A stretch of 60,617 nt of DNA, counting the filler, from a candidate division TA06 bacterium SM23_40 (GTDB lineage Bacteria; LJUI01; SM1-40), in assembly GCA_001303705.1 (NCBI GenBank). It is 6 parts of 6 records of this genome, joined end to end, with 100 filler letters (N's around TTAATTAATTAA, not from the genome) between each part and the next. Parts side by side here need not be neighbours in the genome. Positions count along the whole stretch, not along the records: positions 7,452 to 14,767 come from LJUI01000129.1; 5 more parts are not named here. One strand, 5' to 3'. The notes under the pieces were generated by a model. That model had not been told where the DNA came from. It saw only the letters and a program-made list of their open reading frames with translations, and searched no databases. A program made the translations under genes and the position numbers. Of the stretch, positions 1 through 60,617 are shown one piece after another. Each line of letters opens with the position of its first letter. The stretch's first letter is position 1.

Positions 1-961
1 ATGGACTCCCCCGAGCGTGCGGGTAGTAGAATCCCAGAAGCTCCCCGACCGTCGGGCAGATGTCGATCTGATAGGCGTAGCGCGTAACCACGGTGCTCGA
101 TGGTGTATCCGGCCCGACAGCGATCAGGGACATGTGGCGACACCCGTGGCAGATTCCGCCGTGGTGATAGAAGCCACCGTGGTCATCATCGTGGCGCCCA
201 TGGTCCGACGTGACTATCAGCGTTGTCTTGCCCTTGTAGGTGGTATTCCACTCGGCGTCCAGCCACTTCCACAAATGCCACACGAGACTGTCAGCTACCT
301 CGATCGCTCGATAGTACTTAGCCGAGTCACCCTCATCATACGGATCGCACCGATGTGCGTACCCATCGACATCCTTGAGGTTGGCGAGCACGAGGTGCGG
401 ATGGTGATTGCCCAATACCGCAAGCAACGAGTCATAGGTCGCCGTATCTGACGGCACGGTCTGTTCGCCGGTCGGATAGACTACCACGTTACCGCCGTAG
501 CTCCTGCCGAACTCCGGATCGACGCTGCAGGCTATGGTATCCTTCCAGGCCTTGCCGCCGACGTAGAACGTCATGCTGTCGCCCGGGCCGTAGCCATTGG
601 CCTTGTTGTAATACTCGAAGAACGTCGGTTTGTCGGGCTCGGTGCTGATGTTGTCTTCTGTATCGTCCCCTTCGCAGATACCGAAGGAGGTGGTACTGTT
701 GGGCAGTAGCTGCCAGATCCCCGTCCCGATGGTCAGATGACCGCCGTGGGTCTGCGTAACGCCATTGTTCCAGAAGTTCTGATACCGTGTGCCCAGTGGA
801 GCCAGACTGTCACGCATGCACACCACGTGATCGGAAGCGGGTGAGTCGTGAAACGCCTCGTAGCAGCGTAGTCCATCGATCACGACAACAATGACGTACT
901 CGGTGGTCGGGTCCGCGCTGACATCCCGCACCCAGATTCCGAACATTAGCGCCGCAGCCAT
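1..961 (-). CDS. Alkaline phosphatase/sulfatase superfamily metalloenzyme, secreted (3' end runs off the window; may start at 1009)
   Basis: Not in the ORF track because it has no stop in the window. My translation gives VIVVVIDGLR...LANLKDVDGYAH...TTLIVTSDHGRH...QIDICPTVGELLG, the metal-binding pattern of the AP superfamily. The N-terminus is hydrophobic and ends in VSA-D. Confidence 0.8.
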   Translation of the reverse strand, partial: MAAALMFGIWVRDVSADPTTEYVIVVVIDGLRCYEAFHDSPASDHVVCMRDSLAPLGTRYQNFWNNGVTQTHGGHLTIGTGIWQLLPNSTTSFGICEGDDTEDNISTEPDKPTFFEYYNKANGYGPGDSMTFYVGGKAWKDTIACSVDPEFGRSYGGNVVVYPTGEQTVPSDTATYDSLLAVLGNHHPHLVLANLKDVDGYAHRCDPYDEGDSAKYYRAIEVADSLVWHLWKWLDAEWNTTYKGKTTLIVTSDHGRHDDDHGGFYHHGGICHGCRHMSLIAVGPDTPSSTVVTRYAYQIDICPTVGELLGFYYPHARGSP

Positions 962-1425
962 CACGGCCACCGCACAGACGGTACCTCCTCCGTTGAGCCG
1001 TTTCGTCGTTGTGACCTCCTCCCGGGAAACACACTGGATGGTTGCTCAACAATCCGTTGTGCCTTGCTACTGCGCAGATTCGTCTCGGCCGTTCTTGATC
1101 TCACCTCCTCTCATAGTTGCGAAGGCGAGCCGGATACCTGCCAATCATGTGACAGGTCAGCCGACCGTGGACTCGCCACTCTGCCGGGGCACTGGCCACA
1201 AAACAGACAGACCCCAGCAGCTCTACCGCTCGGGTCAGCGAAATCGAAGTCCATCCCTCGTTCTGTGTGCCACCCACTCTGCCGACGTCGGAAATTACAT
1301 CTACTAGGCCCGGGCGGGGCCAGATGCCGTTCACCTGTGAATCATCTCTAATAATCTTACACCGCATTGGCTCAGAGAGTCAAGCACAAAACGCCTGCCA
1401 CCGGGCCGGTTCTCACTGAAGAGAA

Positions 1426-1510
1426 TGCTCCCCGGGCAGGACTCGAACCTGAGCCCCGGCGGTCAACAGCCTACCCTAGGGCTCTGTTGATCAGCTGCCC
1501 ACCGCGAGGA
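1426..1510 (-). pseudogene. Degenerate tRNA-Asn(GTT)-like sequence
   Basis: Minus strand reads TCCTCG...CAGCTGATCAACAGAGC...GGCTGTTGACCGCC...CAGGTTCGAGTCCTGCCCGGGGAGCA. The T-arm and 3' acceptor strand are nearly intact and the anticodon is GTT. The D-loop GG is lost, the anticodon stem is mismatched, there are insertions and there is no CCA. Confidence 0.65.
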
Positions 1511-1525
1511 GAGTCTCCGGCGTGC

Positions 1526-2371
1526 TCATCGCACTGCAACAACGAAGCCGAGGAGTGCAACTGCCCAGCAGTAGAAGGCGAACCGTGCGAGCTTTCCCCG
1601 CCGCACGATCCGAACGAGAAAGAGAAGGGCCAGCCAGCCGGAGAGGAATGCGACCGGCATCCCTGCACTGACGGCCACAGGGTTGAAGAGGCCAAGCCCT
1701 TCACCTTGAGCGGAGAGCAGTTCTTTGGCAGTGGCTCCCGCGATTGCGGGCAGCGCGAGAAGAAATGAGAACTCAACAGCCTCCTCCGCGTCCACCCCAA
1801 GGAGCAGCCCTGCTGCGATCGTCCAGCCTGCGCGGGAGATCCCCGGCAGGAGGGCGAGAGCCTGCGCGCACCCGATCGCCCATGCTCCATAAACACCAAC
1901 CGATCGCTCGGCAGCACTCGACCGATTCTCACCGACCGATCGATCGGCACGAACCGACCCACGTCCGCCCGGCGCGAACCGGGTGAGCCAGAGGATCCCA
2001 CCGGTGGCGGCCAGGGCCAGCGACACAAGCAGTGTGCTCTGGAACGCCCGCTCGACAAGATCATCGAGGAAGAGTCCGGCCATTCCTGCGGGAATGGTCC
2101 CTATGATGATATAGAGGATCAGTCTCCGCGCAGAGCGTCCCTCGTCCTCTCTCGATCCGAGACGCGACAGGATCCACCACAGCCGACGACGAAATACAAC
2201 GATGATCGCAACCATCGTCGCGAAGTGGACCATCACTTCGAAGACGATCCCGTGGGTCTGGGCGCCCAGGAGCTCGCGGGCGAGAACGAGGTGACCCGAA
2301 CTTGATACGGGCAGAAATTCGGTGAGACCCTGAACCAATCCGAGCACGAGAGCCTGGATCAGAGTCACCAC
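1526..2371 (-). CDS. uppP: Undecaprenyl-diphosphate phosphatase (BacA family)
   Basis: GLVQGLTEFLPVSSSGHL and PGISRAG motifs; multiple TM helices. Confidence 0.95.
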   Translation of the reverse strand: MVTLIQALVLGLVQGLTEFLPVSSSGHLVLARELLGAQTHGIVFEVMVHFATMVAIIVVFRRRLWWILSRLGSREDEGRSARRLILYIIIGTIPAGMAGLFLDDLVERAFQSTLLVSLALAATGGILWLTRFAPGGRGSVRADRSVGENRSSAAERSVGVYGAWAIGCAQALALLPGISRAGWTIAAGLLLGVDAEEAVEFSFLLALPAIAGATAKELLSAQGEGLGLFNPVAVSAGMPVAFLSGWLALLFLVRIVRRGKLARFAFYCWAVALLGFVVAVR

Positions 2372-2437
2372 CCACCTCCCTCACCACCGGCATAGCAGGC
2401 AACGCCAACCGCACGACGCGCAGTCATATCTCCTTGA

Positions 2438-3280
2438 TCACCCTCCCAGAAAGAGCGCAACGATCCCGATCACTATGCCAATCTTGAGGAGAAGTGACAT
2501 CCGCCCGAGCTTCGCTTTGGAGGGAACACGCACGACGGCGACCGCCAACACGATCAATAGCAGATCGAGGATGGACACCACGACAAGATAGGGAAGACGG
2601 TACCATCCGAGCACGAAGGGGAGCGGTGTGAGGACTACGAGGATGAGCAGAACGGTAGCCGCGAACCGCATCGCCGTCTCCGGCCCCGCGATGATCGCGA
2701 GGCTCCTCACCCCCGTAGGTCGATCGCCCTCGACATCCTCCGCATCCTTGATGGCTTCCCGGCCCAGCGTAATGAGGAACGCAAACAGGGCGGGAAAGAG
2801 CCCTGCCCTGGCACCGCCCCCTGCGATCGCCCCGTAGACGAGGGCCATACCGGTCGCCCCGCTCACGATGAAGTTCCCCAGCACGCCCTGAAGCGCCGTT
2901 GAAACGGCGTACCCGGCCAACGCTACGCTCACGCCAACGGCGATGAGGAATGCGCCGAATCCGACGACAGCGCTTCCCAGGAGCCCCAGTGCGAAGAGGA
3001 TCGCAGAGAGCGCTGCGGCCTCTCCTCTGGTCGCTCTCCCTGACGGCAACGGACGATGCGGCTTGTTGACGCGATCCTTCTCCACATCGAAGATATCATT
3101 GAGCGCGTTCGCGGCTCCGGTAATCATCATCGCCGCGACTGTCGCCACCACGATCGTACCGAACGAAGAGTGCCATCCCGCCATGGCAGCTCCGACAAGG
3201 ACGGATGCCCCGGCGATCAGGCAGTTCTGGGGCCTGGTCAACTCGATGATCGGACCGTACCTCAGACGCTCACGCTCCAT
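2438..3280 (-). CDS. UbiA-family prenyltransferase, digeranylgeranylglyceryl phosphate (DGGGP) synthase-like
   Basis: LTRPQN; NDIFDVEKDRVNKPHRPLPSG (first Asp-rich motif); REAIKDAEDVEGD (second motif, typical of the DGGGPS subfamily). Confidence 0.8.
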   Translation of the reverse strand: MERERLRYGPIIELTRPQNCLIAGASVLVGAAMAGWHSSFGTIVVATVAAMMITGAANALNDIFDVEKDRVNKPHRPLPSGRATRGEAAALSAILFALGLLGSAVVGFGAFLIAVGVSVALAGYAVSTALQGVLGNFIVSGATGMALVYGAIAGGGARAGLFPALFAFLITLGREAIKDAEDVEGDRPTGVRSLAIIAGPETAMRFAATVLLILVVLTPLPFVLGWYRLPYLVVVSILDLLLIVLAVAVVRVPSKAKLGRMSLLLKIGIVIGIVALFLGG

Positions 3281-3289
3281 GTCAGCCTC

Positions 3290-4834
3290 CTAGAAGTCGA
3301 GCCGCACCCAGAACCGCGCCAGCCACTCGCTCGCATAGGCACCATCGTCATGGTCCGGATTCTTCGTCCCCTGCCAGCTCCCTTCGGCAGCGAGGTCGAG
3401 CCGGGCGCCGACCTCGGCCCAGCCCCCCAGCCATAGAGCATCCTTGCGCTCCACGATGCCCGAGGGGAAGGGCGGGAACGCCGTACCCCTCTCGATCTCG
3501 AACGGCAAATGTACGTCTCCCTCACCGTGCCTGGTCGCCCGATAGCCCGCCTCGATCCCCAAGAACGGGAGGAGGCGATGCTCCATCTCGATGTCGAGGC
3601 GATCCGCATCAGGGCCGAGCTCGTGGCCGATGATCGCGCCCCGGTGCTCATATGTGTTTTCTATCTGTTCCTGGGTGTACACCCACTTGTCCAGACGGGC
3701 ATACTCACAACGCACGTCAGTATCCTGGAGGCCCAGCGGATCGGCGAGATAGCAACCCGCGAGGTATCCGAACTTATCCGGCATGACCGGCGGATCCTTC
3801 TCGTACTGCCAGTCGTCGATGAGGAATTCGCCGTCCAGGCGAACCCCATCCAGCGCCTGCCATGATAGATCGACCGACCAGAGGATCTGGTCATCGCGCC
3901 CCCTCACCATCTGTGCGACCAGATAGGGGGAGAGCGGATTGAGGTACAGGGGCTCGGGGCGCTCGGCACCGTACAGAACCGCCTCCGCGATACCCACATC
4001 GAACCCCCACGGCAGACGGACGGTCAGGCGGTGGGCCGAGAAGAATCGCCTCTCTCCGGGCTCGAGTTCGGCGAGAAAGAAAGAGAACTCGACGGGGCGC
4101 AGCACGAGATCCATCTTCACCATATCGAAGAAGTAGGATTCGTCCGAGATGAGAAGCGCCCCGAAGTGGCCGGGCCCCCACCAGACCTGATCCCTCCCCA
4201 CCTCGACCCTGAACCACGGCAAATCATATGCCCAGTACCCCCGGTCGAGAACGAGCGTCGCGCCCTTCCAGAATTGCTGATCAGGACGACCGACCTTCCG
4301 CCACGTATCCTCATCCCAGCGGGTGAGGCGGACTGCCATGGTCTGCTCGAAGACAGGCCCCTCCCCCAGCTGTCCCGCGGCAAGGAGGTCGAGAAAGGTA
4401 GCATAGTCAGGGCGTTCTTCATTCGAGAGGAGGAGTGACTCTGCGAGCGACGCATCGGCGAGGAAGTAGACCTCACTGTATTGCGTTTCGAGGAGCGGCT
4501 CATCGACGACCCCCGGAGCGGATACACCGAGCTCGTGGTCGAATTCGTGGACGAGCTTCGCCAGCCAATGCCGGTCCGCCCGCGAGAGCTGAACGTCTCC
4601 TCGCTCGACATCCCTCTGCAGCTCGCGCACCGCATCAGCAACCTGTCGCCGGGTATAGGGCCGGTGTGCCTGGTTCAGCTCTACCAGACCCTTCGCGTCG
4701 AACCGGTCGAGTATCTCATAGCTCCAGTGCGAGAGCGGTACGTTACGAGACCCCTGGGCCAATGTCGAAACGGCCCCCACTGCGAGGACCAGCGCCGTCC
4801 ACCACACCAGCCAGCCGACCGCTCGCTCCATCAT
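3290..4834 (-). CDS. Capsule assembly Wzi-family outer membrane beta-barrel
   Basis: Signal peptide; N-terminal helical part with RPYTRRQV; GRDQVWWGPGHFGALLISD; C-terminal Phe (VRLDF). Confidence 0.8.
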   Translation of the reverse strand: MMERAVGWLVWWTALVLAVGAVSTLAQGSRNVPLSHWSYEILDRFDAKGLVELNQAHRPYTRRQVADAVRELQRDVERGDVQLSRADRHWLAKLVHEFDHELGVSAPGVVDEPLLETQYSEVYFLADASLAESLLLSNEERPDYATFLDLLAAGQLGEGPVFEQTMAVRLTRWDEDTWRKVGRPDQQFWKGATLVLDRGYWAYDLPWFRVEVGRDQVWWGPGHFGALLISDESYFFDMVKMDLVLRPVEFSFFLAELEPGERRFFSAHRLTVRLPWGFDVGIAEAVLYGAERPEPLYLNPLSPYLVAQMVRGRDDQILWSVDLSWQALDGVRLDGEFLIDDWQYEKDPPVMPDKFGYLAGCYLADPLGLQDTDVRCEYARLDKWVYTQEQIENTYEHRGAIIGHELGPDADRLDIEMEHRLLPFLGIEAGYRATRHGEGDVHLPFEIERGTAFPPFPSGIVERKDALWLGGWAEVGARLDLAAEGSWQGTKNPDHDDGAYASEWLARFWVRLDF

Positions 4835-4879
4835 CTATCCTCCTTCAGCACGCGCGACACACGCTCTACCGCTTCCCGA

Positions 4880-6307
4880 TCAGTCCCATATCCCCTGAAC
4901 CAGCCGCAGCGATGCAAGCCCCAGGATGCGGAAGAAGTAGCGATCCCTCACCCTCATCAGCTTCCGCAACTCTCTCAGCCAGAACTGGGGGCGCCGGTAG
5001 TAGCGTTCGAATGCCCTCAGAGAGATCTGCTCCAGTTCCCCAGACGTGAACCGGGCAAGCCCTCGCTCCGATCCTGCTGTCACGTTCGACTCATCTTCCC
5101 CGATGAGTCCTCGCCGGCGTGCGTCCTCCCACAGCTCGGACCCGTATGCGTAGTCGAGGACCCAGAATGTCGCGAAGTCGAGGGGAATCTCCCTGGCGAA
5201 TGTAAACGTGCGCTCTATCTCCTCCGTGCCCTCAAACGGTGCCCCGATGATGAAATCTCCGACCGTGTACAACCCCACCCGATTGGCGATCTCGACAGCC
5301 CGCCGGTTCATCTCCACCGTGGTCCGTTTGTTGTAGAAATCGAGGACCGTCTGATTCGCCGACTCGAGCCCGAAGACGACAGCCCGCACTCCCGCCCGCC
5401 GCATCTTACGGTACAGCTCCTCATCCACCGCATCAACACGCCCCTGAACCGCCATCGCCAGATCGATCCCTTCTTCGATGATACCGTCCATGATCTGGTG
5501 GACACGCCGCTTGTTCACAGTGAAATTGTCGTCGACGATGCCGAGTATCTCGTACCCCTCCCGATAGACGGTGCGGATCTCGGCGAGGACATTCTGGGCG
5601 CTCCGCTCCCGATACGTCTGGAACGTAACCGCCCCGTGCGCACAGAACGTACAGGAAAACGGGCATCCTCGCGACGTGATCATCGTGGTAATCCTGCTAC
5701 CCATCCGCTCTCCCAGGATGTTGTACCGCCTTGCCTTCTCGGGCGAGCGGACGAGCGACCTCGCGGGGAACCTGATCCGGTCGAGATCGCGCTCGATCGG
5801 CGCCTCCGGACCTCGCCGGATCTGGCCGGTGCGACGGTCGCGGTAGATCGCTCCCGGACAGGATGACGGGTCTCCCCCGTTGAGCAACGTATCGGCGATC
5901 TGGACAATGATCGACTCAGCCTCGCTCACCACAGATACGTCGGCACCGTCGACAGCCCTCGGGTAGAGAATGAGATCAGGCCCCCCGACTACGATCGGCA
6001 ATTCACCGTGGAGAGCACGGATGTCCGCGATCATGGTCTGTGCGTCGGAGCGGTTGAAACTCTGCATCGAGATCCCGACGAGATCGGCATTCCGCACAAT
6101 GAGCTCGAGCCGCTCCCGGCTGTACCCCTCGGCGTTGAAGTCGACGACCTCAACTCCGTACCCGGCATCGAGGAGCTCACGCCCGAGATACAGCAGTCCA
6201 AGCGGGGGAACGATGGCCAGCCGCTGCTTCACCCCCTTCCCCTCAGTGCTTCCCGCGACCGGAGTCCCCGTCTCAGGAAAGAGCAACGCCACATTCTTCG
6301 CCATCAT
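4880..6307 (-). CDS. Cobalamin-binding radical SAM protein
   Basis: PPLGLLYL and VVGGP of the B12-binding domain; TSRGCPFSCTFC; DDNF; GLES. Confidence 0.92.
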   Translation of the reverse strand: MMAKNVALLFPETGTPVAGSTEGKGVKQRLAIVPPLGLLYLGRELLDAGYGVEVVDFNAEGYSRERLELIVRNADLVGISMQSFNRSDAQTMIADIRALHGELPIVVGGPDLILYPRAVDGADVSVVSEAESIIVQIADTLLNGGDPSSCPGAIYRDRRTGQIRRGPEAPIERDLDRIRFPARSLVRSPEKARRYNILGERMGSRITTMITSRGCPFSCTFCAHGAVTFQTYRERSAQNVLAEIRTVYREGYEILGIVDDNFTVNKRRVHQIMDGIIEEGIDLAMAVQGRVDAVDEELYRKMRRAGVRAVVFGLESANQTVLDFYNKRTTVEMNRRAVEIANRVGLYTVGDFIIGAPFEGTEEIERTFTFAREIPLDFATFWVLDYAYGSELWEDARRRGLIGEDESNVTAGSERGLARFTSGELEQISLRAFERYYRRPQFWLRELRKLMRVRDRYFFRILGLASLRLVQGIWD

Positions 6308-6392
6308 CTCACCTACACCTAATCAGCGCACCGAAGCTATTGTCTGGACCTGCGCACATTCCGGTGAACGCGCGGCCTTCAATGGCCACTCT

Positions 6393-7351
6393 TCCGAAAG
6401 CGGCGGAGGGGGCTCCCTGCTCGGCCGACGCGAAGCGTCCGCCCCCAGCACATCAGTCCACCCGCACATCCCCGATCAACCAACACGCGCCGCCAGGCCG
6501 ATTCCCTTGCTCGGATCAACATCACCAAAGGCGGCGGAGGGGGCTCATGAGGAGTGAGCTCCGCGGCCGCGCCGGCACACACACTATCAACACCCCATCA
6601 GTGCACCATCAGACCCCCGATCAAGCATCCCGCGCCGCCAGGCCGATTCCCTTGGTCCGACCAACCTCACCAAAGGCGGCGGAGGGGGCTCGTGAGGAGT
6701 GAGCTCCGCGGCCGCGCCCTCAGCTCACAGACTATCAATAGCACGTCAGTCCACCAACAGATCACAGATCGATCAACAGCCGCCGCTGGGCGGACGCGAA
6801 GCGAACGCCCCGCGTCCTCCGCCCTCACCCAACAAACTGAGCATATCACAAAAGATCGATAACAAAGCGACCTGTACCCCACGAAACGCCGCTAGCGAAC
6901 TCCGAACGAGCCCCATCCGCCGCCCCCTCAACCCCCGTCCTTAACCAGCGGCCCCCCGATCAACCCGCGAACTCGAGATCTAACAGACCCACAATCACAC
7001 GACGTCGGCACCAACACCACCGCCAAGTCAATCCCCGGTGCTCCAAGCCACCGCACCTCGACCAACTCTTGCCCCCGAGCTCACGCGAACCGTCCGCCCC
7101 AGTCTGACCAACATCACCAAAGGCGGCGGAGGGGGCTCGTGAGGAGTGAGCTCCGCGGCCGCGCCCTCAGCTCACAAACTATCAACAACGCATCAGTCCA
7201 CCAACAGATCACAGATCGATGAACATCCGCCGCTGGGCGGACGCGAAGCGAACGCCCCGCGTCCTCCGCCCTCACCCAACAAACTGAGCATACCACAAAA
7301 GATCGATAACAAAACGACCTGCACATCACGAAATGCCGCTAGCGAACTCCG
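6393..7351. repeat. Composite REP-like intergenic repeat cluster running into a contig break
   Basis: GCGGCGGAGGGGGCTC core near 6400, 6530, 6676 and 7123; a ~245-bp block at 6661-6904 repeated at 7108-7351; embedded GC-rich hairpins. Confidence 0.85.
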
Positions 7352-7451
7352 NNNNNNNNNNNNNNNNNNNNNNNNNNNNNNNNNNNNNNNNNNNNTTAAT
7401 TAATTAANNNNNNNNNNNNNNNNNNNNNNNNNNNNNNNNNNNNNNNNNNNN
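7352..7451. other. Artificial contig linker
   Basis: N44-TTAATTAATTAA-N44 (stops in all six frames). Confidence 0.99.
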
Positions 7452-7637
7452 CAGGACGACCAACACGACGACTGTCAGCATCGGTACATATGACAGATGG
7501 TTTATTCCCCACAGCTGAGCGAACGGCGTGAGCCCCGCCACGAGTGCCACCGCGATGAGGACCAGCGAGGCAATGAGGACAGAGTCCTGCCACGCCGGCC
7601 GTTTTGACTTGACTTCACCATTTCGGTGCTCCATCAT
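7452..7637 (-). CDS. Membrane protein, N-terminal fragment truncated by the contig end
   Basis: MMEHRNGEVKSKR followed by two hydrophobic helices flanking LWGINHL. Confidence 0.6.
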
Positions 7638-7848
7638 GGAGGCTCCGATGTAGTAGCACTGCCACGGTGACGGGTGATTGTGCAGGTCGATCTCGACGAC
7701 TGATACATTCGAGTCCCGACGGTATTGTGGGGACAACGATTGAATCTAGCACGTTGTGGGTGATTTGTCGAGCAACGAGAAGAGTGTGCGGAGGTCTCCC
7801 CCCGGACAGTTCTCCCTCACGAACGGCTCATACACAGGACTCATAGCC

Positions 7849-8502
7849 ATGCCAGAGCGCTTCGCCGATAAGCGCGCGCGAGCGGGGAGAATCGTTCGCG
7901 CCTTGAAGCAGGCCTATCCAGACGCCCGCTGCGCGCTCCATCACTCATCTCCACTCGAACTCCTTGTCGCGACGATACTCTCGGCCCAATGCACCGACGA
8001 GCGTGTCAATCAGGTGACCAGGGGGCTCTTTGCGAAGTATCGGAGCGCCTGCGACTTCGTCTCTGCCGATCCGCATCAACTCGAGAACGAGATCAGGTCG
8101 ACCGGGTTCTACCGGAATAAGACGAAGCACATACAGGCGGCGAGTGCAGCGCTCGTCGAACGCCACCACGGAGAGGTGCCCAACACGATGGAGGCGCTCG
8201 TCGAACTTCCCGGGGTCGCGCGGAAGACCGCCAATGTCGTACTCGGGACTGCGTTTGGCAAGACTGCTGGCATCGTCGTCGACACGCACGTTCACCGCCT
8301 GGCGAAACGCCTCGACCTCTCCCGAGAAAAGGATCCTGAGAAGGTGGAGCAGAATCTCATGTCGCTTGTGCCAGAAGAAGACTGGATTCAGTTCTCGTAC
8401 ATGCTGATCGAGCACGGCCGGACCGTGTGCAAGGCACGCACCCCTCAGTGCGGAATCTGCGTCCTTTCGTCCAACTGCCCATCCGCCTCTCTCGAGGCCT
8501 GA
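7849..8502 (+). CDS. nth: Endonuclease III
   Basis: LLVATILSAQCTD; HhH motif LPGVARKTANVVL; VDTHV; C-X6-C-X2-C-X5-C Fe-S motif. Confidence 0.97.
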   Translation: MPERFADKRARAGRIVRALKQAYPDARCALHHSSPLELLVATILSAQCTDERVNQVTRGLFAKYRSACDFVSADPHQLENEIRSTGFYRNKTKHIQAASAALVERHHGEVPNTMEALVELPGVARKTANVVLGTAFGKTAGIVVDTHVHRLAKRLDLSREKDPEKVEQNLMSLVPEEDWIQFSYMLIEHGRTVCKARTPQCGICVLSSNCPSASLEA

Positions 8503-8716
8503 ATGGGGACACTACCCCCAGCCGCTGATCAAACCACTCCGCCGGGCACTCCAGCCCACCGGGAAGCCCCCTACCCAACGTCTGTAACACCCTACCCAAG
8601 TCCGGCACGATTTCCGGCTGACCGGCGCAGACAGCGCGCATGCATCATATAGATAACCTGCTCGCCCATTTACTGTTATGCGATACCGCCATCTTCCCTC
8701 AGGGCGTACTCAACTT

Positions 8717-8731
8717 TGGCCCGATTCTTGC
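8717..8731 (+). promoter_or_regulatory. Putative sigma54 (-24/-12) promoter
   Basis: TGGCCCGATTCTTGC has exact GG-N10-GC spacing and one mismatch to TGGCACG-N4-TTGC; it lies ~140 nt upstream of the 8869 ORF. Confidence 0.6.
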
Positions 8732-8868
8732 GCTCCTTCAGGCTGTCTCTCTCAGAGCCGGTCCGAGGCGCCCATGGTCCACGCGACTGTGTCTTTGGCG
8801 CCTCGGACAATTCTGGGCGTGCGAGCAGAGTTGGGACGAAGGAAGTGTGAGCAAAGGAGGCTAACGCA

Positions 8869-9165
8869 ATGGCCAAAACCCAGAAGATCGACACCCAGAC
8901 CTACAACTACAACTACACGTGGAAGAAGGGTGTCTGGCCGACCATGACGATTCAGGACATCACGACTCCGGGCTGCTACGTCGATTGGCACACTGGTCAT
9001 CTGTACCGGGTCAATCCGGAGATGCTCGAAGTCGGGGGCACCATCTTCAGTTGCTTCTGCTCGACTGATCCCTGGCTGGTTGTCAAGATCAGCGATAACT
9101 ACCTGTTACCGTTGGACGAGGCCAGGATCCTCGCGGCCAATGCCTCCGCGAATGTCAATTTCTAG
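8869..9165 (+). CDS. Small hypothetical protein (98 aa)
   Basis: Strong SD AAAGGAGG 8 nt before the ATG; GC3-biased codons; followed by a terminator; motifs PGCYVDWHTGHLYRV and KISDN...AANASANVNF. Confidence 0.85.
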   Translation: MAKTQKIDTQTYNYNYTWKKGVWPTMTIQDITTPGCYVDWHTGHLYRVNPEMLEVGGTIFSCFCSTDPWLVVKISDNYLLPLDEARILAANASANVNF

Positions 9166-9218
9166 AGGTCGGGGCAGATTGTCCAACGCCAGCTGGTGAG
9201 TCTGCTCGCTTTTCCCAG

Positions 9219-9262
9219 AAACGACCTGCCCGTGAGACGAACCTCACGGGCAGGTCGTTTTG
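9219..9262 (+). terminator. Rho-independent terminator (probably bidirectional)
   Basis: Perfect 18-bp stem AAACGACCTGCCCGTGAG / CTCACGGGCAGGTCGTTT, 6-nt loop, T-run. Confidence 0.85.
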
Positions 9263-9427
9263 TGCCGCCGAGGCCCCCCTGCACCGGCCTCCTCGCTCCA
9301 CCGGGTACCACCAGAATCGCCCTTGCGCGCAGAGCGGTGGTGGTGTATAGATGTATCATCATACCTTGCCGATAACTTCCACGCAAAGTCCATGGTTCCT
9401 CCAACCGGCCCAGAAGGGAAGGAGTCG

Positions 9428-10708
9428 ATGGTGCTGGTCCACCTCATCGCAGCCTCCGCACTCGTGCTCGGCACACTCGGTGTGGACCACGGCCCCACGG
9501 GGGTGTCGCACTGGGAGGTGATCGACAGAATCATCCTGAGAGGGAATGAGAGAACGAAGGACTTCGTTATCCTCAGGGAGCTCCGCTATGAGCCCGGCGA
9601 CGAACTGAGCGAAGAGATGCTCTCAGAAGGCTCCAATCACCTGCTTAACACGGGCCTGTTCGCCGACGTCAACTACCGCCTGGTACAGAATGAAGATCCC
9701 TCGTTCGTCGCGGTCGAGCTGGAGGTTCTCGAACGCCCCTCCTGGTATCTCCTCCCCTCTCTCGACTGGGATCCTGACAGGGGAAGGGACGACTGGAGGG
9801 AGGGAATCTCTGTCGGTCTGTCTGGCAAGAACGTCAACTTCAGGGGAGAGGCCCAGACACTGGCGGGGAATGCATGCGTGGGGGCGGAAGAGGCCGTCGA
9901 ACTCAGTTGGGACACGCCGTGGGTGGGGAGCACACGGACTTCGCTCTCCCTGAAAGCCGGCTGGGAAGAGACTCGGGATCCTTTCTACGCCAGGGAGGAG
10001 ACCATCGCCCGGGGTGGGCTCGGGCTGACGCGGTGGATCACCGAGCATCACTCGGTGGGACTGGACGCGGGAATCGAGGATCGCCATCGTCGGCCCAACG
10101 ACGGCTCGTCTGAGGAGGAGGAAGACGCTCTGTTCTTCACTCCCTCAGTGCGCTTCGGGTACGACTCTCGCGATCTCCGTGTCTCCCCCAGTGCAGGGAG
10201 CCTCCTCGAACTCTCGGCCACACAGTCGCGCGACTGGGCCACCGGTGACTACGCGTCTACGACGTACGCACTCGACGCCCGACACTTCAGAAGGATCTGG
10301 GGGCCTCAGACTCTGGCGATCGGCCTCCCCTCCAAACTGAGCCGCGGGACGATGCCGGAATATCTGGAATTACGGGTAGGTGGTGTGAATACGATCCGCG
10401 GATGGCCCCAGGGGGTTTCGCAGGGAATACATTCGGTCGTCGGGACTGTCGAGTATCGCATTCCCCTCGTAGAAAAGCAGCAGCTCCCTCTGCCGTACTT
10501 TGGACTTTGCGATTTTTCAGTCGCCTCAGCCCTGTTCGCCGACGCCGGCATGACCTGGAGCCAGAGGCCCAGTCAGGAACACTTCCTCACAGGGTTCGGA
10601 CTCGGCATCCGCATCTTCGTCCCATTCGCGGACGTCATCAGACTCGACTATGCCTGGAATAGCGAATTCGACGGGCGCTGGCAGATCGAGAAGGACGTCA
10701 AGCTTTGA
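9428..10708 (+). CDS. Omp85/BamA-TamA family protein with a single POTRA domain
   Basis: POTRA (IDRIILRGNERTKDFVILREL...GLFADV); VGGVNTIRGW (VRGF-like loop-6 motif); LFADAG; GFGLGIR. Confidence 0.88.
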   Translation: MVLVHLIAASALVLGTLGVDHGPTGVSHWEVIDRIILRGNERTKDFVILRELRYEPGDELSEEMLSEGSNHLLNTGLFADVNYRLVQNEDPSFVAVELEVLERPSWYLLPSLDWDPDRGRDDWREGISVGLSGKNVNFRGEAQTLAGNACVGAEEAVELSWDTPWVGSTRTSLSLKAGWEETRDPFYAREETIARGGLGLTRWITEHHSVGLDAGIEDRHRRPNDGSSEEEEDALFFTPSVRFGYDSRDLRVSPSAGSLLELSATQSRDWATGDYASTTYALDARHFRRIWGPQTLAIGLPSKLSRGTMPEYLELRVGGVNTIRGWPQGVSQGIHSVVGTVEYRIPLVEKQQLPLPYFGLCDFSVASALFADAGMTWSQRPSQEHFLTGFGLGIRIFVPFADVIRLDYAWNSEFDGRWQIEKDVKL

Positions 10709-10715
10709 CCTGTGT

Positions 10716-12083
10716 TCAGTCCTGTCGCGGACGATACAGCCGTTCGCGTGCGATCTCGAGAGAGAGGTTGAACTCACCTGCCAGCACCTGTGCGGCCAGG
10801 CAGGCGGCGAACTCGCGCGCAGTATCGATACCCATAATGCGGAGCGCCTCGCGTCCCGGCGGAGGAATGAGCCCCTCGCTGCACGATAGAGTGCCGGCCT
10901 CAACGTTTGGCAGTTCCACTCCATAGACCAATTCGTCACCCTCCACACCGGCGTAGATGCGCTCCAACGAGGAGACGAGCGGCGAGTGGGGATTCACTTT
11001 AGTCGCCTTGTACATGCCGGCGATGATCTCTCCCCCCATCCCTGTATGGTGAAACCATCCCATCTTCTCCACGCCGCTCGCATCGAGCCTCACGAACGAG
11101 AGGAGCCGCTCTGCACTGCACTCGAAGTACTTCCCGAATGAGGCAAGGGGGACGTGGACCTCGGCGGCCGCATATCTCCCCCGCTTGTTCCGGGGGCTCG
11201 GCTTGAGATCGCCGTCATAACCCTGTGCGATCGCACTCACCTCGACCTCGATGCTGTGCTTCCGGAGTTCTGCGTCCACAAGCTCCTTCACCGCTCCCAC
11301 TGCCTGACTGATCGCCCCGTGACCCCGATAGTTGACGAAGTCCGCGGTGAATTCGACAAACAGGAAAAAGGAATGTGGATCGTCGGCCCTGAAGAACTCG
11401 ACAGTGGCAGGCTGGCCATCCCACTTCCCCAAGATCTTTCTCAGCCGGTCTTCGAGACTCCCCATCGCGCCGCCTATGACCTTGAGGGCCCGCTCCCTCT
11501 CCTCCTCCTTCCCAAAGATGAGACCGACACATCTGCTCGCGCTCGCTCGCTGCCCCACCTTGACCCTGGCCCCGCCGAACCTGTTAATCATATGGCACCC
11601 GCGGCACACACCGATCGGCCCCAGGCCCGTGCCGTACTGCAGCAGTATCTGGAACTCCCCGTCACAGTCGCCGGTCAGACGGATCGATCCCGCGAACGAG
11701 TAATAGTCCTCGGTCCCACCGACATAGTTATTCACAAGAGGAGCGTACCGCTCCGCCGAGGAGTCGGCGGGCTTCAGCGCCCCCCTACACAACGTGCATC
11801 TCTTATCGGTGTCGGCGGCATCAAGCTCGAAGGTCGTGCGATCATGCTCGCACACATAGCGCACCTTGTAGGGGGTTTCAGGGATAGCGATGTGCCGGAA
11901 CTCGATTCCGGTTCTCTTCGCGATCCACTGCCTCCTCGCCTCGGCGGCGAGGCCGAATTGTTCGGGAGGAGCGAGACCATGAACCTCGATGAGGTACCCC
12001 TCTACTTTCCAGGGCGGCATCTCCCCCGCCTCGAGCATCGCCACGGCCTCATCGACAGCCTTCCTCGATCCTGCCATCGCCAT
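10716..12083 (-). CDS. Divergent class I HMG-CoA reductase-fold protein with substituted catalytic residues and a putative Zn-ribbon insert
   Basis: Collinear with archaeal HmgA by eye: AAEARR..GIEFRHI, NNYVG, AGSIRLTG..GEF, RGC..GG, DLKP, RGRYAAAE, LPNVEAGT, REALRIMGI, AREFA..VLAGEFNL. Confidence 0.8.
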   Translation of the reverse strand: MAMAGSRKAVDEAVAMLEAGEMPPWKVEGYLIEVHGLAPPEQFGLAAEARRQWIAKRTGIEFRHIAIPETPYKVRYVCEHDRTTFELDAADTDKRCTLCRGALKPADSSAERYAPLVNNYVGGTEDYYSFAGSIRLTGDCDGEFQILLQYGTGLGPIGVCRGCHMINRFGGARVKVGQRASASRCVGLIFGKEEERERALKVIGGAMGSLEDRLRKILGKWDGQPATVEFFRADDPHSFFLFVEFTADFVNYRGHGAISQAVGAVKELVDAELRKHSIEVEVSAIAQGYDGDLKPSPRNKRGRYAAAEVHVPLASFGKYFECSAERLLSFVRLDASGVEKMGWFHHTGMGGEIIAGMYKATKVNPHSPLVSSLERIYAGVEGDELVYGVELPNVEAGTLSCSEGLIPPPGREALRIMGIDTAREFAACLAAQVLAGEFNLSLEIARERLYRPRQD

Positions 12084-12259
12084 ACCCCCTGTCTCTCTTC
12101 AATATCTCTCTTCAGCGCCGTGTCGGCAGCACATCCTCCGGCTGCGGAGAGCGGCGGTGCCCACAGGGGCTCCGCCGCCCATCCCTCGGGTATGTCGCTA
12201 TTCCTCATCGCTCCACATATTCCACCATCCTTGCTCGCCACACCGTTGGCGGTTGACGG

Positions 12260-12287
12260 ATTGTACCCCGTCTGGGGAACGTGTCAA
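12260..12287 (-). promoter_or_regulatory. sigma70-type promoter for the HMGR-fold gene
   Basis: Minus strand TTGACA-N16-TACAAT. Confidence 0.7.
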
Positions 12288-12336
12288 GGAGAAATGGAAC
12301 CGTCACAAACGGAACCAGGAGGGAATGCAGTTCGTC

Positions 12337-12365
12337 TTGACAATAGACGCCCTCCTCTCTAGAAT
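12337..12365 (+). promoter_or_regulatory. sigma70-type promoter for the ABC operon (divergent)
   Basis: TTGACA-N17-TAGAAT. Confidence 0.75.
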
Positions 12366-12430
12366 GACGCAACGCAGACTGGTGTAGGCTTCCCCCTCCA
12401 CACGCTGACCAGGAAAGGGGAGATCTTTCG

Positions 12431-13369
12431 ATGGCGCTCCTCGAAGTGATAGACCTGTCGAAGAGCTTCGGCGAGACAGTGGCGGTCGACGACATCAGCT
12501 TCGATGTCGAAGAAGGCGAAATCTTCGGTCTGCTCGGCCCGAACGGTGCGGGCAAATCTACGACAGTCTCGATTCTCTCCGGCATACTGACCCCCTCACG
12601 CGGGAAGGTGGTGCTTGCCGGAATGGATGTCGTCCACAGCCCACTCGCGGCCAAGGCCATGATCGGCGTCGTTCCCCAGGAGGTCGCTCTGTACGATGAA
12701 CTCTCTGCGACTGAGAACCTCTCCTTTTTCGGACGGCTGCACGGCCTGAGCGGGCCCCGGCTTCGAGAGAGGATCTCCTCCATGCTTGAGACTGTCGGCC
12801 TGGGTGAGCGTGCACGCGAGCCGGTGAAGCGATATTCCGGCGGCATGAAACGCCGGCTCAACCTCGCGATCGGACTTCTCCACCAGCCGAAGATTCTGAT
12901 CCTCGACGAGCCCACCGTGGGGATCGATCCTCAGGGCCGCGTCCGCATCCTCGAGGTCGTCCGCCGCGAGGCAGAATCTGCCTCCACAACTGTCCTCTAC
13001 ACCACGCACTACATGGATGAAGCGGAGTCGCTCTGCGACCGGGTTGCGATCATGGATAGGGGACAGATTTTGGTCCAAGGGACAGTGCACGATCTAAAGA
13101 TGCAGGCCGGCCAGAAGGATGTCGTCAAGATCGCCGGTTCCTTCCCGGACGAGGATTTCGCGAGCACATTCTCAGATATCGCCGGGTCCAAAGTCGGCAC
13201 GGTCAAGGCCGAAGAGATGCTGATCTCCGTCGATGATGCGAAGGGGGCGTTGCCCCTGATCATCGACCGGCTGACCTCGCGTGGCGCGAGCATCAGAAAG
13301 GTGGAAGTCGAGGAACCGACACTGGAGACGCTCTTCATCCACCTGACGGGAAAGGAGCTACGAGATTGA
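12431..13369 (+). CDS. ABC-2-type exporter ATP-binding protein
   Basis: Walker A GPNGAGKS; signature YSGGMKRR; Walker B ILILDEPT; TTHYMDEAE. Confidence 0.96.
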   Translation: MALLEVIDLSKSFGETVAVDDISFDVEEGEIFGLLGPNGAGKSTTVSILSGILTPSRGKVVLAGMDVVHSPLAAKAMIGVVPQEVALYDELSATENLSFFGRLHGLSGPRLRERISSMLETVGLGERAREPVKRYSGGMKRRLNLAIGLLHQPKILILDEPTVGIDPQGRVRILEVVRREAESASTTVLYTTHYMDEAESLCDRVAIMDRGQILVQGTVHDLKMQAGQKDVVKIAGSFPDEDFASTFSDIAGSKVGTVKAEEMLISVDDAKGALPLIIDRLTSRGASIRKVEVEEPTLETLFIHLTGKELRD

Positions 13370-14619
13370 GGGGGAGCTGGCTCATCATCGTCAAGGACTT
13401 CACGCGAAGAGCACGGGATCCCTGGTCGCTCCTGCCCATCTTGCTCCTCCCCATCGTCATCGGGGGAATCATGCACCTCTCGTTCGGTGGAATCGAGAGG
13501 GGAGGAATGCCTCGCGCCGTGCTTCTCCTGGCAGATGAAGATGAGGGCCTCGGCTCTGACATCTTCAGGACGGCTCTGGAGCAGGAACAGCTGGCCGACC
13601 TGATCGAGGTGAAGGAGGTGACAGCGGCGGATGGCCGCGCGGCGATCGATAAGGGCGAGGCATCGGGATTCCTCGTCATCCCTGCGGGGTTCACTGATAG
13701 CCTCGTCGCCGGGCATCCGATCGAGCTCCGATTAGTGCGCAATCCCGCCCAGCAGTTCCTCCCTGAGATAATCGAAGAGAGCCTGGCCATCGTCGTCTTC
13801 ATCGTGGCGAAAGGGGCTCTCGTCTTCGAAGAACCGCTCCAGGCGATACACGAAGCGCAGACCGGCACCGGGACAGGCGACTTCGCCGGACAGACACAAG
13901 AGATCAGTTCTCTCATCGGGGATGTTCTCGCACAGTGCGAAGGCCTGCTCTTCCCGCCGCTGGTCACGCTCCAGATCGAAGAGCTCGCAGGCGACTCCTC
14001 ACCCGACTTCCCGATCTCAGCACTCTTTTTTCCTGCACTGATACCGCTCTCTCTCTTTTTCCTTGCCGACCTCTCCGTCAGGGATACTATCCGGGAGCAC
14101 AATCGCGGGACTCTGCATAGAATCATGACGACCCCTACGTCGATGCTGGCGTTTCTCACGGGGAAGCTGGCGGGGACCCTGCTCCTCGGGGTGGTCATGT
14201 TCGCAGTCCTCGCCGGCCTGGGATCGCTCGTGTTCAAGATCGGTTGGGGAGAGAATCTGCCCGAACTGCTCGTCCTCGTCATAGGCTACCTCATCGCCGC
14301 CGCAGGGATCGAACTGATGATCTACGGGTTCCTGAAGACGGAACTGAGCGCCCAGACTCTCTCGACCATCGTTGTGATGCTGATGGGCTTGGTGGGTGGA
14401 AGCATTGTGCCGCAGCAGTTCTTCCCCCCCATACTGGAAAAAGTGAAGTACATCAGCATTGCCGGATGGGTACTGCAGGGATTCGATAAGGTGCTCTGGA
14501 AGGGAGCGACCTTTCCCGGCATCGCTTTGGAGCTCGTTGTCCTCACGGGATGCGGCATCGTGACTACTCTTATTGGCTCGAGAGCGATGCTCTGGAAGCT
14601 CAGGCGTCCTGCGGGCTGA
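13366..14619 (+). CDS. ABC-2-type exporter permease
   Basis: Overlaps the ATPase stop; N-terminal TM, extracytoplasmic domain, EHNRGTLHRIMTTP..GK, and five more TM helices. Confidence 0.92.
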   Translation: MRGSWLIIVKDFTRRARDPWSLLPILLLPIVIGGIMHLSFGGIERGGMPRAVLLLADEDEGLGSDIFRTALEQEQLADLIEVKEVTAADGRAAIDKGEASGFLVIPAGFTDSLVAGHPIELRLVRNPAQQFLPEIIEESLAIVVFIVAKGALVFEEPLQAIHEAQTGTGTGDFAGQTQEISSLIGDVLAQCEGLLFPPLVTLQIEELAGDSSPDFPISALFFPALIPLSLFFLADLSVRDTIREHNRGTLHRIMTTPTSMLAFLTGKLAGTLLLGVVMFAVLAGLGSLVFKIGWGENLPELLVLVIGYLIAAAGIELMIYGFLKTELSAQTLSTIVVMLMGLVGGSIVPQQFFPPILEKVKYISIAGWVLQGFDKVLWKGATFPGIALELVVLTGCGIVTTLIGSRAMLWKLRRPAG

Positions 14620-14767
14620 TACCGTTCTTCGCTCCGACGGCGTTGTTCGTTCTGATAGCCGTTGTCCGCTCTGATGGGCGTTCTTTGCTCCGATAGGCGC
14701 TCTAGGCTCTGATTGCGTTCTTCGCTCCTACAGACGTTGTTCGCTCTCATGGCGTTGGTCGCTCTGA
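14616..14767. repeat. Degenerate 18-19 bp tandem repeat (about 8 copies) running into a contig break
   Basis: Units CTGATACCGTTCTTCGCT / CCGACGGCGTTGTTCGTT / CTGATAGCCGTTGTCCGCT and similar. Confidence 0.85.
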
Positions 14768-14867
14768 NNNNNNNNNNNNNNNNNNNNNNNNNNNNNNNNN
14801 NNNNNNNNNNNTTAATTAATTAANNNNNNNNNNNNNNNNNNNNNNNNNNNNNNNNNNNNNNNNNNNN
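14768..14867. other. Artificial contig linker
   Basis: N44-TTAATTAATTAA-N44. Confidence 0.99.
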
Positions 14868-16210
14868 TCGCCGAGGGCAAATGCGATGTGGTAGTCGGTC
14901 CGCGGTCCGCGGTCTTTGCGCCTGTACGGCATCTCGGGCTGGTGGTGATCGACGAAGAGCACGATGCCTCGTACAAGCAGAGTGATGCGAATCCGCGATA
15001 TCATGCACGGGATGTGGCGCTCGAGCGGTCCCGTCTATCGAGTGCTTCCCTGATTCTGGGGAGCGCAACTCCTTCGCTTGAGAGTTATCTCAGCGCGCAA
15101 CACGGCGTCTATCGGCTCGCGACACTGCCGAGCAGGATTGGCGGACGGCCGCTCCCGCGCGTTGAGATCGTCGACATGCGGAACGAGCGCGGAGTTCACG
15201 CTGGTACGGCCATCGGAGCCCGGCTCTGCGATGCGATCGCCGATAGACTGCTCAAGAAGGAACAAGCGATCATGCTCCTCAATCGCCGCGGGTTCTCGAA
15301 CTACCTCCAGTGTCGGACCTGCGGCCACGTGATCCGCTGTCAACGATGCAGTGTCTCTCTGACCTATCACCGAACAGGGCCGGCGCTGCGTTGCCACTAC
15401 TGCGGGCTTTCTGAGCGGCCTCCTGACGAGTGCCCCGAGTGTCATGGCACGTTCGTCGGAGGGCGGGGGACCGGCACGCAGGCTGTCGAGGACGAACTCG
15501 GGGAACTCTTCCCGCGGGCACGGGTGTTACGGTTTGATGCCGATACGACACGGCGCAAGGGCGCACATAGGGACCACCTCGAGCGCTTCGGGCGTGGGGA
15601 GGCCGATATCCTGCTCGGCACGCAGATGATCGCCAAAGGGCTCGATTTCCCCCGCGTGACGCTCGTCGGGGTGGTATCTGCGGATACCGCCCTCAACCTT
15701 CCCGATTTCAGGGCCGCGGAGCGGACATTCCAGCTTCTCGCTCAGGTTGCGGGACGGACAGGGAGGAGCGAGCTGGGAGGAGAGGTGATCATCCAGAGCT
15801 ACGCGCCGGATCACTATGCCGTCGATGCGGTACGGGGGCACCGGTACGCCGAGTTCGTTCAGCAGGAGCTCAGGGCGCGTCAGGAGTTGGACTACCCGCC
15901 CTTCAGCCGCATGGCCCTGCTGAGATTTCGTGCGCCGGATGAGGAGCGCGTGAGCAAGGCGTGCGAGGCTGTCGCCGAGACGTTGGCCGGTATCATCGGT
16001 GGACAGGATAGATCCGATATCAGCATTCTGGGTCCCGCCCCGGCCCCTATTGCTCGCTTGCGCGGAGCGCATCGCTGGCACATTATTGTCAAGGGCAAAG
16101 ACATCGATCATGTCCGTTCTGTCGTGAGAGAGGCTCGCAAGAGGTCCGACGGCTTCAGGGTGCGCGGTGTGAGAGTCGCGATCGATATCGATCCGATCGA
16201 GGTCCTCTGA
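14868..16210 (+). CDS. priA: Primosomal protein N' (5' truncated)
   Basis: DEEHDASYKQ; GSATPSLES; LNRRGF; four CxxC; GTQMIAKGLDFP; QVAGRTGR. Confidence 0.97.
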
Positions 16211-16461
16211 TCTGATAGGCTGGTTTCGATCGATTGGCTCGGCCCCGGTCCGGCCACGCACTTTCGCAGGTGTTGGTAAGGCGGTCTGGAGCTGTGGGCG
16301 AGCCGCTGCGGCGTATGCGGAGCTTCAGTGCCTGTCGGGCCAGACTGCTGGTCGGTTCCCGCAAAATGCCCACTTAATCAATCGAGGATTTGCTGCTGTT
16401 GACGCATCGGTGGAAGGGAGTGTGGGTCGCGGCAGCGGATAGGGGAGTCAGGAGTCAACAG

Positions 16462-17121
16462 ATGGTAACTCTGGAAGATATCAAGAAGAATGAACTGGTG
16501 GGCGCCTACCTCAAGCGGGCCGACGAGCAGCTGGGCGTCATCGGGTATACCGAGCACGGACCACGTCATGCCGATCTCGTGGCGCACATCGCCTATAACG
16601 TGTTGTCCCGCCTCGAGCGGACGGAACGGGAGGCGCAGCTCGCGGCCATTGCGGGCTACCTCCACGACATCGGGAATGTCGTCAGCCGGGTCGACCACGC
16701 CCAGACGGGTGCGATCATCGCCCAGTCGATCCTCGCGGACATGGGCATGTCGCCGGATGAATACACGGGAATCATGGCTGCGATCGGCAATCACCATGAA
16801 CAGGACGGCAATCCGGTGAGCGACATAGCCGCCGCGCTCATCCTCGCCGACAAGTCTGATGTACACAAGACCCGGGTGAGAAACCCCGAGCTCATAAAAT
16901 TCGACATACACGACCGCGTCAATTACGCTGCCCAGAACTCATTCTTGAGAGTGGATGGCGAGCGGCGCGCTCTCACTCTGGAGGTGACGATCGACACGGA
17001 CATATCGCCGGTGATGGAGTACTTCGAGATTTTCCTCTCGCGAATGGTAATCGCCCGCCGGGCTGCAGACTTCCTGGGATGCGCTTTCGAACTCCTCATC
17101 AACGGGATCCGCCTCTTCTAG
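16462..17121 (+). CDS. HD-domain phosphohydrolase
   Basis: EHGPRHA; YLHDIGN; GNHHE; LILADKSD. Confidence 0.9.
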   Translation: MVTLEDIKKNELVGAYLKRADEQLGVIGYTEHGPRHADLVAHIAYNVLSRLERTEREAQLAAIAGYLHDIGNVVSRVDHAQTGAIIAQSILADMGMSPDEYTGIMAAIGNHHEQDGNPVSDIAAALILADKSDVHKTRVRNPELIKFDIHDRVNYAAQNSFLRVDGERRALTLEVTIDTDISPVMEYFEIFLSRMVIARRAADFLGCAFELLINGIRLF

Positions 17122-17535
17122 CCGGAACCACACCTTCAAGATATGATCCCCAATCAGCCAATGCGTCACCAGTCCATCAATAATCGCCGGCCGGATTCAC
17201 GGTGAGACGTCCGGTCAGATGGGGCAGTCGGCTGTACAGGCGCGGCCTCTGCGTGATACATGGCGCAGGAGGAGTTGCCTTATACGGTCTGTGGAGCGTA
17301 CTCCTTCCTTTCATCAGTCCCTTGGCGGGCGAACCTCCGATGCCTCACGAAGGAGTATGAACGTCAAGTCCGAAATCTTGTGTAAATTGGTTCCGTCTTC
17401 TTGGGATGGACCGGGTGATCGGATAGAGTGCGAAGCGAGCTAGGCTCACCCGGCCTGGAGGACCTGCCACAATCCATCCTCGTGGCTGGAGAGACGGCAG
17501 CAATGCGAGAGAGCTGCCTGCGCCCGAGCAAAGCA

Positions 17536-17609
17536 CGACATTTCTATTCTGGTGAAAGCCGGACATCTCTATGTGGCCAGGAACCGGACATTTCGGATCT
17601 TCATTGACA
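17536..17609. mobile_element. Orphan IS terminal-repeat remnant (IS1202/ISNCY-like)
   Basis: Three GACATYTC motifs at 25-bp spacing (17537, 17562, 17587) ending in TTGACA (5'-TGTCAA on the minus strand); no transposase nearby. Confidence 0.6.
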
Positions 17610-17841
17610 ATTTGTCGTTCGTACCTCGTATTCAAAGAAATTTCGCCCTGACATAGCTATCAGCTCGCAGGTAAAGAGTTTTGGCCGCAAGCGCGAGGTT
17701 CTTCTATGCAAAATCCACCCCTCAGTGAGGGATCGAGGCTCTCTTATCGGCACTTGACGTACAGGGAGGATTGTGGTAGGGTATGGTGTGCCGTACAGTC
17801 CATGTCACTTGGTGGTAACTCTTGAGGTGGAGGGTAGAGAC

Positions 17842-20214
17842 ATGTGCAAGTTGAGTGTAGTGCTTCTGGTGCTGGCAGCGCTCTGCGTGAGAGGAATCCC
17901 GGCAGGGGCGATGCCAGCGGCCGAGAGAAGAAGTGAGATCGCCCCATCAGCCGACCCCCGGGGAGCTCTGGATACCCCGTTCCCCAATACTGAGAGGAGG
18001 GATCATGATGTGGGCGAGCTCTGGCTCACCATCACAAACTGGGGGTTCTTCGGCACCGAATACGACCTCAATTTCTCCGGATGCACGTTTCCCGCCTACT
18101 CCAACACCTGCTATCTCTTCTGGGGCGGCTTGTGGGTGGGGGCGATCAACGAGGAGGGGGATACACTCGTATCGACCGGATGCGAGGGGTGGGCCGGTCC
18201 CCACTACGAGTTCTACCCCGGCCCTCTCGACGGGATCGATGACCACAAAGATGTGATCACCGAACGGTCGACCCGTGAGTCCTCGCCCTACTACAGCCCC
18301 CTGGCCGTCTCCGAACAGGACTTCATCGCCTTCTACAGCGATACTGCCACGAGCGCTACCTGGCCCGCGTTCATCGGGCCGGACCACGAGCCGCTCGGGA
18401 TAGAGGTCACGCAGCGGAGCTTTGCCTGGAGTTACTCCCACGCGCGGGATTTCATCATTTTCGACCTCTCGCTGAAGAACGTGGGCGAGGACACATTGCG
18501 CGACATCTACGTGGGGTTGTTCCTCGATGCCGACTGCGGCCACTGTGGAGAGTATTGGGACAAGGCCTGGGATGACGTGACCGGATTTCGCCGCTGGCGA
18601 GATCCGGGCGATACGCTCTGGCCCGAGGGAACGACGTATTACTCATGGTTCTACCCCGACGGGATCGATGTGGGCGGGACGGCGAAGGTGCAGTCTCCGG
18701 CCGATCGCATCGACGTGGCCTGGGCAGCCGATGCAAACGGGTTCTCGGCACCTGACGGCTGGCCCACTCCCGGTGTATTCGGGACTCGACTGATCCAGAC
18801 ACCCAACCCTAATGTGAGGATTGCGTACAACTGGTGGTACTATCCGCCGAACGGATGGGCTCCGCCCGAAGTGTGCGCCCCGACTGACCCGGAAAACCCC
18901 GACGATGTCTTGGGCGAGCCGGATACTGATGAGCTGAAGTATATCCTCCTCACCAACGGGTATATCGATCCGGACCAGCTCGATCCTGTGAACGGTCTGT
19001 GCGCCGCGCCCGCTGATGCGAGGTATGTTCTCTCGTGCGGACCCGTCTTTCCTCCCTGGAGGGATCCGAACGATCCGACGCAGTGGTATTGTGCCCCCGG
19101 GGACTCGATCCCCATCTACCTGGCGTATGTCGCCGGTGAGGCGTTCCACGTCGATGCCGCGATCCCCAACGGTCCGACCGACTATGAGGGGCACTATGAC
19201 TTCAGCGATCTGGCGGTGAACGCGAGCTGGGCGTATACGGTCTACGACAATCCCGGGCTGGATACCGATCAGGATGGATATCGCGGTGACTACGTCGTCA
19301 GTGCGTTCGGGGATACGGCCTGGCTCACCGGAGATCGTGTGCCCGATTTTCTCGCCCCAGGCCCGCCGCCTGCACCATCCGTGACGGTGGTGCCTGGCGA
19401 TGGCAGGGTGACGATACTGTGGGATGGAGATCTGTCGGAAACGGCGATAGATGCGGTGACAGGTATCAAGGATTTCGAGGGGTACCGGCTGTACCGCTCC
19501 TACAGCAGCGCCACTGCGGAGATAGCGGGCTATTCGCGGCTGGCCCAGTATGATCTGCCGCTGCGGGACGGGAGCTGGGTGTGGCACGGGGATACGATCC
19601 CTGCGGACAGTCTGAACCTCGGAATGGGCCACGATGATTGGCCTCCGCCGCCGGTGAGTGAAGAGCTGGCATCCGAATATCCGGCCTGCGACTACATGTT
19701 CGTCGATGAGCCTGTGCTGAACGGCCTTCCTGGATACTATTCGGTGACCGCATTCGACTTCGGGTTCCGGCGCGGCGGGCAGTGGTTTGCTCCTGTGCAG
19801 GTGGAGCCGATCGAGTCGGCTCCCAGCGCATCTCACGTCCGGGCGGTGGCGCATCCCGAGGCCGGTACGGGCGTGGATGATCGCGTCTGGGTAGTGCCCA
19901 ATCCGTACAAGGATTCGGAGGACTACAATTCGATTCGCTGGGAGAACTGGAATCGAGCCGGGTGGTCAGAGCATTCCAGGCGGCTTGACTTCTGTGGGCT
20001 GCCGCCGCGGTGCACGATACGGATCTTCAGCATGGGCGGTGACCTTGTGGACGAGATACGGCATCCGAGCGGGCACCCGGTGGCGACAGAGTCTACCGAG
20101 CCGTGGAATATCATATCGCGCGACTTCCAGGCGGTCGTCTCCGGGATCTATATCTTTTCGGTCGAATACGAGAACGGGGACAACCAGCTCGGGAGGTTCG
20201 TAGTCATCAAGTAG
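17842..20214 (+). CDS. Large secreted protein with an FN3-like domain and a T9SS-type C-terminal sorting-like domain
   Basis: Signal peptide; HDVGELWLTITNWG; PPPAPSVTVVPGDGRVTILWD..FEGYRLYRS; C-terminus VVPNPY..IRIFSMGGDLV..SGIYIFSVE..GRFVVIK. Confidence 0.85.
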   Translation: MCKLSVVLLVLAALCVRGIPAGAMPAAERRSEIAPSADPRGALDTPFPNTERRDHDVGELWLTITNWGFFGTEYDLNFSGCTFPAYSNTCYLFWGGLWVGAINEEGDTLVSTGCEGWAGPHYEFYPGPLDGIDDHKDVITERSTRESSPYYSPLAVSEQDFIAFYSDTATSATWPAFIGPDHEPLGIEVTQRSFAWSYSHARDFIIFDLSLKNVGEDTLRDIYVGLFLDADCGHCGEYWDKAWDDVTGFRRWRDPGDTLWPEGTTYYSWFYPDGIDVGGTAKVQSPADRIDVAWAADANGFSAPDGWPTPGVFGTRLIQTPNPNVRIAYNWWYYPPNGWAPPEVCAPTDPENPDDVLGEPDTDELKYILLTNGYIDPDQLDPVNGLCAAPADARYVLSCGPVFPPWRDPNDPTQWYCAPGDSIPIYLAYVAGEAFHVDAAIPNGPTDYEGHYDFSDLAVNASWAYTVYDNPGLDTDQDGYRGDYVVSAFGDTAWLTGDRVPDFLAPGPPPAPSVTVVPGDGRVTILWDGDLSETAIDAVTGIKDFEGYRLYRSYSSATAEIAGYSRLAQYDLPLRDGSWVWHGDTIPADSLNLGMGHDDWPPPPVSEELASEYPACDYMFVDEPVLNGLPGYYSVTAFDFGFRRGGQWFAPVQVEPIESAPSASHVRAVAHPEAGTGVDDRVWVVPNPYKDSEDYNSIRWENWNRAGWSEHSRRLDFCGLPPRCTIRIFSMGGDLVDEIRHPSGHPVATESTEPWNIISRDFQAVVSGIYIFSVEYENGDNQLGRFVVIK

Positions 20215-20358
20215 GGGCGACGCCCGAACGTGACGCCGCAGTCTGCCCCCGGCCTTGCGGAAGCGGCCGACAGCCAATACGATCGCCCTGCCGGGTCTCA
20301 TAGTGCCGCGACCCGGCAGGGCGTCTGCTGTTTCACTCGGCATCGATGTGCGCCGTCG

Positions 20359-20700
20359 CTATTTCCCCTGAAACAGACCTATGGCATTGCCGCTCATGTC
20401 GGCGAAGATTCCGAACCACCCCATGTTGGGGATTTCGGTCTTCTCCTGCACGATGGTTGCTCCGAGTCCCTTCGCCTTCTCCAGCGCTGCCGTGATCTCC
20501 TCGACGAGAACGTAGAAAATGATGTTCTGGGGTGTGTTCGGCCCCGGCTTCTGCAGCCCCCCTCCCGGTTCCTTCTCAGTCTGGAACATGATGTAATCGG
20601 AGCCGTACGGCTCCATCTTCCAGCCGAAGAGCGCTGAATAGAACTCCTTTGCCTTGTCCAGGTCAGCAACGGGTATTTCGACGTGACAGATGGTGTGCAT
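20359..20700 (-). CDS. VOC/glyoxalase-family protein
   Basis: HVEIPVADLDKAKEFYSALFGW; GWFGIFADMSGNAIGLFQ; SD GGGGAGG. Confidence 0.93.
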   Translation of the reverse strand: MHTICHVEIPVADLDKAKEFYSALFGWKMEPYGSDYIMFQTEKEPGGGLQKPGPNTPQNIIFYVLVEEITAALEKAKGLGATIVQEKTEIPNMGWFGIFADMSGNAIGLFQGK

Positions 20701-20750
20701 GGTACCCTCCCCTGTTTGGAGATATCCCTGGTAGAGGTGTGGCGCTAAGA

Positions 20751-20779
20751 ATTCTGCCACAGGCGGGCTCACCTGTCAA
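20751..20779 (-). promoter_or_regulatory. sigma70-type promoter for the VOC gene
   Basis: Minus strand TTGACA-N17-CAGAAT. Confidence 0.55.
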
Positions 20780-20855
20780 CTCCCGATCACTCGGCAGAAG
20801 CCGATTCTGAAGATGCCGAGACCAGATTCCGGAGATCGGGGATTCGTCTTAACGG

Positions 20856-20885
20856 TTGACTCAAGCCTGTCGGCTGTTGTAACAT
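20856..20885 (+). promoter_or_regulatory. sigma70-type promoter for the small-protein/DASS/USP genes
   Basis: TTGACT-N18-TAACAT. Confidence 0.5.
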
Positions 20886-20952
20886 GCGCATCAGGTTCCA
20901 CGGGCCCGACCGGCACATGAGGCAGACAATCGAAAAAACGGGGAAGTTGCAG

Positions 20953-21201
20953 ATGGCTACTCAGGATGGAGGATGCAGCAGTTCGATTCCCCGAGACGCG
21001 GGCGGCGATCGGGGCGGGTGGACCAAGCGGTTCGTGGCCAGGGGGCCACGGTACCGGGAGTGGGCTGCCCTGTACGAGTCTCTTGGCTTCGAGGTGCGCG
21101 TCGAATCGTTCGATCGTGGCGATCTGCCGGAGGAATGTGATTCCTGCGGCGAGTCCGAGCAGGGCGATCTGTGGACCATCTACACGAGGCCGAGGGAGTG
21201 A
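20953..21201 (+). CDS. Small hypothetical CxxC protein (82 aa)
   Basis: GWTKRFVA..PR..E..LYESLGFEVRVE..CDSC..IYTR; stop overlaps the GTG of the next gene. Confidence 0.75.
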   Translation: MATQDGGCSSSIPRDAGGDRGGWTKRFVARGPRYREWAALYESLGFEVRVESFDRGDLPEECDSCGESEQGDLWTIYTRPRE

Positions 21202-22646
21202 GCCCGATCCGGGGTAGCGGAGGTGAGTGGCGAAGCACCGCGGCTCGTCTGCTAATGGCGCGTCGGCGGAACTGGAGGCTCTTCACCCTCGCCGTTTCAT
21301 TCGGCGTACTCATACTCATCAGCACGGCGCCGGCGCCGGACGGCCTCACTCAGCAGGGACAGAAAGCACTGGCGATCTTCGCCATGTGCATCATCCTCTG
21401 GGTAACACACGCTTTCCCGCTGGCCGTTACGAGCTTCCTCGCTATCGCGCTCCTCCCGATCATGAAGGTGATGGATCCCGGCGAGGCATTCGCGCTGTTC
21501 GGTAACGAGGCCGTCTTCTTCATCATGGGGGCCTTCATCCTCGCAGCCGCCCTGCTCAAGTCCGGCCTCAGCACACGAATTGCCCTCATCTTCCTCTCGC
21601 GGTTCGGAGGGAATCCGGAGCACCTGCTCCTGGGAGTGCTCGCCTCCAGCGCCTTTCTCGCCTTCTGGATGCCGGCCCATGCGGTTGCCGCCCTCATGTT
21701 TCCGATAATTTTACAAATCGCGAGAAGCCTCGGACTCGAACCGGGTCGTTCGAGCTATGGCAAGGCGCTCTTTTTCTCGCTGGCGTGGGGATCGATCATC
21801 GGCGGTGTGGCCACGCTGCTCGGCGGCGCCCGTAATCCGCTCGCGATCGGAATTCTCTGGCAGCACCACCACCTCCGGCTGGGTTTCGGGGAATGGATGG
21901 TGGCGGCTGTCCCGATAACGGTGGTGATGCTCTGCTGTGCCTACGGCGTAATCCGGTTCTTCTTCCGCATCGATGTCGCGGACATCAGCCGCGCGCGGGA
22001 TGCGCTTCGCGCCGCCATCGATGACTTGGGGAAAGTCTCGTGGCCGGAGCGCTGGGTTGGCGTAGTCGTGGGGGGGACCATATGCTGCTGGATAGGCCTC
22101 TCACACACTGTCGGTCTGGCCAATATCGCTGTACTCGGAGCTGTCTCTCTCTTTGTCCTGAATCTTGTTCGCTGGAACGACATCGAGGACTACGTCAACT
22201 GGGGAGTCATCCTGATGTACGGGGGAGCCATCGCGGTGGCGACTGCGCTCACTGAAACGGGTGCTGCGCAGTGGCTGGTCGTCTCCCTTCTCACTCGCTA
22301 CGAACTGACGCCGTTCATGCTCGTGGTGGCCATATCGCTGGTCGCGAAGGTATTGACGGAGGGGATATCGAACGCTGCCGCGGTCGCCGTGCTGCTCCCG
22401 ATCGGGTTCAGCTTGGGGGAGGTCTATGGAGTCCATCCTGTGTTGATGGTTTATGCAGTGGCGATTCCGTCAGGTCTGGCCTTCAGCCTTCCTATGGGTA
22501 CTCCTCCGAATGCAATCTGTTATTCATCCGGGTACTACGGGTTGAGAGAGGCGCTGAAGGCCGGATTCGTGCTGAACGTCGCCTCGTGGATAGCATTTCT
22601 CCTCATGGTGAAACTCTATTGGCCGCTCATCGGGGTCCGCCTGTGA
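21198..22646 (+). CDS. DASS/SLC13 family anion:Na+ symporter (start 21198 or 21256)
   Basis: SIIGGVATLLGGARN; VNWGVILMYGGAIA; TEGISNAA; LPMGTPPNAI; more than 11 TM helices. Confidence 0.92.
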   Translation: MSPIRGSGGEWRSTAARLLMARRRNWRLFTLAVSFGVLILISTAPAPDGLTQQGQKALAIFAMCIILWVTHAFPLAVTSFLAIALLPIMKVMDPGEAFALFGNEAVFFIMGAFILAAALLKSGLSTRIALIFLSRFGGNPEHLLLGVLASSAFLAFWMPAHAVAALMFPIILQIARSLGLEPGRSSYGKALFFSLAWGSIIGGVATLLGGARNPLAIGILWQHHHLRLGFGEWMVAAVPITVVMLCCAYGVIRFFFRIDVADISRARDALRAAIDDLGKVSWPERWVGVVVGGTICCWIGLSHTVGLANIAVLGAVSLFVLNLVRWNDIEDYVNWGVILMYGGAIAVATALTETGAAQWLVVSLLTRYELTPFMLVVAISLVAKVLTEGISNAAAVAVLLPIGFSLGEVYGVHPVLMVYAVAIPSGLAFSLPMGTPPNAICYSSGYYGLREALKAGFVLNVASWIAFLLMVKLYWPLIGVRL

Positions 22647-22798
22647 GGAGACGATGTGAGAGAGGGGATGGATCGGGAGAGGATGTTGTACCACCTCGTA
22701 CAGGGGTCGTGCCGCTGGCGAGGCAGCGGGGCCCGGGGAATCGAGCAGCGCAGATGCAGGGGTGAGGCGCAGCGGCGTTCTAGAAGAGGAGCAGGCTG

Positions 22799-23263
22799 AT
22801 GACGATCTTGCTCGCCTTGTCAACGACTCGAGAATCGAAGCACGGGGTGGAGTACGCCCTTTCGCGAGCGGCAGAGGCGGATGCTGAACTGGTGAGTCTC
22901 TTCGTGGTGGATCGAAACATCGCGGCGTCTCTCTTCGGGCAGCTTATGGATGCGGGGTTCGTGGGGGAAAAGGTCGGACGGGATCTCGAGGGGACGATCT
23001 TGAAGGACTATGCCGCACGGGGCCGCCGAAGGCTGGAGGCGATCGCCTCGGCGGCAGGCGAGCGAGGCATTCGCCTCAGGACTGAACTGGTCGAGGGGAA
23101 TTTCGCTGAGGAGACCCTCCGCACGATGGAAGAAGTGGGGGCGGACCTTATAATTCTCATGCGCGCCGAGCGCTCGCAGCTCTCACGTCTTCTGTTCGGA
23201 TCGGCGGTGAATCAGGTCAGGGAGCTCGCCATCTGTCCTGTGGAGATAGTAGAGGAGAGCTGA
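22799..23263 (+). CDS. Universal stress protein
   Basis: TILLALS; ADLIIL; LLFGSAVNQVRELAICPVEIV. Confidence 0.88.
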   Translation: MTILLALSTTRESKHGVEYALSRAAEADAELVSLFVVDRNIAASLFGQLMDAGFVGEKVGRDLEGTILKDYAARGRRRLEAIASAAGERGIRLRTELVEGNFAEETLRTMEEVGADLIILMRAERSQLSRLLFGSAVNQVRELAICPVEIVEES

Positions 23264-23274
23264 GAAGACCGGGC

Positions 23275-24216
23275 TCAGGTGGTGTCTCTCCGCTGGTCGA
23301 TGAGATAGTTGCTGCCCCGCATCTGCTTCAGGCGGTGTTTGATCTCTGTCAGGATCTCTGCTACCTGGAGGTGGCTGGTGAAGTTGCGATGAACGTTTGT
23401 CGTCACGGAGAGAGAGATCGTCATAATGGGGAATTTCACGCCTTTGCCCGTTCTGTCTTCTGATAGGATGTATCCTCTCTCGCGATCCCCCTCTTTGTAG
23501 TGTACCCCTATCGCACCGTCGAACCTCTTGATGATCTTCTGACACACGTCCTCGATCGATCCGGGGTCGGCGATTATCATGAAATCGTCGCCACCAACGT
23601 GTCCGATGAACGCATCCTCGTCGCCCGAGTGGATCACGAGGTTCTTCAGAATCCGCGCGACAAGCTGGATGACCTCGTCTCCTGCGGCGTATCCATAAAC
23701 GTCATTGTAGCCTTTGAAGTTGTCGAGATCGACGTAACAGATCGCGAATGTCCTTTTTGCCAGGATCCGGTTCTTGATCTCCTCTTCGATGGCCAGGTTG
23801 CCGGGCAGCTTCGTGAGGGGATTGGCGCCGATGTGCTGTCTCGCCTCACGCAGCCTTGCCTTCACTCTCCATTTCAGCTCCTCCGGATCGAAGAACTTCG
23901 AGATGTAGTCTTCAGCGCCGAGTTCGAGGCCGCGGATGGTATCCTCAGTGCTGTCTCGGCCGCTGATGAAGATGATCGGGATATTCGATCGGAATGGATT
24001 CTGCTTGAGTTTGCGGCAGAGTTCCAGGCCGTCCAGTTTCGGCATGTTGACGTCGAGAAGGATGAGATCTGGTTCATCGATGAGCACGCGGTTGAATGCA
24101 TCATTGCCGTCCTTGGCCTCTGAGACCGCGTATTCCCATGATTCTAAGATGTCCCGCAGCGAGGTGCGGACTAGCGGGTCATCGTCGACGATGAGGATTT
24201 TCTCCTTGATCGGCAC
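23275..24216 (-). CDS. Response regulator-diguanylate cyclase (REC-GGDEF, GGDDF variant)
   Basis: ILIVDDD; LLDVNMP; NPLTKLPGN; DLDNFKGYNDVYG; HVGGDDF. Confidence 0.92.
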   Translation of the reverse strand: MPIKEKILIVDDDPLVRTSLRDILESWEYAVSEAKDGNDAFNRVLIDEPDLILLDVNMPKLDGLELCRKLKQNPFRSNIPIIFISGRDSTEDTIRGLELGAEDYISKFFDPEELKWRVKARLREARQHIGANPLTKLPGNLAIEEEIKNRILAKRTFAICYVDLDNFKGYNDVYGYAAGDEVIQLVARILKNLVIHSGDEDAFIGHVGGDDFMIIADPGSIEDVCQKIIKRFDGAIGVHYKEGDRERGYILSEDRTGKGVKFPIMTISLSVTTNVHRNFTSHLQVAEILTEIKHRLKQMRGSNYLIDQRRDTT

Positions 24217-24591
24217 GGATGGGATGTCCTCTCATGAAGTAATCCGACTGCCTGGACTCTATCCTTGTTGCAGCAGGACAGTCCGGAAGAACCCCGCTCG
24301 CCGATAGTCAAGCATACCAGGAAAATCACTCTTCGTGATATTATGTAGTTCGAGCGGTGAAAACGCAATACCTTTTCGAACATTTCCTGCCCTACGTGGG
24401 CCGCGGTGACAGGTCAGGGTGTGAGACCGGCCCGCGCGGATGAGCCAGGACTATTTTCGCTTGGTGGCCGGCCATTCGGCGCGAGCGTCCGGCCATGCGG
24501 ACGAGTCGCAGCCGGGATCTCTGCGGCCAGGGCTCGAGTAGCTCGTTTTTCGATCCCGTTGAACCTCCACAGCCAAGAGGGAAGGGCGGCC

Positions 24592-25290
24592 ATGATCAAG
24601 GCGGTCTTCTTCGATTTCGGCGCCACTCTTATGGATGGTGAGAGCGATCGTACGGCACATCGAGAACTCATGCGGGAAGTGGCGGAGTCGCTTGGGCTCT
24701 CCATCAGTGCTGACGAATTGCTCGTTCTCTTCGAGGGGGTGATCTTTCCTCGGGCCTCGATCCGGCCCCGGCGGTGGGTCACGACACGGCAGCTCGTGGA
24801 GGAGACGTTACCCGCGCTTCTCGGCGAGCGGTTCGGGGCCGATCTGGAGACCTGGGATTGGGATTGGTTCTGGAAGACCTATTTCGACACGCACCGCGAG
24901 CATGCGTCTCTGTTTCCTGCCGCCCGACGCACACTCGATTGGGTGAAGGCTCGGGACGTCCACCTCGGACTCATCTCTGACATCGACGACGACTATCTCT
25001 ACTTCCAGATGGACACCTTCGGGATCACCGGACTATTCGATTCGATCACAACGTCGGAGGCAGTGGGGGTGGGTAAGCCGAACCCGAAGATCTTTCTCGC
25101 CGCGCTGGAGCAGGCGGGATGCAGCGGGGGCGAAGCAGTCTACGTGGGGGATTCCAGGGAAAAAGACATGATGGGAGCGAAGGCAGTGGGGATGATGACG
25201 ATCTGGCTGGGAAGCGGCGAATGCCCTGAAGCCGACCACCAGATCGACGACATCGGATCAGTGCCCTCGATCCTCGAACCTGAACTCTAG
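24592..25290 (+). CDS. HAD-superfamily hydrolase (subfamily IA)
   Basis: FFDFGATL; LISD; KPNPKIF; YVGDSREKDMMGAKAVG; SD GGAAGGG. Confidence 0.92.
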   Translation: MIKAVFFDFGATLMDGESDRTAHRELMREVAESLGLSISADELLVLFEGVIFPRASIRPRRWVTTRQLVEETLPALLGERFGADLETWDWDWFWKTYFDTHREHASLFPAARRTLDWVKARDVHLGLISDIDDDYLYFQMDTFGITGLFDSITTSEAVGVGKPNPKIFLAALEQAGCSGGEAVYVGDSREKDMMGAKAVGMMTIWLGSGECPEADHQIDDIGSVPSILEPEL

Positions 25291-25702
25291 CCCCCGGGGA
25301 CGTTGGTAGGTTCAGAAGGTTACTGCGACGATCCCCCGGGGACGTTGGTAGGTTCAGAAGGTTACTGTGAACGACCCCCAGAGGACATTGGTAGGTTCAG
25401 AAGGTTACTGGGGGCGACCCCCAGAGGACATTGGTAGGTTCTGAAAGTTACTGCGTTCGCAGCCCCCGACTGCGGGTCTCGTTCTCGGGGACGTACCTGG
25501 GAAATGAAGGTTATTACGTTTCGTTCGCCGGGACGTACCCGGCAAACAGGAAATGAAGGTTAATGTCCTGTTTCTGGCAGCGGTACGGAAAGCGGAAACG
25601 AGGAGAGAAGGCGTGGGGGCCCAGCCACAAAGGTGAATAACCCTCAAAACCCAGGTACGTCCCCGGAGGCGTGAATAACCTTGAAAACGCAGGTACGTCC
25701 CC
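25291..25702. repeat. REP-like array: four 42-43 bp tandem units plus inverted GGGGACGTACC..GAAGGTTATT motifs
   Basis: CCCCCGGGGACGTTGGTAGGTTCAGAAGGTTACTG-type units at 25291, 25333, 25375 and 25418; related motifs at 25487 and 25530 (+) and at 25636 and 25674 (inverted). Confidence 0.9.
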
Positions 25703-25712
25703 GAAGGTTGAG

Positions 25713-25838
25713 GACGTGACAGGAGCGAAGGCAGTGGGGATGATAACGATCTGGCTGGGAAGCGGTGAATGCCCTGAAGCCGACTTCCGGATTGGCGGCA
25801 TCGTATCAGTGCCTTCGATCCTCGAAAGCAGACTCTAA
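25713..25838 (+). pseudogene. Duplicated 3' end (126 bp) of the HAD gene
   Basis: Ungapped match to 25165-25290 with 19 mismatches by my count, ending in a stop; no 5' part. Confidence 0.88.
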
Positions 25839-25846
25839 CAGGCTTC

Positions 25847-27586
25847 TCATATCACATGGATCTCAAACGAGGACTCGTCGGCGATGACTCCCGGGTAGAT
25901 ACCCACTCTCCCGATGATCGCATACGTTCCCTCTTGCGTCGCTAGCGGGATGTTGATCTCACAGTCGTAGGCGATGATCTCGCCCGACTCGAGCCCTCCG
26001 TGGATCGGGTTGTTGGGTACGTTGATGAGCCCGGCCGGGATCAGGCGCTCGGGGCCGCCCGAAGGTCTCACCATCAGCCAGAAGTCGCCGGTGACAGGCG
26101 ACGCATGGAAGTTCGCAACCGTGATCGTGCAGCGAATGGTGTCGCCGGGAGGCAGGAGCGTCGGCCCGGTCGGGACGAGCTCCACGCAGACGCCAATCCG
26201 GCGTTCCCCGCGCGAGGCATAGATGTCGTAACCTCCCCAGCGGCGATAGTCCTGCCAGACGACATGTGGGGCATCCGGAGAGATGAGGGCGACGATTGGA
26301 TTGTAGGCGGCGGAACCGGTCGTATCGTCGTCCACCCGTGAGTCGGGGACGGTCCAGCTGAGTCCGCCATCGGTCGAGGAAGAGAGATAGATATCCCAGT
26401 CGCCGTTTCTGTAGTCCATCCACGAGGCGCATGCGACTCCGTCCCGAGAGTAGAAGAGGCTGGGATATGTGCCGACGCCCTGCTCGGCGTCGTTCGCCTG
26501 GCTGCTCGGCCCGAAGCTGAGTCCCCCGTCCGTAGAGGCGCTTACCCGCACCTCAGTCGGCCCTGCAAAATCATCGTTGTACCAGGCGATCAAGATTCTC
26601 CCCGTCTCATCTACCCCGATGACGCGCGATGCAACCTGCTGATAGTAGGCGCTGATATCATTCACTCTGACATTCGGTGTCCAGGAATCTCCCGCATCCG
26701 TGGAGCGAGCGAAGTAGACCTCGGGAAAACGCGACGGACCGGGCTCCCGCCAGTCGTTCCAGGTGCAGTACAGGTCGTCGAGATCGTCCGGACTGGCCCA
26801 CAGGCATGACTCTCCCGCCACCGGATTGTTCCCGGTTTCGTCGCTAACGCGCACGTTCTCCGACCAGGTCGCACCGCCGTCCGTGGAGCGGGCGAAGTAG
26901 ACTTGATGATAGACCCCTTCCCGCCAGTCGGTCCAGGAGACGTAGACCCGCTCCTGTCCATTGGCGGCGATTGAAGCACGCATGTAGTCGGAGGGGCTGG
27001 TGCTCGAGCCTGCCGTGTTGACCTTTACGTCCGGCGTCCACACCCACTCGCCCCCCTGGAGGATGCGGCGCGAGGAGTAGACATCCCAGACGCCGAGCCG
27101 ATCGTCCTCCCACGCTGCATAGACATTTCCGTCTGCGTCGACGGCGACCGAAGGGAAGCGCGAGTATGTTCCGGTCGTTCGGTCATCGACCAACTCGCTG
27201 GCAGACCAGGTCAATCCGCCATCTGTCGATTGAGAGAAGTAGATATGGTGCTGGCCGGTTCGGTCGTCCATCCAGACGACGTTGAGCCAGCCTTCCGGGC
27301 CGATCGCAAGCTCCGGCCAGAGATGTGTGCCGGCCGGTATGTCGTTGACGCGGACGTCGGGAGAGAAGACCCACCAGGAGAGTTCATCGATCGCCAGGAT
27401 GGGATCGAACCCAGCCGGATCTCCCTCGATAGTTGTCCGGGCGCCAACGCAATCTGCTTCCCTCGATCCCTCTGCCATCTCGAGCCTCACGGTACCTGTG
27501 GCGAGGTCATAGGCCGGCGTGATGTCGACGGCCGAGCCCGTGGCAAAGAGCAGCCATCCGATCATTCCACACTGCACCCACAACAT
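25847..27586 (-). CDS. Secreted BNR/Asp-box repeat (sialidase-fold beta-propeller) protein with a C-terminal Ig-like domain
   Basis: Signal peptide; five STDxGxxW/F boxes; repeated W-x-D-x-R; SD GGAGGAGG. Confidence 0.88.
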   Translation of the reverse strand: MLWVQCGMIGWLLFATGSAVDITPAYDLATGTVRLEMAEGSREADCVGARTTIEGDPAGFDPILAIDELSWWVFSPDVRVNDIPAGTHLWPELAIGPEGWLNVVWMDDRTGQHHIYFSQSTDGGLTWSASELVDDRTTGTYSRFPSVAVDADGNVYAAWEDDRLGVWDVYSSRRILQGGEWVWTPDVKVNTAGSSTSPSDYMRASIAANGQERVYVSWTDWREGVYHQVYFARSTDGGATWSENVRVSDETGNNPVAGESCLWASPDDLDDLYCTWNDWREPGPSRFPEVYFARSTDAGDSWTPNVRVNDISAYYQQVASRVIGVDETGRILIAWYNDDFAGPTEVRVSASTDGGLSFGPSSQANDAEQGVGTYPSLFYSRDGVACASWMDYRNGDWDIYLSSSTDGGLSWTVPDSRVDDDTTGSAAYNPIVALISPDAPHVVWQDYRRWGGYDIYASRGERRIGVCVELVPTGPTLLPPGDTIRCTITVANFHASPVTGDFWLMVRPSGGPERLIPAGLINVPNNPIHGGLESGEIIAYDCEINIPLATQEGTYAIIGRVGIYPGVIADESSFEIHVI

Positions 27587-27638
27587 GATACTCCTCCTCC
27601 CAACTGGTTCAGTGCGCTTACCTTCCCTCTGTGCAACG

Positions 27639-27668
27639 ATGATACACCAACGAGAGGGGCTCTGTCAA
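27639..27668 (-). promoter_or_regulatory. sigma70-type promoter for the BNR gene
   Basis: Minus strand TTGACA-N18-TATCAT. Confidence 0.65.
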
Positions 27669-27680
27669 TGCCCCCTTACA

Positions 27681-27750
27681 GGGACGTTGGTAGGGATTGA
27701 AGGTTGTCTCGTGCATCGCGTTCAGGGACGCTGGTGGGAGCGGTGACGGT
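27681..27750 (+). repeat. Two degenerate copies of the 25291-array motif
   Basis: GGGACGTTGGTAGGGATTGAAGGTT at 27681 and GGGACGCTGGTGGG at 27725. Confidence 0.6.
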
Positions 27751-27966
27751 CTAGGCTGGTGCCAGCAGGTACAGGAGGCACCATTGAGCGTTATTCTGAC
27801 CAGCACGTGAATGGCGACGTTGGTTGCCATTGAAGGTCGTGTGGACGCTCGTTCGCCTGGAGATATCGGCACGATGGGGTGGAAGAGAACAGGGGATCGA
27901 GGACGAACCTATTCGCGGCTGCGAAAGGCATCGTCCCCGATTCTGCGGGATAGCCTCGGTATTCCC

Positions 27967-27996
27967 TTGACCTACTCCACAGCACAGAACTAGAAT
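27967..27996 (+). promoter_or_regulatory. sigma70-type promoter for the HEAT-repeat gene
   Basis: TTGACC-N18-TAGAAT. Confidence 0.55.
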
Positions 27997-28097
27997 ATGG
28001 ATCGGGTTCGAGACGCAGGTTCGGAATCATGAAGGACGAAGGTCAGGGTTGCGCTTCTGCGTCTGAACAGCCGGGTGTTTCAACGGAGAGGCATTGG

Positions 28098-29189
28098 ATG
28101 CGGGAGAACCTCTGGCGATCCTTGTTCGTGGCGCTCCTTTGTGTACCTGCCGCGTGGCGCTCAGTGACCTGGGCCGAAGTGGTGAGGTCCTCGGTCGTCG
28201 AAGAGCTGCTCGGGCAGGCCGCTGAGGCTGAGACAGAGGAGGGTCAGGACGAGCTCGCGGCCGGTCTGACTGAGTTCGGTATGGAGGCGCTCCCCGTTCT
28301 CATCGAGCACCTCTCGCTGTACCAGAACCGGCAACAGATTGTTCTCGAAAAGGGGATCGTCGGACTGGGGGAGGAGGCAGTCGCGCCGCTCATCGAGGCG
28401 ATCGCAGGCAACTACTGGATCATCCAGCGCGGCATCGAGACCACGCTCGTGCGGTACGGCGAGCGGGCGGTGCCGCGCCTGCTCATCGCCCTGGCCCGGT
28501 CCGAGGACTCTACGACGAGGAGCATCGCCGCCAGGGCGCTCGGCTCGATCGGCGATGAGCGCGCGACCGAAGCACTCATACGCACGTCCATCCGCGACCG
28601 CCGGTGGTCGGCGCGTCGCTCAGCCGCGGAGGCGCTCGGCTCGATCGGCGGCCGCAGGGCAACGCGTGCGCTGATCGAGGCACTTGGCGACAGGGATCCG
28701 GAGGTGCGGCGTGCGGCAGTCCAGGGGCTGGGGCGCATCGCTATCGAGCTCGGGTCCGACACCCTGGCTGCGCCTTACGAGATTGTCAGTCGCAGAGCCG
28801 TGCTCGAGCAGGCTGTGATTCCGCTTGTTCACAGGCTGGAGGATGAGAGCTACGGGGTGCGGACCTCCGCCGCAAAGGCGCTTGGCGAGATGGGGGGTGC
28901 GGCTGTCGGGCCGCTTTCCGAGGTGGCCAGGGGTGACGACCTGGCTGCTGCCGGGCTGGCGATCATGGCGCTCGGGGAGATAGGAGATGGGCGGGCCACC
29001 GATCTGCTCGTCGAGATGCTCGGGAGGAGGGAGTGGGCGCTGCGTGCCTGGGCAGCCGATGCCCTGGGCTCAATGGGCGGGAAGGATCTCGGCGGCGCGC
29101 TTCGCGCCGCTCATGTGGATGAGACTCATCCCCTTGTCCGCTCGCGTATCGAGCGTGCGCTCGAGACGATTGACCAGCAGGGAGAGTGA
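28098..29189 (+). CDS. HEAT/PBS-lyase repeat protein, probably exported (start 28098 or 28029)
   Basis: Repeated R..AA.ALG.IGD.RA...LI..L.D; hydrophobic N-terminus. Confidence 0.9.
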   Translation: MRENLWRSLFVALLCVPAAWRSVTWAEVVRSSVVEELLGQAAEAETEEGQDELAAGLTEFGMEALPVLIEHLSLYQNRQQIVLEKGIVGLGEEAVAPLIEAIAGNYWIIQRGIETTLVRYGERAVPRLLIALARSEDSTTRSIAARALGSIGDERATEALIRTSIRDRRWSARRSAAEALGSIGGRRATRALIEALGDRDPEVRRAAVQGLGRIAIELGSDTLAAPYEIVSRRAVLEQAVIPLVHRLEDESYGVRTSAAKALGEMGGAAVGPLSEVARGDDLAAAGLAIMALGEIGDGRATDLLVEMLGRREWALRAWAADALGSMGGKDLGGALRAAHVDETHPLVRSRIERALETIDQQGE

Positions 29190-29246
29190 AGGGTCGGGTC
29201 ACCTCGACGACTGTGTGTCAGCGGGCTCCGGCAGAGTTGGAGCTCG

Positions 29247-29561
29247 TTACTCGATCACAACCGCAGTTCCGTAGGCGAGGAGCTCAGCTGCCCCCTGCAT
29301 CATGCTAGCGGTCGTGAAGCGGAGCCCCACCACGGCATTCGCCCCGAGCGACTTGGCCTCGTCGACGAGACGGTCGATGGCCTGCTCCCGTGACTCGGCG
29401 ATCATCTTCGTATAATCCGTAATCTCACCGCCTACGAGACCCCTGAGGACGGCAAGCAGGTCCTTGCCGACGTGCCTGGCACGAATGGTGTTTCCTCTAA
29501 CCAGCCCCAGGGTCTTGACTATCTTCCTGCCGGGCACTTCATCCGAAGTCACAAGGATCAT
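29247..29561 (-). CDS. YbjQ/UPF0145 family protein
   Basis: MILVTSDEVPG..LGLVRG..GGEITDY..GANAVVGLRF..AYGTAV; ATGA overlap with the upstream gene. Confidence 0.93.
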   Translation of the reverse strand: MILVTSDEVPGRKIVKTLGLVRGNTIRARHVGKDLLAVLRGLVGGEITDYTKMIAESREQAIDRLVDEAKSLGANAVVGLRFTTASMMQGAAELLAYGTAVVIE

Positions 29562-30004
29562 CGAATCACCCCCCTGTACTTGTCCTTCCGCCATATGAAG
29601 ATCCGCTCGCGCGCGACCGAGACGAACAGGACGACAACTCCTATGAGCAATGCGACGACGGCGACTTTGAGCAGGAGACTGACCTGTGGGTCGCGAACGA
29701 ACTGGTCCACGAATCTGAAGGCGGCGTAGATGAGGACGAGGATCGTTCCTATGGAAGTGAGTATCCAGGCTACTCCCCGTTCCAGACGGTTGTACACATT
29801 CGCCCAGTAGCGCTCCCACACTTCGTCTTCTGGTTCTACGAATTTCATCTGATCCGTCACCCCCTTCAGCTTCCTGAACTCCTCCAGCTCGCGGGCACAG
29901 GCCGGACATTCCCTGATATGGTCTTCGAGCCGCACACGTTCGTCGGGTCCGATCTCACCATCGAGAAGGCTCATTATGAGCAGCTTGTAGTCGTCGCAGG
30001 GCAT
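29558..30004 (-). CDS. Zinc-finger (HxxxCxxC) membrane anti-sigma factor
   Basis: LDGEI..HIRECPAC; two C-terminal TM helices; follows the ECF sigma gene. Confidence 0.9.
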   Translation of the reverse strand: MPCDDYKLLIMSLLDGEIGPDERVRLEDHIRECPACARELEEFRKLKGVTDQMKFVEPEDEVWERYWANVYNRLERGVAWILTSIGTILVLIYAAFRFVDQFVRDPQVSLLLKVAVVALLIGVVVLFVSVARERIFIWRKDKYRGVIR

Positions 30005-30021
30005 GGGCTCTTCTCACTGAA

Positions 30022-30585
30022 CTAAAGACGAGCGGTCAGCTTCTCCTTCAACGCCGCACGGGCGCGATAGAGGCGCGACTTGACAGTTCCCATAGGACAG
30101 CCGAGCAGCGCGGCGATCTCCTCGTACTGGAGGTTCTCGAAGTGGCTCAGTACGATGATCTCGCGATGCTCGGGATCGAGCTCCATGATGGCCCGCCACA
30201 CTTCCTTGCTGAACTCCTCTCGCTCCAGTGAGGATTCGGGGGTCTGGCCATCAGGATCCCGCCATTCAAGGACTTCCTCTGACACGTCGACGAACGTCCG
30301 GCGGTGGCGCTTCCTCTTACGGAGGAACGTGAGTACGTGATTGCGCAGAATTGTATAGAACCAGGCGTAGAAGGTGAACCGTTCGTCGTACCGACTCAGT
30401 GCACGGTAGCACTTGACAAATGCCTCCTGTGAGAGATCGAGTGCATCCTCGTGATTGCCAACCAGGCCGAGGGCCATGAAGTAGGCACGCCGCATATACC
30501 TCTTCACGAGGAGCTCGAATGCCTTCTCATCCCCCTGCTTGGCCTTTATGACGAGTTCTCGATCTTCCTCATGCGACGACTGCAT
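30022..30585 (-). CDS. ECF-type RNA polymerase sigma factor
   Basis: DALDLSQEAF; FYAWFYTILRN; YEEIAALLGCPMGTVKSRLYRAR. Confidence 0.95.
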   Translation of the reverse strand: MQSSHEEDRELVIKAKQGDEKAFELLVKRYMRRAYFMALGLVGNHEDALDLSQEAFVKCYRALSRYDERFTFYAWFYTILRNHVLTFLRKRKRHRRTFVDVSEEVLEWRDPDGQTPESSLEREEFSKEVWRAIMELDPEHREIIVLSHFENLQYEEIAALLGCPMGTVKSRLYRARAALKEKLTARL

Positions 30586-30690
30586 CGGAGAGCGGCTCCC
30601 ACATCAGTATACTATCTCGCAGAAGGAATGTTCCCGCGGCCGGCATTCGGGTGCGGGGGGGATCGGCGGCGCGGCTATCTCTAGACGTTA

Positions 30691-32463
30691 TCAGGACGTG
30701 CGCTCCAGCTCTGAGATGAGGAATGCCTCCAGCCCCTCGCAGACGGCGCGGGCGCAGCGCTGCTGGAACTCGGCGGTACGGAGCAGCGCCTCTTGCTCCG
30801 GTACGATCATGAACGCCGGTTCGACGAGGACGGCGATCATGTCGGCTGGGCGACACATCGCCAGGTTGGCCCGGTACAGGCCGAAGTCCGGAAGGCCGAG
30901 CATCCCGGCGAAGCGCCCGTGGATCGAGCGCGCGAGCGCCAGGCTGTGCGGATGCCAGTAGTAGGTGCTGAAGCCGTTGTGGCGCTCGGGATCGACCCCT
31001 GGCGGCACGCTGTTGTTGTGAATGCTGACGAGGATCTCCGCACCGGCTTCCCGCGCGATCTCTGGTCTGCGGGTGAGGGGCACGGCCTCGTCTCCCGTGC
31101 GGATCATCGTCGTGGACGCCCCCCGCTCACGGCACATCTGATCGAGCGATCGAGCGATCGCCAGATTCACGTCCTTCTCTAGCGTGCCGAGCGGGCCGAC
31201 GGCACCCGGTTCGGGTGAATGACCTGCATCGATGGCGAGCTTTCTTCCCAGAAGCGGACGCGCTGCGTCTATGGGGGGCGCAGCCCTCAGGTGGAGGATG
31301 AAACCCGGGTCCTCGTACGCGGCGCGATATCCCCAGATGGCCTCCTCGAGGAAGAGTTCGACCTCCAGCGTCTGAGGATCGACCTGCTGCCATATGATCT
31401 CCCCGACGAGATGTTCTTCTGGTCCGTACCTCGCCCAGTCGAGATGAGCCACCGCCCGGGAGATGGTGAGGTGGAGAATTCGTCGGTCGGTGCGCTCGGC
31501 GACCAGAACAGCATAGGGGCGGTCCATCGGGATCGCCACGGCAGCCCCCTCGGGTGTTGACGTTGTCCTGATGGCGGCGATTTGATTCATTACTGCCGGC
31601 GTGCCGGCCGGGAGTGCCGTGAGCGAACGCTCGTCGACCCACCCCTGGCATGTTCCGGAGAGTGCGACACGACACTCGTTGCCAACCTTTCCAGTGATTT
31701 CGACGATGACTCCCGACGGGAGGATCGCCCCATAGCCCATGCCGGGCCCGGTGCGGACGACCGTCTGAGGGCTCTGCGTCTCCGCCAGTTCGGGGATGGG
31801 GGGAGAGGTGACGGTCAGTCGGCCCCGCGCCTCGGCCTCGGCGCGGGAACCCTTCTCGCCCCTCAGGGAGACGGTAATCCGGCCGTCTCGTACTCGATCA
31901 TCCGGTCCTATGATGTAGGTTCCCACATACAACCCGGGTTCCCCTTCAGCGAACGGAGAGAGATCTGCCCCGAAGACAAACGGGGGCGGCGAGTCAGCTG
32001 GTCGGGGAAGACCTTGTGGCATCTCGGCCATCGGGGCGCCGTCGACAAGTTGCTCAATAGTGAAGTGTGCCCCGGCACCCGGCGTGCCGCGGCACGTGAC
32101 CGTGAGCCTATCCCCTGGGCGAAGCGCGCGGTCGGTCGATGGCTGCACGCTCCCTTCGTCGAGCCAGCACTCTTCCGAGGGGCCGGGCTCCCGCTTTCCT
32201 GCAACCTGAACCGTGACGGTCTGCTCGAGGCGCCTTCCCGAGAGGGTCGCCGTGCAGGAGATCGCGAATCGGCCGGGTTCGATCGGGATTGAGACGATGA
32301 ACCCGCCATCTTGATGCACGCGGGCGGGGAGGCCGTTGACGACGACGTTTGCGCCCGGCGGGGCGGACCCGATCACGAATGTCGAGGGCACGCAGGGGAG
32401 GTGATCGCCCTCGCCCGGGAAGACAATTGATAGTTCGGTAGCGTGTTCCGTCTTCATTCTCAT
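30691..32463 (-). CDS. N-acetylmuramoyl-L-alanine amidase (Amidase_3) with N-terminal Ig/SH3/AMIN-like domains
   Basis: AIDAGH; EKDVNL; VSIHNN; VLVEPAF. Confidence 0.9.
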   Translation of the reverse strand: MRMKTEHATELSIVFPGEGDHLPCVPSTFVIGSAPPGANVVVNGLPARVHQDGGFIVSIPIEPGRFAISCTATLSGRRLEQTVTVQVAGKREPGPSEECWLDEGSVQPSTDRALRPGDRLTVTCRGTPGAGAHFTIEQLVDGAPMAEMPQGLPRPADSPPPFVFGADLSPFAEGEPGLYVGTYIIGPDDRVRDGRITVSLRGEKGSRAEAEARGRLTVTSPPIPELAETQSPQTVVRTGPGMGYGAILPSGVIVEITGKVGNECRVALSGTCQGWVDERSLTALPAGTPAVMNQIAAIRTTSTPEGAAVAIPMDRPYAVLVAERTDRRILHLTISRAVAHLDWARYGPEEHLVGEIIWQQVDPQTLEVELFLEEAIWGYRAAYEDPGFILHLRAAPPIDAARPLLGRKLAIDAGHSPEPGAVGPLGTLEKDVNLAIARSLDQMCRERGASTTMIRTGDEAVPLTRRPEIAREAGAEILVSIHNNSVPPGVDPERHNGFSTYYWHPHSLALARSIHGRFAGMLGLPDFGLYRANLAMCRPADMIAVLVEPAFMIVPEQEALLRTAEFQQRCARAVCEGLEAFLISELERTS

Positions 32464-32467
32464 TGTC

Positions 32468-34531
32468 TCAATCTGCGATTGGAATCTGCATGAAAAAGCG
32501 ATCGATATCGTCTCTCGACTCAGTCACCGGGCACGGGGGGAGCGAGTTGAGAAAGTACCTGCCATACGACATCGTCTTCACGCGAGGATCGAGGATGGCG
32601 ATGACCCCTCTGTCCTCCATCGTCCTGATGAGCCTTCCCACGCCCTGGCGGAGCATCATAATTGCTCCCGGCAACAGATAGCTGCTGAACGGGTCGAAGC
32701 CGGCGTCTGCGAGCGCCTCCATCCTCGCCTCGGTGACAGGATCAGTCGGTACATCGAACGGCAGCTTGACGATGATAACGCACTGGAGCGCCTCCCCGGG
32801 TACGTCCACTCCCTGCCAGAATGAGTGGACGCCGAACAGGGTGGAGTGCAGATCCTGGCGGAAGCGGTCGAGCAGCTGCTCGCGGGGAAGCTCTCCCTGC
32901 TGGAGGAGTGTATGTTTCGACCCCAGTGAATTGACAAGCCCGCTGACACGGCGCATCATCTCATAGCTCGTGAACAGCACGAAGGCTCGTCCCCTGCTCG
33001 CGTCGAGCAAGAGTTTCGTCTCCAGAGCAACGGAGTCGACGAAGGCGTTCGGTTCTCTCCGCGGGTCCGGGGCGCACGGAGGAAGATAGAGGAGGACGTT
33101 GTTCTCTGTGTCGAATGGTGATGGGAGGAGGAGTTCATCGGCATCGTCGAAACCGAGACGATACCTGAGATAATCGAAGCGGGAATCTACCGTCAGAGTG
33201 GCTGACGTCATGGCCACGGGGTGGATAGGTTCGAAGACCTCGCGGCGGAGGTGGCTGGCAACTTCGACCGGAGCGGCATGCAGGGCGACCTCCTGGTCAT
33301 CTCTCCCCTCGCCGATCGAGATCCAGTGGACGTGCCCCTCGAGATGAAGTTCGAGGAACGATGCGATAGAGACTGCCGCTGCGTTCGCTCTCGCGGCAAG
33401 GCCCTCGACCTCGATCCGCTCCATCTCGTCCTCAATCGATAACGATGCCTCGGTGAGTGCGCTCGCGAGTTTGGTCAGGGGCTCCTGGAGCCCGCCACCC
33501 AACGCTCCCGTCTCTCGGATGCGGACCGCTGAAGGCCCTTCGCCCCACGTCATGAGTATTTCCCCGAAAAACCGATGTGATGCAGCCCGGGCCTCACGTA
33601 CGCGGGCTCTGATCTGCCGCACAGCCTCGGGCTCGAACAGGTCCGGCAGCCCGACGATGCCCGAGCGGGTGCGCGGATTGTGGACCGAGTTGAGAAGATG
33701 TTCGATCTGCCGGTTCGAGAGATGGTAGCCGAAATGATCGCTGGCAACGTCTTCGAGATTGTGTGCCTCATCGAAGACGACAGCGTTGAAGGGAGGGAGG
33801 ACATTCCCGCCCGATGCAAGATTGGCGAAGAAGAGGTGGTGGTTGACGACTAAGATATGGGCATCTTCCTGCTCCTGCCGCGCGTGGCGGTAGTAGCAGT
33901 TGTGAGCCTCGGGGCAGCGGTACCCGAGGCAGGCGTCCGGCGACCGCGATATCTCGTTCCATATCCGGTTCTCTTCGGCGAGCGCGAGTTCGGAGCGCAA
34001 TCCCCTCCGGGTTCGCGCCTCCCACTCGACGATCGCCGAGATCAGGTCGCTCGAGGCCGGAATCGCCTTGCTGCCCCGATGCAGGAACTGGCGGAATCGC
34101 CTCGTACACAGGTAATTCGCCGCTCCCAGGCAGAGCGCATAACGGATGGGGATATCGAGACGATCTACCAGTTGCGGTAGGTCTTTGTCGATGAGTTGAC
34201 TCTGAAGGGCCTTTGTGAAGGTAGAGACGATGGCTCGACGATCTCCGTCGAGGACCCAGTCCGCCAGAGGTACGAGATAGGCAAGCGTCTTTCCGGTCCC
34301 TGTGCCCGCCTCGACGAGCAAGTGGCCTTCGGTCGCGAGGGTTCGCTCGATGCGCTTGGCCATCGCCACCTGCTCGCGCCGGAACTCGAAGTGTGGTAGA
34401 CGCGCCGCCAGCTTACCATGCGGGCCGAAGAAGTGCTCGATGTTCATCTCTTCGTTTAGGGTCATCCGACGAGGAACCTGAGCTTCTGTCGCCGGAGTCT
34501 CTCCGATCACCGAACTGGGGTGAGTTCTCAT
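32468..34531 (-). CDS. dinG: DinG/YoaA-family Fe-S DNA helicase
   Basis: EAGTGTGKT; NYLC..C-X4-C-X5-C; VVNHHL; FDEAH; SATL; FWQGVDVPG; QGVGRLIR. Confidence 0.9.
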   Translation of the reverse strand: MRTHPSSVIGETPATEAQVPRRMTLNEEMNIEHFFGPHGKLAARLPHFEFRREQVAMAKRIERTLATEGHLLVEAGTGTGKTLAYLVPLADWVLDGDRRAIVSTFTKALQSQLIDKDLPQLVDRLDIPIRYALCLGAANYLCTRRFRQFLHRGSKAIPASSDLISAIVEWEARTRRGLRSELALAEENRIWNEISRSPDACLGYRCPEAHNCYYRHARQEQEDAHILVVNHHLFFANLASGGNVLPPFNAVVFDEAHNLEDVASDHFGYHLSNRQIEHLLNSVHNPRTRSGIVGLPDLFEPEAVRQIRARVREARAASHRFFGEILMTWGEGPSAVRIRETGALGGGLQEPLTKLASALTEASLSIEDEMERIEVEGLAARANAAAVSIASFLELHLEGHVHWISIGEGRDDQEVALHAAPVEVASHLRREVFEPIHPVAMTSATLTVDSRFDYLRYRLGFDDADELLLPSPFDTENNVLLYLPPCAPDPRREPNAFVDSVALETKLLLDASRGRAFVLFTSYEMMRRVSGLVNSLGSKHTLLQQGELPREQLLDRFRQDLHSTLFGVHSFWQGVDVPGEALQCVIIVKLPFDVPTDPVTEARMEALADAGFDPFSSYLLPGAIMMLRQGVGRLIRTMEDRGVIAILDPRVKTMSYGRYFLNSLPPCPVTESRDDIDRFFMQIPIAD

Positions 34532-34950
34532 GCGGGAGTGTCATTGAGAACGAGTTGGAAATCGATCTCGGGCGGCGAGAGGAACGTCGCCAGGACGGAG
34601 CAGTACTTAGTCCGGGAGAGATCGAATGCCTGGCGTAGTGCCGGGGATGGGATGTCTCCTCGCACATCGATCGACACCAGGATCTGCTCCATGCGCTTCG
34701 GATAGTCCTCGGCGTGTCTGCTCGTCGCCGTTATTGAGAGCTTCTCGAGCGTGAGTCGCTTCTTCGTGAGGATACTCACTATGTCCCAGGCCATGCACCC
34801 TGCCAGGGCCACGAGCGGCAGAACGCCCGGTTTGATCCCAAACGCCTCACCTCCTCCCGGAGGCGGTCCTCCCAGGGCGAGGGTGTGGCCTGACTCGTCC
34901 CTGGCCAGAAAGGCGAGGTCCTTGACCCAATCGAGCGTTATCGTGGGCAC
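34528..34950 (-). CDS. OsmC-family protein
   Basis: LVALAGC and KYCSV conserved cysteines. Confidence 0.9.
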   Translation of the reverse strand: MPTITLDWVKDLAFLARDESGHTLALGGPPPGGGEAFGIKPGVLPLVALAGCMAWDIVSILTKKRLTLEKLSITATSRHAEDYPKRMEQILVSIDVRGDIPSPALRQAFDLSRTKYCSVLATFLSPPEIDFQLVLNDTPA

Positions 34951-34990
34951 AGACAGCGACCCTCCCTGCCGTCTTGTGGAACAGTAGTTG

Positions 34991-35683
34991 CTACTCAGAA
35001 TCTCCCGATCGGCGTGATATCGTGACTTTCTCCATGTAGACGGGCTCGATGGGTTTGTCCCGAGGTCCGGTTTCGACCTTTCCGATCGCCTGTACTACGT
35101 CGAGTCCCTCGATCGCCTGGCCAAAGACGGTGTACTTGCCGTCGAGGCCGGGCTGAGGCGCGAGGCAGATATAGAACTGGCAACTCGCACTATTGGGATC
35201 CGGCCCCCTCGCCATGGCGAGCGTGCCGGTCACGTGCTTGCGTTCGCTGAACTCGGCGGGGATCGTGTACCCTGCGTTCCCCCTGCCGTCGCCTCTCGGG
35301 TCGCCGCCCTGGATCATGAACCCTGAAATGACGCGATGGAAGGTGAGGCCGTCATAGAACCCCTTGTTGGCGAGCTTGATGAAGTTCTCGACGTGAAGGG
35401 GAGCCACGTCAGGATAGAACTCGAGGACGATTGTGCCGAGGGTGGTCTCGATAGTCGCGATCTCATCTCCCGTCAGCGTCACCTCTTCCTCTTCGCTTGC
35501 TTCTTCTTCCGCTTCCGCCGCTGCCTCTTTCTCGGCGGCTTCCTGAGCCTGATCCGCCCGCTCAGCTTCGCCTTCCGCTTGAGATTCGCTCTCTTCGCCA
35601 GACGTGCCACAGCCTGTCACAGCCAGGGCCAGCGTCATGATCAGCGGTAGTGTGAATAGGAATCGGAGTAGAGTTGTCCACAT
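34991..35683 (-). CDS. Cyclophilin-type peptidyl-prolyl cis-trans isomerase, lipoprotein
   Basis: Lipobox VTGC; acidic linker; FHRVISGFMIQGGD; SQF-like CQFYI; LDGKYTVFG. Confidence 0.95.
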   Translation of the reverse strand: MWTTLLRFLFTLPLIMTLALAVTGCGTSGEESESQAEGEAERADQAQEAAEKEAAAEAEEEASEEEEVTLTGDEIATIETTLGTIVLEFYPDVAPLHVENFIKLANKGFYDGLTFHRVISGFMIQGGDPRGDGRGNAGYTIPAEFSERKHVTGTLAMARGPDPNSASCQFYICLAPQPGLDGKYTVFGQAIEGLDVVQAIGKVETGPRDKPIEPVYMEKVTISRRSGDSE

Positions 35684-35944
35684 CGCCTCACCCTCCCTGG
35701 TAGATGTCGATCCCTTGCTGGCGGATGCTCCTCGCAGCGTTCTACTACTCGGATATCGATCGCGCTGGGTATGGTGTGCCCGCAGGGTCTTATGGTCCTC
35801 GCCGCACTGTCAGCAGATACGAACCCGGAATGCAGATCGGCGGCCCGGGATCCGAATGTGGGCTTCCGGTCCGGAACGGAGATCCGGGGCTCGAGATGCA
35901 GGCCTCCGGATGCGGCACCTGCCGGCGGGCTGGCCTCAGTCGGG

Positions 35945-37711
35945 CTACGTCTCACATGTGCGGGCGGCCATCGCTCGCGCGATCGCCGTATCGATCTTCT
36001 TCATATCGAACGGCTTGTACAGAACAGCCCGGAGTCCCTCTTTGCTCGATTTCACCAGAGCATGAGTCGGGTCGTACCCGTAGGCGGTCATGAGGATCAC
36101 TTCTGTTTCCGGCGTACATTCCTTGATTTCACTGAAGACCTCATAGCCGTTCTTCTTGGGCATCTTGATGTCGCTGAGGACCAGGTCGTAGCGGGTTGCC
36201 TTCGCCTTGTCTATCGTCTCCTGGCCGTCGGATGCGGTGTCGACCTGATGTCCCTTGGAGCTCAGGTATTGGGAGAGAAACCTCCGTACGTACAGCCGAT
36301 CGTCTGCCACGAGGATCCGATAGCGTTCTCTCTCATCTGTCACGCAGGTCTCGTCGATGTCGACCATGGTGATCTTGTCGAGGTACGGTTTCGTCTTCAG
36401 CGTGCCCGTCTCGGCCATGAGCTGGAGCCGCTCCGTAATCTCGCCGATCCTCAGCGCCTCCTCATTGATGGCGGCCAGTTGCTCGACCCTCTCCTCCCTC
36501 TCCTCCTTCAGGCCATGATCTTCGTACATCTTCACCACATCTTCTCGATCCAGTGAGAAGAGGGAGAGTTGTCCCGCGCTGATGATCCCCTCGAGGAAGT
36601 TGTTGATCTCGTGGCTCAGAGTCGTGGCGACATTGGCGAGCGTGGCGAGCTTCTCCGCGCGGATCAGCTCCTTCTCCAGCTTCTTGATCTCTCTCAGATC
36701 CTTGGAGATTCCCTCAGTCCCGCTCTCGTTGCCTTCGTCATCGTAGAGCATGGTGACGGAGAGACTGATCGGGATGCGCTCGCCGCTCTTGCTCACCGCG
36801 AGCGCTTCGTAGTTGCGCAGCCTGCCGACCCCCCCGCACTCGGGACCCCTGAGCTTCCTCATCACATTCCGCGCCTCCTCTTCACTCGCGTAGAAGATAG
36901 AGGCAGGCTTTCCCAGTACCTCTTCCTCTTTGTACCCGAATACCTCCTCCGCACCTTTGTTAATGAGCGTGATCCTCCCCTCGGCGTCCGTCGCGACGAT
37001 GATGTCGACGCAGCTCCGAATGAGCGTTTCGAGATAGCGCTTCGTCTGTTTCAGCTCGTCATGGAGTTTCGACCGTTCCACGATCCGTCCGGCCATACTC
37101 GCAAAGAGCTCGATGATCTGGAGGGACTCGGCGGTAGGGCGTCGGCCATCGAAGGGGTCATCCACCGAGAGTGTTCCGATGATCTTCCCGTCGCTGCTCG
37201 TGAGGGGGACGAAGAGGAGGTCATTCGGGTCCCAATCGATGAAATCCTTCTCTGTCATATGGCTCTCGACGGCGTCCTCGGATATCTCCTGCGCGAGTTC
37301 GGTCGTGTGAGAGATGTAGTAGGACTGGCTGATGCGATATTCGGGGCGAAACGTCCTGGCGCGCTGCTCAGGAGACATGGGTGGCCGGCTCTGATGACTT
37401 CGTACGTCCTCTTTCGTGAGGCCAGCATATCCGACCTTGACGACACGCCATTCCTCGTCGAAGAGCGAAATGATCGCCCGCCGGTAGGTCTGCGAATCGA
37501 CGACCGCGTGAGCGATCAGATTGAGCTGCTCCTCGAGGTCGGTCGCCCGCTGGAGCTCTGTACTCACCCGGAAGAGCGTGAGGAGCTGCTGGGTCATGTG
37601 CTCTGGATCGGGCACGTGCTCCCCTCTGCGCGCTGCCGGCGTCTTAGCCCTGGCCTTGGCGTCTGCCCGGCGGGGCTTCTCCGTCCTGGGTTTTCTGCCC
37701 TTCGCTGGCAT
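35945..37711 (-). CDS. GAF-PAS-HisKA-receiver signalling protein lacking a HATPase domain
   Basis: GAF (LFVPL..GKIIGTLSVDDP); PAS (INKGAEEVFGYKEEEVLGK); H-box TLSHEINN; REC (ILVADD, LSDIKMP, KPF); no N/G1/F/G2 boxes. Confidence 0.88.
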   Translation of the reverse strand: MPAKGRKPRTEKPRRADAKARAKTPAARRGEHVPDPEHMTQQLLTLFRVSTELQRATDLEEQLNLIAHAVVDSQTYRRAIISLFDEEWRVVKVGYAGLTKEDVRSHQSRPPMSPEQRARTFRPEYRISQSYYISHTTELAQEISEDAVESHMTEKDFIDWDPNDLLFVPLTSSDGKIIGTLSVDDPFDGRRPTAESLQIIELFASMAGRIVERSKLHDELKQTKRYLETLIRSCVDIIVATDAEGRITLINKGAEEVFGYKEEEVLGKPASIFYASEEEARNVMRKLRGPECGGVGRLRNYEALAVSKSGERIPISLSVTMLYDDEGNESGTEGISKDLREIKKLEKELIRAEKLATLANVATTLSHEINNFLEGIISAGQLSLFSLDREDVVKMYEDHGLKEEREERVEQLAAINEEALRIGEITERLQLMAETGTLKTKPYLDKITMVDIDETCVTDERERYRILVADDRLYVRRFLSQYLSSKGHQVDTASDGQETIDKAKATRYDLVLSDIKMPKKNGYEVFSEIKECTPETEVILMTAYGYDPTHALVKSSKEGLRAVLYKPFDMKKIDTAIARAMAARTCET

Positions 37712-37848
37712 CGGTACCACGCGTCCCATGGTGATCACAATCGAAGCGAAATGGTCGGCCTCCCGGCCGATGGCTATCCACCAGCTGCCTGCTTTCGCCG
37801 CTCCTCCGTGCAAAGGCCTCCCGATGCGTATTGCTGGAGAATTGTTCG

Positions 37849-37878
37849 ATTATAAATATGGCCCATTTTCGTTGTCAA
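37849..37878 (-). promoter_or_regulatory. Consensus sigma70 promoter
   Basis: Minus strand TTGACA-N18-TATAAT, both hexamers perfect. Confidence 0.8.
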
Positions 37879-38233
37879 CAGCAAATCGTATCGAGGCATT
37901 TTACCTCGCATGCTCCTGATGGCGGGGATCTGTCCGGAGGTTTGGGGGTATCTGAGGAAGGACACCCAGGGCGTAAGGGATTTGTCGCATTTGTCTATCT
38001 TCCACGGTGGGACGCCCATCGAAGACACAGGAGCAGGAGTGTCTGTGTTCAATGCGGGAATTCGCACATGGGGAATCCGTCCCTGTGGAGTAAAGGCCAA
38101 TGAAGAGCGCACTTCCATGGCATGCTTTTTGCTCGGATCGACCGCGAGACTGGACTGGCGGGATCCAGAGGCCCGGCGAGCAGAATGCCCGGGCCTGTCA
38201 AGAACTGCATCACACACCTCGCAGGAGTTCCGC

Positions 38234-38519
38234 ATGATCGATCCGACGCTTCGAATCCTCATGCTCGATGATGACCAAGCGGTCGTCTACCATCTGCGTC
38301 GACCCGGATCGATATGCGACACGCTCGAGTTTGACGAGTTCCCCAGCGAAGGAGAGTACAGCATAGAATGTGCGTGTCCTGTTCCATCCTCCAGTCCATT
38401 CGGGCTTGTCGTTGACGGTGCGATACCAGAGCGGCTGCTGAGGCTCTGTGCACTGGGCGGCATCCGCACGATCGACATGGACATCGTGCTCCTCTTCGTA
38501 AGCCACTACGCAACACATC
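38234..38519 (+). CDS. Possible receiver-like protein, N-terminal fragment
   Basis: SD AGGAG; LRILMLDDDQ resembles REC beta1; truncated by the contig end. Confidence 0.45.
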
Positions 38520-38619
38520 NNNNNNNNNNNNNNNNNNNNNNNNNNNNNNNNNNNNNNNNNNNNTTAATTAATTAANNNNNNNNNNNNNNNNNNNNNNNNN
38601 NNNNNNNNNNNNNNNNNNN
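38520..38619. other. Artificial contig linker
   Basis: N44-TTAATTAATTAA-N44. Confidence 0.99.
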
Positions 38620-39345
38620 GGGATCCTCACCGAGCAGCTGCTGGAGAGGGCGTCGAAGGTCGTCGCGATCGAGATCGACGAGCGCCTGTGCAATCTGCTC
38701 TCGAGCCGATTCGGGGGAGATGACCGCTTCATTCTTCTCAACAAAGATGTGCTCAGCGTTGATGTTGGCCGCCTCGCCGAGGCCGAGGCCGGCGGGAGGT
38801 TCGTCGTGGTAGCGGCCCTCCCCTATTCGATCTCCTCTCCCGCACTTCTCCATATGATGAGGGCGAAGCGGTCGATCGATCGTGCCGTCATCATCCTTCA
38901 GCGCGAGGTGGGGGCTCGGCTGTGGGCCCGCCCGGGCGAGAAATCCTATGGGACCTTGTCTGTTATCGTCAGGTATGCGGCAACAGTCAATACGCTCTTC
39001 CCGATCGCCCCCCATTCCTTTTACCCTCAGCCCAGAGTGGAGTCAGTGGCCATCCATCTCGACCTGCAGTGCGCACCCGCGGTACACGTAGACGATGAGG
39101 AGAGATTCCGCGCCCTCGTCGCGAGCGCGTTGAGTCAGAGGCGAAAGATGGCTCGTAATGCTATTCGTCCCGCGTTCGGGTTGAGCGCATCACAGATCCG
39201 GGTTCTGGAGCATCGTTCCGGTATCGACCTGTCGCGTCGGGCCGAGACCTTCTCCCTCGATGAGTTCGCCTGCCTTGCAAACACCCTCGGGGAAGTCTTA
39301 TGTTCAGGACATTCCTCCACCGTGCCGCCCGATGGGCAATCCTGA
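38620..39345 (+). CDS. rsmA: 16S rRNA m6,2A dimethyltransferase (5' truncated)
   Basis: GILTEQL..VAIEIDERL; ALPYSIS; QREVG..YGTLSV; FYPQPRVES; QRRK; RRAETFS. Confidence 0.92.
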   Translation, partial: GILTEQLLERASKVVAIEIDERLCNLLSSRFGGDDRFILLNKDVLSVDVGRLAEAEAGGRFVVVAALPYSISSPALLHMMRAKRSIDRAVIILQREVGARLWARPGEKSYGTLSVIVRYAATVNTLFPIAPHSFYPQPRVESVAIHLDLQCAPAVHVDDEERFRALVASALSQRRKMARNAIRPAFGLSASQIRVLEHRSGIDLSRRAETFSLDEFACLANTLGEVLCSGHSSTVPPDGQS

Positions 39346-41198
39346 TCGCGGTGATCGTTCCGCCCGCTGGGTGGGGTGCATCGGGCTCTGATGCGGCCTC
39401 TTCGTCGGTCGGCCCGGAGATCTCTGAGTCGTCGGGAGGACCTGTTCTGGGTGTGGTGATCGATCGATATCGGGATGTCTCGCGACTTCGCAATGAGATG
39501 AACATACTCTCCTTTCGGATGGGAGAAGCCCTCGTATCGGGCTCTGCGGTGAGGGAGATGCAACGCAACGAGACCGTCGACCGGACAAAGGAGACGACGA
39601 CTGCGGATATCAGGATATCGTATCCTGTCTCCGGGCGGGTTTCGCTGGAGTTCGCAGGGCGAGGCGATCTCTCTTCGGACGAAGGGGAGGCCTATCGCAA
39701 CCGGTCGTCGCGGCGGGAGGTGACAGGATCGATACACTATCGCGTTCTCCCGACGTTGACGGTCACTCAGTCGCTTCAGGTGGTGGCTGACCGCTACTCA
39801 CGTCGGGCGGGCAGAGCCAGACAGATCATCGATAACGACGGGATCGCCGATCATATGTACATCGAAGGAGATGCCGTGGTTGGCGACGGCAGAAGGGTCG
39901 GGTTCACCTACGATGGCGAGTATCGGCGTCAGGAAGTGACGGGGACGAGGAGGCGAGATTTGAGTGGATTCGCCGCCGGCCGGATCGGGGAGGTTATCGA
40001 TCTACGTCTTGATGTGCATGGGAGCCAGCACGTGGATGAATATCCGATCGGGGTAGGTGAGGAAGAGCGACAGGAGAAACGAGAGCGATTGCAGGGTGGA
40101 GGAGAGGTCTCGTGCAACGTGGCCTGGCCCCGTAAACTCCATCTCTCTCTCCTCGGAAGGGCATCGCGGACACGGACTGATTTCGAAGGCAGGACAGCAT
40201 CGCTGAGCGGCAGCGGCGACCGGGAGACATCTCTCAACGGTATCCAGGGAGCCCTCGCCTACCGGCCGGGAGATCGTCTCGCCCTTGAGATCTCACTTGG
40301 GACCGAACGTGAGGTCGCAGACTTCCGGGATCCGAACTCGCCGGATGACGAGGACCAGTGGTCGCGGAGTGGTGGATTGACCGCTGAGTATCGATTCGGG
40401 GAGGGGCGTAGCGTGGCATTCGTGCACCGCCTCTCACTCGACTCTCACTACTTCGCGCATCCGGCTGCCCAAGTGCCGCGGAGCCTCGACGAACGGGATG
40501 TGCTCAGGACGGTGACCGAGGCGACGACAAGACTTCCACTCTCCCAGAACACGACCATAGGGGCTGCCCTTGCGCACCGGAGCGAGGAGCTGATCTACGT
40601 GAGAAGTGAGCGATCCGCCAATAGCCGAGACCATGACACATACGAGTTCACCTCGCGTGTTGAGCTCATCCCCTCAACCATGTTCATCTTCGGACAGTCA
40701 TATGGGCTCTCCGCCGACTACAATGTCTATCCGTTCGATGATGACAAGAATCGCGTCATTCGGACGCTCACTGTGGAGTCCGATGTGGCAGTCGCCCTCA
40801 GTCAGCAGCTTGGTTTGAAGGTGGAGCACGGGTTAGAGCGCGAAGATCAGGGCCGGTATCCCGAGGTGGCCGGGACAGGCGAGCTCCGATATGAGAGGGA
40901 TCAGGAGCTGCGGCGACAGCGGGTTGGCGTCTCGCTCGAGTATCGGCTCGGGAGGGACTTCGAGATTACTCCTCGGTACGCCTATCTGGAGACAGAGCGA
41001 TTCGACATCGTTTCCGATCCCGCAACACAGTCGTTCGAACGGGTAAACCGTGACAGGCGTCGTGAGAGAACCTACGGAGTGGCGGCCCATTTCATGGCGG
41101 TGCAGCGAACCGATATTACATTCAGAAGCAACCTCATCGAACGAGATGGGGAGGAGAGGTACTGGGACATCGATGCAGCGTTCCGCTGGGAGTTGTAG
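39300..41198 (+). CDS. Hypothetical outer-membrane beta-barrel protein (632 aa)
   Basis: Signal peptide; alternating amphipathic strands throughout; aromatic-rich C-terminus AFRWEL. Confidence 0.65.
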   Translation: MFRTFLHRAARWAILIAVIVPPAGWGASGSDAASSSVGPEISESSGGPVLGVVIDRYRDVSRLRNEMNILSFRMGEALVSGSAVREMQRNETVDRTKETTTADIRISYPVSGRVSLEFAGRGDLSSDEGEAYRNRSSRREVTGSIHYRVLPTLTVTQSLQVVADRYSRRAGRARQIIDNDGIADHMYIEGDAVVGDGRRVGFTYDGEYRRQEVTGTRRRDLSGFAAGRIGEVIDLRLDVHGSQHVDEYPIGVGEEERQEKRERLQGGGEVSCNVAWPRKLHLSLLGRASRTRTDFEGRTASLSGSGDRETSLNGIQGALAYRPGDRLALEISLGTEREVADFRDPNSPDDEDQWSRSGGLTAEYRFGEGRSVAFVHRLSLDSHYFAHPAAQVPRSLDERDVLRTVTEATTRLPLSQNTTIGAALAHRSEELIYVRSERSANSRDHDTYEFTSRVELIPSTMFIFGQSYGLSADYNVYPFDDDKNRVIRTLTVESDVAVALSQQLGLKVEHGLEREDQGRYPEVAGTGELRYERDQELRRQRVGVSLEYRLGRDFEITPRYAYLETERFDIVSDPATQSFERVNRDRRRERTYGVAAHFMAVQRTDITFRSNLIERDGEERYWDIDAAFRWEL

Positions 41199-41775
41199 CC
41201 TGAACCGGGGGGCGCTCTCGCTCCTCATCGGACTATGCGGTGCAGCGCTCATACTGAGGGCGGCGGGGTGCGACCTGTTCAAGCCGCGCGAATCTGATAT
41301 CCCGGGGGAGGAGGGGGCGTCGTGGTCGTTCCCTGCAGAGCCTGACAGTGTCCTGTTCAATCTGGTCGCTGCCTACGAGGAGCGGAACGTCGAGAACTAC
41401 ATGACCTGTTTCGACTCGGCCTTCGTCTTTCTTGCGGATCCGTACGAGGCAAACGGTCCCAACGCCGAGCGGTACGCGGACTGGACATATGCCACCGAGG
41501 AGTCGGTTACGACACGCCTGTTCGCCGCGCAGGTCACGAGCGGGTCGATATCGCTTCAACTGACCGATTCCCTCAGGATAGAGAGCGACACCATAGCCAC
41601 GCTGTACGAGCACTATCAGCTCTCAGTACGTCACCCTACCCTGATGGCCGCGCAGGGCACGGCGAGACTGATGATGAGGCGTTTCGGGATATGGTGGTCG
41701 ATCCACGAATGGCAAGATATCAGAGCGGATACCACCGACTGGGGAGAGGTCAAGGGTCAATTCCGGGGCCGGTGA
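41173..41775 (+). CDS. Lipoprotein with an NTF2/SnoaL-like fold (start uncertain)
   Basis: Lipobox AAGC; PDSVLFNLVAAYEERNVENYMTCF; terminal WSIHEWQD. Confidence 0.75.
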   Translation: MQRSAGSCSLNRGALSLLIGLCGAALILRAAGCDLFKPRESDIPGEEGASWSFPAEPDSVLFNLVAAYEERNVENYMTCFDSAFVFLADPYEANGPNAERYADWTYATEESVTTRLFAAQVTSGSISLQLTDSLRIESDTIATLYEHYQLSVRHPTLMAAQGTARLMMRRFGIWWSIHEWQDIRADTTDWGEVKGQFRGR

Positions 41776-41808
41776 CGGAGCCCGGTGCCTGCTGCGGGCT
41801 TTTTGGGG

Positions 41809-41837
41809 TTGACAGGCCGCAGGCGGCCTGTTAGTGT
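41809..41837 (+). promoter_or_regulatory. Possible sigma70 promoter overlapped by a palindrome
   Basis: TTGACA-N17-TAGTGT; ACAGGCCGC-AG-GCGGCCTGT inverted repeat in the spacer; preceded by a weak hairpin plus T-run at 41779-41804. Confidence 0.4.
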
Positions 41838-41891
41838 TAATCCTGTTCATTTTGATGGGCGAGGTGGTCGACAACGAGAAAGAGGGATCCG

Positions 41892-42464
41892 ATGGGCTGG
41901 CGAGCTGTCGCCGTCGCCGCGCTCTGTGTCGCGGTTGCGGCATTTTACACGGGATGCGAGAATCCGTTCAATCCGACAGTGGGGATGTCGTTCGATGACG
42001 AAGCGGGCGAGGCGTTCGACCCGACGACACCCCAGCGTGTCCTCGACAATCTTGTGGTCGCCTATCAGGAGATGGATATCGACCGATACATGGCCTGCCT
42101 CGATACCAACGATTTCACATTCAAATTCGATCCGAGTGAGCCGGGTCTGGATGCACTCTTAGACGCGCAGGGAATCGTGAATAACGAGTGGTACAGAACA
42201 GAGGAGTGGTTGGCGACCCAGGCTCTGTTCGCCGAGGTGCGGGGTGTGAATGGATCCATCAGTGTGGCGCTGACTGGAGCGCCTCCGCACCAGTGGTCGG
42301 GGGATCCCTCAGGTAACACAGTCGAGATACAGCGGGCCTATCAGCTCGAGGTGAGACCGTTCCAGACCGACGTTGCCGGGACGGCGTTCTTTCGGCTGAG
42401 ACAGAATGAGTACGGCAATTGGGTCATCGTGGAGTGGCAGGACAAGATGCGCGAGGAGCCCTAG
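41892..42464 (+). CDS. Lipoprotein with an NTF2/SnoaL-like fold, paralog of the upstream gene
   Basis: Lipobox YTGC; PQRVLDNLVVAYQEMDIDRYMACL; WVIVEWQD. Confidence 0.8.
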   Translation: MGWRAVAVAALCVAVAAFYTGCENPFNPTVGMSFDDEAGEAFDPTTPQRVLDNLVVAYQEMDIDRYMACLDTNDFTFKFDPSEPGLDALLDAQGIVNNEWYRTEEWLATQALFAEVRGVNGSISVALTGAPPHQWSGDPSGNTVEIQRAYQLEVRPFQTDVAGTAFFRLRQNEYGNWVIVEWQDKMREEP

Positions 42465-42589
42465 GGAGACCCGGCGATTGCGCATCTGGGAAGCTCTATT
42501 GAGAGGCCGGGATAGATGGGAAACTCGGAGCGTCCTGTGTAGCAACTCAATGAACGTAATCTGGTGAGCAGCACGAGAGGATCGAACGT

Positions 42590-44185
42590 ATGAAGAGAGG
42601 TCTACGGTGGAGATTCCTGATAGTGGCGGGCATTGTGGTAGTGGCGATATTCCAGCTCCGTCCCACATGGCAGCTCCTTACCCTCTCCCCTGAGGAACGG
42701 AACGAGCTGTCGAAGGATGAGCTGTTCGATCTCCAGCGCCGTGCGATCAACCTTGGTCTCGATCTGCGCGGCGGCATGCACATCGTCCTGGAGGTAGACA
42801 AGTCGGGTCTTTCTGATGAAGAGGCTGAAGATGCCGTCGATCGCGCCCTGGAGATAATACGAAATCGAGTCGATAAGTTCGGGGTCTTCGAACCGTCGAT
42901 TCAACGGGAGGGTGAGAATAGGATCGCGATCCAGCTCCCGGGCGTCGAGCAGGAGCGAGCGCGATCCCTGATCGGACGCACGGCGCTGCTGGAGTTTCGG
43001 CTGCTTCCCGAACAGGAGGAGATGAACGAGATTTTCCTCGCGATCGATAACGCCCTTGCTGAGGCAGAGGAAGGCGAAGAGGCGGTTGTCGACACGGCCG
43101 AGGCGCTGCTCGACACGCTCTTCACCGAGACCAGGCCGTTTAGCTCGTACCTGCGTGTGTTGCGGACGAGGGAGGTGGCCGTGCGAAAAGAGGATGTCTT
43201 CGCGGTCGAGGCGCTCCTCGCACGGCCGGAGGCGCAGGAGGCGATCCCGCCGGACAGGGAGATACTGTGGGGACGCGAGGAAGAAGAACAGACCATCATG
43301 TACAAGCCGATCTATGTAGCCCGCAAGGAGCCTGAATTGACCGGCGCGTCGATAGCGGATGCGAGGATGGAGATCGGTCAGGCAGGGGGCGGGCGGATGG
43401 CCAACCAGCCCTACGTCAGCTTGCGCATGACACGATCGGCAGCGAGTCGGTTCCGCACCCTCACCGGGGCGAATATCGGGCGGCGGTTGGCGATCGTACT
43501 CGATGGAGTCGTCCAGTCTGCGCCGGTCATCCAGGAGAGGATTCCTCGTGGCCAGGCGAGCATCACGAACATACCCACAGTTGACGAGGCGAAAGATCTC
43601 TCGATCATCCTCAGGGCTGGCGCGCTCCCCGCACCGGTGGAGATCGTCGATGCCCGGTTTGTGGGCCCGACCTTGGGCGCCGACTCGATCCGTAAAGGGA
43701 TCAGGGCGGCAATCTGGGGAGGCATCATTGTCCTCGCCTTCATGTTCATCTACTACAGCCTCTCCGGAACGCTGGCAAACATGGCGCTGGTTCTCAACCT
43801 CCTCTTTCTGCTCGCGGCGCTGTCGGCGTTCGATGCTACCCTCACGCTGCCGGGGATCGCGGGTATCGTGCTTACGATCGGTATCGCGGTGGATGCCAAT
43901 GTGCTTATCTTCGAACGGATACGGGAGGAACTCGCCAGCGGGAAGACCGTCCGGGCAGCGATCGACGCGGGGTACGGGCGCGCATTCCGCACGATTCTGG
44001 ATGCAAATGTCACAACGCTGCTCACTGCGCTCATCCTGTACTGGTTCGGCACGGGGCCGGTGAAGGGGTTCGCCGTCACGTTGAGCATCGGGATCGTGGT
44101 GAGTTTCATTACTGCGATATTCATTACGCGCATGATCTTCGATTTCGTCACCTCACAGTGGGAGGTGAGTACTCTCCGGATCTGA
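42590..44185 (+). CDS. secD: Protein translocase subunit SecD
   Basis: LGLDLRGG; RNRVDKFGV; LRAGALPAP; VGPTLG; GIAVDANVLIFERIREE. Confidence 0.98.
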   Translation: MKRGLRWRFLIVAGIVVVAIFQLRPTWQLLTLSPEERNELSKDELFDLQRRAINLGLDLRGGMHIVLEVDKSGLSDEEAEDAVDRALEIIRNRVDKFGVFEPSIQREGENRIAIQLPGVEQERARSLIGRTALLEFRLLPEQEEMNEIFLAIDNALAEAEEGEEAVVDTAEALLDTLFTETRPFSSYLRVLRTREVAVRKEDVFAVEALLARPEAQEAIPPDREILWGREEEEQTIMYKPIYVARKEPELTGASIADARMEIGQAGGGRMANQPYVSLRMTRSAASRFRTLTGANIGRRLAIVLDGVVQSAPVIQERIPRGQASITNIPTVDEAKDLSIILRAGALPAPVEIVDARFVGPTLGADSIRKGIRAAIWGGIIVLAFMFIYYSLSGTLANMALVLNLLFLLAALSAFDATLTLPGIAGIVLTIGIAVDANVLIFERIREELASGKTVRAAIDAGYGRAFRTILDANVTTLLTALILYWFGTGPVKGFAVTLSIGIVVSFITAIFITRMIFDFVTSQWEVSTLRI

Positions 44186-44216
44186 GTATGGCAAATCGCA
44201 GAAATTGAGGGGGACA

Positions 44217-45299
44217 ATGCTTCGAATCCTAGCCGGGACACACGTCAACTTCATCGGCCACCGCAGACAGGCATTTGTGGCGTCGGCCATAGTCGTTGCG
44301 GTAGGGATCATCTCGTTGATTATGCACGGGGGCCCGAACTACGGTATCGACTTCACGGGCGGGCAGCTCGTCCATATCCGGTTCGAGAAGCCGATGACGA
44401 GCGATCAGGTACGTGCTTCACTCGCCAGAATCGGACTTGCCGCCTCCGAGCTCCAGCGTGTACGCGAGATGGATGAGTTCATGATCAGATTGCCGATCGA
44501 GGAGGGGGCGCCCGGGGCGTTAGGCTATGAGCCGGGGGCGGAATCGGCCGAGGGAGAAGGGCCCTCACTCGAGGAAGAGGCTGAGCAGGGAGGGGGCGAG
44601 GGATCTCGCGAGACGGCACCGGGCGAAGAGGGCGGTGGAGTCGAGGGCGAAGGTGAGGCCCCGGAGATGATGGGTGGTGTCTCCGACATCTCGAGCAGGA
44701 TCATCGCGGCAGTCCGGGAAGACTATCCCGATAACCCGGTGACACTGGAGCGGGAGGAGCTGATCGGCCCGCGCATCGGCAAGGAGCTCCAGAGGCGGGC
44801 GATCTATGCCGTGCTCCTCGGGATGGCCGCGATCCTTATCTACATAAGTTTCCGGTTCGACTTCCGATTCGCAGTCGGGGCAGTGATAGCGCTCTTTCAC
44901 GATGTGCTGATCACCGTAGGGATCTTCTCGATCCTCAATAAGGAGATCACGATCCCGGTCATCGCGGCGGTCCTTACGGTGGTTGGATATTCGATTAACG
45001 ACTCGATCGTGGTCTCCGACCGTATCCGCGAGAACATTCGGACGATGCGGCGAGAGGCGTTCGATTCGATGGTGAACGTGAGTATCAATCAGACACTATC
45101 ACGGACTGTCATCACCTCGCTGACGACTCTTATCGTGCTGTTCGCCCTCTTCTTCTTCGGCGGCGCCGTGATTCATGACTTTGCGTTTGCTCTCCTGATC
45201 GGAGTGCTCGTAGGAACATACTCGTCTGTCTTCATCGTGGCTCCTATTGTCGTTGAATGGGAACACGTCAGGCCTGCCCGACGGGAGCGGAAACGATAG
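44217..45299 (+). CDS. secF: Protein translocase subunit SecF
   Basis: GIDFTGG; HDVL; GYSINDSIVVSDRIREN; GTYSS. Confidence 0.97.
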   Translation: MLRILAGTHVNFIGHRRQAFVASAIVVAVGIISLIMHGGPNYGIDFTGGQLVHIRFEKPMTSDQVRASLARIGLAASELQRVREMDEFMIRLPIEEGAPGALGYEPGAESAEGEGPSLEEEAEQGGGEGSRETAPGEEGGGVEGEGEAPEMMGGVSDISSRIIAAVREDYPDNPVTLEREELIGPRIGKELQRRAIYAVLLGMAAILIYISFRFDFRFAVGAVIALFHDVLITVGIFSILNKEITIPVIAAVLTVVGYSINDSIVVSDRIRENIRTMRREAFDSMVNVSINQTLSRTVITSLTTLIVLFALFFFGGAVIHDFAFALLIGVLVGTYSSVFIVAPIVVEWEHVRPARRERKR

Positions 45300-45337
45300 C
45301 GTTTACGTTCTCCAGGTGGAGAAGGAGGTGATGTACA

Positions 45338-45905
45338 GTGCGGCCCGATCGAACAATTGCTCTGGCTGTCCTGGGGACCATCCTTTGGCTAGTACCGGGA
45401 TGGTCTCAGCTTGCATTCACGAACGTGACAACGAGTGCCAATGTGGGGAGCGTCGCAGAGGGAGTCGGTGCGACGCTCTTCGATTACGACGGTGACGGTG
45501 ATCTCGATCTGTATCTCAGTAACGGGTTCGGGGATGCAAACGTGCTGTACAGCAACGACGGCGACGGGACGTTCACCTCGGTCGTGGGGAGTGGCACAGA
45601 GGACACGGGCCCGGGGCGGGCATGCGTTGCCGGGGATTATGACAACGACGGAGATAACGATATCTATCTCGTGAACTATAATGCTGCAAACATATTATAT
45701 CGCAATGATGGGGATTCGACATTCACGGTAATGGTTGGTGCGAACGTGGGAGATGCGGGCGCGGGCGTGGGGGCAGCCTGGGGCGACTTCGATATGGATG
45801 GCGATCTCGACCTGTACGTCGTCAATTATAATTCGGCGAATATCCTCTACAGCAACGATGGTGATGCAACGTTCACCGTGCTTGTCGGCGCGGGGGTTGG
45901 GGACG
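45338..45905 (+). CDS. Secreted FG-GAP/VCBS repeat protein (3' truncated)
   Basis: Signal peptide; repeated DYDxDGDxDLY..N.LY.NDGDxTF; SD AAGGAGGTG. Confidence 0.9.
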
Positions 45906-46005
45906 NNNNNNNNNNNNNNNNNNNNNNNNNNNNNNNNNNNNNNNNNNNNTTAATTAATTAANNNNNNNNNNNNNNNNNNNNNNNNNNNNNNNNNNNNNNN
46001 NNNNN
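45906..46005. other. Artificial contig linker
   Basis: N44-TTAATTAATTAA-N44. Confidence 0.99.
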
Positions 46006-46974
46006 CGTCGGCCAGTTATCAGGATTCGAGAACCCCGAGGCATCCGCGATCCACGCGACATTGATCATCTCGGCGGGCGACTGGGTCTTCCCCTCGCCGC
46101 CCACATCGATGCCACCCGGGTTCAGTTGTGAGTAGAACGTCGTCCCATCCGGCCACAGCGTATCGCTCAGATCGCGCCACCGGCGGAACCCCGTCACATC
46201 ATCCTGGGCCAGGGGATAGGTCCATTCATCTCCGAAGTGGCCACAGTCCGCATCGAGGTACAGCCCCATGTACAGGGCCCGCAGCGTGTCGCCTCCGATG
46301 TTCTTCAGCCAGAAGTCGAAGATGATGAAGTCCCGGGAATAGGAGTAGCTCCAGGCATAGCTCCGCTGGGTGATCTCGAGCCCCAGGGGCTCGTGGTCCG
46401 GTCCCACGTATGCGGGCCACGTGGCGGCCGTACCCGTGTCGCTGTAGTAGGCGATGAAATCTTGCTCAGAGATCGCCGCCGTGTCGTAGTGAGGCGATGT
46501 CAGGCGGATCGACCGCTCACTAATCACGTCCTTCCAGTCGTCGATCCCATCGAGGGGGCCCGGATAGAACTCATAGTGAGGACCGGCCCACCCCTCGCAT
46601 CCCGTCGATACGAGGGTATCTCCCGCCTCGTTGATCGATCCGATCCACAATCCACCCCAGAATAGATACTTGGTGTTAGAGTAGGCAGGGAAGATGCACG
46701 AAGAGTAGTTGAAGTTGTTCTCGGAGCCGAAAAAGCCCCAATTGGTCACGGTGAGCCAGAGCTCGCCCACATCGTGGTCGATCCGCAGGGTGTTCGGGTC
46801 CTGGAGCATCGACGACATCGCAGATCTCTCCAGGCCGGGCCTCTTGAGCGGCGCTCCTGTGACCGGGCTGATCACCGCTGCGGTCACTACGACAGGGAGG
46901 AGCAACAGAGAGGAAAATGCTGCTCTACTCACGCCGTACACCTCCATTCCGAAGGACAGACGGCTTCCGTACAC
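46006..46974 (-). CDS. Secreted protein, close paralog of 17842-20214 (3' truncated; start may be 46947)
   Basis: Shared blocks DHDVGELWLT.TNWGFFG, GDTLVSTGCEGWAGPHYEFYPGPLDGIDD and DDVTGFRRWRD. Confidence 0.88.
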
Positions 46975-47074
46975 TCCCTCTACAAGTGCCTCAGCCGATC
47001 CCGGAAGTCTCCCTCCCGGGATCGGTCTTGTCTCTTGTGATCCAAACCAGAGCTGGCAGCAGCCCCCGGGGCTT

Positions 47075-49936
47075 CTACCACTCCAGCTCTACGCCAGCCC
47101 AGACCTGCCTGCCAGGCCCCCAGTTCTGCGGGTCCATGTCGCGCGGCGTCCCATCCCCCTCGGGGGTCCCCGTATCGGTGTGGACGGTGAGCACGTTCCG
47201 CCGGTTGAAGACGTTCCTCACGTCCACGACGAATCCATAGTCGACGGGTCCGAAGGTGAAGTCCTTGTTGGCCCTGAGATCGACCGTATCGTTATACGGC
47301 ATGCGCGACGCGTTTTCGGTCTCGCCATATAGCCTGTTTCCGTCCTCGTCCGTCGCTGTATACGGCAGCCCGGTGTCGAACTGCCAGAGCACGTTCACAC
47401 CCCAGCGGTCCGGCATCCGCACGCCGCCGATCACCGGGCCCTGATCATCGGGAACGCGGAAGTCGAAGTTCACCATCAGCGAGTGCCGCCTATCCCAGTC
47501 GAGCGGGAACTCGCGAATCGGGAGCGGCCTGTTGTTGTAGTCGTAGTCGTAGTTCTGCCTGTCACTCGAGCTCTTCCCCTGGGCCCAGGAGAGCGTGTAG
47601 CTTGCCTCCGCCCAGGTGTAGTTGCTCCGCAGCTTCCGGAGCCTCACCTCAAGACCTCGGGCATTCCCATAGTCCTTGTTCGCGAAGACGTGTCCGTTCC
47701 GGGGAGCGACGCCTACCTCCTCGGCATCGACCAGTCCGCGATAGTCCTTGAAGAAACCGGTGAGCCCGACGCTGAACCTAGGTGAGACGTTGTGATCGAG
47801 ACCGAACTCGTAGCTGATCTGCTTCTCAACGTCGATCCCCGGGTTCCCGTACAGCTTGTATGCCGACGCCCCCTGGGACGCCCGCTGGTAGATGTACTGG
47901 AACTCTGGAACCTGCGAGTAGTGCCCGTAGTTGAAGCGAAGCCTGTCGTTCTCCGTGATCGGGTACGACACGCCGATACGAGGGCTGAGCCGCCCGCGCA
48001 GCTTCGTCTCCAGGGTATCGCCGGTGACAGGGTCGATCCACTCGCCCACCTGCTTACCGGGATACCAGAAGTCGTAGCGGAGCTGAGCGTTGATGATCAT
48101 CCCCTCTGTCTCGATCTTATCCTTGAGGAAGATCGCTGCTCCGATCGGCGTGCGCACATAGAAATCACGGAAGACGCCACGATCCGGCCAGGGTCCGGTA
48201 TCCGGATCGATGGACCGGTCGAAGTGCTCGTACGGATACTGGAGTTCCTGCATCTCGACGTCGTAGTATCGGATCTCGCCGCCGCCGACGATGAGGTGTT
48301 CCCGCGTGACCTGGCTCGTCACCTGCGCGATCCCCGTCCAGATCTCGGTCACACGGTCCTGCCAGACGGCCCACTGATCGAATCCGGTGTCGTAAAACCC
48401 GTCCTCGTCCCGAGTGTCGTCCCAGGCACCGTTCCCGGTGAAGTCATTGAACTCCTCATCCGAATCGTAGTCGCCGTTGAACCGGGCCAGGTCGACAAAC
48501 GGCTCACCCGTATCGTACAGGCCGTTACCGTTGAGATCGACAAACGGCTCGTCATCGTCGTGAATGCCGTTGTACCTCATGAGGTCGATATACGGTTCCT
48601 GGTCTCCGTCAAGCCCCGGACGGCCCGTGACGACCTGGAGCGGGTCATCGCTCGTCTCATCGTACTGATTGATCTGATACGGCAACAACCCGCCGGGGAG
48701 CCTCACACTCTGTGTTCTGTGTCGTCCCAGCCGGACCTCATAGAAGGTGTCGCTCGTGAGCGTATGGTTCCACGACAGCGCCGTCAGTCCGTCGTTGTCC
48801 TCCCTTTGGTAGGTCGTGCTCGGCGTGTATCGGAACGCATGTCGGTACGGGAGACGCCACTTGTACGCGTGGTGGTAGCTGAATGTCAGCTTCTTGGTCT
48901 GACTCGGATTCCTCCACGCGAGCTTCAGGCTGCCCGTATACTCGTTGTTCTGGCGGTCGCCGTACTGGATCCCGAAGCTCTTGTACACCGGCTGCCGGAG
49001 CTCAGGATAGGGCAGGTAGCCATCCGTCCACTCTCCCGTCCCGGCGAGGAAGTAGGTCACGTCGCCGGGGACCCTGACCCCCATTGCCGGGAGAAGCAGG
49101 GTGCTGATGGGCTCCGGACCACCGAGCGAGAACTCGACACGGTCACTGTTCTGCGAGAACTTGTTCAAGTCGGGAAGCAACAGATCATCGCTCTTGTACA
49201 GCAGGGTGCCCTCGTGTCTCCGGGAGCTTCCCTCTCGGGTGATCTGATTAATGATCCCCGACTGTGCCTCGCCGTACTCAGCACCGAACCCGCCGGTGAT
49301 GACCGTGAGCTCCTCCAGGGCGTTCCTGCCGAGATCGAGCCCGGAACCGCCTCCCACTGTGGGATCCTTCACCGGGATGCCATCCACCATGTAGGTGACC
49401 TCACCGCCGCGGCCGCCTCTGACGTGAATCTCTCCCAGCACTGGATCGCGCACAAAGCTCGTCTGCGCCTCTAGCGCATCGTCGATCGTGTTGATCGCCA
49501 TCACGTCGAGAGCCTCGCCGGTCATGACCTGTTTCGTCTCCGTGACATCATGCTCGATGAGGCGCAGGCCGTAGACCACGATCTCTGTCTCGAGGCCAAT
49601 CACGGTCTCAGACAGGTCGAAATCGACGTCTGCGGTCTCGTCGGTCCTGACGATGACATTCGTCTTCGTCTGGTCGACATACCCGATGTACCGTGCAAGG
49701 ACCTCATAGACACCTGGTGTCACGTTGATGATGTAGTACCTTCCTTCGGTATCCGTCATCGCTCCCATCTGGGTTCCCGCGATGAGGATGTTCGCGAATG
49801 GAAGAGGTTCTCCCGTACTCCGGTCGATCACTCTTCCCGCGATCTTCCCTGTAGTGCCCGCAATAGCGCCGTCCTCCATCGCCGACACCAACAGGAGCAC
49901 CATCAGGGACACTAGTAGGGCAAGTGCTTTCCTCAT
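47075..49936 (-). CDS. TonB-dependent receptor with an N-terminal carboxypeptidase-regulatory-like domain
   Basis: Signal peptide; GKIAGRVID..GEPLPFAN; plug HVRGGR..YMVDGIPV..TGGFGAEYG; SPRIGVSYPIT; NVFN..GRQVWAGVELEW. Confidence 0.93.
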   Translation of the reverse strand: MRKALALLVSLMVLLLVSAMEDGAIAGTTGKIAGRVIDRSTGEPLPFANILIAGTQMGAMTDTEGRYYIINVTPGVYEVLARYIGYVDQTKTNVIVRTDETADVDFDLSETVIGLETEIVVYGLRLIEHDVTETKQVMTGEALDVMAINTIDDALEAQTSFVRDPVLGEIHVRGGRGGEVTYMVDGIPVKDPTVGGGSGLDLGRNALEELTVITGGFGAEYGEAQSGIINQITREGSSRRHEGTLLYKSDDLLLPDLNKFSQNSDRVEFSLGGPEPISTLLLPAMGVRVPGDVTYFLAGTGEWTDGYLPYPELRQPVYKSFGIQYGDRQNNEYTGSLKLAWRNPSQTKKLTFSYHHAYKWRLPYRHAFRYTPSTTYQREDNDGLTALSWNHTLTSDTFYEVRLGRHRTQSVRLPGGLLPYQINQYDETSDDPLQVVTGRPGLDGDQEPYIDLMRYNGIHDDDEPFVDLNGNGLYDTGEPFVDLARFNGDYDSDEEFNDFTGNGAWDDTRDEDGFYDTGFDQWAVWQDRVTEIWTGIAQVTSQVTREHLIVGGGEIRYYDVEMQELQYPYEHFDRSIDPDTGPWPDRGVFRDFYVRTPIGAAIFLKDKIETEGMIINAQLRYDFWYPGKQVGEWIDPVTGDTLETKLRGRLSPRIGVSYPITENDRLRFNYGHYSQVPEFQYIYQRASQGASAYKLYGNPGIDVEKQISYEFGLDHNVSPRFSVGLTGFFKDYRGLVDAEEVGVAPRNGHVFANKDYGNARGLEVRLRKLRSNYTWAEASYTLSWAQGKSSSDRQNYDYDYNNRPLPIREFPLDWDRRHSLMVNFDFRVPDDQGPVIGGVRMPDRWGVNVLWQFDTGLPYTATDEDGNRLYGETENASRMPYNDTVDLRANKDFTFGPVDYGFVVDVRNVFNRRNVLTVHTDTGTPEGDGTPRDMDPQNWGPGRQVWAGVELEW

Positions 49937-50093
49937 GGTAACCTCTCCTCTCCAGAGTTTCCTCCCGGTGGTTGAGACCTGATACCTGCCCTCCGTTTCT
50001 CTCCTTCTCGCCTCTCCACCTCTTCCCGTTTTCCACCCCACTCAGACGGACGGGGCTCCCACACCTGTCCTCCAGCACGGAGAGGCGGAAACA

Positions 50094-50501
50094 TCATCGT
50101 TCGAACTTCGTCGTGAACGAAACACGCAACGCGAGTGCCTCTCTGAGCTGATCCATCACCTCGGAAACGACCCGATAGCGGGTCCTCCTGTCCGCCACGA
50201 GCGAGACAATGAGATTTGGATTCTCGGTGAGTTTGAGTGCAACGATTCCCCTGACCTGCGACGGGTTCACAGTGTAGTCATCGACCGATATCTGGCCGTC
50301 GGCGGCGATCCACAGATGTACGATGTTGCGCCGAGGGAGCCGCTCGGTCGCCTCTGCGACAGGCAGGAAGACCTTGAGGCCCTGCTCTGTTCGGAACACC
50401 GTGCTCACCATGAAGAAGATGATGAGCAGAAACGCTATATCCGCCATCGAGGCTGTTGGAATCGTCGCCCGGACACCACGACGCGGGGGAAGTCTCATCA
50501 T
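50094..50501 (-). CDS. exbD: ExbD/TolR family protein
   Basis: IPTASMADIAFLLIIFFMV. Confidence 0.93.
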   Translation of the reverse strand: MMRLPPRRGVRATIPTASMADIAFLLIIFFMVSTVFRTEQGLKVFLPVAEATERLPRRNIVHLWIAADGQISVDDYTVNPSQVRGIVALKLTENPNLIVSLVADRRTRYRVVSEVMDQLREALALRVSFTTKFER

Positions 50502-50917
50502 CCACCTTCCTCGCTCTGGCGTCGACCCGGCGCAAAACTGATCCGCGTCGCGTTGGCCAGTTTCAGTTCATCAAAGACATTGATCATATTCTCATAGGCG
50601 CTCTGGGGATGGGTTCTGATCGTAATGACGGCCTCAGGCCTCTCCTCAAGCTTGCCGGTCACAACCTCCCGGATGTCTTCCAGCGCTACCGGCTCGTTAT
50701 CGACCGTCACCAGCCCCTCGGCATCGATGTCGATCTTTATCATGTTCTCCGACTTGATGACCACCTTCTCCTGCGGCTCGGGCAGCGCGATGCGCAGGCC
50801 TTTGTCGATGCTGAAGATCGTCGCCGTCAGGAAGAAGATGATGAGCAGAAATGCGATATCTGCCATCGATGCCGTCGGGATCGTGGCCTCGCTCCGCTCA
50901 TGGCTGCCGATCCTCAT
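50498..50917 (-). CDS. exbD: ExbD/TolR family protein
   Basis: IPTASMADIAFLLIIFFLT; stop overlaps the start of the next gene. Confidence 0.93.
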   Translation of the reverse strand: MRIGSHERSEATIPTASMADIAFLLIIFFLTATIFSIDKGLRIALPEPQEKVVIKSENMIKIDIDAEGLVTVDNEPVALEDIREVVTGKLEERPEAVITIRTHPQSAYENMINVFDELKLANATRISFAPGRRQSEEGG

Positions 50918-51561
50918 TACTTCACCTTCCCTTCAGGGACGACGCACTCGACCGCCTCCATCTCCATCATCGTCTCGACCAGCCCATTGGCCGCCTCTTC
51001 CATATCCCGCGTATACCGGTTGATCGCATTGGTGAAGAAGACGTGGAACAGAGCGATCGGGATCGCCACCATGAGACCGCTTGCCGTGGTGACGAGTGCG
51101 ATGGAGATTCCGTCCGCAACGGCGACAGGATCAACCTCTCCGAGCTGCTTGATCGCATTGAACGCAACGATCATCCCTACGACGGTGCCGAGGAACCCGA
51201 TGAGGGGGGCTACATTGGCGATCGCAGCAAGTACGAGCATCCCCCGATCGAGAAACGCCAGCTCGGTCGCGGCTGCATTTGATAACGCCTCCTCGATAAG
51301 CTCCTTGCCCCGTCCGTGCCGTTCCAGTCCTGCCCTGAGAACCTTCGCCACGGGACTTGGCTTCTCGTCGCAGGTCGCGAGTGCCGCTTCGATCCCCTGG
51401 TTGGTCATGACAGTGCGCAGCTCGCCGAGGAACCTGCGTGGACTCAATCTGGCCCTGATCATCATAGTGTAGAAGCGTTCCAGGACATACATTACACCGA
51501 TGACCGCCAACGCCAGCAGGGGGTACATCGCCCAGCCGCCCTGATAGAAGTATTCGATCAC
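50917..51561 (-). CDS. exbB: MotA/TolQ/ExbB proton channel protein
   Basis: GGWAMYPL; APLIGFLGTVVGMI; GISIALVTTASGL; SD GGGAGGAG. Confidence 0.93.
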   Translation of the reverse strand: MIEYFYQGGWAMYPLLALAVIGVMYVLERFYTMMIRARLSPRRFLGELRTVMTNQGIEAALATCDEKPSPVAKVLRAGLERHGRGKELIEEALSNAAATELAFLDRGMLVLAAIANVAPLIGFLGTVVGMIVAFNAIKQLGEVDPVAVADGISIALVTTASGLMVAIPIALFHVFFTNAINRYTRDMEEAANGLVETMMEMEAVECVVPEGKVK

Positions 51562-51789
51562 CTTCTTGCTCCTCCCGTCTGTTGGACGTTCATCGCCTCC
51601 CGGTCCTCACAGGCTCACCCAATCAGCGTCTCTCCATAATATAAGAGCGCTTGTGGTCCGCTGACGCGCAAATAACGCTCTTCCGGGCATCCACGCCTCA
51701 AACTCCCAAAGCGCCCTATATGGCGCGTGTAGAGGATTTATGCCTTCAGTGCGCTATTTAGCGCATCTCCTCTCACGCCTGCCCATCAA

Positions 51790-51836
51790 CATAATTATCA
51801 CATAAACCTACACGCGTCAACACTTTTTTTCTTTTT
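51790..51836 (-). promoter_or_regulatory. Probable promoter region of the exbBDD-receptor operon
   Basis: A-tract (UP-like) followed by TTGACG and AT-rich TGATAATTATG on the minus strand; spacing is not ideal. Confidence 0.4.
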
Positions 51837-51838
51837 CG

Positions 51839-52177
51839 TCACCGGGAGAGACGCCCCAGAAACAGCCCCCCGACGAGGAGCGAGAAGACCCCCGAGAGGA
51901 AGATAAGCAGAGCTTCCAGAGCCCCGAACCGGTGGATGGAGGCGGCCAGATCGAGCGGAGAGGCAACGACTTGCCTAGTCGAAAATCCTACCTGCGTGAG
52001 ACGCACAACACTAGCCAGTAACAGGACAGCGGCCGCCGCCACCATCATCCTCCAGTGGGCGACGAGGCCACTCAGGTGCGCCAAATGGCGCAGCACCAGC
52101 GCGTAGGCCACAAGAGAGAAGGTTAGAATGAGCATGCCAGCCGTCATGATGAGTTCAGGCCGGATATCGATCCTCAT
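51839..52177 (-). CDS. Small membrane protein (3 TM)
   Basis: MRIDIRPEL start with ATGA overlap and SD GGGGGGA; three hydrophobic helices. Confidence 0.75.
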   Translation of the reverse strand: MRIDIRPELIMTAGMLILTFSLVAYALVLRHLAHLSGLVAHWRMMVAAAAVLLLASVVRLTQVGFSTRQVVASPLDLAASIHRFGALEALLIFLSGVFSLLVGGLFLGRLSR

Positions 52178-52536
52178 GCCTCTATCCCCCCTCTCGCACC
52201 GCGCGCCGCGACTCGGTAGAAGCGGAGTATGCCGATCAATGAGAATACGGATGAAGCAAAAAAGGTTACCGCTCCCGTCCACGCCTCTGGGGAACCCAAC
52301 CAGAGCTTTCCCTGTACGAATCGCGCGTACGCCTGAACCGCGGCGAAGAAGAGGAAGCCCATCGGTGCCACTACCAGATACCACCATCCGGTTCCCATGC
52401 GCAACGCGCGCTCATACCGCCTCGCCACGATGCCCAGACAGAGGAGGGCGATCCAGAGCATCAGCGCACCCAGGAGACTCACGGCGTTGCTCAGCGTCAC
52501 GTAGATGAGCTGCTCACCGCTGGTCAACCCGTACAT
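52174..52536 (-). CDS. Small membrane protein (3 TM)
   Basis: Overlaps both neighbours; three hydrophobic helices; SD GAGGAGG. Confidence 0.75.
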   Translation of the reverse strand: MYGLTSGEQLIYVTLSNAVSLLGALMLWIALLCLGIVARRYERALRMGTGWWYLVVAPMGFLFFAAVQAYARFVQGKLWLGSPEAWTGAVTFFASSVFSLIGILRFYRVAARGARGGIEA

Positions 52537-53210
52537 TCTGCCCTGGCCTCCTCGACTGCTTTCTTGAGATTCTCCCCCAGTTCCCGGGCCTTGGCCGAAC
52601 CGAAGAGAAGTTTTGCACCCCTCTCCAGCCGGTCGCAGAACTGCTCAACGCCCGCGACGCTCGGCTGCTCAGGATCGAGCCCCGTCTCCCTGATCGCGTT
52701 CTCCACGAGCCGCTCGCAAAATCCTCCAACGATGTCCGCAACTACTCGCGACAGAGCTGGCATCAGATCGGAGGAAAACGTGAGATGCTCCGGCAGCGCC
52801 GTCGCCGGCCGGGGCGCGGCGGCAGCTGCCCTGCCCTCCGCGCGGACATCAGCGGCCCCGGCGGCCAGTGCGACCGCCGGCCCGGCCCCCACCTCAGCCA
52901 CTCCGGGAGGGGGCACAACAACATCCTCGAACCGCCGGTAGTCTATGCCCCGCTTGACAAGAATGGCGATAACCCCTGTCTCTCCCACACGCACGAGCAG
53001 ATCTCTCTCGCTACCGCAGATCGTGAGCCACTCCACCCCCTCGAACGCAAGGATGGCCAGCGTCTCTCTGAGTACAACGGCAGCGCGCCGCGCCGCCTCA
53101 GAGGAAAGATCCTTCTCCTCCGAACGAAAGGCGAACGGCTTCGCCTCCCCTGACGCGAAGCAGGCAATCACCCCGGGTCTTCTGCCGACGTGTTCGAGCA
53201 GCGCCTCCAT
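52524..53210 (-). CDS. Roadblock/LC7 (MglB)-like protein with an Ala/Pro linker and a helical C-terminal domain
   Basis: Helix, PGVIACF beta-hairpin, helix, then three strands (EWLTICG, DLLVRV, VIAILV); SD GAGGGGG. Confidence 0.55.
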   Translation of the reverse strand: MEALLEHVGRRPGVIACFASGEAKPFAFRSEEKDLSSEAARRAAVVLRETLAILAFEGVEWLTICGSERDLLVRVGETGVIAILVKRGIDYRRFEDVVVPPPGVAEVGAGPAVALAAGAADVRAEGRAAAAAPRPATALPEHLTFSSDLMPALSRVVADIVGGFCERLVENAIRETGLDPEQPSVAGVEQFCDRLERGAKLLFGSAKARELGENLKKAVEEARAECTG

Positions 53211-53268
53211 CTCCCCCCTCCCTATGTCCCGCCCAACCCGAGCCGTCCGATCACCGCATGGACATGTG

Positions 53269-53368
53269 NNNNNNNNNNNNNNNNNNNNNNNNNNNNNNNN
53301 NNNNNNNNNNNNTTAATTAATTAANNNNNNNNNNNNNNNNNNNNNNNNNNNNNNNNNNNNNNNNNNNN
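53269..53368. other. Artificial contig linker
   Basis: N44-TTAATTAATTAA-N44. Confidence 0.99.
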
Positions 53369-53500
53369 CCAGCACCAGTATCCCGAGCACCACTATGCCC
53401 AGCACCAGTATCCCGAGCACCAGCATCGCGAACACCACTATCCTGAATACGACTGCCCCAAGCACTACTACCTCGAGCACCATGACCCCGAGTATCATCT
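53369..53500. repeat. 15-bp tandem repeat (about 9 copies) inside the oxidoreductase frame
   Basis: AGCACCAGTATCCCG / AGCACCACTATGCCC / AGCACCAGTATCCCG / AGCACCAGCATCGCG and similar. Confidence 0.88.
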
Positions 53501-54504
53501 TGAGACGTCTGCACACCCTCAGATCGATTGTGGTAGGTCACGAGGTAGACAAGGTGGCATCCATACTCGGAAGGAGGCACGAAGTTTGTGTGTTCGATCA
53601 CCGCGCCAAACGGCAGCCCCTCTTCGAGATTGAGCCAGTAGATCCCATCCAGGAGGCGCCGTTTCAGGCCGAGGAGAAGACAGGTGGTGCCCTGATATGA
53701 AGGGATCGGCAGTCCCGGGTCTTCCCTCGTGAGCCGAACGAGGCCCGATACCGCGACCGTGGCGACGACGACATCGGCAGGCTCGAACCCCTCATCGGTC
53801 TCCACACCGCGAACGACATCCCCCTCGATCACAATGCGCCGAACGGGCACGCCTCGCCGAATCTCGCCGCCCCGCGAGGTCATGAGACGGGCCATCCCCT
53901 CGAGGACCTGGCTCCATCCCCCGCACAGATAGGCGAGCCGCTCCCCCTTCAGAGAGCGGTGAGAGCGAATGGTCATTCGATTTATGAGCCAAGCGGCTGA
54001 GATGTCGCGATATCGCTCGCCCCACTTGAGCCTCAGCAGCGCCCGGAAGAATCGCTCGTACACCGCCTGACCGGCCACGTCGACCACCCAGTCGACCGCC
54101 GGAACATCGTCGTACTGCGAGAGATTATCGATCCCCCGCGCGTAGCGGACCATCTTACCGAGAGCGATCTTCTCTCTCAGGCTCAGGTGCGGAAACCGGA
54201 GCACCTCGAGCGGCGTGTTGAGGCGATAGTTCTCTCCCCCGACGCGGTAACCGACAGAGCTACGCAGCCACTCCAGCCGATCTGTCAGGCCGAGCCGGTC
54301 GATGAGAGTGAAGAGCTCCATATCCCCGTGAAAGAAGTGGTGGTAATACTTCTCCACCGCGGAGTCGCCGACACGGTAGCATCCGGCGAGGCCGCCGAGG
54401 TCGGCCTCCTCTTCCAACAGGAGGAGAGGACGGCCCAGCCCCAGACCGCACCCCAGGCCGGCCATTCCACCACCGATGATTATGATCCGATTATCATCGC
54501 GCAT
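53369..54504 (-). CDS. FAD-dependent oxidoreductase (amine oxidase/protoporphyrinogen oxidase-like; 3' truncated)
   Basis: IIIIGGGMAGL; LGGLA; EKYYHHFF; LKWG; YWLN..PFGAVIEHTNF. Confidence 0.9.
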
Positions 54505-54519
54505 CGCAGCCAAACTCTC

Positions 54520-54930
54520 ACGTGATATTCACCGCACGCGTGATCCTCACCGCGGTCGCCACGCTTGCTCAAGCCGTGATACTCACCCCGGTCCTGACAT
54601 TCGCTCCAGTCGTGATCTCGCCGTAGTCGAGATACTCACCCCGGTCCTGACATTCACTCCAGTCGTGACCTCGCTCTGGTCGTGATACTGACCCCAGTCG
54701 TCACATTCGCTCCAGTCGTGATCTCGCCGTAGTCGTGACACCCACCCCGGTCATGATGCTCACCGCCGTCGTACCATTCGCTGCGGTCGTGACATTCACC
54801 GGAGTGATGGCTCCCACCCTGCTCGTGACACCCACCCCGATCGTGATACCCACCCCGGTCGTAGCACCAACCCCCGTCGTGATGCGCATCGTCGTCGTAC
54901 CCTTCCCCGGAGCCGTGACATTCACTGCAG
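54520..54930. repeat. Degenerate 18-bp tandem array (about 22 units) with a 53-bp higher-order repeat
   Basis: Consensus GTGATACTCACCCCGGTC; 18+18+17 blocks begin at 54578, 54631 and 54684. Confidence 0.88.
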
Positions 54931-54951
54931 CACACCCCTCCCACCTCGTGA

Positions 54952-57534
54952 TCAGTCGACGAACTCGGGGGGAGGCGGATAGAAGACTGACCAGGGTACT
55001 ACAGATTCTTCTCCCTCCGGGGGTATCCACCAGAGCCGCATCGTGGGATAGCTCCCCACCGACGCGAGTCGCATCCGGATCTGGTGCCGACCCGCCGTCA
55101 GCTCCTTCATCCCTTCGACCCGTTCCCCTGGATAGGAGGCCTCTCCAAGGAGCTGTTCTCCGTCGATCCAGAGCTGACCGACATCGATAGCCTCCACTTT
55201 GAACCGATACTCACCGGGGCGCTCAATGTCGATCTCCCCGATCCATTCCACCCGGAACGGCCCGCGGGGCATAAACGGAGGGATATGCCAGTAGAAGTAG
55301 ATCTCCGGATCGACGCGCCGATACCCTGGCTCACCCTCCGGCTCCTCCTCCCAACTAGCGTCTTGCCAGTACGTACCGAGCAATCCATGACCGAAGGAAC
55401 GGACGAAAAACTGATCCACCGGGATTCCTCCCCTGTCGCCGCGCACGTCCTCCCACACAACTTCGATCTCATCCTCAGCCCCGATCCTCGGGCTTCTCGC
55501 GACGAACGAGTACGTGCCGCGAGCAAGCAGCACCCCCCTGCCGAGCCGCGGTCCGCGCGGGGAGGCGAATCCCCAATAGACCTCCCGCCCTCCCACGGTG
55601 ATCGAGACAGGGATAGTGGAGCGCGCCCCGAACGCGTATCGTCCATCCTCCCTGATGACGATCGATCCCTCCCACCGTCCCCGGTACTCACGGTCAGCCG
55701 ACAGACCTGCTGGTATCTCCACTCCGGGGGTGCGTTTGACAAGCGCCTCTTCTCCCTCGCTCCGATCGCGCGGAGTGCACGTCGCCACCAGCCCCTGCGA
55801 ACCGATAACCTGATCGCGGCTCACTTCGAATGCAACGTACAGCGGTCTTTCGAATGGATCCCTGAATTCCTGCCCCCTGCCCTCCGGGTAGTACGCCTCG
55901 AGGAGCGAGCGGTAGGTCGGCACCGGCGGGAACAGAAACAGGAACTCCTCCTTTCCCGCCACTTGGATCACATCTTGAGTCAAGGGAAGATCGGCGGTCC
56001 TGAACGGCAGATACTCTGCACCCTCGCCGGCCTCGAACCTGATGACAGGATAGCCCCAATATGACGCATCGACGAAGACCGATGCCCGGTCGATGCTCCT
56101 CTTCACGTGCCTGCCCACTCCGGTTTCCCCCAGGTCGAAGCTCTCCCACACACGGGGACTCGTCGCCTGCTTGCGAAAGTACGCGTCGACATTCAGGGCG
56201 GCGATCCCGAGGAGGAGGGCGACCGGCACGGCTATTCCGATGATTCTCGAGATCGACCCCCTGCCCCGTCGCATGAACTGGCCGAAGCGCGCTATCGACA
56301 ATCCCACACAGAGCGCAAGTGCAGGGATCGTGCCCGAGTTGCGCAGCGCCTGCGGCGCCTCGATCGACAGGATGCCCGGCAGCAGCATGACCCCGAACCA
56401 CAATAGGAAGAGGAACGCTGCCCGCTCGTGGATCCGTCGGACAAGGAGCAGGACGCCCAGAAGCATGAGTCCGGCAGAGATGTCATCCAGCATCGGCGCA
56501 TCGGGGAGATTGTGGCGTCCGTTGCCGTCGCCCCTCAGGTTGAACATGCGGAGGGTCATCTTCACGTTCTCCCAGAGGGCGGGAAGGAATTGATCTCCCG
56601 GTACATGGCTTCCCAGATAGACCTGACCGGTTCGGAACATGAATATGTCCCAGTGGGTCGCCGCGTACAGCCCCAGTGGCGCGACGACGATGAGTGCGAC
56701 GGCCGCGCCGGTGACAACGGCAGGCATATGTGCGCGCAGTCTCCTCCACTCCACGACCGCCTCGCGGAGCAGAACGCCGGCAATCGCTGCCGGGATGAGG
56801 CGGAAGGCCATGTACGTATAGAGCCCCAGTCCAAGGAAGGCGCCGCCCAGGACGAAGTCGCGTCTCTTCCAGTATTCGAGCGCGACGAAGAGGAAGAGGA
56901 AGACGAATACCGCAAACAGTATGGCGAGGACCGCATCGTACCCGACGCGGCTGAAGGTAATGTGCCACCGCGACACGGCCAGCACGAACGAGGCGGCAAG
57001 ACCGGTCGCAGGCCCGAATCCCGCTCGCGCGAGGAAATAGAAGGGGATGATCGAGAGTGCTCCCACGATGGCGGAGACGACCCGGATCGACCATGTGCTC
57101 ACGCCCAGCAACCGAAACGCGAGTGCGATGAAGTAGAAGTGCAGCGTCGCCTTCCCGTTCCCGACTTCAGTGTAGACAGGGAACCATCCGCCCTGCAGCA
57201 GCCTCTGGGCAAGGAGTCCGTTATCAGCCTCATCGATGTGGCAGCCGGGCGGGAAGTCGCGGAGCCCGTACAGCCGGAGCCCAAGCGCAATGACCACGAT
57301 GGCGAGAAGGATGAGCAGCTCCCCTGCAGGGGGTCTCATCCGGCGAGGCAGATCGCGCCGCCCTGACCGCCACGTGCGTGCACCGCCTGCCGGCAGGGCG
57401 AAGCTCGCCAGAAGACCGACTCCGATCAACCACATGCCGACTATCAGCGGCCCGCCGGCGGCAAAACGACTGCGCAGCACCACCTGACCGGCGATGACCG
57501 CACTCAATCCTAAGAGGACGACAGCTCTCTTCAT
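54952..57534 (-). CDS. GT-C glycosyltransferase (PMT/ArnT-like) with C-terminal PA14-like domains
   Basis: LRLYGL..PPGCHIDEA; WHITFSR; GLYTY; many TM helices; GLLGTYW..F.VEWIGEIDIERPGEYRF..LWIDG..LTAGRHQI..LWWIPP. Confidence 0.88.
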   Translation of the reverse strand: MKRAVVLLGLSAVIAGQVVLRSRFAAGGPLIVGMWLIGVGLLASFALPAGGARTWRSGRRDLPRRMRPPAGELLILLAIVVIALGLRLYGLRDFPPGCHIDEADNGLLAQRLLQGGWFPVYTEVGNGKATLHFYFIALAFRLLGVSTWSIRVVSAIVGALSIIPFYFLARAGFGPATGLAASFVLAVSRWHITFSRVGYDAVLAILFAVFVFLFLFVALEYWKRRDFVLGGAFLGLGLYTYMAFRLIPAAIAGVLLREAVVEWRRLRAHMPAVVTGAAVALIVVAPLGLYAATHWDIFMFRTGQVYLGSHVPGDQFLPALWENVKMTLRMFNLRGDGNGRHNLPDAPMLDDISAGLMLLGVLLLVRRIHERAAFLFLLWFGVMLLPGILSIEAPQALRNSGTIPALALCVGLSIARFGQFMRRGRGSISRIIGIAVPVALLLGIAALNVDAYFRKQATSPRVWESFDLGETGVGRHVKRSIDRASVFVDASYWGYPVIRFEAGEGAEYLPFRTADLPLTQDVIQVAGKEEFLFLFPPVPTYRSLLEAYYPEGRGQEFRDPFERPLYVAFEVSRDQVIGSQGLVATCTPRDRSEGEEALVKRTPGVEIPAGLSADREYRGRWEGSIVIREDGRYAFGARSTIPVSITVGGREVYWGFASPRGPRLGRGVLLARGTYSFVARSPRIGAEDEIEVVWEDVRGDRGGIPVDQFFVRSFGHGLLGTYWQDASWEEEPEGEPGYRRVDPEIYFYWHIPPFMPRGPFRVEWIGEIDIERPGEYRFKVEAIDVGQLWIDGEQLLGEASYPGERVEGMKELTAGRHQIRMRLASVGSYPTMRLWWIPPEGEESVVPWSVFYPPPPEFVD

Positions 57535-57551
57535 CGACTACACCCTACATT

Positions 57552-57583
57552 ACGAGATAATGCCAACACGAGATAAAGCCAAC
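57552..57583. repeat. 16-bp direct repeat just upstream of the GT-C gene (possible operator)
   Basis: ACGAGATAATGCCAAC ACGAGATAAAGCCAAC. Confidence 0.5.
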
Positions 57584-57689
57584 GACATCAGATCGCAACG
57601 CCTTCGAGGGATGCTCCCTCCCCCGGCGTGCTCGTTCTATTGCCCGCTCTCTTGCTGTCTCAGCCCCTCCATCCCTCGCGCCCACACTC

Positions 57690-58100
<411 letters not shown>

Positions 58101-58147
58101 GATAGCCTGGTTTCGCGAAGAATGCCACCGCAGGCGATGAAATCTGC

Positions 58148-60617
58148 TCATTCCTCGCCCACGACGTCTGCCAGGTCGAAGACCTGCACCCGGTTGTTCA
58201 TCACATCTGTGACGTACAGGCGGCCATCATCGCCCACGGCAACGCCTATCGGCGTATCGAACTGGCCGGGGCCTCCACCATAGTCTCCGAGCACGAACCG
58301 GTATTCGCCCCGCCCATCGAGGACCAGGATCCGGTGGCGGGATGGATCCGTCACGTACACATTCCCCTGCCCATCCGTATCGAGATACGGTTCGCGAAAC
58401 GGCTCCCCTTCCTCCCCCCATCCGGGCACCGCCCACTCCCTGAGGAACCGTCCCGCCGTATCGAACACCTGGAGGCGGTGGTTCCCGGTGTCGGCGATCC
58501 ATATGTGTCCCCAGGCGTCGAACGCAATCCCCACAGGCTCCACAAACTGGCCGGGCACCCATCCCTTCTCGCCCCACTCGGCCACCCGCGTGCCGTCCCG
58601 ATCAAAGACGACAACGCGGTGCATACCCGTATCGGTGACGTATATCCTGCCCCACGGCCCGACCGCAACGCCGCGAGGCCCCCAGAACCCGCGCTCTCCC
58701 GGATCGAAGACCCGCACCAACTCTCCATCGCCGCTGAAGACCTGGACGCGGTGGTTCCAGGTATCGGCCACATAGACGAGTCCGTCGCGCCCGACCGCGA
58801 TCCCGCACGGCTCATTGAAAGAACCTGGCTCTTCGCCTGACCCTCCCCAGTTGTCGATGAGCCGTCCCGTCGCCGCGAGGACGACGATGCGATCATTTCC
58901 TGTATCAGCGATGTATAGACGCCCATCACCATCGACGGCTACATCTCTCGGCTCCCTCAGCCCGAGGTCTTCACCGCTCCAATGGACTGCCGCCTCACCT
59001 TCTCCTGACGGGCCGCCTTCTCTTGACACATCGATCTCGTGGGGATGCTCCTGCCCCCAGACGGCAAGCGGCAACACGATCTCAGATTGCGGGAGGAGTG
59101 CTTCGCCCGAGGCGCCGCCCACCAGCGAGGGCAGGGAGACGAGCCGTTCCTGCTGGGCCGCGAGATCCCGCCGAACGTACAGCAGCACGTCGTATGAACC
59201 GAGGGGAGAGAGCGGCTCTCGATAGAAGTAGAACCGCCACAGTCTCCTCAGAGACCGATCCTCTACAGTCGAGTTCCACCATTCGCGCAGCTTGTACCGT
59301 TCGGCGATGTAGCGCCTCCCGAGCACACGGTTCACCGCCTCGCGGTTCTCCCACGCGGCGATGATGACGGGAGCCCCTGACTGGGTGATCTCCACCGGAT
59401 ACGAGATATGGGTGCGCTTCCGGAGGTACCAGCAGAGCGGCCACGTACAGTCATCCTCGATAACGATCTCGAGCTCATTTCCCGCTCCGAGGCGAGACGA
59501 TATCTCGTCGACACGGGCGACGATCGACCTCACCTGACGGCTCGTCTGCACGTATATGAGCGGCTCAACAGGGTCCGGGTCGTGTTCGAAATTGAGCTGG
59601 ATATCTGTCCTCAGACTCCAGAGCGCCCCCAGAGAGATCGCCACGAGCGCCACGCTCCGTCCGCGCGCACCGGCAATACGCGAGAGGAGCACAGTGGAAA
59701 ATGCTGCGGCGAGGAGTGTGAGCGGGAGCAGTATGTGGAGTATCAGCCACGGCACCTTCTCCCCCGCATAGGAGTACGCAAGAAAGCTCGCCACTGTCCA
59801 GTAAATGAGAAAGGTCGTGAGACGGCGGCGCCTCAGGAGGAAGTAGACCAGGCCCGCGAGGCCGAGGATGACGATCGGCAGCTCATAGATCCCGAGCAGC
59901 GGGACATAGTAGAAGAACGGTCCTCCGATCCGTTCGATGCGGTGCTGACCGATCCAGTATCTGAGCGAACCAAATATCCCTTCCCACAACCCGCCGGGAT
60001 TGGTGAACCACGACGTGTAGAACGTAACGTAGATGACGACGAAGATGGCCGCCGACCGGAGAAGTGTGAGGCGATGGCGCCGCAGGAACAGGCGCGCCGG
60101 CTCCAGGCGCGGTCCGCCGATCACCCATCCGGCGACCAGATAGAGTGCAAACATCCCGACGGTGATGTAACTATTCTCCATCGCAGTGAATGAGAGTGCG
60201 ACGCTGGCAGCAGCAAGGTACATATAGCGCGGCTTCTCATCCTGTCGGAAGAGGAGCACGGCGAGGACAAAGAGGAATGTGAAGACGACGACATAGATGT
60301 CGTCCCTCAGGAAACGTGAATAGTAGGTGAAGCTGGGAGAGACTGCCACGAGAAGGGCGCCGACGAGAGCACCGCCGGCTCCGATCCAGCGGCGGAGCGC
60401 GCCGAACAAAGCCACCAGGGCGACACCGAAGAGTGCGGGGACCACTCTCGACAATGCATCCCCTGATCCGAAGAGGAAGTAGACGAAAGCATTTACATAG
60501 TAGCGAAGCGGCCCGTGGTACGCCGGATCGTACCGATACGGTCCGCCGAGATAGAGGTCATACGCCGTCATGGCGTGGATAGCTTCGTCATGATGCAGGG
60601 GACGGGAGCCGAGAAAT
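58148..60617 (-). CDS. TIGR03663/Agl23-like GT-C membrane protein fused to NHL repeats (5' end beyond the window)
   Basis: Frame stays open to the window edge (LGSRPLHHDEAIHA); YRYDPAYHGP; YYSRFLRDD; GEKVPWL; YVQT; WPLCWYLR; six NHL repeats (YVADTWNHRVQVF). Confidence 0.9.
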   Translation of the reverse strand, partial: FLGSRPLHHDEAIHAMTAYDLYLGGPYRYDPAYHGPLRYYVNAFVYFLFGSGDALSRVVPALFGVALVALFGALRRWIGAGGALVGALLVAVSPSFTYYSRFLRDDIYVVVFTFLFVLAVLLFRQDEKPRYMYLAAASVALSFTAMENSYITVGMFALYLVAGWVIGGPRLEPARLFLRRHRLTLLRSAAIFVVIYVTFYTSWFTNPGGLWEGIFGSLRYWIGQHRIERIGGPFFYYVPLLGIYELPIVILGLAGLVYFLLRRRRLTTFLIYWTVASFLAYSYAGEKVPWLILHILLPLTLLAAAFSTVLLSRIAGARGRSVALVAISLGALWSLRTDIQLNFEHDPDPVEPLIYVQTSRQVRSIVARVDEISSRLGAGNELEIVIEDDCTWPLCWYLRKRTHISYPVEITQSGAPVIIAAWENREAVNRVLGRRYIAERYKLREWWNSTVEDRSLRRLWRFYFYREPLSPLGSYDVLLYVRRDLAAQQERLVSLPSLVGGASGEALLPQSEIVLPLAVWGQEHPHEIDVSREGGPSGEGEAAVHWSGEDLGLREPRDVAVDGDGRLYIADTGNDRIVVLAATGRLIDNWGGSGEEPGSFNEPCGIAVGRDGLVYVADTWNHRVQVFSGDGELVRVFDPGERGFWGPRGVAVGPWGRIYVTDTGMHRVVVFDRDGTRVAEWGEKGWVPGQFVEPVGIAFDAWGHIWIADTGNHRLQVFDTAGRFLREWAVPGWGEEGEPFREPYLDTDGQGNVYVTDPSRHRILVLDGRGEYRFVLGDYGGGPGQFDTPIGVAVGDDGRLYVTDVMNNRVQVFDLADVVGEE

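Follow-up and report, generated by a model that had tools for sequence, protein, structure and literature searches.

The locus and its upstream region

The window, i.e., the whole stretch of 60,617 nucleotides of DNA that was analyzed, harbors on its minus strand, at 10716..12083, a CDS for a protein with the HMG-CoA reductase (HMGR) fold, with the stop codon at 10716-10718. The ORF, which an earlier note on this DNA had described as intact and 455 aa in length, was found to be so. An SD sequence had also been assigned to it, and an SD-like AGGGGG can be read from the sequence at 12085..12090 (minus strand), but its spacing is 1 nt to the first ATG (12083), the start of the 455-aa form, compared with 7 nt to the second ATG (12077). 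Because the SD spacing to the second ATG is 7 nt and an identical database protein (P0002, 100% identity) is 453 aa in length, the real start is probably M3 (ATG 12077, 453 aa) rather than the ATG at 12083 (455 aa). The promoter of its own that the gene had been credited with, TTGACA-N16-TACAAT, is present upstream as a sigma-70-like match at 12260..12287 on the minus strand, agreeing in 11 of 12 positions. It stands about 177 nt ahead of the ATG, which would give a leader of about 170 nt, and the 2.1-kb region contains two promoter-like sites, compared with 0.6 ± 0.8 in shuffles. No Rfam riboswitch family was detected in the leader, the only match being a chance one to a CRISPR-DR (E 2.4), and the fold of the leader has a z-score of −1.35.

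Fold and domain organization

The window protein has the HMGR fold, with the three-domain scaffold (N, L and S) kept, and the proposed match to this fold turned out to be significant when it was checked. Pfam PF00368 matched residues 159-448 with 41.2 bits (cut-off 27, E 1.4e-10), and the PDB entry 6hr7 was matched with an E of 4.5e-11 using the single sequence and 5.1e-17 using the family profile. In Foldseek, the AF2 model (pLDDT 91.1, pTM 0.91) matched 6hr8_B with an E of 1.1e-23 and TM of 0.64/0.73, and human HMGR with an E of about 1e-20, while the ESM Atlas returned solely clusters of ordinary HMGRs and the one to which the window protein itself belongs. With 55.5 bits, the window protein falls short of the equivalog cut-off of NCBIfam TIGR00533 (441.8). 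Of 8000 candidates that were scored, 238 matched with E ≤ 1e-3, and the best 120 of these 238 have identities of 48-100%. The bacterial family of the window protein, hereafter family A, comprises 121 full-length members with pairwise identities of 42-100%, and its named members come from Aminicenantes, KSB1, Zixibacteria and Stahlbacteria. Across the 121 members, 96 columns are ≥97% conserved, mostly in the L domain.

The N-terminal three-helix domain (residues 1-65; 11889..12083, minus strand) is modeled with helices at 2-19, 24-35 and 41-58, and carries W25, which is invariant across family A in the motif PPWKVE and is matched, in a weak alignment, by Tyr or His in some canonical HMGRs. The scaffold had been taken as collinear with that of archaeal HMGR from end to end, and the motifs are indeed collinear, but an insert of about 40 residues (about 66-108; 11760..11888, minus strand) with the pattern C78-x2-D81 ... 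C96-x2-C99, seen in both the alignment and the model, is missing from canonical HMGRs and from the archaeal sister clade described below. C78, C96 and C99 are present in 121/121 family A members, with position 81 being D in 63, C in 26, H in 19 and E in 10 (118/121 D, C, H or E), and the insert is modeled as short beta hairpins with pLDDT of 94-96. From the Cys pattern and the model, it is probably a zinc ribbon, and no ribbon family of Pfam was matched in the window protein. One family A member has been named RPC12/RpoP by JGI. This Cys ribbon was overlooked in the earlier note.

The first part of the L domain (residues 109-190; 11514..11759, minus strand) contains NNYVGG, YGTGLGPIG, R161 and R184. 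It is followed by the S domain (residues 191-280; 11244..11513, minus strand), in which N251-Y-R253-G254-H255-G256 stands in place of the NADPH loop DAMGMN and conservation of ≥97% is reached in only 11 of 90 columns. The second part of the L domain (residues 281-455; 10719..11243, minus strand) has 53 of 170 columns conserved at this level; it contains QGYDGDLKPSPRNKRGR, the cis-loop with L293 in place of the catalytic Lys, as well as D334, GMGGEI (E352), KVNP (N364) and PNVEAGxxSxxEG (E403), and closes with a LAGEFNL helix without His.

Substitutions in the former active site

Residues were mapped by HMMER alignments to the archaeal 6hr7 and human 1dq8, with the roles of HMGR residues taken from PMC7503714, where Glu559, Lys691, Asp767 and His866 are given as catalytic. 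These alignments bear out the motif replacements that had been read from the window: ENMIG is replaced by NNYVG, TTEG by YGTG (catalytic Glu to T152), DAMGMN by NYRGHG, DKK by DLK (catalytic Lys to L293), GQD by KVN (catalytic Asp to N364) and GTVGG by GTLSC, with the loop GTVGGG reading GTLSCS. The C-terminal catalytic His is likewise missing, there being none in the C-terminal helix, and His866 aligns with R448, a position that is K or R in family A. The family A versions of DAMGMN and GTVGGG are N(F/Y)RGHG and GxxSxxEG, respectively; Gly656 is the one residue of DAMGMN that is kept, as G254, and the other five of six positions are replaced. Among 38 canonical rows, Glu, Lys, Asn and Asp were found at the corresponding sites in 35, 37, 36 and 38, respectively. 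Judged from these alignments, the clade has lost the machinery for hydride transfer, which comprises the Glu, Lys, Asp and His together with both NADPH loops.

In the resulting pocket map, T152 corresponds to Glu559, R253 and H255 to Met655 and Met657, L293 to Lys691, E352 to Asn755 and N364 to Asp767, with D334 roughly at Lys735 and E403 in the GGG loop, and this alignment to HMGR contact residues suggests that the new residues converge on one pocket site. The position of Lys735, which binds a carboxylate, is Asp in family A and Lys in HMGR and in the sister clade. Retained from HMGR are Asp690 and Lys692 (D292 and K294), Arg568 (R161) and the Arg aligned with R184, with the Arg568 position being R in 107 and K in 14 of the 121 members. 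Out of the seven CoA contacts listed in PMC7503714, only Arg568 is clearly kept, and Tyr479 may be kept as W25 in a weak alignment. The pocket had also been said to gain His, Cys, Tyr and Arg residues. This stands for the conserved His255 and Arg253, beside which Glu352, Glu403 and Thr152 are conserved too, but not for the Cys residues (C163 in 91/121, C401 in 22/121) or the HH pair, and the supposed HHTG motif is not conserved, with H345 in 7/121 and H346 in 9/121.

Conservation and selection

R253, G254, H255, D292, L293, K294, E352 and N364 are identical in 121/121 family A members, and at position 152 there is a T in 117 members and an S in the other 4. Homologues with the same substituted motifs, which the earlier note had proposed to look for, therefore exist, the Thr of YGTG, the RGH and the DLK being kept in 117-121 of 121. 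Purifying selection was likewise detected, as dN/dS ranges from 0.099 to 0.183 (Nei-Gojobori, 13 closest locus pairs with dS < 1). The earlier claim that the gene is not decaying but is selected for another function is supported, as 121 full-length relatives keep the replacement residues and dN/dS is 0.10-0.18. At E ≤ 1e-20, a search of 7999 candidates with lengths of 798-2275 aa yielded no fused longer forms, a weak piece of evidence, and 81 pattern matches in viral contigs contained no relatives.

An archaeal sister clade

The earlier note overlooked a second group of proteins, group B, whose named members, the Micrarchaeaceae protein MEM0201550.1 and the Aenigmarchaeota protein MBI4015160.1, belong to DPANN archaea. 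In a tree of 60 rows, family A and group B fall on one side of a branch with an SH-aLRT of 100, and their rows share His255 (22/22), Glu352 (22/22), Leu or Met at 293 (22/22) and Glu403 (21/22), together with a 3-residue deletion before RGR and the derived states Met349 and Ala286. The window protein carries the motifs of this clade, namely GH for the GM of DAMGMN, DGD(L/M)(K/R)PS, N-x-RGR with the 3-residue deletion, GMxxE, PxVSS and NxExG...EG. The grouping could in part be long-branch attraction, since both A and B are long branches, with an A stem of 1.65 changes per column. Group B proteins are 22-27% identical to the window protein and differ from family A in having no Cys ribbon, in having Arg at the catalytic-Glu position (10/10) where family A has Thr, in keeping a Lys735-like Lys where family A has Asp, and in being without the Arg568 that family A keeps. 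At one group-B locus from a metagenome scan (L044), the genes form a sucC-sucD-B-hmgA string with a mevalonate kinase beside it, the group-B gene overlapping sucD upstream and a canonical HMGR gene downstream. This arrangement, at a single locus of the sister clade, is compatible with CoA-ester chemistry.

Genomic context and isoprenoid pathways

Isoprenoid genes were searched in five genomes carrying family A (G001-G005), a check for canonical hmgA and the MEP pathway that had been proposed earlier. Two Aminicenantes genomes, G001 (one chromosome record of 4.35 Mb) and G002, contain DXR and IspH, their sole PF00368 match is the family A protein, and no mevalonate kinase scored above the cut-off. 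G004 contains IspH and a family A protein without a canonical HMGR. In G003 and G005, a canonical HMGR (338-346 bits) fused in one open frame with mevalonate kinase occurs in addition to family A, and no DXR or IspH was detected in these two. As it is carried in these five genomes either with MEP genes and no HMGR or alongside a canonical HMGR, the family A protein is not a substitute HMGR.

The distribution of family A is patchy, covering 14 of 151 genomes of G001's order; HMG-CoA lyase was detected in three of these 151 genomes and in none of the 14 carriers. Neighborhoods, a further point the earlier note had raised, were compared by clustering and annotating the neighboring ORFs of 35 loci, and no conserved neighbor was revealed. 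The sole recurrent one is a 130-aa secreted protein found at 16 of 35 loci (titled Aminicenantes or 'uncultured Eubacteriales' bins), which tblastn did not detect in the window. It was rejected as a partner and reflects mere synteny, being present in 79/151 genomes vs. 14/151 for family A. A GHMP kinase near the gene at five loci was rejected as a mevalonate kinase, since it is sugar-kinase-like, with 86 bits vs. a cut-off of 163. The family A gene would be an accessory gene of anaerobic sediment bacteria, standing alone and occurring patchily.

Possible functions

We tentatively prefer, with a probability of about 45%, to read this uncharacterized and strongly conserved HMGR-fold clade as a candidate NAD(P)H-independent enzyme that does not reduce HMG-CoA and that uses the inherited pocket. 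The substrate would be bound in the pocket between the L and S domains, which in HMGR is located at the dimer interface, and Glu352, His255 and Arg253 would be placed where the nicotinamide meets the thioester. The most tentative step, put forward as a guess, is that the reaction might be an acyl transfer from a CoA-type thioester to a non-hydride acceptor, the options being water (a thioesterase), a carboxylate (a CoA-transferase) or phosphate (a phosphotransacylase-like enzyme). Family A may still bind CoA, although the support for this is thin, and its substrate is probably not HMG-like because Asp occupies the carboxylate-binding Lys735 position. The Cys ribbon would be a metal site with a structural role, acquired in the bacterial family.

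A more specific version, which we regard as unlikely, is that A and B together form a new enzyme class on the HMGR scaffold, in which the hydride donor site would have become a second anionic substrate site (Arg/His) with Glu352 being catalytic. Group B would then be a succinyl-CoA:hydroxymethylglutarate CoA-transferase that supplies the adjacent HMGR and mevalonate kinase with salvaged HMG, and the adjacent SucCD would regenerate succinyl-CoA. Family A would have been derived as a CoA-transferase, thioesterase or phosphotransacylase whose substrate, because of the change of Lys735 to Asp, would be different and possibly amine-bearing, from amino-acid fermentation.

The loss of all four catalytic residues could also mean that the protein binds ligands non-catalytically, as a pseudoenzyme, sensor or regulatory subunit whose old pocket binds a metabolite or which pairs with another protein. 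The group-B gene that overlaps a canonical HMGR gene at L044 is what a dead paralogue in heteromers with HMGR would look like, and the extra Cys ribbon might serve as a module for interactions. This alternative is nevertheless doubtful, as family A occurs without a canonical HMGR in G001, G002 and G004, the 35 loci offer no conserved neighbor and the one recurrent neighbor is far more widespread than family A, and the invariant charged residues E352, H255, R253, E403 and D334 at former catalytic positions would be more typical of catalysis than of mere binding.

There is also a small chance that the protein is still a reductase of HMG-CoA, another acyl-CoA or an aldehyde, with E352 standing in for Glu559 and K294 for Lys691, and with NAD(P)H bound differently or another electron donor used. 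Both characterized families of the fold, HMGR and FcrA, are four-electron acyl-CoA reductases according to PMC11948995, the S domain is kept and confidently modeled, Gly656 persists in the NADPH loop, and the carboxylate E352 and K294 remain beside the old catalytic positions. However, neither the GGG loop nor the rest of DAMGMN is kept, Arg and His having taken the places of the two Met residues, whereas FcrA keeps the Glu, Lys, Asp and His of which family A has none; G003 and G005 have a canonical HMGR in addition to family A, which in G001 and G002 occurs with DXR and IspH but no mevalonate kinase above the cut-off, and the window protein falls far below the TIGR00533 cut-off. A decaying or mis-assembled HMGR gene without function would explain the low scores against HMGR models, but this reading is refuted by the conservation data and is extremely improbable, given the intact frame, the replacement residues invariant across full-length relatives, the low dN/dS and the recurrence of near-identical DNA in sequencing runs of several independent sediment and estuary studies.

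Significance and comparison with known HMGR-fold enzymes

The candidate non-reducing enzyme matters beyond this locus, as in the literature searched the HMGR fold is otherwise known only from HMGR and, as a recent addition, FcrA, both of them NAD(P)H-dependent acyl-CoA reductases that transfer four electrons, so the clade would be the first new chemistry, or non-catalytic role, on this heavily studied scaffold, and strong purifying selection acts on it across several uncultured bacterial phyla. No description of family A was found in the literature searched, and the HMGR phylogeny of PMC11948995 may or may not include the clade. Annotation is affected as well: family A scores above the HMG-CoA_red threshold of Pfam, and two relatives among those listed are already named 'hydroxymethylglutaryl-CoA reductase', a name that would wrongly imply a mevalonate pathway in carriers of MEP genes.

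Class I HMGR (EC 1.1.1.34; Methanothermococcus thermolithotrophicus 6hr7/6hr8, human 1dq8) has the same N, L and S fold as the window protein, in which its C-terminal VLAGE helix is also kept. Family A differs from it in the changes of Asn755 to Glu and Lys735 to Asp, the 3-residue deletion before RGR and the added Cys ribbon, and in not being tied to the mevalonate pathway. FcrA is described in PMC11948995 as an HMGR-related, NADPH-using fatty acyl-CoA reductase whose extra N-terminal (Lad) domain, built of 10 beta strands in the characterized members, carries alkyl chains. FcrA and family A are alike in being neofunctionalized bacterial or archaeal HMGR homologues in genomes without the mevalonate pathway, whereas FcrA keeps all four catalytic residues and family A 0/4, and the 10-strand domain of FcrA contrasts with the three helices followed by a small Cys ribbon at the N-terminus of family A.

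Gene context and HMGR fold

The HMG-CoA reductase (HMGR)-fold protein of the window is encoded on the minus strand at 10716..12083, and the intact 455-aa open frame described there in the earlier note was confirmed. A purine run, AGGGGG (12085-12090, minus strand), is separated by 1 nt from the first ATG and by 7 nt from the second (12077), and because of this latter spacing and of the 453-aa length of the identical database protein P0002, M3 is the likely translation start. The motif scan returned a promoter-like match on the strand of the gene, TTGACA-N16-TACAAT (12287..12260, 11/12 positions), which would give a leader of about 170 nt; an Rfam search of this leader found no meaningful match and its folding was not unusual (z -1.35). 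A second strong promoter-like site, TTGACA-N17-TAGAAT (12337-12365, plus strand, 11/12), faces the divergent ABC transporter genes, so that the 350-bp intergenic region carries back-to-back promoter matches. The scanned region contained two promoter-like sites, where shuffled sequences had 0.6 +/- 0.8.

On either side of the gene lie a convergent Omp85/POTRA gene (9260-10708) and a divergent ABC-2 transporter pair starting at 12431; elsewhere, the window carries ordinary chromosomal DNA from a diderm bacterium. DNA near-identical to the window was present in sequencing runs of several marine-sediment and estuary studies. Consecutive genes on the minus strand at 1529-6307 encode UppP/BacA, a UbiA-family prenyltransferase, a Wzi-like protein and a B12-binding radical SAM enzyme; this row reflects isoprenoid-lipid use and does not tell the MEP from the mevalonate route, no gene of either pathway lying in the window. 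At the filler joins, five pairs of 44-base N runs, 12 bases apart (7352-7451, 14768-14867, 38520-38619, 45906-46005 and 53269-53368), resemble masked stretches, one of which truncates the PriA gene (begins 14888) in its 5′ part.

The window protein has the HMGR fold. Pfam PF00368 matched residues 159-448 (E 1.4e-10, 41.2 bits, cut-off 27), and the NCBIfam equivalog TIGR00533 scored 55.5 bits, below its cut-off of 441.8. The closest solved relative is the archaeal HMGR 6hr7, with E 4.5e-11 for the single sequence and 5.1e-17 for the family profile. An AlphaFold2 model built from 37 family sequences (mean pLDDT 91.1, pTM 0.91) retrieved 6hr8/6hr7 as the top Foldseek hits (E 1.1e-23, TM 0.64/0.73), followed by human HMGR structures at about 1e-20.

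Replacement of the active site

The HMMER alignment to human 1dq8, with numbering calibrated on the DKK and GQD motifs at what we take to be their positions, placed N251, R253, G254, H255 and G256 on Asp653, Met655, Gly656, Met657 and Asn658, A286, D292, L293 and K294 on Ser684, Asp690, Lys691 and Lys692, and M349, E352 and N364 on His752, Asn755 and Asp767, respectively. Aligned to 6hr7, Y150-G-T152-G falls on T-T-E-G, whose Glu is presumably Glu559; ENMIG corresponds to NNYVG, and the NRGC Arg, which we take to be Arg568, corresponds to R161. The window protein's C-terminal helix lacks His; R448 is the residue aligned with the catalytic His, and among the 121 family proteins this site holds K in 66 and R in 48. 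A review (PMC7503714) lists Lys691, Glu559, Asp767 and His866 as catalytic; Ser684, Asp690, Lys691, Lys692, Asp767, Glu559, Lys735, Asn755, Leu853 and His866 as the HMG pocket; Ser626, Arg627, Phe628, Asp653, Met655, Gly656, Met657, Asn658, Val805, Asn870 and Arg871 as NADPH residues; and Ser565, Asn567, Arg568, Lys722, Ser865, His866 and Tyr479 as CoA residues. All four catalytic residues are lost, as are the NADPH loops; the scaffold is kept and a new invariant set stands at the same pocket positions. The replaced active site proposed from the bare sequence was borne out motif by motif in both alignments.

Conservation and selection in family A

Of 8000 candidates scored in the first protein search, 238 matched at E<=1e-3; the 120 best are 425-473 aa long with 48-100% identity. 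The organisms named by source among these listed relatives, which belong to the bacterial clade (family A), are KSB1, Aminicenantes, Stahlbacteria and Zixibacteria, and most of the proteins are annotated as hypothetical, two as HMG-CoA reductase. The query and these 120 relatives, all at least 425 aa, were aligned (n=121; pairwise identity 0.42-1.00, median 0.60). R253, G254, H255, D292, L293, K294, E352, N364, E395, E403, R411, R184 and D334 are identical in 121/121, and position 152 holds T in 117 proteins and S in the other 4. Columns conserved at >=97% number 96, and they cluster in the large domain (22/82 and 53/170) versus 11/90 in the small domain.

Nei-Gojobori estimates covered 32 coding sequences (496 pairs); of the 25 closest pairs listed, the 13 whose dS was below 1 gave dN/dS of 0.099-0.183. 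The window protein is thus under purifying selection, and with the replacement residues fixed in the 121 proteins a decaying HMGR gene is excluded, as the earlier note had argued. Two of its details did not hold: the HHTG motif is not conserved (H345 in 7/121, H346 in 9/121), nor are the cysteines said to be gained in the pocket (C163 in 91/121, C401 in 22/121).

Residues ~66-108, which that note overlooked, form short hairpins in the AlphaFold2 model and are an insertion in the alignment relative to both canonical HMGRs and the archaeal sister clade (group B). C78, C96 and C99 are present in 121/121 members and position 81 varies (D in 63, C in 26, H in 19, E in 10), giving the pattern C-x2-[DCHE] ... 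C-x2-C. From alignment and model, the insert is read as a putative zinc ribbon with a variable fourth ligand.

Distribution and relation to isoprenoid synthesis

A profile search of 1.84 billion 50%-identity representatives yielded 359 proteins at E<=1e-3, of which only 20 reached E<=1e-30; the best 150 of the 359 matches included three near-full-length members (P0075, P0123 and P0124), the other strong matches being mostly fragments. Family A is a tight family of patchy distribution, occurring in 1/301 genomes sampled from the phylum of the Aminicenantes genome G001 (G001 itself) and in 14/151 sampled from its order. No member was found on viral contigs and no longer fused form was found, the latter being weak evidence.

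Isoprenoid pathways were checked in five genomes reached via the loci. DXR and IspH are present in G001, a single 4.35-Mb chromosome record, and in G002, where the family A protein is the only PF00368 match and neither an HMG-CoA synthase C-domain nor a mevalonate kinase above cut-off was detected. G004 (KSB1) has IspH, and its only PF00368 match is again the family A protein. Besides the family A protein, G003 (Zixibacteria) and G005 contain a canonical HMGR (346 and 339 bits) whose open frame, 767-771 aa long, also encodes a mevalonate kinase above cut-off, and neither DXR nor IspH was found in them. Since the protein occurs with DXR and IspH in two genomes and beside a canonical HMGR in two others, it is not the organism's HMGR and is independent of the mevalonate pathway and the isoprenoid route. 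The shared frame (L037:403-2706, minus strand, in G003; L038 in G005) appears to encode a 767-771-aa fusion of HMGR with mevalonate kinase.

Gene neighbourhoods were variable across 35 loci. The sole recurrent neighbour, a 130-aa secreted protein, was rejected as a linked partner, being present in 79/151 genomes of the order. On a Zixibacteria contig, two adjacent 99-aa GIY-YIG ORFs with identical Pfam scores (L015:8587-8886 and 8903-9202, plus strand) lie directly 3′ of the HMGR-like gene and appear to be a tandem duplicate.

An archaeal sister clade

Between family A and the canonical HMGRs, the profile search placed proteins of 439-504 aa (66-119 bits), here group B, with two named members, both from DPANN archaea (Micrarchaeaceae MEM0201550.1 and Aenigmarchaeota MBI4015160.1). 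Group B has no Cys ribbon and shares with family A a 3-residue deletion before RGR. Across 22 rows of A and B, the derived states His255, Leu/Met293, Met349 and Glu352 occur in 22/22, Glu403 in 21/22 and Ala286 in 19/22; of the 38 canonical rows, 35 keep the Glu of the catalytic positions, 37 the Lys, 36 the Asn and all 38 the Asp. In a quick 60-row IQ-TREE tree, A and B fall together on the same side of a branch (SH-aLRT 100), with long-branch attraction as a caveat on this grouping because the stem of A carries 1.65 changes per column. At the catalytic Glu position group B has Arg (10/10) and family A Thr; at the Lys735-like position B keeps Lys and A has the invariant D334; Arg568 is lost in B and kept as R161 in A.

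The single group-B locus examined, L044, is an 11.4-kb metagenome contig with the order FIST/HTH regulator, LuxE-like, LuxC-like, sucC, sucD, group-B gene, canonical HMGR and mevalonate kinase (677-10621). The LuxE-like and LuxC-like genes lie upstream of sucC; sucC and sucD, both above NCBIfam cut-offs, have overlapping ends on the same plus strand as the group-B gene (6959-8347), which overlaps its adjoining genes. The canonical HMGR (8335-9597, plus strand) scores 365.6 bits in Pfam, there are overlaps between the last four plus-strand genes, and the mevalonate kinase after it (188 bits, cut-off 163) is on the other strand. The archaeal-type representatives P0180 and P0223 have degenerate catalytic motifs (in P0180, GDAVKTN and missing DKK lysines) and cluster with canonical P0175; they may represent additional cases in which HMGR catalysis was lost independently.

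Possible function

The family A protein is most likely an enzyme that catalyses a different reaction and makes no use of NAD(P)H; less probable rivals are a pseudoenzyme that binds a ligand and a reductase whose residues have been relocated. By the contacts listed in the review, Arg253 and His255 would be positioned where two methionines contact NADPH in HMGR, and Glu352 at the place of Asn755, which contacts the HMG thioester region. In the simplest chemistry, a non-hydride nucleophile (water, carboxylate or phosphate) would attack a bound thioester.

The sucCD-B-hmgA string at L044 suggests that group B is a candidate CoA-transferase. Against extending this to family A stand the Asp at the Lys735 position, the clear retention of only one of the seven CoA contacts listed in that review, and the finding of HMG-CoA lyase in 0/14 carriers in the order of G001 (3/151 genomes overall); for these reasons the substrate of family A is probably not HMG-CoA.

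Comparison with known systems

The window protein is a member of a rewired HMGR-fold clade, which merits biochemical follow-up and gives rise to false 'HMG-CoA reductase' annotations. The full-text literature searched described no HMGR-fold family with replaced catalytic residues, which is not proof of absence because most subscription journals and supplements lay outside the search. The nearest families are class I HMGR and FcrA. According to PMC11948995, FcrA is an HMGR homologue that reduces fatty acyl-CoA, keeps Glu559, Lys691, Asp767 and His866, and bears a 10-strand N-terminal alkyl-carrier domain; family A differs from it in having neither the four catalytic residues nor the 10-strand N-terminal domain.
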